DNA of 25,700 nucleotides from a virus (Duplodnaviria > Caudoviricetes), in IMG/VR virus record IMGVR_UViG_3300020043_001642, positions 1 through 25,700 of that record; one strand, written 5' to 3'. A model generated the notes under the pieces. It was given only the letters and a program-made list of their open reading frames with translations. It made no database searches and was not told where the DNA came from. Of this stretch, positions 1 to 25,700 are shown in pieces (positions within the stretch are counted from its first letter, which is position 1; every line of letters begins with the position of its first letter). A program made the position numbers and the translations under genes.

Positions 1-1250
1 TTGCGTTTGAAGACCTCCTCGAAGGCTTCCAAGACGCGCTGGTTTTGTCTCGTCATGTCAACATCTACAACACAGATCAGACAATGATGGAACGCGCCAA
101 CAACACCATCTGGCGTCCCCAACCCTACATCGCTCAATCCATCAACAGCACTCCTGGCACGCCAATCTCTGGCTATCAGGGCATGACTCAGTTGGCAGTT
201 CCTGCCACTTTGGGCTTCAGCAAGACAGTGCCTTGGGAAATGACTACCCTCGAATTGCGCGATGCTTTGCAAGAAGGCCGTTTGGGTGAGTCTGCCAAGC
301 AAAAGCTGGCCAGCGACATCAACATCGCCATCATGAACTCTGCCGCTGGCTTGGGTTCTTTGGTTGTGCCTATCGCTGCTGCTGCTGGTGACTATGACGA
401 TGTCGCTTTGTGCGATGCCATCATGAATGAGCAAGGCGTGCCTGACTATGACCGTTTCTTGGCTTTGTCTAGCCGTGACTACAACGGTTTGGCTGGCAAC
501 TTGGTCGGCACTGCTCGCAGCTTTGGCAATCAAAAGTCTGACAAGGCTTATGAGCGCAGCTATGTTGGCATGGTTGCAGGTTTCGACACCTACAAGATGG
601 ACTACGCAAACCGTCAAGCAGCTGCTGCTGGTGGTGGCTCAATCACCATCGACACAAGCGGTGCAGGCACACAAGCCAACTACGCTCCTCAAGCCACTTC
701 CACAGCAGTGGGCGGCCAGATCAACGTGGACAACCGCTTCCAGACCGTGACTGTCTCCTCGACCACCAACGTGGCCGCTGGCGATGCATTCACAATCGGT
801 GGCGTGTACGCTGTGCACCACATCACCAAGCAAAGCACTGGCCAACTCAAGACATTCCGTGTCGTGAGCGTGACCAACAGCACCACAATGGTGATCACTC
901 CCCCGATCATTGGTGCTCAAAGCGTTGCCACTGATGCTCAGTTGCAATACAAGAACGTGGAAGTGTCTGCACCATCCAACACAGCCGCCATCACCTTCTT
1001 GAACGTGAACGCAGCTTCTGTCAACGTGTTCTGGCAGCGTGATTCCTTGGAAATCTTGCCTGGCCGTTACGCAGTGCCTTCTGACGCTGGTGTCGCAGTT
1101 TTGCGTGCATCTACCGATCAAGGTATTGAGTTGGTCTTGCAGAAGTTCTATGACATCGATAGCATGACCATCAAGTACCGCATGGACACATTGTTCGGTG
1201 TGGTAAACAAGAACCCCGAGATGTCCGGCATCTTGTTGTTCAACCAGTAA
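1..1250 (+). CDS. P22-like major capsid (coat) protein, 5'-truncated by the window edge
   Basis: Frame is open from position 3 (AFEDLLEGFQDALVLSRHV...), so the ORF-track start at 45 is not the real start. IWRPQP, QKLASDIN and C-terminal RMDTLFGVVNKNPEMSG resemble the P22 coat family. Followed by a strong terminator and gp4/gp10-like genes. Confidence 0.9.
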   Translation, partial: AFEDLLEGFQDALVLSRHVNIYNTDQTMMERANNTIWRPQPYIAQSINSTPGTPISGYQGMTQLAVPATLGFSKTVPWEMTTLELRDALQEGRLGESAKQKLASDINIAIMNSAAGLGSLVVPIAAAAGDYDDVALCDAIMNEQGVPDYDRFLALSSRDYNGLAGNLVGTARSFGNQKSDKAYERSYVGMVAGFDTYKMDYANRQAAAAGGGSITIDTSGAGTQANYAPQATSTAVGGQINVDNRFQTVTVSSTTNVAAGDAFTIGGVYAVHHITKQSTGQLKTFRVVSVTNSTTMVITPPIIGAQSVATDAQLQYKNVEVSAPSNTAAITFLNVNAASVNVFWQRDSLEILPGRYAVPSDAGVAVLRASTDQGIELVLQKFYDIDSMTIKYRMDTLFGVVNKNPEMSGILLFNQ

Positions 1251-1265
1251 TCTGGCCAAAAGACT

Positions 1266-1288
1266 GGGGGGCTTCGGCCCCCCTTTTT
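1266..1288 (+). terminator. Rho-independent terminator after the capsid gene
   Basis: GGGGGGC-TTCG-GCCCCCC stem with a C(UUCG)G tetraloop followed by TTTTT. Confidence 0.92.
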
Positions 1289-1304
1289 CCAATAGGAGAT
1301 CACC

Positions 1305-1475
1305 ATGCCATTGACCAAAGGTTATTCAAGCAAATCCATCGGCAAGAACATCAAAGCCGAGAAAAAAGCAGGCAAGCCAATGAAGCAGGCTGTGGCCATT
1401 GCTTTGAACGTTGCCACCAAAGCAGCCAAGGCAGCAGGCAAGCCCAGCAAAGCGCCAAAGAAAGCCATGAAATGA
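1305..1475 (+). CDS. Small Lys/Ala-rich basic protein (56 aa), absent from the ORF track
   Basis: AGGAG RBS at 1294-1298; hand translation MPLTKGYSSKSIGKNIKAEKKAGKPMKQAVAIALNVATKAAKAAGKPSKAPKKAMK*; ATGA overlap with the next gene. Confidence 0.85.
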   Translation: MPLTKGYSSKSIGKNIKAEKKAGKPMKQAVAIALNVATKAAKAAGKPSKAPKKAMK

Positions 1476-1648
1476 AGGCCGGTCTATACGCAAACATTCA
1501 CGCAAAGCGTGAGCGCATTGCAGACCAGAAGGCCGCAGGCAAAACCCCTGAGCGCATGCGCAAGCCTGGCACAAAGGGCGCACCTACTGCCGCAGCGTTC
1601 AAAGCAGCCGCCAAGACTGCCAAGCCAATGAAAAAGAAGGCCAAGTGA
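1472..1648 (+). CDS. Small basic protein (58 aa), absent from the ORF track
   Basis: Hand translation MKAGLYANIHAKRERIADQKAAGKTPERMRKPGTKGAPTAAAFKAAAKTAKPMKKKAK*; coupled by ATGA and TGATG overlaps on both sides. Confidence 0.85.
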   Translation: MKAGLYANIHAKRERIADQKAAGKTPERMRKPGTKGAPTAAAFKAAAKTAKPMKKKAK

Positions 1649-1956
1649 TGCAAGATAACATCCTCGTTCCAAAATACCGTAAGAACAAGAAACCAGTCAA
1701 GGTTCGCAAGCCATCAAAGCCAATTGATGGGATCAACCACCGACTGCTGGCCGAGCAAGCTGCCGCAGCAGAAGCTCAAGCTCAAGCTCAAGCTCAAGAA
1801 GTATTGGACATTGAGCCAGTCGATGACTCAGCGCCAACGCGAGAAGAACTAGAGACCAAGGCCACTGAACTCGGAATTCGTTTTGATGGTCGCACAAAAG
1901 ACAAAAAACTGGGACAATTGATCCAAGATAGATTGTCTGAGAACACAGGAGAATGA
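1648..1956 (+). CDS. Hypothetical protein: basic N-terminus, AQ repeat, C-terminal helix-extension-helix-like motif
   Basis: ATG at 1648 overlaps the upstream stop (TGATG); C-terminal TREELETKATELGIRFDGRTKDKKLGQLI resembles HeH/LEM-type phage modules. Confidence 0.75.
   Translation: MQDNILVPKYRKNKKPVKVRKPSKPIDGINHRLLAEQAAAAEAQAQAQAQEVLDIEPVDDSAPTREELETKATELGIRFDGRTKDKKLGQLIQDRLSENTGE
1774..1797 (+). repeat. (GCTCAA)4 in-frame hexanucleotide repeat encoding AQAQAQAQ
   Basis: Four exact tandem copies read directly from the sequence. Confidence 0.9.
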
Positions 1957-1957
1957 C

Positions 1958-2440
1958 ATGGGATGGACCAAGCGCCAATTCGTCGCACAGGCCTTTGAGG
2001 AAATTGGCCTTGCCTCCTACGTCTTTGATCTGACTCCAGAGCAGTTGCAGTCTGCCCTTCGCAGACTCGACACGATGATTGCTGCATGGAATGCCTTTGG
2101 CATTCGCTTGGGCTATCCACTGCCATCAAGTCCACAAGACAGTGATCTGGATGAGCAGACCAACGTGCCTGACAGCTCGAACGAGGCCATCTACACAAAC
2201 TTGGCCATCAAGCTGGCACCAAGTTACGGCAAGCAGGTCATGCCAGACACCAAGGCCACGGCTAAAGAGTCATACAACACATTGCTGTCGCGTGCGGCCA
2301 TGCCAATGGAACAACAACTGCCAAGCACAATGCCAGCAGGCGCAGGCAACAAGCCTTGGCGCGTATACGACAATCCTTTCATCCGTCCGCCAGTCGATCC
2401 AGTCTTGGCAGGTCAAGATGGCCCACTAGAATTCAACTGA
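1958..2440 (+). CDS. P22 gp4-like head-to-tail adaptor (tail accessory factor)
   Basis: 160 aa; motifs ALRRLDTMIAAW...LGY, NLAIKLAPSYG and MPAGAGNK; position between coat and gp10-like gene; AGGAG RBS. Confidence 0.85.
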   Translation: MGWTKRQFVAQAFEEIGLASYVFDLTPEQLQSALRRLDTMIAAWNAFGIRLGYPLPSSPQDSDLDEQTNVPDSSNEAIYTNLAIKLAPSYGKQVMPDTKATAKESYNTLLSRAAMPMEQQLPSTMPAGAGNKPWRVYDNPFIRPPVDPVLAGQDGPLEFN

Positions 2441-2452
2441 GGAAACACAATC

Positions 2453-2908
2453 ATGCCAACCATCAATCAACTATCAGGCATCAGCCAAGTATCTGGCGGT
2501 GATCTGCTTCCGGTTTACGTCTCAAACAATGGCGATGCTCGCAAGGTTTCAATCACGCAACTGTTGCAATACTTCCAACAGACATTTGCTGCACCTACCG
2601 TGGCCACCAATCTCTACACACCGAGTACTGGCTTCAACATCACAGTTCCAACACCAACCAGCGAACAGCAATGGATGATCATTCAGCCTGCTGGCACTCT
2701 GGCCGCAGGCACAGTGACGCTGCCATTGAACACTGGCGTGCCAGACGGCACTCAGGTGCTTATCACCACCACTCAGATCATCACCAGCTTCACACTGGCG
2801 GTCAATGGCGCGGCCAATGCATTCGGTGCACCAACGACATTGGCAGCCAATGCCTTCTTCACAATGCGCTTCTATCAAGCCACAAACAGCTGGTATCGAG
2901 TCGCATAA
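2453..2908 (+). CDS. Hypothetical virion-associated protein (Thr-rich, beta-rich)
   Basis: GAGG RBS; 151 aa ORF in the structural operon ending in WYRVA. Confidence 0.7.
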   Translation: MPTINQLSGISQVSGGDLLPVYVSNNGDARKVSITQLLQYFQQTFAAPTVATNLYTPSTGFNITVPTPTSEQQWMIIQPAGTLAAGTVTLPLNTGVPDGTQVLITTTQIITSFTLAVNGAANAFGAPTTLAANAFFTMRFYQATNSWYRVA

Positions 2909-2910
2909 TC

Positions 2911-3195
2911 ATGGCCACCAAAGACTCAAGACTCGCTCGCGTTGGTGTGGAAGGCTACAACAAGCCTAAGCGCACACCATCGCATCCGACCAAAAGCCAC
3001 GTTGTCGTGGCCAAGGCAGGCGACCAAGTGAAGACAATTCGCTTTGGTCAACAAGGCGTGTCTGGGTCTCCAAAGAAGGAAGGCGAGTCAAAAGCAGACA
3101 AAACTCGTCGAGAATCATTCAAAGCCAGACATGCTGAGAACATTGCCAAGGGCAAGATGAGCGCAGCGTACTGGAGTAATCGCGTGAAGTGGTAA
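2911..3195 (+). CDS. Small basic hypothetical protein (94 aa)
   Basis: Likely true start is ATG 2911 (MATKDSRLARVGV...KMSAAYWSNRVKW), just after the upstream stop; the ORF-track extension to 2671 overlaps the previous gene. Confidence 0.8.
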   Translation: MATKDSRLARVGVEGYNKPKRTPSHPTKSHVVVAKAGDQVKTIRFGQQGVSGSPKKEGESKADKTRRESFKARHAENIAKGKMSAAYWSNRVKW

Positions 3196-3198
3196 GCC

Positions 3199-4611
3199 AT
3201 GCAAATTCCAATCCTAAACGGCATCTACGCTGACAACACACCAGAGTTGCGCACAGCCTATCCTGTGAACATGATGCCAGTGCCAAAGCAGTCTGGCATC
3301 AGCAATGGATTCCTGCGTCCAGGCGATGGCATTGTGGCCAACGGCACAGGACCAGGCATTGACCGTGGCGGCATTAACTGGAACGGTATCTGCTATCGAG
3401 TCATGGGCACAAAACTCGTGACTGTATCCAGCAATGGCACAGTCACAACTTTGGGCGATGTTGGTGGGCCAACAAACGAGCTGGTGACATTTGACTACAG
3501 TTTCGATCTGCTGGGCATTGCATCCGGTGGTCGTTTGTACTTCTGGAATCCATCAACCAGCACACTCACTCAGAACACCGATCCAGACCTTGGTGTGGTG
3601 CTTGATTTTTGCTGGGTAGACGGTTACTTCATGACAACCGATGGCGAGTTTTTGATCGTCACAGAGCTGTCCAATCCTCTGGCTGTCAATCCATTGAAAT
3701 ATGGCAGCTCAGAAGTTGACCCTGATCCTGTGGTGGCACTGCTAAAACTGCGCAATGAGGTCTACGCACTCAACAGCAACACCATTGAGGTGTTCGACAA
3801 CGTTGGTGGAGAACTTTTTCCATTCGCACGTATTGATGGCGCACAAATCCAAAAAGGTGTAATTGGCACGTTTGCATGTTGCGTCTATCTTGAGCGTATT
3901 GCATTCATGGGCGGAGGCCGTAATGAAGCGCCATCCATTTACATTGGCGCAGCAGCAACTACACAAAAACTCAGCACTCAGGAAATTGATAATTTATTGC
4001 TGACCTACACAGAAGCACAGTTGTCCACATCCAAGTTGGAAGCACGCAACGACAAGAATCATCAGCATCTTTATGTCCACTTGCCAGATCGCACAATCGT
4101 CTATGACGCATCAGCATCTGAGGCATTGGGTGAGCCGGTCTGGTTTACGCTGACCACCAGCGTGGTTGACTTTTCTCAGTATCGTGCACGCAACATGGTC
4201 TGGTGCTACGACAAATGGTTGGTTGGCGATCCACAATCCAGTGCCATTGGTTACTTTGTGCAAAACACAGGCCACCATTGGGGTCAGCAAGTGCGATGGG
4301 AATTTGGAACACTCATTGTCTACAACGAGAGCAATGGCGCGATCTTCAACGAGCTAGAACTGGTCAGTTTGACCGGAAGCGTGGCCATTGGGAAAAACCC
4401 ACAGATTAGCACCAGCTACAGCATTGATGGCAAGTCATGGAGTCAAGATCGCAGCATCTCAGTTGGCACCACAGGCAACACAGCAAAGCGCCTAGCATGG
4501 TTTCAACAAGGCCACATGCGCAACTGGCGCATCCAGCGCTTCCGTGGTGACAGCGATGCCCATGTGTCATTTGTTCGGCTAGAAGCCCAGATCGAGGCAT
4601 TGGTGTACTGA
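3199..4611 (+). CDS. P22 gp10-like packaged-DNA stabilization / tail hub protein
   Basis: 470 aa, begins MQIPILNG; WVDGYF, SSEVDPDPVV and TIEVFDNVG motifs; size and position match P22 gp10. Confidence 0.88.
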   Translation: MQIPILNGIYADNTPELRTAYPVNMMPVPKQSGISNGFLRPGDGIVANGTGPGIDRGGINWNGICYRVMGTKLVTVSSNGTVTTLGDVGGPTNELVTFDYSFDLLGIASGGRLYFWNPSTSTLTQNTDPDLGVVLDFCWVDGYFMTTDGEFLIVTELSNPLAVNPLKYGSSEVDPDPVVALLKLRNEVYALNSNTIEVFDNVGGELFPFARIDGAQIQKGVIGTFACCVYLERIAFMGGGRNEAPSIYIGAAATTQKLSTQEIDNLLLTYTEAQLSTSKLEARNDKNHQHLYVHLPDRTIVYDASASEALGEPVWFTLTTSVVDFSQYRARNMVWCYDKWLVGDPQSSAIGYFVQNTGHHWGQQVRWEFGTLIVYNESNGAIFNELELVSLTGSVAIGKNPQISTSYSIDGKSWSQDRSISVGTTGNTAKRLAWFQQGHMRNWRIQRFRGDSDAHVSFVRLEAQIEALVY

Positions 4612-5561
4612 TGGCAACCGCACCAACATCCAGAAGACTCAACCTGACGCGAGATCAGCTCGCGGCATTTTTGACTGATCAGCAACAGATCAGGCAGTTT
4701 GAACTACTATTTTCTGTCGTGGATGAGTTGCAGGTGATTGTCGGAACAGACTTCGAGTATCAAGCAGACACAGCAGCGGCCACAGCAAACGAGGCACTGG
4801 CGCAGATCAGCAGGCTTGCTCAAGTCTTAGACTTAGTGGCAACTGCACCAGTCATCGAAAACAACAACTCGGTGGCCACCGATTACATTGATTTCAACAG
4901 CAATGCTCCTTATCCTGTTAACAAGGTTGGCAGACTGCATTGGAATGGTGGATACACACTCAATTTGGATATGACACCAGATGTCAATCAATCCATTGGT
5001 GAGGCGCAGTATTACTACATCAAAGCCTCGGCAGCCATTGCCAAAGGCGAACTGGTGATGTTTGATGGCTCAGTTGGTGCGTCTGGCGTGCTCAAAGGCA
5101 AGCCTTCGACTGGCGTGACAAATGGCCAGCTCATCATGGGCGTGGCCGCAGAAGCCATTGCACTCAATGGATTCGGTCTAGTCTCCAGCTTCGGTCTGGT
5201 GCGAGGCTTCAACACCACAGGCAGCCCTTATGGTGAGGTCTGGGCAGACGGTGACATTTTGTACTACAACCCATCATTTGCTGGTGGATTGACAAAAACA
5301 CAGCCAACAGCTCCACTACCTCACATCGTTGTGGCTGCGGTAGTCAATGCAGCCACAGCAGGGTCTGGCTCAGTTTTTGTCAGAGTTCAGGCCGAGCCAT
5401 TGGTCAGCCAACTCTCTGACGTTTATGCACCAACACCGGCAAATGGGGATGTCCTCGTTTACGATGGAGTCCAATTACGTTGGGAAAATGGCCCAGTGCC
5501 AGCCTCAAGCCTTCCAGCTTCTGTCAAATCTAACTTGGTGCTCACATGGCTTTCGATGTAA
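4611..5561 (+). CDS. Putative tail needle/short fibre protein (P22 gp26 position)
   Basis: TGATG-coupled to gp10-like gene; helical N-terminus, Gly-rich beta C-terminal domain and a fibre-type LSDV...NGDVLVYDG...WEN motif. Confidence 0.6.
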   Translation: MATAPTSRRLNLTRDQLAAFLTDQQQIRQFELLFSVVDELQVIVGTDFEYQADTAAATANEALAQISRLAQVLDLVATAPVIENNNSVATDYIDFNSNAPYPVNKVGRLHWNGGYTLNLDMTPDVNQSIGEAQYYYIKASAAIAKGELVMFDGSVGASGVLKGKPSTGVTNGQLIMGVAAEAIALNGFGLVSSFGLVRGFNTTGSPYGEVWADGDILYYNPSFAGGLTKTQPTAPLPHIVVAAVVNAATAGSGSVFVRVQAEPLVSQLSDVYAPTPANGDVLVYDGVQLRWENGPVPASSLPASVKSNLVLTWLSM

Positions 5562-5881
5562 TCACACCCACAAAACTTGGTCAAGCAGCCATCACCACTG
5601 GCGTGACCACGCTGTACACCGTACCGGCCAGTACTCGCACGCTGCTCAAAGAGTTCAGCATTGCCAACACCACGGCAGCGGCCATCAATGTGCGCGTGTT
5701 CTTGGTCCCATCCGCAGGATCGGCAGGCACTGGAAATGCATTCCTTTACGATGTGCCAGTACCAGGTAACAACACTTTGCAATATAACGGCATTGAGGTG
5801 CTGAACGCAGGTGACACAATCCAGATTCAGGCGGCATCTGCTGGCCTGACCATCATCGCAAGCGGTGGCGAAGCCACATAA
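5546..5881 (+). CDS. Small beta-rich virion protein, paralog A
   Basis: 111 aa; aligns by eye with 5892..6227. Confidence 0.75.
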   Translation: MAFDVITPTKLGQAAITTGVTTLYTVPASTRTLLKEFSIANTTAAAINVRVFLVPSAGSAGTGNAFLYDVPVPGNNTLQYNGIEVLNAGDTIQIQAASAGLTIIASGGEAT

Positions 5882-5891
5882 GGAGAATGAA

Positions 5892-6227
5892 ATGACCGTA
5901 TCAATCAAGGTGCTTATCCCACCAAAGCAGGCTGAAAACTCTCAGACCACGCAGTACACAGCGACAAACTGTAAGGCGATCATTGACAAGTTCACGATCA
6001 CCAACACCAGCGCAGGAAATGTGACAATCAGCGTTAACTTGGTGACAAGTGGTGGCAGTGCTGGCGCATCAAACCTGATCATGGACACACGCGCCATCGC
6101 ACCTGATGAGACGTATACCTGCCCCGAGCTGGTTGGCCAAGCGCTTGAGTCTGGCAGCTTCATCAGCACCATTGCCAGCGCAGCCACCTCGCTAACCATC
6201 CGCGCATCTGGCCGCGAAATCACTTAA
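5892..6227 (+). CDS. Small beta-rich virion protein, paralog B
   Basis: AGGAG at 5881-5885 supports ATG 5892 (MTVSIKVLIP...ASGREIT). Confidence 0.8.
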   Translation: MTVSIKVLIPPKQAENSQTTQYTATNCKAIIDKFTITNTSAGNVTISVNLVTSGGSAGASNLIMDTRAIAPDETYTCPELVGQALESGSFISTIASAATSLTIRASGREIT

Positions 6228-6241
6228 TCAAGGAGAACAGC

Positions 6242-6643
6242 ATGGACAAATTCATGATGATGCCCAAGGGCTTTATGGGCTTGCCAATGGAGGAAGAATT
6301 CATCAGCACAGCCGAAAACAAGAAGAACACCCAGATCGCCATCGACGACTGGATGCTTGGCCCTGAGAATCCAAGCAACGAGCCAACGGCCAACAAAACT
6401 TATTGGCTGGCTCTTGGCAAAGCCATGCAAGTGGACGAAAAAGAGGCTCGTCGTCGTCGTTGCTCGAACTGCGAGTACTACGACAACAGCACCATGACAC
6501 AGGCAAAAATGGAGCGCATTCCTCGTAATGACTGGGATACTGATGCCGGTTTCCGTGGTTACTGCACCAAATTCGAGTTCATCTGCCATGACTTGCGCGT
6601 CTGTCAAGCATGGGAAGAACGTGAATTTGAAATGGAAGATTGA
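6242..6643 (+). CDS. Cys-rich hypothetical protein, possible metal or Fe-S binding
   Basis: AAGGAG RBS; CSNCEYY...GYCTKFEFICHDLRVCQAW. Confidence 0.75.
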   Translation: MDKFMMMPKGFMGLPMEEEFISTAENKKNTQIAIDDWMLGPENPSNEPTANKTYWLALGKAMQVDEKEARRRRCSNCEYYDNSTMTQAKMERIPRNDWDTDAGFRGYCTKFEFICHDLRVCQAWEEREFEMED

Positions 6644-6721
6644 CCAAATGCCAAAATGTGGGAAAATAGAGCCGCTGAGTCTATCGGGCCACCAGCAGCT
6701 CACCCTTAACAGGAGTTGCAC

Positions 6722-7171
6722 ATGATTGGTATCGAATGGCTCAAGGAGAACCTGCAAAGGGTTTTCATGCTGCCTGCGCCAGTCGTGGAATGGCTTGTCA
6801 TGGTTTACGATGCCATTCAGGTGTTTGACGATATTGCCGATGGCGATACGGTTGAGCGCAAAGACCTGAATGCAACCATCTGGAACACTCTGGTTGGAAT
6901 GCATCAAAACCAATTTTTTATCACAAACAGCCATCATCTCGTGCCTTTGCTGGCAACAGCAATCATGAAGTGGCAAGCCTCCGACCATGCCGAGCGTGCT
7001 GGTAATGCCGATGCCAGATCATTCGTCTGGCGTGCAGGCTACTACGACCTGATTTTAATGGCCGTCTCGCTCACGCATGGCCCAGGCTTTGCTACAAAGA
7101 ATGCTCATCTTGTCATGGAGTTATATGGCGAGAAATTTGAAGACTACATGAAGGAGTTCGGCAATGCCTGA
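6722..7171 (+). CDS. Helical protein with a DDxxD motif (isoprenoid synthase/prenyltransferase-like)
   Basis: AGGAG at 6711-6715, ATG 6722; QVFDDIADGD follows a hydrophobic helix. The ORF is solid, the function is inferred. Confidence 0.6.
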   Translation: MIGIEWLKENLQRVFMLPAPVVEWLVMVYDAIQVFDDIADGDTVERKDLNATIWNTLVGMHQNQFFITNSHHLVPLLATAIMKWQASDHAERAGNADARSFVWRAGYYDLILMAVSLTHGPGFATKNAHLVMELYGEKFEDYMKEFGNA

Positions 7172-7814
7172 TCCAGTCACAGCCCTAGTTGTTGGTGGAA
7201 CCCAACTCGTCGGAAGTTCAATGCAAGCCAGCGCAGCTGGTGAAGCCGCAGGTATCCAAGCAGGTGCAGCGCAACAAGGCATTGAAGAACAGCGTCGACA
7301 GTTTGATGCACTGCAAGCATTACTCAAGCCCTACACAGAAGCAGGCCTTCCAGCACTCGAAGCACAGCAAGCATTCCTTGGTCTAAAAGGACCAGAGGCA
7401 GAACGTGCGGCCATCGAGCGAATCACAGGCGGTGAAACATTCCAAGCACTTGCTGGTCAAGGTGAAGAGGCATTGCTTCAGCGTGCATCGGCCACTGGCG
7501 GACTACGTGGTGGCAATATCCAAGGCGCACTGGCTCAGTTCCGGCCACAGCTCCTTTCTAGCCTCATCGAACAGCAATATGGTCGCTTGGGCGGCATGAC
7601 ACAACTAGGCCAGCGCTCTGCTGCCGGTGTTGGAGCTGCTGGCATGGAGACAGGCACAAATGTGGCAAACTTGCTGTCTCAGCAAGGTTCGGCTTTGGCT
7701 GGTGGCGAACTTGGCCAAGCCAAGGCTTATGGCCAGCTTTTCAATCTTCCTGCTCAAATGCTTGGTTTTCAGTATGGCGCAGGCGGTAAGGCTGGCGTTG
7801 GTTTTGGGTTCTAA
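7164..7814 (+). CDS. DNA ejection/transfer protein 1 (P22 gp7-like)
   Basis: Gly/Ala/Gln-rich 216 aa; LKPYTEAG and ASATGGLRGGN motifs; first of three ejection-slot genes. Confidence 0.8.
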   Translation: MPDPVTALVVGGTQLVGSSMQASAAGEAAGIQAGAAQQGIEEQRRQFDALQALLKPYTEAGLPALEAQQAFLGLKGPEAERAAIERITGGETFQALAGQGEEALLQRASATGGLRGGNIQGALAQFRPQLLSSLIEQQYGRLGGMTQLGQRSAAGVGAAGMETGTNVANLLSQQGSALAGGELGQAKAYGQLFNLPAQMLGFQYGAGGKAGVGFGF

Positions 7815-7826
7815 AAGGAAAACAAT

Positions 7827-9374
7827 ATGGCAATTAACCCATTCCAAGCACCAATCAACTATGCAGTTGAAGTGCAAAGCCCATTTGAGGCCGCACTAGG
7901 TGGCTTCAAACTCGGTGCAGCTGGTGCAGAAGCACAGGCACAAGCACAGGCACGTGAGCGTGCAATGGCAGCACAAACAAAACTATCAGCTTTGTTTAAA
8001 AATCCAAATGCAACAGCTACAGACTATGCGGAAGCCTCTGCATTCTTACCAAAAGATCAAGCTGAGAATGTTCGCAAATCTTTCGAAATGCTTACAGCAG
8101 ATCAACAACAAAGTTCACTTCGAAATGCAGCTCAAGTTTATTCAGCAGTAAAGTCTGGTCAGATTGACATTGCAAAAAACATACTTAAAGAACAGGCAAC
8201 TGCATATAGAAATGCTGGACGTGAACAGGATGCTAAAGCAACTGAAAATTCCTTACAGTTGATTGAACTTAATCCAGCTGGTGCTCAAGCAACAATTGGA
8301 GTGATGACTGCCGTTCTTCCTGGTGGTAAAGATTTACTCGCTAATGTTGATAAAGCATTGTCAACTATTCGATCAGAAGCCAAAGCACCAGCAGAGTTAA
8401 CCCAAGCCATTGCAGCAGCCGATAAAGCCGTTGCAGATGCAACATCAGCTCAAGCCACAGCTGCTAACGCAGCAGAAAAAGCAGCAGCTGATGCAGCTAA
8501 AGCAACTGCGGATGCCAACAAAGCAAAAGTGCAAGCGAAATATGCAGAGCAAGTCGAAATTGCAGGATTAAACAAGATCAACTGGGACATCAACAATCTG
8601 CGCAGCCAAATTGGTGATCGTTCTGCACGTTTGAATCTTGACACTCAAAAGACAGCGGCAGATGTTGCTGCAAAAATGTCCGACATTCAGAAAAATCTGA
8701 CCGACATTCCAGCAGACACGCGCAAACTAATCAACGAATCAGCAGTATTGGCAGCAACATCCAAGCAATCAGCCGGACAGTTCAATGACTTGGCAAAGCG
8801 CCTTGATGAGGCTGGTGGTGGTTATGGAGTGTTCTCTAGCGCATCAGACTTCTTGAAAAAGGGTGCAGGTTTCCAAGGCGGTATGACGCAACTGCGTCAA
8901 GAATACACACGCCTTCGAAACACTGCGGCCATCAAGTCTTTGCCACCAGGCCCAGCCACAGATAAAGACATTGCAATGGCCCTGAAAGGCTTCCCAAGCG
9001 ATAATGCATCTGCTGGTGACTTGTCCAGCTTCTTGCGTGGCATGGCCAAATTGCAAGATGTTGACGCATCCATCAACAATGCCAAGACAGACTGGCTTGC
9101 TCAGAACAACGGAACGCTCACACGTGCCAAGAACACATTTGTTGCTGGCGACTATGCGACCAAGCCTGGTGAGACATTCAATGACTTTTCACAGCGCATC
9201 ATTGGAGATGTATCGAAAAAATATCGCTCACCAGAGCAGATTGCAGAAGACAGACGCCAGCAACTTGTTTCTCAAATTCCAACCAACCAAGCACAAGTGC
9301 CTGCGGCAGCAGCTGCGGCAGCGCCAGCAAATATTCGCTCACAGGCTGACGCAATCCTGCGCGGAGGTCAATAA
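7827..9374 (+). CDS. DNA ejection/transfer protein 2 (gp20 position)
   Basis: 515 aa, Ala/Gln-rich helical protein; LPPGPATDKD motif; synteny. Confidence 0.7.
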   Translation: MAINPFQAPINYAVEVQSPFEAALGGFKLGAAGAEAQAQAQARERAMAAQTKLSALFKNPNATATDYAEASAFLPKDQAENVRKSFEMLTADQQQSSLRNAAQVYSAVKSGQIDIAKNILKEQATAYRNAGREQDAKATENSLQLIELNPAGAQATIGVMTAVLPGGKDLLANVDKALSTIRSEAKAPAELTQAIAAADKAVADATSAQATAANAAEKAAADAAKATADANKAKVQAKYAEQVEIAGLNKINWDINNLRSQIGDRSARLNLDTQKTAADVAAKMSDIQKNLTDIPADTRKLINESAVLAATSKQSAGQFNDLAKRLDEAGGGYGVFSSASDFLKKGAGFQGGMTQLRQEYTRLRNTAAIKSLPPGPATDKDIAMALKGFPSDNASAGDLSSFLRGMAKLQDVDASINNAKTDWLAQNNGTLTRAKNTFVAGDYATKPGETFNDFSQRIIGDVSKKYRSPEQIAEDRRQQLVSQIPTNQAQVPAAAAAAAPANIRSQADAILRGGQ

Positions 9375-11297
9375 ATGGCAACAGCAGACGAATACGCAGC
9401 TTGGATCGTCAAGAATTCCGCAAAACGCGGAACGCCTGAGTTCGACACCGTGGCACAGGCCTATCAGCTTGCCAAGGCAGAAGAAACTACAGCAGTCACT
9501 CAACAACAAATTGCACCACCACCAGCACAGCCTAGCATTGGTCAACAAATTGTTGGTGCTGGCGAAACAGCCTTGACATTAGGAACTGGTGCAGTTGGTG
9601 GAACGCTTGGAACATTGGCTGGAACTCTGCAAGGATTGTCTCAACAAATTTTGTCAGGGAACTTTGGCACACCAGAAGCCATGCGTGCGGTCGAGAAGGC
9701 CGCATCCGAAGGAGCACAAGCGCTTACCTATCAGCCACGCACCCAAACTGGCCAAGAGCAGGTGCAGGCTGTTGGTCAAGTATTAGCCAATGTCTTGCCA
9801 CCAGTCCTGCCTGCAATCGCAGCTCCAGGCGCTGTTATGCAAGCTGCACGCACAGCAGCTCCAACCCTTGGCGCAGCAGGTCAGATCGCAGGCGCAGCAG
9901 GTCGTCGTGCAGCTACCGCAATAGGTCAAGCCATTGCCAAACCAGTACAGGCGGCCACAACAGCCGTTCGTGAGACTCTTGGCATGGAAGTAGCACCAGC
10001 ACCAGCACAAGCCGGTGCGCGTGTTTCAGCAGGTGCAGCAGCTACACCAGAGGCTTTGCGTCGAACAACTACTGCTGAAACCTTGCCAGTTCCAGTCACC
10101 CTTACCAAAGGCGCGGCCACCAGAGATGCCCAGCAATTGGCCTTTGAGAAAGAACAGATCAAAAGCGATCTTGGTGGACCACTACGCCAACGTGCTGAGG
10201 AAAACAACCTGCAAGCCTTGCAGAACTTTGACGCATTGGTCGACATGACAGATGCCCAGCTCATGGACTTGTCAAGCACAGGAGGTGCAGTCGTCAAATC
10301 CCTGACTGAAGGCCTGACCGCTGCCAAGAACAGAACTCGTGCAGCTTATAAAGCAGCCGAAAAAGCTGGCGAGTTGGAGAACAACGTCACCCTCAGCACT
10401 GTGGTGGACTACATCAATGAGAACATCCCAGAGGGCGACTTGGCCCCGATACTCAAAGCAGCACAACAGAAGGCCATTGCTATCGGTGCAGCAGTCCCAG
10501 ATGCAAATGGTAGGCTCGTGGCCCAGCCCATCACATTGAGACAGGCAGAAAGCCTGCGCCAGACATTCCAGCGTGCTGGGTTTGAAGGTGCAGATCAGTT
10601 CCACGGTGGAAGCCTAAAACGAGCATTTGATGTTGAGACAGAAGGCCTTGGTGGTGATCTCTACAAAAAGGCTCGTCAAATTCGCCTTGAACAAGCACGC
10701 AAGTTTGAAAATCGTGCCATTGTTGCTCGTCTTATCAAGAACCGAAAAGGCATGGAAGACCCACAGGTCGCAGCTGATCAAGTTTTCCGAAAGTCCATTC
10801 TGAACTCATCGCCAGAGGAAATCACGTTTTTGAAGCGTGTTCTTTTGACCAGCGGAAATGATGGCCAGCAAGCCTTTAAAGAGTTGCAGGGTGCCACCGT
10901 TCGCCATTTGCGTGATGAGGCCACTAAAGGCATGGGCATGGACTCGCAAGACCGTCCTTTGATCTCACCAGCTAAGTTGCACCAGTCTGTGCAAGCACTT
11001 GATGCCAATGGCCGACTCGATGTCATACTTGGAAAGAAAAACGCACAGGTTGTGCGTGACCTTGATGATGTCGTGCGCTACGTCACTACAGTGCCACCAG
11101 GCACACTGGTGAACAGCTCAGGCACAGCAGGAACACTTCTAGCAGCAATGGCAGAAGCAGGCGCGACAGGCGCACTAACTGGCCTACCATTACCGGTGGC
11201 ATCTGGCATACGTCAGATCATCAAAATGCGCCAAGAAGGGCGTACCAAGGCCAAGATAAATGAAGCCCTCAATGCATTGCCACAAGTGCAACCTTGA
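9375..11297 (+). CDS. DNA ejection/transfer protein 3 (gp16 position)
   Basis: 640 aa; Gly-rich hydrophobic segments near both termini; lies between ejection protein 2 and the tailspike. Confidence 0.7.
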   Translation: MATADEYAAWIVKNSAKRGTPEFDTVAQAYQLAKAEETTAVTQQQIAPPPAQPSIGQQIVGAGETALTLGTGAVGGTLGTLAGTLQGLSQQILSGNFGTPEAMRAVEKAASEGAQALTYQPRTQTGQEQVQAVGQVLANVLPPVLPAIAAPGAVMQAARTAAPTLGAAGQIAGAAGRRAATAIGQAIAKPVQAATTAVRETLGMEVAPAPAQAGARVSAGAAATPEALRRTTTAETLPVPVTLTKGAATRDAQQLAFEKEQIKSDLGGPLRQRAEENNLQALQNFDALVDMTDAQLMDLSSTGGAVVKSLTEGLTAAKNRTRAAYKAAEKAGELENNVTLSTVVDYINENIPEGDLAPILKAAQQKAIAIGAAVPDANGRLVAQPITLRQAESLRQTFQRAGFEGADQFHGGSLKRAFDVETEGLGGDLYKKARQIRLEQARKFENRAIVARLIKNRKGMEDPQVAADQVFRKSILNSSPEEITFLKRVLLTSGNDGQQAFKELQGATVRHLRDEATKGMGMDSQDRPLISPAKLHQSVQALDANGRLDVILGKKNAQVVRDLDDVVRYVTTVPPGTLVNSSGTAGTLLAAMAEAGATGALTGLPLPVASGIRQIIKMRQEGRTKAKINEALNALPQVQP

Positions 11298-11325
11298 GCG
11301 ACAATTCGACCAGGAGAACCAATAA

Positions 11326-13437
11326 ATGTCAGCACTTAGCATCCAGCCAACCTACCCGATCTTCACAGAGACGGATGGCTTGCCATTGGAGAACGGCTAC
11401 ATCTGGATTGGCACAGCCAACCTAGACCCCCAAGGCAACCCCATCAATGTCTATTGGGACGCTGCACTCACTATCCAAGCAGGACAGCCAATTCGAACAC
11501 TCAACGGCTATCCTTCGCGCAGTGGCACGCCTGCACGCCTGTATGTCAACAGCGACTACAGCATTCGAGTTCAAAACAGCAATGGCAGCATGGTGTATAG
11601 CGCACCCACTGCAACTGAGCGTTACAACGGCATCGTTGTTGACCTCGATGGCCCTGTAAGCATCACGGAATTTGGAGCTGTAGCAGGACAAGACAGCACA
11701 GCAGCGATTCAGTTGGCTGTTGATTCTGGGAACGAAGAAATCTATGTTCCAGATGGCATTTTTGACTATTCGGACACCATCAACATCACCAGCAAGGTGC
11801 GACTGTTTGGCCCCGGCACTCTGAATGAAACTGTGCTGCTTGACGCTGGCATCTTGGTGGCAAGCGTTGATGGTGTTCGTATTGAGGGCATCACGTTCAC
11901 TGGCCCTGAAACCCTTGCTGCATGGAACGCTGGTGGTGCCGCATACCGTCAAGCATTCAAAGCATTTATCAAGTTTGACACCTGCAAGAACGGCGTTGTC
12001 CGCGACGTAATCAGCAGTGGCAAGCGCGGCGTTGTGTGGCTAAACGATTGCCAGAAGATGCAAATTGATGCCAATCGCCACAATGGCTTCCTTGGCGACA
12101 TCACTAGCCCTGCACCAGATTCGAATTGGTACTCGTGCTTTAACGTTCAAGGCGGTCGTGAAAATCATCTCACCAACAACGAGGGTTATTCTTGCGGTTC
12201 CGTGGTGCTGTGTGCTTTGGATTCCAGTTTCAACATGGTCTCCAACACTACAGGCCGTGAATCACATGACAACTTCATCTACAACTCATCTGGCGATTAT
12301 TCGTCGTTTGTAGGCGGCACATTTGAGAACGGTCTTGGGTCTGGGGTAAAGGCTCGCGGCTCTGGTCACACGGTTTCTGGATTCACAATCAAAGGATGTG
12401 GAACAGGCTCGCCTTCTATTTCTTTAACAGGAAATGGTCTTGTACCAGATGCTTTTGGTGCGAATGGTTTTGGCACTGTTTGCTACGGGAACACAATCAC
12501 AAGTTCTGCTAGTCATGCGATTGCTGTTTCTGAGCAAGATGGCTTGCTTCCACGCGACTTCATTGTTGCAAACAATACGATTGAAAATCATCTCGGAACT
12601 TCTGGATTTTCAGCGATTATTGTTGGAGCTGAGCGAGGCATTAAGGTAGTCAACAACATTATTCGCGGCTCAACAGCCAGCTACGCCATAGGCGTGTTTG
12701 GCGTTACAGGAAATCGTGGATTTAATTTCGATGTGAGTGGAAACACGATCTCTGACTGTGTTGTTGGAATGAGAGTGCAAAACGTTGATGACTCACTCAT
12801 TGCAAACAACTCTGTGAACGCAAACAGTGGTGCTGCTTTTAATTTCCGACTCTGTGACAACAACTTCATTACTGGAAACAGGTCTGTCACTGGAACAGGA
12901 ATACAGTTGAGCGCTGTCCTTGGCGAAGAGTGCTACAACAACATCTGCGTCAACAACGATGTCCCAAACCAATCTGGTATGGCAGACAACGTGACTGCGT
13001 TGCCGATTGAATATGAAGTTGGAGTGTGGGCACCAACGTACACCACCACCGGGACTGATTTCACATCTGTGACCTACGATGCTGAAGTCCAGGGGTTCTA
13101 TACAAAACTCGGGCGTCTTGTAACCATCAGCGGATTCATCAGAACCGATGCAATCACTGTTGGCGGAGCAACAGGTGGTGTTGTTGTTGGTGGTTTGCCG
13201 TTTTCTGTAAGCAATGGAGGAAGTGGCGCAAGAAGCGCAGTCGCCATCTCACGGCTTGAGAACTTTGCTGGCGATTATCCATCAACCAGTTATTTGGAGC
13301 GCAACGAATCGTTTATCAGGCTGCAATACAGAGCCACATCAAATGGTGACGATGTAGCTTTAGAAATTGCCGACCTTGGGACTGGCGCAAACGCCAACGG
13401 GTTTGCATTTAGCGCGACTTATACAACCGATCTGTGA
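11326..13437 (+). CDS. Tailspike: P22-type head-binding N-domain plus parallel beta-helix (putative polysaccharide depolymerase)
   Basis: N-terminal DGLPLENGYIWIGTANLDP; VSITEFGAV...DSTAAIQLAVDS...IYVPDG beta-helix cap; many NN-I/GN-I rungs; AGGAG RBS. Confidence 0.88.
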   Translation: MSALSIQPTYPIFTETDGLPLENGYIWIGTANLDPQGNPINVYWDAALTIQAGQPIRTLNGYPSRSGTPARLYVNSDYSIRVQNSNGSMVYSAPTATERYNGIVVDLDGPVSITEFGAVAGQDSTAAIQLAVDSGNEEIYVPDGIFDYSDTINITSKVRLFGPGTLNETVLLDAGILVASVDGVRIEGITFTGPETLAAWNAGGAAYRQAFKAFIKFDTCKNGVVRDVISSGKRGVVWLNDCQKMQIDANRHNGFLGDITSPAPDSNWYSCFNVQGGRENHLTNNEGYSCGSVVLCALDSSFNMVSNTTGRESHDNFIYNSSGDYSSFVGGTFENGLGSGVKARGSGHTVSGFTIKGCGTGSPSISLTGNGLVPDAFGANGFGTVCYGNTITSSASHAIAVSEQDGLLPRDFIVANNTIENHLGTSGFSAIIVGAERGIKVVNNIIRGSTASYAIGVFGVTGNRGFNFDVSGNTISDCVVGMRVQNVDDSLIANNSVNANSGAAFNFRLCDNNFITGNRSVTGTGIQLSAVLGEECYNNICVNNDVPNQSGMADNVTALPIEYEVGVWAPTYTTTGTDFTSVTYDAEVQGFYTKLGRLVTISGFIRTDAITVGGATGGVVVGGLPFSVSNGGSGARSAVAISRLENFAGDYPSTSYLERNESFIRLQYRATSNGDDVALEIADLGTGANANGFAFSATYTTDL

Positions 13438-13664
13438 AGGGAATCACCGTGATCAAACAACTCACATCAATAAAAACGTCTGCTAACGGAACAGTGTTTT
13501 ACACGGCCATGTTGGACGACGGAGAAAATTTCAGAAGCAGTGTGTTTCCTGGCCAGAATGTTGATGGGCATCCAAGTGAAGTAGTGGATGTCTGTCTGAA
13601 GACATGGACGCCTGAAGTAATCTCTGCGTTCAAAGCATCAGTCAACGCACATCAGGAGTTATGA
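13434..13664 (+). CDS. Small tail-accessory/chaperone-like protein (start may be GTG 13449)
   Basis: GTGA overlap with the tailspike stop; similar to 14208..14450. Confidence 0.7.
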   Translation: MKGITVIKQLTSIKTSANGTVFYTAMLDDGENFRSSVFPGQNVDGHPSEVVDVCLKTWTPEVISAFKASVNAHQEL

Positions 13665-13665
13665 A

Positions 13666-14196
13666 ATGCTTAAGACAGTAGGAAATCCATCAACAAGGTA
13701 CGGTGACCAAACCATCATCAATGGCAATCTTGTCATTGGGACAGCAGGCAAGGGAATCGACTTCAGCGCCACGACAAGTGGTTCTGGAACGATGACAAGC
13801 GAGCTGCTTTCAGACTATGAGGAAGGCACGTTTACACCGACTGTGACGCAAGGATTCGATGCTCCAGTCACTTACACAACGCAAACAGGCTTTTATACAA
13901 AAATCGGGAACATTGTTTTTTTCCGCTTGTATCTGTACATGGCCTCTGGTCTTACACGAAACGCCAACAATGTGGGCATTGGTGGATTGCCATTTGCCGC
14001 CACAAGTGGATCGCAGGGCGGTGCTGTTCTTAATTATTGCAGCGGTGTGGTTGCTGCTGGTGGTGCGCTTCCCGTGATAATCATTGGGCCTACAGCGTTA
14101 ATCATGTACAACACTGGAGGTGGTGGATTTGCTGGCACGAGTCTGACAAGCGCCCGTCCAGAGATAACCGTCAGCGGTCATTACCGTGTTTCTTAA
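13666..14196 (+). CDS. Short tail-fibre-like protein
   Basis: SDYEEGTFTP...GFYTKIGNIV...IGGLPF motifs mirror the tailspike C-terminal domain; AGGAG RBS. Confidence 0.75.
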   Translation: MLKTVGNPSTRYGDQTIINGNLVIGTAGKGIDFSATTSGSGTMTSELLSDYEEGTFTPTVTQGFDAPVTYTTQTGFYTKIGNIVFFRLYLYMASGLTRNANNVGIGGLPFAATSGSQGGAVLNYCSGVVAAGGALPVIIIGPTALIMYNTGGGGFAGTSLTSARPEITVSGHYRVS

Positions 14197-14207
14197 AGGA
14201 GAATGAA

Positions 14208-14450
14208 ATGAGTGTTACACAAAAATCTGTCGTTGACATGATTGAAATTGTTGAAAGTGGTGCTGTTCAAGTGCGAACTGCAAACCGCATCCTTGACGAG
14301 AATGGATCTGTGATCAGCAGCTCTTTTCATCGCCATGTTGTTATTCCTGGCGACGACTACAGCAATGAAGATGCTCGCGTGCAAGCTGTTTGCGCAGCAA
14401 CGCACACGGCTGAAGTAATCGAAGCCTACAAAGCCGCACAAGGAGTCTGA
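14208..14450 (+). CDS. Small tail-accessory/chaperone-like protein (80 aa)
   Basis: AAGGAG RBS then ATG 14208 (MSVTQKSVVDMIEIVESGAVQVR...); the ORF-track extension to 14037 overlaps the upstream gene. Confidence 0.8.
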   Translation: MSVTQKSVVDMIEIVESGAVQVRTANRILDENGSVISSSFHRHVVIPGDDYSNEDARVQAVCAATHTAEVIEAYKAAQGV

Positions 14451-14451
14451 C

Positions 14452-14805
14452 ATGTCCACTAATTCACAAATCGCATTCACCCCCCTTGGCAATACCATAG
14501 TTGTGGCCGCAGCTGGCACTGCACCTGCTGGTATCCAAGCGCCTGTTTTTACAAAGTTTGATCCTCAGAACGCAGGCCAGTATCGTTTCATCAACAATGG
14601 CACGACCACCGTGTTCTTGGGCACTGGTGCAAGCGCAACAGAAGCTACAGCCAATACAGTGGCTCCTGTGGCTGGCACGCCATCAGCGGCTATCGTGTTG
14701 TTGCCTGGTGCAGTTGAAGTATTGCGCTTCAACAAAGACACATTCTTCAGCGGTCTGTCTAGCGCAGCTGCTACCGTCTACATTACGCCAGGCCAAGGCC
14801 TCTAA
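14452..14805 (+). CDS. Hypothetical beta-rich virion protein
   Basis: AAGGAG RBS; 117 aa ending YITPGQGL. Confidence 0.75.
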   Translation: MSTNSQIAFTPLGNTIVVAAAGTAPAGIQAPVFTKFDPQNAGQYRFINNGTTTVFLGTGASATEATANTVAPVAGTPSAAIVLLPGAVEVLRFNKDTFFSGLSSAAATVYITPGQGL

Positions 14806-14822
14806 TCGTGGAGACTGACGTT

Positions 14823-15038
14823 ATGGCAGTAGAAGGAAACGAGATCGACCTTGTCAAATATGGCGTGCTCTGGCAAAAAGTTCAGGACATGGACAAAAAA
14901 ATGGACAAGGTCGAGCGCCAGCTCGAAGAACTGGTGGCGCTGGCCAACAAAGGTCGTGGAGGCCTTTGGTTTGGCATGACCATAGTCTCTGGCGCTTCTG
15001 CTGTGGTTGGTTACTTCCTAAGTTATTGGAAGCATTGA
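14823..15038 (+). CDS. Coiled-coil plus single C-terminal TM protein (lysis-region membrane protein)
   Basis: GGAG at 14810-14813; heptad segment VQDMDKKMDKVERQLEELV then hydrophobic GLWFGMTIVSGASAVVGYFL. Confidence 0.7.
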   Translation: MAVEGNEIDLVKYGVLWQKVQDMDKKMDKVERQLEELVALANKGRGGLWFGMTIVSGASAVVGYFLSYWKH

Positions 15039-15043
15039 AATGA

Positions 15044-15328
15044 ATGCGCCTATTTTTGTTTCTACTGCTGTTGCTACTCTCAAAAGCTACGGCCAAAGAG
15101 TCCTGCATCGTCTCCGACTTCTATGGTCTAAGCTGGCTCGGAAACCCGAGTGAGCGCCACCAGCGTCTGTCTGAGTGGCTCACCACCAATGGGAAGAATT
15201 GCTCATCTGATCAGTTGGTAGGAATATGGAATAACCTTGCTTTATGGGCAGGCACAGCAGATAGCGCAGAACTACGACAAAAAATACTGTATTACTACGC
15301 AATGGCAGTTGAGAGGGAAAAGAAATGA
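15044..15328 (+). CDS. Putative exported protein with signal peptide
   Basis: MRLFLFLLLLLLSKATA N-terminus; two Cys; ATGA-coupled to the next gene. Confidence 0.65.
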   Translation: MRLFLFLLLLLLSKATAKESCIVSDFYGLSWLGNPSERHQRLSEWLTTNGKNCSSDQLVGIWNNLALWAGTADSAELRQKILYYYAMAVEREKK

Positions 15329-15561
15329 TCACCTTCGACAAATGGTATGGACTGGTGCAGCCAACTCATACTGCCACCCAGTTAGCCTTTGACAAGGCAG
15401 TCGAAAAGGTCCAAGAGGAATATCGTTACGCAATAGCGGCCAACAAACTAGAACTCAAAACGCTTGAGATGGAAGTCGAGCTGTACGACAAGAGAGCGCG
15501 ACAAAACACAATTGAGTTGGGTGCATTTGAAAACCGCAGGCGTTTTCAGATTTTTGTATAA
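15325..15561 (+). CDS. Hypothetical helical protein
   Basis: 78 aa, coupled to the upstream gene, GAGGG RBS. Confidence 0.65.
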   Translation: MITFDKWYGLVQPTHTATQLAFDKAVEKVQEEYRYAIAANKLELKTLEMEVELYDKRARQNTIELGAFENRRRFQIFV

Positions 15562-15567
15562 GGACGC

Positions 15568-15846
15568 ATGATGGACAAGCCAGTACGCAAACCGCGCCAG
15601 CCAGTGCCAGACACAAAAGACAAACTGACGCTATGGGTGACACTCATGGTCAGCACCACGCTATGCATCTCTGTGCTCTCTATGGTGTTTGCATTCATGC
15701 TTGGCCTGTGGGCCAAGGAAGTGGACAACGCTGAAATCTTCAAAATGATCAGCCCAGCATTCAGCACCCTGATTGGTGGCATGATCGGATTCTTGTCTGG
15801 CATCAAACTCATGCAAAACGAAGACAGCAAAAAGGACGCAAAATGA
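15568..15846 (+). CDS. Two-TM membrane protein (holin-like candidate)
   Basis: AAGGA RBS; two hydrophobic segments and charged termini. Confidence 0.7.
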   Translation: MMDKPVRKPRQPVPDTKDKLTLWVTLMVSTTLCISVLSMVFAFMLGLWAKEVDNAEIFKMISPAFSTLIGGMIGFLSGIKLMQNEDSKKDAK

Positions 15847-16250
15847 TTGGAATCGACGCACTTCTGAATGTGGGCGGCAAGCTCATCGACAAGCTAATCC
15901 CTGATCCAGAGGCCAAAGCCAAAGCGCAGTTGGAGTTGCAAAAGATGGCTCAGGACGGTGAGCTAGCTAAGATGGCCAACGAAACCAAACTTTATGAGGT
16001 TGAGCAAAACAATCTCACAGAGCGTGTCAAAGCTGACATGGCCAGCGACTCATGGATGTCCAAGAATATCCGTCCATTAACGCTTGTATTCTTGCTGGTG
16101 GCCTATTCTGGTTTTGCCATTGCATCGATTTTTGAATACGAAACCCGTGGCGCTTATGTCGAATTGCTTGGCCAATGGGGAATGCTCGTCATGTCGTTCT
16201 ACTTTGGTGGACGCACAATGGAAAAAATTGCTGACAAGGTGAAAAAATGA
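15843..16250 (+). CDS. 3-TM (GTA-type) holin-like protein
   Basis: GKLIDKLIPDP, SDSWMSKNIRP and MSFYFGGRTMEK motifs; immediately upstream of the endolysin. Confidence 0.8.
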   Translation: MIGIDALLNVGGKLIDKLIPDPEAKAKAQLELQKMAQDGELAKMANETKLYEVEQNNLTERVKADMASDSWMSKNIRPLTLVFLLVAYSGFAIASIFEYETRGAYVELLGQWGMLVMSFYFGGRTMEKIADKVKK

Positions 16251-16684
16251 ATCTCACACCACACTTCACACTCGAAGAACTGACATTCTCAGAGACCGCA
16301 GAACGCAACGGCTGGGACAACAGCCCAAATGACACCGAGCTGGCCAACCTGACGCGCCTGGCAGACTTTCTGGAGCAGGTGAAGGTGGTGCTGGGTGGCA
16401 AGCCGATCATGATCAGCTCAGGCCTGCGCACAAAGAAGGTGAATGATGCGGTGGGAAGCAAAGACACCAGCCAGCACAGACTTGGTTGCGCTGCTGACTT
16501 CAAGGTGCCAGGCATGACACCAGATGAGGTGGTGCGCAAGATCGTGGACAGCGGTATTGGCTACGACCAGATCATCCGCGAGTTTGATCGCTGGACCCAC
16601 ATCAGCGTGCCAAATAGCGAGGACACAAGCCCACGCAAGCAGGCGCTGATCATTGACAAGGCTGGCACCAGACCCTACGCATAG
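16247..16684 (+). CDS. Endolysin, peptidase M15 (Zn D-Ala-D-Ala/L-Ala-D-Glu peptidase-like)
   Basis: LTPHFTLEEL start; ISSGLR, SQHRLGCAAD (SxHxxGxAxD) and WTHIS zinc-ligand motifs. Confidence 0.9.
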   Translation: MNLTPHFTLEELTFSETAERNGWDNSPNDTELANLTRLADFLEQVKVVLGGKPIMISSGLRTKKVNDAVGSKDTSQHRLGCAADFKVPGMTPDEVVRKIVDSGIGYDQIIREFDRWTHISVPNSEDTSPRKQALIIDKAGTRPYA

Positions 16685-16860
16685 GTGGCCACCACAATCG
16701 CCACAAAAGCCATCCACAGCAGGCCAAGAATGGCGATCAACAGCCAATAAAAAAAGCGCCTGAGAAGGCGCTTAGATGTTGAAGGTTGCAAAGAACGAGC
16801 AACGCGCACAGGGCAGTCACGGCCCTGAGTGCAATTGCCGTATTCGTCGCAGCAGTTCAT
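16675..16860 (-). CDS. Small membrane protein with N-terminal Cys motif
   Basis: AAGGAG RBS; MNCCDEYGNCTQGRDCPVR plus C-terminal TM; overlaps the endolysin stop by 10 bp. Confidence 0.7.
   Translation of the reverse strand: MNCCDEYGNCTQGRDCPVRVARSLQPSTSKRLLRRFFYWLLIAILGLLWMAFVAIVVATYA
16749..16773 (-). terminator. Intrinsic terminator for the minus-strand arm (possibly bidirectional)
   Basis: AAGCGCCT-TCTC-AGGCGCTT stem ending in a T7 run on the minus strand; GAGA (GNRA) loop on the plus strand. Confidence 0.7.
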
Positions 16861-16958
16861 GTGTTCTTCTCCTTATCGAAATATTACCCATAACCAAAAG
16901 GCAAACATCAACAGCATGAAAGCGTTATTCAAAGCGTCAATCATGTGTTCTTCTCCTT
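16857..16958 (-). repeat. 18-bp exact direct repeat AAGGAGAAGAACACATGA (16857-16874 and 16941-16958)
   Basis: Read directly; a degenerate third copy starts at 17162. Confidence 0.9.
16873..16944 (-). CDS. 23-aa hydrophobic peptide MIDALNNAFMLLMFAFWLWVIFR
   Basis: Hand translation; AAGGAG RBS, ATGA coupling, bounded by the 18-bp repeats. Confidence 0.6.
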   Translation of the reverse strand: MIDALNNAFMLLMFAFWLWVIFR

Positions 16959-17165
16959 GAGTTTGGCTTCAATGGCTCGGGCAAAGTGAATGTCCGTGTG
17001 CTGATGAGAAGCCGCACACTCAGCCACAATCAAAACAATCTCCTCATCCGTCAGCCCTACCCATGTGCGCTGCAATGCTTCTTCAAAATCTGTTCGTATG
17101 CCAGCAAGGTTCATTTGCAACATCATGTTTGATTTAATTATTTTTTCAACTTGTTCGTCAGTCAT
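16941..17165 (-). CDS. Hypothetical protein (WVGLTDEE...AIEAKLKEKNT type)
   Basis: 74 aa, ATGA-coupled on both sides. Confidence 0.75.
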   Translation of the reverse strand: MTDEQVEKIIKSNMMLQMNLAGIRTDFEEALQRTWVGLTDEEIVLIVAECAASHQHTDIHFARAIEAKLKEKNT

Positions 17166-17533
17166 GTGTTGGCCTCTTTTAATCTGGCTTCCATAATGTC
17201 AAGCAAACGCATAAGATGTTTTGATTCGTAAATTTCAGGCAACGCATCAATCCATTGTTGCTTTTCTTCTTTTGTCAGGGCAACCCATGCGCGTGTGTGA
17301 TAGCCGTATGCGTGCATTACCATTCGATGGTGGGGCATACCCATAAAGTCAAATAACGCTCCCGCAACTACTGAATGTGTCACAGGCTCATCCTTATCTT
17401 GTTGCGCAACGGCTTGTGCTACCGCTTGTCGTACTTTCATTGCGTCTGTTGTGTATCTCTGTTGGGTACTGCATGGCGTGTCACAAAGACTTTGGCATGG
17501 TTCGTTAGCAATCGGACAGTAATCAGACCTCAT
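17162..17533 (-). CDS. Hypothetical modular protein
   Basis: Start at 17533 (MRSDYCPIANEPC...) overlaps the upstream TGA; ends WVALTKEE...EARLKEANT. Confidence 0.7.
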   Translation of the reverse strand: MRSDYCPIANEPCQSLCDTPCSTQQRYTTDAMKVRQAVAQAVAQQDKDEPVTHSVVAGALFDFMGMPHHRMVMHAYGYHTRAWVALTKEEKQQWIDALPEIYESKHLMRLLDIMEARLKEANT

Positions 17534-17769
17534 AAATCTCTCCCAGTTTGGTCCATCATTACAGTACGGGCTAGCGCTTCGCATGTTGGGCATGGTTGTG
17601 GTGTTGCGTAAAGGGCGCGTGCTTCATAAAGCCAGTCATGAACTTGTGGCCGATTCCAGCAATCCTCCGCTTCTGTTTTTGAACAGTCTTCCCAAGGAGT
17701 CCAGCAGGTCTCGTCTTTCCAATTCGGTCGCGTCCTTTGTTGATATGCAACAGGCTCTTGTGTGTTCAT
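17530..17769 (-). CDS. Hypothetical protein (EPVA...CPTC)
   Basis: 79 aa, GGAG RBS, ATGA overlaps. Confidence 0.7.
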   Translation of the reverse strand: MNTQEPVAYQQRTRPNWKDETCWTPWEDCSKTEAEDCWNRPQVHDWLYEARALYATPQPCPTCEALARTVMMDQTGRDL

Positions 17770-18074
17770 CTGTCTTCTCCATCAAAGTTTTCAATGTGTT
17801 CTTGTAATTCAACGATGCGGGCTGTTTGGCGTTCTAGCATTGCTTCCAAGTCTTCAATACGCTTTGCCATGCGTTGCATTTCTTCAACTAGCACAGCCTC
17901 GGTGTTGTAGTCGGGTTTAAAAGTGTTTAGTCCGCTATCACGACTGCGAACGCCACGATACACATTGCCATCACCATAGCAGTCAGTTTCTTGTGGCGTC
18001 CAAGGGCACATGCAGCCCGGCAAAATGCTGCCGTGCATACCTTTAGCATTTCCGCAGTTTGGGCAGGCGTTCAT
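17766..18074 (-). CDS. Hypothetical protein, N-terminal CxxC plus C-terminal coiled coil
   Basis: GAGGAG RBS; TAATG coupling. Confidence 0.7.
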   Translation of the reverse strand: MNACPNCGNAKGMHGSILPGCMCPWTPQETDCYGDGNVYRGVRSRDSGLNTFKPDYNTEAVLVEEMQRMAKRIEDLEAMLERQTARIVELQEHIENFDGEDR

Positions 18075-18220
18075 TATTCTGTCTCCTCTTGTGGAATATA
18101 AGTTGTCACAAACCTTACGGCTGTTTCTCCGTCTTTGAGTAGCACTACAACCGTTGCAGCAGTTAAGTCCATGCCGTAAATTAAACGTAGTGCTTCCCAG
18201 ATTTTCTGTGCGTCATTCAT
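18074..18220 (-). CDS. Hypothetical protein (48 aa), absent from the ORF track
   Basis: Hand translation MNDAQKIWEALRLIYGMDLTAATVVVLLKDGETAVRFVTTYIPQEETE*; AAGGA RBS; fills the gap exactly. Confidence 0.7.
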   Translation of the reverse strand: MNDAQKIWEALRLIYGMDLTAATVVVLLKDGETAVRFVTTYIPQEETE

Positions 18221-18650
18221 TGTTCTTTTCCTTTATGTAAAAAGCAACGCCTTTGTTGTTAATTCGGTTTTGCACCCAAGCGTCAAGTCGAATGTCATAT
18301 TGGAAAAAACCAAACGGCTCATCCGTCAGTGGCTTGCGCTGTAATAATGAATGTTCGCCCCTTGGGTTCTGTTCCATAGCCCAATCAAGCCATTCCTTTG
18401 CATCCATGTCGTAGTAGCCGTTAGGCCCAACAGAGGACAACTCCTCGCCAAGTCTGATTGCGGCATCACGCCACGCCACAGGCTCATCCTTCACTTCTAG
18501 TGCGGCTTTAATGGCGGTGATGGCTTGGTCAGCAATGCGCCGCATCCTCTCCTCAAGACTTTCAATTGGCGGAGTTTCAATGTGATATTGAGTTCTGGAA
18601 ATCTTTTCCAACGCATCCAATGCAAGGCGTAATGCTTCGTCTTTAGTCAT
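18213..18650 (-). CDS. Hypothetical modular protein (MTKDEALRLALDAL...EPVAW...KEKNNE)
   Basis: ATG 18650 overlaps the upstream stop (ATGA). Confidence 0.75.
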   Translation of the reverse strand: MTKDEALRLALDALEKISRTQYHIETPPIESLEERMRRIADQAITAIKAALEVKDEPVAWRDAAIRLGEELSSVGPNGYYDMDAKEWLDWAMEQNPRGEHSLLQRKPLTDEPFGFFQYDIRLDAWVQNRINNKGVAFYIKEKNNE

Positions 18651-18811
18651 GACGACCACCATGCCACCAAAAGGCAGGCCAAGCCAACACCAATGGCAAA
18701 AGCCAGCACATAGCCAGCCACGCGCTCCCAAAGCGGCTCCTTGCGGCCATAGCCCTGCACCCATGTGCAGTCTGCAAAATTACGTGGTGTTTGAAAGTTT
18801 GAGTTTTTCAT
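18647..18811 (-). CDS. Small single-TM protein (54 aa)
   Basis: AAGGA RBS, ATG 18811 (MKNSNFQTPRNFADC...VLAFAIGVGLACLLVAWWSS). Confidence 0.75.
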   Translation of the reverse strand: MKNSNFQTPRNFADCTWVQGYGRKEPLWERVAGYVLAFAIGVGLACLLVAWWSS

Positions 18812-18855
18812 GATATTTTCCTTCGAGAGTGATGGGGCCAAAGCTCCATTGGTGA

Positions 18856-19014
18856 TTAAGCAGTAGCGCGATTGATCCAAGCCTTTGCATCGCACTTTCG
18901 GCCGAAAGTGTCATACACATATCCGTCTGCTGCATCCACTACATCCCACACAATGACACAGCGTCCAGTATGTGTAGAGGCTTCTGCTTTAACAATTTTG
19001 TAAGTTACTTTCAT
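18856..19014 (-). CDS. Hypothetical protein (52 aa), absent from the ORF track; first gene after a promoter
   Basis: AAGGAG RBS; hand translation MKVTYKIVKAEASTHTGRCVIVWDVVDAADGYVYDTFGRKCDAKAWINRATA*. Confidence 0.75.
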   Translation of the reverse strand: MKVTYKIVKAEASTHTGRCVIVWDVVDAADGYVYDTFGRKCDAKAWINRATA

Positions 19015-19052
19015 GTCAGCTCCTTGCTAGTTTGGTTTGTTGCGATGGATAA

Positions 19053-19109
19053 AGTATAACACTACTTCACACAATATCACACAATTATTTTATAGGTACA
19101 AACCCTATA
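19053..19109 (-). promoter_or_regulatory. Extended -10 promoter with upstream direct and inverted repeats
   Basis: TGtTATACT (-10 at 19058-19053); ATTGTGTGA twice with 10-bp period (19067-19075, 19077-19085); TATAGG-N7-CCTATA (19091-19109); AT-rich intergenic gap. Confidence 0.7.
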
Positions 19110-19593
19110 TCGATGTGATCTCCACATCATGCGGCCTGCGCTTGCCATCAAGTAGATCATGCAGTCGTTTTTCGGTCAGGCGGTGGCATCGATACATGGT
19201 GCGAGCTGGCAACATGTTCAGAAGCTCGGCATAGTCGCTCAGAATCGAGCGTACAGCCTGAATTCCGACACCATCCATACGAATGGCACCACCATCCCTG
19301 TTTCGCTTACCAGCGACTGCCAAAGCGGTGATGGCATCCATTAGCAAGCCACTGGAGTCCTCACAGACTTTCATCTCCACCACCAGCGTCTCCATGAGGT
19401 TGACTGCATCGCTGACAACTCGCCAGTCGTCCGTGGTTGGCGCTGGCGCAGTCTCCATCGCATGCAATCCTTGGTACATCATGGTGAGCTGGTGCGTGCG
19501 AAACTTCTCAGGCAATAGCTCGGTCGGACTGGCCATCATTTCGTCGAGGATGGTGTAGTGCCTTGGCCTTGGCTGTGGTTTGCGTTTTCGCAT
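19105..19593 (-). CDS. Hypothetical helical phage protein
   Basis: ATG 19593 (MRKRKPQPRPRH...) in a TGATG overlap; GAGG RBS. Confidence 0.75.
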   Translation of the reverse strand: MRKRKPQPRPRHYTILDEMMASPTELLPEKFRTHQLTMMYQGLHAMETAPAPTTDDWRVVSDAVNLMETLVVEMKVCEDSSGLLMDAITALAVAGKRNRDGGAIRMDGVGIQAVRSILSDYAELLNMLPARTMYRCHRLTEKRLHDLLDGKRRPHDVEITSI

Positions 19594-19724
19594 CAATAAC
19601 CTCGCCAAATGCGAACATCCACCAGCCACAGCGAAACAAAGAACTCGCCACCAGAAAAGCCAATTCCAAACACTGGCCACTTGTGCATCAACGTGTCGAT
19701 GCTGATGTGAATCTGCTTCTTCAT
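19593..19724 (-). CDS. Small hydrophobic hypothetical protein (43 aa)
   Basis: AGGAG RBS, ATG 19724 (MKKQIHISIDTL...WRGY). Confidence 0.65.
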   Translation of the reverse strand: MKKQIHISIDTLMHKWPVFGIGFSGGEFFVSLWLVDVRIWRGY

Positions 19725-19891
19725 GCTTTGATCTCCTGTGCTTGCTGGCGCTCCAATTCCATCTTGACGCAATGCAGAATCTGCGCGGCCAGAGTGCGCG
19801 TGTTGCGCTCGGCCATCTTGCGCAGCTCGATCTCGATGTCGGCAGGCAGCCTGATCGTCATGTATCTGTCTTTGATTTTTGAGGTGGCCAT
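19721..19891 (-). CDS. Arc/Mnt-like ribbon-helix-helix DNA-binding protein (56 aa), absent from the ORF track
   Basis: Hand translation MATSKIKDRYMTIRLPADIEIELRKMAERNTRTLAAQILHCVKMELERQQAQEIKA*; MTIRLP strand and AERNTRTLAAQI match the Arc pattern; GGAGG RBS. Confidence 0.85.
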   Translation of the reverse strand: MATSKIKDRYMTIRLPADIEIELRKMAERNTRTLAAQILHCVKMELERQQAQEIKA

Positions 19892-20130
19892 CAGTCAGTC
19901 CCTCCAGCGTTTTCGATCGCATCCTCAAACATGTCAGCAGTGGCAGGAGCACCGGCCAGCTCGATCGGCACGCCATTCGTCAGCAAACTGACCAAGTCCT
20001 CTTGGCCAGCCACCTCGATGTCGAAGCGAGTCTGGGCAGCATGGCGAATGGCTTGTGCCTGGTTGCCAGCGCGAATCAGGCGATGGCGATTAGTCTCAAT
20101 GTCAGTGACGACATAAATGCGAGTGCTCAT
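19891..20130 (-). CDS. Hypothetical protein
   Basis: 79 aa, AAGGA RBS, coupled overlaps on both sides. Confidence 0.75.
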   Translation of the reverse strand: MSTRIYVVTDIETNRHRLIRAGNQAQAIRHAAQTRFDIEVAGQEDLVSLLTNGVPIELAGAPATADMFEDAIENAGGTD

Positions 20131-20492
20131 AAATTGTCCTTGTGTTGGTTGAAAAAGGCCTGAAGTTTGCCCTTGGCATCATCAGCACCTTTTCCCACTA
20201 TACAACAGAATCTCACACTTTCAAGATATGCGATCCAGTCTTTCTGCTCGGCACTCAGGCTGCCACCCTTGGTGCGCTTCATCTCCACCCAAAGCCCCCA
20301 GGCAGGGATGAACAGATCAGGCACGCCACTACTGACACCCTCAGCCTTCAAACGGCCAGCGGTGGCCGGACTGCGAGCGCCACCATTGGGAATGGCAAAG
20401 ATGCGCACGCCTGGCCAAGTCTGGCGAAACCAGCGAACCAGCTCGCGCTGCTCTTCATGCTCGGTCGGTATGCGGTCGGTCAAAATGGGCAT
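20127..20492 (-). CDS. VRR-NUC domain nuclease (Holliday junction resolvase-like)
   Basis: EHEEQ, IFAIPNGG, GVPDL, VEMKR and LSAEQKDW motifs; GGAG RBS before ATG 20492. Confidence 0.88.
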   Translation of the reverse strand: MPILTDRIPTEHEEQRELVRWFRQTWPGVRIFAIPNGGARSPATAGRLKAEGVSSGVPDLFIPAWGLWVEMKRTKGGSLSAEQKDWIAYLESVRFCCIVGKGADDAKGKLQAFFNQHKDNL

Positions 20493-20674
20493 TCTGGCTC
20501 CCACTTAGGGCAGACATCCACCTCGGCAGCAAACTCGGCTGGCGGTGTCATGAAGAACTCGGTGCACAGGCCATCGTTGCCATACATCTCGCAGGTATGG
20601 CAGCACTTCGGTGGACCGGCCTTGATCCACTCGCGGTAGTCAACCAAAAATTGTGGCTCTGGTGGTCGGCTCAT
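20480..20674 (-). CDS. Small Cys-rich protein
   Basis: PPKCCHTC...GLC...VCPKW; AAGGTGAG upstream. Confidence 0.75.
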   Translation of the reverse strand: MSRPPEPQFLVDYREWIKAGPPKCCHTCEMYGNDGLCTEFFMTPPAEFAAEVDVCPKWEPECPF

Positions 20675-21078
20675 GATGACTCACCTTTTTTAATTTGCAA
20701 ATCAACCCAATGACGCATCCGCAACCATCGTTGATGGGGTGTTTCATCGTACCAAGCCGCCTCATCATTCATAAACACAATTTCTTGCGCCATAGCATTG
20801 GCAATACCAAACTGCTCTGCGACTGTGCGGCTGTCTTCAGGATCAATGGATTCAATGGCGATTCCGCGCTTTTGACCAACCACACCTAATGCGCAGAAAC
20901 TACCATGCTCTACCAAATTGTGAGCAATCAGTTCTTTAATTGGCATCGCGTCCATCGCATCACCAAGTTCAATCAAAAACTTTTGACCGCGCTTTCCGCG
21001 CATGGCTGACTCTACTGCACCACGCCAACGAATGAGTGCCCATCCATCGCAATCATCACTGTATCCACTGCGGCTCAT
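20671..21078 (-). CDS. Hypothetical phage protein (MSRSGYSDD...)
   Basis: ATG 21078 in an ATGA overlap; WRGAVESAMRGKRGQ, CALG and ETPHQRW motifs. Confidence 0.75.
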   Translation of the reverse strand: MSRSGYSDDCDGWALIRWRGAVESAMRGKRGQKFLIELGDAMDAMPIKELIAHNLVEHGSFCALGVVGQKRGIAIESIDPEDSRTVAEQFGIANAMAQEIVFMNDEAAWYDETPHQRWLRMRHWVDLQIKKGESS

Positions 21079-21227
21079 TTCAGACCCCTTTGCATGAGCT
21101 TCACCCAGCACCGAGCGCAATGCCACTTGGCACGCACCGTGACACCACCAAGCGGATCAGCCTCACGACTGCACACATCACAAACCTTGAGCTTGTGCAT
21201 TCGATTCATTTGTTCTTCAACTGTCAT
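21075..21227 (-). CDS. Small zinc-finger protein (50 aa), absent from the ORF track
   Basis: Hand translation MTVEEQMNRMHKLKVCDVCSREADPLGGVTVRAKWHCARCWVKLMQRGLK*; two CxxC; AGGAG RBS; ATGA overlaps. Confidence 0.75.
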   Translation of the reverse strand: MTVEEQMNRMHKLKVCDVCSREADPLGGVTVRAKWHCARCWVKLMQRGLK

Positions 21228-22813
21228 TCCCAGCTCCTTTTTATTACCCTAAAAAACTTTCCGTCCTTGCGATACTCGATCCACTCTGGTGGCGTGGCCT
21301 TGTTCATGTTCTGCACCATGTCCTCCAGCGTCTTCACATTCAGACCACCAGGCACAATGCTGGCGCTGTTGGCAATACTCAGCAGCTGGCTCATTGCACG
21401 CTGGCCTGCATAGCCTTCATGCATGATTGGCAAATACTCGGTGATCGGTGTGTCGCTCAGGCCACCGTAGTAAGTCACTGCCAGCATCTCGATGCCAGAG
21501 GCCTTGCTGATGTGCTTGCGCCATGTCCAGCTCGTCACTTCCAACTCTTGGCCATCCAGACCCATGATGTCGTCATTACGCAACACCATCGATTTTTTTA
21601 CTGGCTCAGGAAACTGCTCACCGCATGAAGGGCAAAGCATCACCGAGATGTGCACTAGCTCACCGCAGTGATCACACACCTTGACTGGTGCCTCGCCATT
21701 GCCATCGCCACCCTTCTTGGGTGGCTGCACATTGGTGATCGGACCATGCGACTCGACAACACCAGCGAAGTCGAGCACCAGGCAGTGATCGGTGTGCGAC
21801 TTCACGCGCATGCCACGGCCTGCCATCTGCACATAAAGGCTGGCGCTCATGGTCGGACGCAGCATCACAACCAGATCGATGTCTGGATAGTCAAAGCCAG
21901 TGGTCAGCACATTCGCATTGGTGAGCGCACGCACACGGCCTGCCTTGAAATCGGCCAGCATGCGCTCGCGCTCTTTTTTTGGTGTCTCTCCAGTCACACA
22001 CTCAGCGGTCACACCACGCTGGCGCAGGACTTCGGCCACGTGCTCCGCATGCTTCACGCCAGCACAGAAAAACAGCCATGCCTTGCGCTCACCGGCCAAG
22101 CCCATGACCTCATGCACCACAGCCTGATTCTTGTCGTCGGTGTCCACAGCAGCCTGCAACTCCGACTCAATGAACTCGCCTCCGCGCTTCTTCACGCCAG
22201 TCACATCCAGCTTGGCCTTGGTAACCTTGGAGCGCAGCGTGGCCAAATATCCCTTGAACACCAGCTCCTCGATGCTGACAGGTGTGAGCAGATCGTCAAA
22301 CAGCGCAGGCTTATCGGTGATTAGGCCATGCCCCAAGCGATAAGGCGTGGCGCTATACCCAATGATGCGGAGAGCAGGGTTTACTGCTATTAATTCACCG
22401 ATCAACTTGCGATAGCCACCTTCATCTTTGTGATTTACAAGATGGCATTCATCAATGATGATCAAGTCAATGTGCCCGATCAGCTTTGCTTTGTCGCGCA
22501 CAGATTGAATTCCAGCAAACGTGATTGGCTCACCAAGCTGGCGCTTGCCTACGCTTGCGCTGTAGATACCAAGTGGCGCACCAGGCCAATGCAATCGCAT
22601 TTTTTCAGCATTCTGCTCAATTAGTTCTTTGACATGAGTCAGCATCAAAATACGTGTTTCTGGCCATGTTTGAATTGCATCTTTGCAAAGTGCAGCAATA
22701 ACATGACTTTTTCCAGAGCCAGTTGGCATAACGACACATGGATGACCTTTATTGTTCGACATCCAGTCGTAAAGCAGTTCTATGCTTCTGGATTGATATT
22801 CACGCAGTTGCAT
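21224..22813 (-). CDS. Superfamily 2 DExH helicase (RadD/YejH-like) with C-terminal zinc ribbon
   Basis: LREYQ Q-motif, PTGSGKS, IIDECH, SATP, LTTGFDYP, QMAGRGMR; CDHC...CPSC. Confidence 0.93.
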   Translation of the reverse strand: MQLREYQSRSIELLYDWMSNNKGHPCVVMPTGSGKSHVIAALCKDAIQTWPETRILMLTHVKELIEQNAEKMRLHWPGAPLGIYSASVGKRQLGEPITFAGIQSVRDKAKLIGHIDLIIIDECHLVNHKDEGGYRKLIGELIAVNPALRIIGYSATPYRLGHGLITDKPALFDDLLTPVSIEELVFKGYLATLRSKVTKAKLDVTGVKKRGGEFIESELQAAVDTDDKNQAVVHEVMGLAGERKAWLFFCAGVKHAEHVAEVLRQRGVTAECVTGETPKKERERMLADFKAGRVRALTNANVLTTGFDYPDIDLVVMLRPTMSASLYVQMAGRGMRVKSHTDHCLVLDFAGVVESHGPITNVQPPKKGGDGNGEAPVKVCDHCGELVHISVMLCPSCGEQFPEPVKKSMVLRNDDIMGLDGQELEVTSWTWRKHISKASGIEMLAVTYYGGLSDTPITEYLPIMHEGYAGQRAMSQLLSIANSASIVPGGLNVKTLEDMVQNMNKATPPEWIEYRKDGKFFRVIKRSWE

Positions 22814-23388
22814 CAATAACTCTCCCTGCTTTTTATTCGACCAATGGTTGTTGCACTTACGCCAAACATGGCTGCAAGTTTTTGATGGGATATATCCATT
22901 TTTCTGATCTGGTCTGCTTGCTGATTGGTCAGCTTTGCCAGTCCTTTTTTATTTTCCCCACGGCCAGTAAATGACCGTTTTTTTTGCACCATATCGCGCA
23001 TGTTGTCGTGGTGCGTGCCTACAAAAAGATGATCTGGATTCACACAAAGAGGCGTGTCGCATTTATGGCAAACGTACATGCCTTTTGGTATCGCACCACG
23101 TACAAGTTCAAATGAAAATCTATGTGCACCGATTGACTTTCGATCATCAGTCCAATGGCGTGGATATGGCACACCTTTGCTGTTTGGCCTTGTCCCACCA
23201 GTCCACAGCCAGCAACCTGATTCATTGATTTCATATTTTTGGTGGAATCTCTCAATGGCATTGCCATCATCAACTTTTCGACTTCCGTGATCGTTGACAT
23301 CACCACGCTTTAGCAGTCTTCTGTAATGCTTGTCACAGTATCCTTTTGATACAGCATCACGCTCACATCCATCAAATGCACATTGCAT
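22813..23388 (-). CDS. HNH homing endonuclease (N-terminal Cys/His finger, HNH core, C-terminal HTH)
   Basis: GCWLW, AHRFSF, VCHKCDTPLCVNPDHL...HDNMRD; LAAMFGVSATTIGRI; AAGGAG RBS. Confidence 0.92.
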   Translation of the reverse strand: MQCAFDGCERDAVSKGYCDKHYRRLLKRGDVNDHGSRKVDDGNAIERFHQKYEINESGCWLWTGGTRPNSKGVPYPRHWTDDRKSIGAHRFSFELVRGAIPKGMYVCHKCDTPLCVNPDHLFVGTHHDNMRDMVQKKRSFTGRGENKKGLAKLTNQQADQIRKMDISHQKLAAMFGVSATTIGRIKSRESY

Positions 23389-23414
23389 GTCGTTCTCCTT
23401 GTGTCAGTGAGTCC

Positions 23415-23443
23415 ATTTTATAGGAATGACAGACACAATGCAA
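23415..23443 (-). promoter_or_regulatory. Sigma70-type promoter for the HNH gene
   Basis: TTGCAT (23443-23438), 17-bp spacer, TAAAAT (23420-23415), 26 nt upstream of the HNH ATG. Confidence 0.7.
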
Positions 23444-23491
23444 CCATCTGTAAAGCTCGTCGATGGTGCGCTGTTGGTAGTCTCTCAGCAT
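23444..23491 (-). pseudogene. Orphan 5' remnant of the helicase gene (MLRDYQQRTIDELYRW)
   Basis: 16 codons matching the helicase N-terminus MQLREYQSRSIELLYDW; the frame runs on into the HNH leader and stops at 23372. Confidence 0.8.
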
Positions 23492-24056
23492 GGAAGTTTT
23501 CCCCACTGGTCGGCCATCGCCTGCGCAATGCCTGCGAATGTCTCGCTGCGCAATTTCCAACGATCTGCGCTCGGTGGCATTTTGTGAATGCGTGGCTCTC
23601 TGCCATCGACAATGTTTGTTGGCCTGAGCAATGGCAAATTTTTAAGCCACAGACTGGTGGCCTTTGTCTCACCATGACCAAACTGCCAAGGCTGGATAAT
23701 TTGATCAGGCTTGCGCCACAAACTGGACATGATGCAAATCGGGTTCTCGATCGCAATGCGAGGAATGTTGCAATTTGCAAGCATCATGAAAAATGATGCG
23801 CTGGCCTGCTGGCGACCAATCAAACGCTTGCCTTCAAAATGACGAGCGCCACTGACAGACAGATCGGTGCATGGAGGATGAGCGATCATCAAATCCCAAG
23901 GGTAGTCCAACACATCACGAACATCACCTTGGTAATGTGGCCCAGGCACATCGGTGGGTAATAGATCACAGCTCATCGCTTCCCCCCCCCCCGAATGAAA
24001 GCATCGCGAACACGGCCAGAGTATTCGCAAGCCACAAGAATTCGCATCTTTCTCAT
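23485..24056 (-). CDS. DNA cytosine (C5)-methyltransferase-like gene, frameshifted at a G11 tract
   Basis: MRKMRILVACEYSGRVRDAFIR (motif I-like) from 24056 stops at 23973; the body EAMSCDLL...IAHPPCT...IAIENP...QPWQFGH is in another frame. One extra G restores a continuous gene. Confidence 0.8.
23982..23992 (-). repeat. G11 homopolymer (C11 on the + strand)
   Basis: Counted directly; the longest homopolymer I found in the window. Confidence 0.9.
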
Positions 24057-25078
24057 CCCACAATCCTTCCACCAAAACCCTTGCGCATCTCAGCGATGAA
24101 CGCATCACCACTTGCGCATGCAGCAGCATTGGCCAGCAACTCTTTGGAGCCGTAAACACCTTCCTGCTCAGGATCGCCATTGGCCAGATTCACGCCATTG
24201 ATCTCGTACACAGCAGTGAACTCGTCTGGCCCATCCTTGCGCTGCCAAGGCACCAGATCGGGATGCAGAACATGACCCTCACAGCCAGTACGCTGTGAAT
24301 CCAAAGGAATCTCAGCATCCCACTTGGCGCAGTGCCAAGTCGAGTCAGGCATCGCTGTAGCCAAAGCACAGGTGCGGCAGTTCACATGCTTGGTGGTTTT
24401 GGACTGGTGGCAGAACTCATGCGCATCGCAGAACTTGCACTGATACCAGCTCGCATCTGAGCTGATCGGCTCAGGCATGCGGTCAGTCAAAGCAATGCGC
24501 TGGCCGCGAGCAATGGCCTTGCCTGCCACATCCTTGTCGAACTTCACGCGCTCGGTGTGGATGCGGTCATCATCCTTGCAGACGGTCAAGTACAGCGCAC
24601 GATCAATGCCAGTGCCAGCCATGTAGACCTGCATCTGCACAAAGTGCTCAGGCTTGGACTTCTCCACGCCATTCTTCTCCAGATCGTCAAATGCTTTTTT
24701 GGATGCAGTCTTGAACTCGGCAATGTGCTTGGACTTGGGCGCTTCTGGCACACCCTTGTCAATGATCGCATCGATGCTGCCAGACACATGGCTGCCAAAG
24801 TCCACACGGTGCTGGGCAGATACCTTGCGCACATCGATGCCAATGGCACGCAGGTCGCTGATGATGTTGGCCTCCTCTTGATGGCCACGCCTGAACAGGC
24901 GCAGGATTCGACCAGGGAAGGTCGGCTGCACAGCCCAGCGGAAAGACAGCCACAGCCACCGATCACACACATGGCCAAGCGTACTGGCTCCAAGGTGTGG
25001 GCGCGGCACCTCAGCAATGGCCTCATGGTGCTTGTCAACCAATGACTGGATGCTATTATCTGGCTCAGGGATTTTCAT
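24053..25078 (-). CDS. Cas4-like PD-(D/E)XK exonuclease (phage recombination nuclease)
   Basis: HLGAS..GHVCDR, GH..E, SGSID, AEFKT, QMQVYM, C-terminal CKFC...C; AAGGAG RBS before ATG 25078. Confidence 0.85.
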   Translation of the reverse strand: MKIPEPDNSIQSLVDKHHEAIAEVPRPHLGASTLGHVCDRWLWLSFRWAVQPTFPGRILRLFRRGHQEEANIISDLRAIGIDVRKVSAQHRVDFGSHVSGSIDAIIDKGVPEAPKSKHIAEFKTASKKAFDDLEKNGVEKSKPEHFVQMQVYMAGTGIDRALYLTVCKDDDRIHTERVKFDKDVAGKAIARGQRIALTDRMPEPISSDASWYQCKFCDAHEFCHQSKTTKHVNCRTCALATAMPDSTWHCAKWDAEIPLDSQRTGCEGHVLHPDLVPWQRKDGPDEFTAVYEINGVNLANGDPEQEGVYGSKELLANAAACASGDAFIAEMRKGFGGRIVG

Positions 25079-25101
25079 GTTTGTCACTCCTTTGATGAGT
25101 T

Positions 25102-25137
25102 TGCCCAGACCAGTTCACGCTAGTCTGGGCATTTTTT
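25102..25137. terminator. Intergenic hairpin with the T-tract on the + (antisense) strand
   Basis: TGCCCAGACCAG-N6-CTAGTCTGGGCA followed by TTTTTT on the + strand. Confidence 0.65.
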
Positions 25138-25140
25138 CGC

Positions 25141-25635
25141 TTACTTCTTAGCCCAAGGTGGTGCGGCCTTGGCGGTCGCTGCCTGAGCAGGATTGCTTTG
25201 TCCCTGTGGAATTGACGCAGCTGGCGCTGCACTTCCAGACACAGACTTGAAGCCCTTGACCTCATTGCTTGCACCGTACTGAGCGTCCTCTTTGACCTCC
25301 AGCTTGATGGCGATCTGGCCACCAATCAACTGGTCTGTGTCGGTCACTTTGGCCAAGCCAATCGCACGCATGATGTCTCCGAGCTGCTGGCGACCAATCT
25401 CCTCGGCCTTGGGATTGGCATTCTTAATGTTCAGATTACCAAACACCACACGACCTTGGTGGCTCGGGCCAGTGATGTCATAACGCAGCTTGATGTACTG
25501 GCCATTGCCAGCCTTGGTTGCCTTCAGCTCAGACTGAGAGATAGTGGCGGTGTACCAGCCAGCAGGCAGCGGCTCAAAGTTGCCATTGCCTTGGGGCAGT
25601 TCGTTGACGTTGAATTCTTCGTTTAAAAAAGCCAT
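25141..25635 (-). CDS. DUF669-like putative ssDNA-binding protein
   Basis: FEPLPAGWY, GNGQYIKL, NEVKGF and Ala/Pro tail ending PPWAKK; AAGGAG RBS; next to the exonuclease. Confidence 0.82.
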   Translation of the reverse strand: MAFLNEEFNVNELPQGNGNFEPLPAGWYTATISQSELKATKAGNGQYIKLRYDITGPSHQGRVVFGNLNIKNANPKAEEIGRQQLGDIMRAIGLAKVTDTDQLIGGQIAIKLEVKEDAQYGASNEVKGFKSVSGSAAPAASIPQGQSNPAQAATAKAAPPWAKK

Positions 25636-25638
25636 GAT

Positions 25639-25700
25639 TTACTCCTTGGGGATAATTTTGAAAGATGGGCGGCCAGGCTTGGCCGTGATTGCACCGGCAA
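25639..25700 (-). CDS. 3' end of an upstream replication-module gene (partial)
   Basis: ...AGAITAKPGRPSFKIIPKE* is open to the window edge; its end contains the RBS of the next gene. Confidence 0.65.
   Translation of the reverse strand, partial: AGAITAKPGRPSFKIIPKE

Follow-up and report, generated by a model that had tools for sequence, protein, structure and literature searches.

Homing elements that replace the end of a gene have been regarded as a third category, 'considerably more rare' than introns and inteins (2026 preprint). Among the closest described systems are the WHO elements of Torulaspora and Lachancea, in which a leftover gene fragment serves as a recombination site (Coughlan et al. 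2020, PMC7282813). The locus reported here lies in a phage window of 25,700 nt (the whole stretch of DNA that was analysed). As far as the published accounts of WHO elements go, it shares with them an endonuclease coupled to an allelic piece that would be resistant to it, a host gene made chimeric, whose 5′ and 3′ trees disagree (PMC7282813; Osborne et al. 2026, bioRxiv 10.64898/2026.08.13.744650), a leftover fragment acting as recombination arm, the lack of splicing and the convergence of several endonucleases on one gene. The WHO elements, however, are found in yeast, carry a LAGLIDADG/intein-zinc-finger endonuclease related to HO and replace the 3′ half of FBA1, whereas here an HNH_3 enzyme accompanies the replacement of the first 154 codons in an SF2 helicase gene of a phage. 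The leftover stub has only 16 codons here, which leaves ~410 bp between its end and the predicted target, and codons 17-154 were overwritten rather than displaced. Tandem clusters are described for the yeast elements, whereas no more than one stub was present in the 1.5 kb preceding the helicase among the loci listed, and the other nucleases in the slot belong to unrelated families. The window element works like a WHO element and is not a member of that group.

Intronless homing in T4 (SegF/gene 56, SegG/gene 32, MobE/nrdB) and the autorepression of I-TevI provide a second comparison (Edgell et al. 2010, PMC2988022). As in that account, a free-standing nuclease stands beside a conserved gene, the cut (a predicted one here) falls hundreds of base pairs from the insertion, and there are co-conversion, translational overlaps and an operator resembling the homing site, here a putative operator and a predicted target. 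The T4 genes, on the other hand, are described as intergenic or as splitting genes into two working halves, whereas here the insertion lies within the 5′ end and leaves a discarded stub; and the operator of that account is a single site, described for intron-encoded enzymes (PMC2988022), whereas a putative dyad is found here at a free-standing HNH gene. Fungal mitochondrial mobile ORFs (Allomyces atp6; Glomus atp6, atp9, cox2 and nad3; PMC3630166) also import a foreign gene end with an endonuclease and strand the native end, but they are C-terminal, of LAGLIDADG or GIY-YIG type, and organellar. MobA in topoisomerase gene 39/60 (bioRxiv 10.1101/2022.08.31.505936) is likewise an HNH cassette in an essential phage gene with a diverged replacement, homR, around the nick site; in that case the gene is split into two expressed parts, ribosomal bypassing is needed, and homR covers ~16 codons as compared with 154 here. 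No paper on 5′-end replacement with a stub in phages was found in a literature search covering main texts, mostly of papers free of subscription.

All features of the locus lie on the minus strand, and coordinates refer to the whole window (Table 1). The relative loci (L-numbers) were collected by query-driven searches and are not a random sample, and counts apply to the loci listed. A mobile unit of ~1.1 kb, made up of the leader, the HNH gene and helicase codons 1-154, was found at helicase codon 16. On the comparisons below, this unit quite probably homes, its HNH nuclease being predicted to cut uninvaded alleles at motif III or right beside it. The Cas4-domain exonuclease precedes the helicase in most of the relatives listed. 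The methyltransferase gene carries a frameshift at an 11-G run (23992-23982) according to frame analysis, and over 23451-23977 the window was 94.7% identical in DNA to the nuclease-free locus L051; this gene is part of the recipient background and lies outside the cassette.

Table 1. Features of the helicase locus in the window.
Feature	Position	Strand	Evidence or remark
Cas4-domain exonuclease	24053..25078	-	phrog_1990 E 1.5e-90; conserved; left anchor of the slot that varies ahead of the helicase
DNA methyltransferase-like accessory gene	23485..24056	-	phrog_757 E 2e-59
Stub, helicase codons 1-16 of recipient type (MLRDYQQRTIDELYRW)	23444..23491	-	
Left junction TGGTT	23442..23446	-	common to helicase codons W-F and leader start
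Putative sigma-70 promoter TTGCAT-N17-TAAAAT	23415..23443	-	conservation in leaders
Inverted repeat, two 15-bp half-sites (GGA nTn ACn GAC ACA) around -10 box	23400..23437	-	putative operator
Shine-Dalgarno-like AAGGAG of HNH gene	23395..23400	-	conserved in leader alignment
Free-standing HNH endonuclease, 191 aa	22813..23388	-	Pfam HNH_3 E 3e-11
Shine-Dalgarno-like GGGAGAG for helicase	22820..22826	-	within last HNH codons
Replacement helicase codons 1-154 (type A allele)	22352..22813	-	carried with HNH
Helicase motif III region, resident GYSAT	22346..22360	-	predicted target position (GLTAT in uninvaded alleles) and right junction
Recipient-derived helicase codons 155-529 (SF2, ResIII/Helicase_C, Zn ribbon)	21224..22351	-	

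The ATG of the stub at 23491 overlaps the methyltransferase stop codon (ATGCTGA; stop 23487-23485), and its reading frame crosses the leader to a stop at 23372. When the 50 bp of the stub were aligned with the starts of the helicase genes in three nuclease-free loci, 84-90% identity was obtained, and exactly the same peptide opens 14 of 72 nuclease-free helicases, so that the stub is not a chance resemblance; a stub-type N-terminus was seen at the start of all 72 helicases of this comparison set. The preliminary description had read the locus as a coupled helicase start broken off after 16 codons (MLRDYQQRTIDELYRW, 23491-23444), with a complete helicase restarting downstream of the HNH gene, and had expected HNH-less relatives to run from methyltransferase to helicase without interruption. 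The first two points hold, the helicase beginning at 22813 with MQLREYQSRSIELLYDW in a TGATG overlap with the HNH stop, and L051 has the expected uninterrupted arrangement. The stub is probably not the cleavage site. It is probably the left homology arm, because the likely cut is ~410 bp away from the insertion.

It is clear from composition, identity and trees that the helicase, which we assume to be essential, is a chimera joined at codon 154/155. Its GC3 rose from 0.38 to 0.68 at a change point near codon 146 (range 142-158), which was matched by 0 of 1000 shuffles; the HNH gene gave 0.36, and the same two parts of the nuclease-free L005 helicase gave 0.73 and 0.68. The AT-rich, HNH-like first ~150 codons noticed earlier by eye were therefore real. 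DNA identity of the window helicase to 16 loci (L005-L020) was 52-83% in codons 2-161 and 77-100% beyond, the last diagnostic differences being at codons 153-154 with native sequence from codon 155; the foreign tract thus stops at codon 154/155 (22352/22351) and not at 22330, where the cassette had been taken to end. Compared with L005, dN was 0.21 with saturated dS in the 5′ part and 0.006 in the 3′ part, and the longest identical run was 15-21 bp in codons 2-154 versus 32-83 bp in codons 155-307 (14 loci). The 5′ and 3′ helicase trees conflict, congruence being rejected both ways by AU tests (p 9e-7 and 4e-84). Both the GC3 step and the tree incongruence that the preliminary description had looked for were accordingly present, and together with L051 they support its proposal of a chimeric helicase and of a mobile unit composed of promoter, HNH and helicase 5′ end. 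One run (X6) contained the cassette as well as a contig diverging from the window sequence at 22352 into an L-T allele. The nearest records in the phage collection had 65-75% identity in the helicase.

In the leader, the TT and TAxxAT of the putative promoter were 96-100% conserved in 27 distinct leaders; TTGCAT-N17-TAAAAT was not listed by a consensus promoter scan, since its -35 box matches only at 3/6 positions. The inverted repeat resembles the motif III DNA of uninvaded alleles, from which motif III is predicted as the target and autorepression of HNH, as for I-TevI, is predicted too. A target matrix was built from the leader half-sites only and then ranked over ~11,000 positions. Motif III of the LTAT alleles was placed at a median rank of 2 of ~11,000 and in the top 10 in 110 of 113 loci, which are related to each other and thus do not make 113 independent tests, whereas HNH-linked alleles had median ranks of 110-364 with the same matrix. 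Such a rank at an independently mapped junction, where column-shuffled matrices did as well in 1 of 300 cases, argues against the alternative of a homing cassette whose target lies at another place in codons 17-154 or spans the codon-16 insertion site; under that alternative the codon-155 junction would simply mark where long conservation begins, and a phage or host regulator would bind the leader repeat. Two further observations also speak against it: half-site conservation skips the bases that are wobble positions in G-L-T-A-T, and motif III is altered in each of the three allele types found beside HNH, the pattern being broken in all 41 readable HNH-linked alleles. Codons 155 onward are nevertheless the first long identity block, and 1-3 half-site positions that never vary among the leaders are different in the predicted target. 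The operator rule also failed as a forward test in lineage 2, where GLTATP was predicted in nuclease-free relatives of L111 and GLSATP was found, the HNH-linked allele scoring above the nuclease-free ones on that strand (9.4-12.6 versus 5.1-9.6). Judged by matrix rank, the promoter-overlapping site is thus similar to the predicted target in the window lineage, and such a similarity fails in lineage 2; with all this weighed, a target elsewhere appears rather unlikely.

Control of HNH translation by an RNA hairpin in the style of T4 was rejected, and a DNA site preferred, because the leader folded as RNA no better than shuffles (z -1.07) and no compensatory changes were seen in a 17-row alignment. 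AGY at codon 154 was likewise dropped as an HNH-specific rule; 28 of 29 HNH loci had it and none of 113 nuclease-free ones did, and then nuclease-free type B alleles with AGY were found. A simple half-site pattern, loosened after the target had been seen, had one further match in the window (18427, minus strand). In lineage 2, a reverse-strand match at the same place was noted post hoc in 4 of 7.

The 31 stub-bearing loci had 25 distinct upstream flanks, 12 of these agreeing with a nuclease-free locus in 51-60 nt out of 60. Between L081 and the window, the unit was 90-100% identical, the left flank unrelated and the right flank 74-92% identical (protein identity: exonuclease 82%, VRR-NUC 78%). 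These alignments show the unit in many unrelated backgrounds, and among close relatives it is optional at a single site, where the flanking DNA has been co-converted. Presence of a nuclease was shown by the locus counts to track the motif III allele: of 111 LTAT loci, 1 had a nuclease immediately upstream, as compared with 62 of 74 xSAS/YSAT/YTAS loci, and no stub preceded any of 123 LTAT/LTAS/LSAT/CTAT helicases. HNH was upstream in 17 of 18 YSAT loci, with L002 cut off yet retaining the last HNH codons, and the window's YSAT allele was found in no nuclease-free locus among those listed. Type B, a second replacement allele, had no nuclease upstream in 12 of 74 non-LTAT-type loci, and some of these helicases begin with MQLREYQ. 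An HNH-less helicase with this start had been named beforehand as a refuting case, and the objection holds in part, for type B; it does not extend to the YSAT allele. The replacement reaches ~codon 340 in type B and ~codon 500 in lineage 2, so those junctions are not at motif III. An HNH-like ORF precedes an LTAT helicase in L181, and in Roseobacter phage CRP-901 an unrelated HNH does so, with no stub in the 360 bp inspected.

The HNH protein has an N-terminal Cys/His motif, an HNH core and a C-terminal helix-turn-helix, matches to the latter being obtained with the HNH of relative L109, and H108, C110, D111, C115, H120 and N129 were invariant across 48 HNH sequences. I-PpoI is intron-encoded. 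So is I-HmuI, whereas the window HNH is free-standing. These two were the top Foldseek matches of the AF2 model (pLDDT 86), sharing the HNH_3 domain and C-terminal helix-turn-helix; the matches were weak, at 14-18% identity (I-HmuI, PDB 1U3E, E 6e-3; I-PpoI, E 6e-2). A PDB sequence search with HNH gave no match, and a host/prophage search in genome contigs gave only three distant ones (37-51%). Helicase directly follows HNH in 43 of 46 loci, the remaining three contigs ending within 169 bp. None of the RNA runs checked had >12% of sampled words. All 41 full-length HNH copies had an open frame, and dN/dS was 0-0.11 in the unsaturated comparisons (26 of 40), which shows on these alignments that HNH is intact and under purifying selection. 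This selection would be left unexplained if nothing drove the unit, that is, if the exonuclease-helicase slot were a recombination hotspot where HNH and the diverged 5′ end hitchhike by ordinary exchange at the stub and motif III, upstream accessory genes swapping via the stub as right arm. The slot is shared by other nuclease families, each with its own stubs, and the exclusion of LTAT beside several unrelated families would be equally unexplained, as would the target-like leader repeat. In favour of passive exchange, the hypervariability of the slot extends to nuclease-free phages (47 upstream ORF clusters), type B alleles exist nuclease-free, and three pairs with near-identical HNH, identical stub and unrelated flanks (L104/L106, L093/L094, L090/L299) are compatible with movement of either side; on balance we consider it improbable.

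A spliced or recoded insert (group I intron, translational bypass) joining the stub as a functional exon to the helicase would suit the open stubs in 30 of 31 stub-bearing loci and has a precedent in bypassing with mobA in T4 gene 60 (bioRxiv 2022.08.31.505936), but it can hardly be correct with a leader of just 55 bp, a complete downstream helicase having its own ATG and ribosome-binding site, a stub-leader frame that varies between loci, no stub in 11 of 46 HNH carriers, and an Rfam scan giving no match near the locus and one weak unrelated match elsewhere. HNH is its own ORF and thus not inside an intron or intein; with flanks consisting of the 55-bp leader and a 1-nt helicase overlap, and no Rfam match, a group I intron-encoded HNH of I-HmuI type was rejected. 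A stub-HNH fusion was also discarded, as the two are out of frame in the window and the frame varies among relatives.

Under homing at motif III, HNH would bind GGN YTN ACN GCN AC (codons G-L-T-A-T) during mixed infection and nick or cut nearby. The right broken end could pair immediately with donor DNA from codon 155, while the left end, finding scant homology in the diverged codons 17-154, would be resected as far as the 48-bp stub, or else to the upstream gene that both share; repair would therefore copy the leader, HNH and resistant allele and restore the stub. With the stub as left arm, the unit could enter behind any accessory gene preceding the helicase. HNH likely represses its own promoter, because the putative -10 box lies between two target-like half-sites. 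Translation of the helicase from a ribosome-binding site within the HNH gene would favour HNH retention. Both cleavage of uninvaded alleles and resistance of the carried ones are what we infer from these comparisons.

As a wider reading, offered tentatively, the unit may be the phage equivalent of a WHO element, acting on 5′ ends, with a target that can be deduced from the palindromic operator of the endonuclease's promoter. One helicase gene might then be contested by at least four unrelated nuclease families (two HNH types, Endo VII-like and GIY-YIG-like), which would dock via 12-18-codon stubs and keep anciently diverged resistant alleles circulating in wild phage populations. The mirror-image layout occurs in many phage backgrounds and has been taken up by several nuclease families, so that this strategy may be widespread among phages yet overlooked, a stub of 16 codons being unlikely to be annotated. 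The target prediction is a base-level, testable one derived from sequence alone, and if operators mark targets, promoter palindromes could predict the specificities of uncharacterised free-standing HNH nucleases. Helicase phylogenies in the window's phage group are chimeric at fixed breakpoints. In a different HNH family, of 224 aa (L231, L234), the stub was found in frame with the nuclease.

The minus strand of the window carried a replication module of DUF669, a Cas4-domain exonuclease, a methyltransferase-like gene, the HNH gene, an SF2 helicase and VRR-NUC, and the plus strand carried capsid-like and other ORFs judged structural by eye, indicating phage-like DNA. Helicases in the nearest records of an annotated phage collection were 65-75% identical, and the best-matching sequencing runs were aquatic metagenomes according to the run records. 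The stub (16 helicase codons stranded upstream of the nuclease), leader, HNH gene and helicase restart were all present where the preliminary description had placed them. The GC3 step expected inside the helicase was also observed: GC3 was 0.36 in the HNH gene and rose within the helicase from 0.38 over the first ~146 codons to 0.68 over the rest, a step reached in 0 of 1000 shuffles.

Features of the HNH cassette in the window
Feature	Position	Strand	Remark
Stub ATG	23491	-	overlaps methyltransferase stop; 16 helicase-like codons
Leader	55 bp between stub and HNH gene	-	precedes HNH start
HNH gene, 191 aa	23388-22813	-	stop overlaps helicase ATG

The HNH gene was absent from 72 of the 80 loci among the matches listed in the helicase search, and a stub-type N-terminus began all 72 HNH-free helicases, 14 of them with the exact stub peptide of the window. 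In one such relative (L051), the same methyltransferase (94.7% DNA identity to the window) led directly into a stub-type helicase, exactly the uninterrupted arrangement that had been predicted. When the window helicase DNA was compared in 20-codon bins with the 16 closest loci (L005-L020), identity was 52-83% over codons 2-161 and 77-100% thereafter. Compared base by base, the alleles last differed diagnostically at codons 153-154 (GYSAT versus GLTAT), the helicase motif III position, and agreed from codon 155. Trees were built from 35 of 104 aligned genes, hand-chosen to span the groups. In the tree of codons 18-152, all 16 nuclease-free rows formed one clade and the window grouped with other HNH carriers; in that of codons 345-480, the window fell among nuclease-free loci and the other carriers were dispersed (L081 with L049, L083 with L076, L088 with L069). 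Both crossed groupings were rejected in AU tests, one at p 9e-7 and the other, the window plus L081-L085, at p 4e-84. Because the 5′ and 3′ trees conflict, as anticipated, and the crossed groupings are rejected, these comparisons, with the identity drop and the 154/155 boundary, identify the window helicase as a chimera.

At an identity of at least 70%, this HNH occurred at 46 distinct loci among the matches listed in viral and metagenome searches; the helicase followed directly in 43, and the remaining three contigs stopped within 169 bp. The stub was full at 31 loci, cut by the contig end at 2 and missing at 11, and 2 loci had no upstream DNA. The 31 full-stub loci had 25 unrelated upstream flanks, in keeping with the proposed mobile unit of HNH and helicase 5′ end, and 12 agreed with a nuclease-free locus in 51-60 of 60 bases. 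L081 was 90-100% identical to the window from the stub to about codon 160, but only 82% in the exonuclease and 78% in VRR-NUC. The reading frame was kept in all 41 full-length HNH copies. Of 40 comparisons, 26 were unsaturated and gave dN/dS of 0-0.11, and the fold model (pLDDT 86) had I-HmuI as its nearest structure, a weak match. The left junctions fell in three or more registers (that of most loci, that of L104-L106 and L312, and that of L314), each adjoining TT(G) of a putative -35 box, which suggests repeated microhomology joins and is compatible with a stub-less ancestor as well as with stub loss.

The HNH was accompanied by one of two replacement alleles: type A extends to codon 154, and type B reaches about codon 340. 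Type B (L215-L268, helicase codons 1-340), which replaces about 340 codons, had the unusual Walker motifs MPGGSGKS and DEVH and was common to several nuclease families. At L271 (about 2420-2500), a stub adjoined a type B helicase without an intervening nuclease gene, which makes this locus a candidate for a cassette that lost its endonuclease.

The slot was surveyed in at least 198 distinct helicase loci among the matches listed in four query-driven searches, which are not a random sample. The directly upstream ORFs were clustered and one member per cluster was scanned in Pfam; two clusters that had no Pfam hit were judged HNH-like by eye, and the assignment of four loci was changed manually. 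With alleles named by their motif III residues, a nuclease-type gene was found upstream of 1 of 111 LTAT versus 62 of 74 xSAS/YSAT/YTAS helicases among these matches; none was seen at 10 LTAS/LSAT/CTAT loci, and flanks were too short at 3 further loci. A stub was upstream of 0 of 123 LTAT/LTAS/LSAT/CTAT helicases versus 30 of 75 others among the matches listed. Counting against a strict nuclease-allele link were 12 type B loci with no upstream nuclease, L143 (A-like N-terminus, LTAT, no HNH) and L181 (HNH-like ORF upstream of an LTAT helicase). Stubs also accompanied a second HNH (224 aa), an Endonuclease_7 protein and a NUMOD-bearing GIY-YIG-like protein, with a different break codon for each nuclease type. 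At L231 and L234, the stub was fused in frame to the 224-aa HNH upstream of the helicase, and translation of this HNH could begin at the start codon of the helicase itself. In a second phage lineage, whose helicase was 29% identical, the stub-nuclease-replacement layout recurred with three types of nuclease, and nuclease-free members began with the stub peptide; this lineage (L376-L400) had a YqaJ-like exonuclease and a 592-aa helicase, with replacement to about codon 500. The comparative data support well that the cassette phenomenon is real, and at the sequence level they demonstrate its anatomy, the chimeric helicase, its movement between backgrounds, the selection acting on the HNH and the allele association.

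In the leader, two inverted 15-bp half-sites (consensus GGA nTn ACn GAC ACA) flanked a putative -10 box; as an RNA hairpin the repeat folded poorly. The half-site resembled GGC CTG ACT GCC AC, the sequence encoding motif III in uninvaded alleles, a likeness first seen by eye that fell exactly at the previously mapped right junction. A matrix was built after this from 23 distinct leaders, using no target data. In 113 LTAT loci it gave the motif III site a median rank of 2 among about 11,000 positions (first in 37, top 10 in 110), versus median ranks of 110 (LSAS) and 364 (YSAT) in HNH carriers; when 14 close relatives were scored up to 15 bp from the junction, 1 of 300 column-shuffled matrices was equally good. 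A simple target pattern, loosened after the fact, matched 113 of 113 LTAT sites and none of the 41 HNH-linked alleles; over 1.9 million positions, it matched at 3 further places. A forward test in the second lineage failed: its nuclease-free alleles read GLSATP where GLTATP was predicted, and the matrix did not distinguish these from the allele linked to the HNH there. Given homing, and weighing the matrix ranks against this failed test, we consider motif III a likely target of the HNH. The loosened pattern also had a third match inside the window, and so in the HNH-carrying genome itself, at 18427 (-), possibly as an off-target or a sign that cleavage needs more bases.

In homing, cleavage takes place well away from the insertion site, and resection has to extend to homology beyond the gene (PMC2988022). 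By analogy, we infer that the HNH would cut the uninvaded helicase near codon 153, the right broken end pairing immediately with the donor from codon 155 and the left end at the stub. Identical runs within codons 2-154 are only 15-21 bp long, and the gene upstream is variable. The inference of the preliminary description holds with two amendments: insertion and likely cut site are about 410 bp apart, and the stub probably has a function. Both the cassette and an L-T allele were found in one sequencing run, X6. Crossovers within the diverged tract would yield resistant alleles without a nuclease, and L020 and the nuclease-free type B loci may be such products. The nuclease-free L020 helicase was diverged locally around motif III (LTAS, codons about 142-181), and this stretch is a candidate resistance patch from incomplete homing; LTAS loci numbered seven among the matches listed. 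I-TevI binds an operator resembling its own homing site (PMC2988022). The HNH may likewise repress its own promoter. An SD-like sequence for the helicase was present in the HNH 3′ end at 39 of 46 loci, and helicase translation may depend on the HNH 3′ end.

Gene-end replacement already has precedents. Mechanistically, the yeast WHO element comes closest; there, an endonuclease with a resistant 3′ half replaces the FBA1 end and the stranded FBA1 fragment is the recombination site (PMC7282813); the present cassette would work alike in mirror image, at the 5′ end, but is not a WHO element by membership. Fungal mitochondrial mORFs replace gene ends at C-termini (PMC3630166), and integrases carry replacement sequences in attP (PMC10111431). 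Cases described in phages are intergenic endonucleases and split genes (PMC2988022) and MobA homR (bioRxiv 10.1101/2022.08.31.505936). Barth et al. described free-standing, intronic and intein cases, and no stub-and-replacement case was found in the parts of that paper considered (PMC10448857). A literature search of limited coverage yielded no description of 5′-end replacement in phages. The convergence of several nuclease families, with a putative operator-derived target, makes the system directly testable.

Further variation was noted around the cassette. The methyltransferase-like gene was frameshifted at an 11-G run (window 23982-23992), also 11 G in the close relative L004, and in frame in L053, L066 and L092; possible causes are phase variation, decay once the helicase no longer depended on coupling to this gene, or a shared assembly error. 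A low-GC3 (0.41) phrog_25637 ORF (window 20671-21078, -) between helicase and VRR-NUC was missing from every relative compared, marking a second variable slot. L004 carried a second, distant HNH (41%) downstream of VRR-NUC (5844-6215, -), and in L092 the exonuclease gene was interrupted at residue 231 by about 820 bp (1996-2818), possibly an intron or other insertion. DNA-modification genes were abundant in the exonuclease-helicase slot and included C5 and N6/N4 methylases, Dam, Mom, a TET-associated glycosyltransferase and a PAPS-reductase-like protein.
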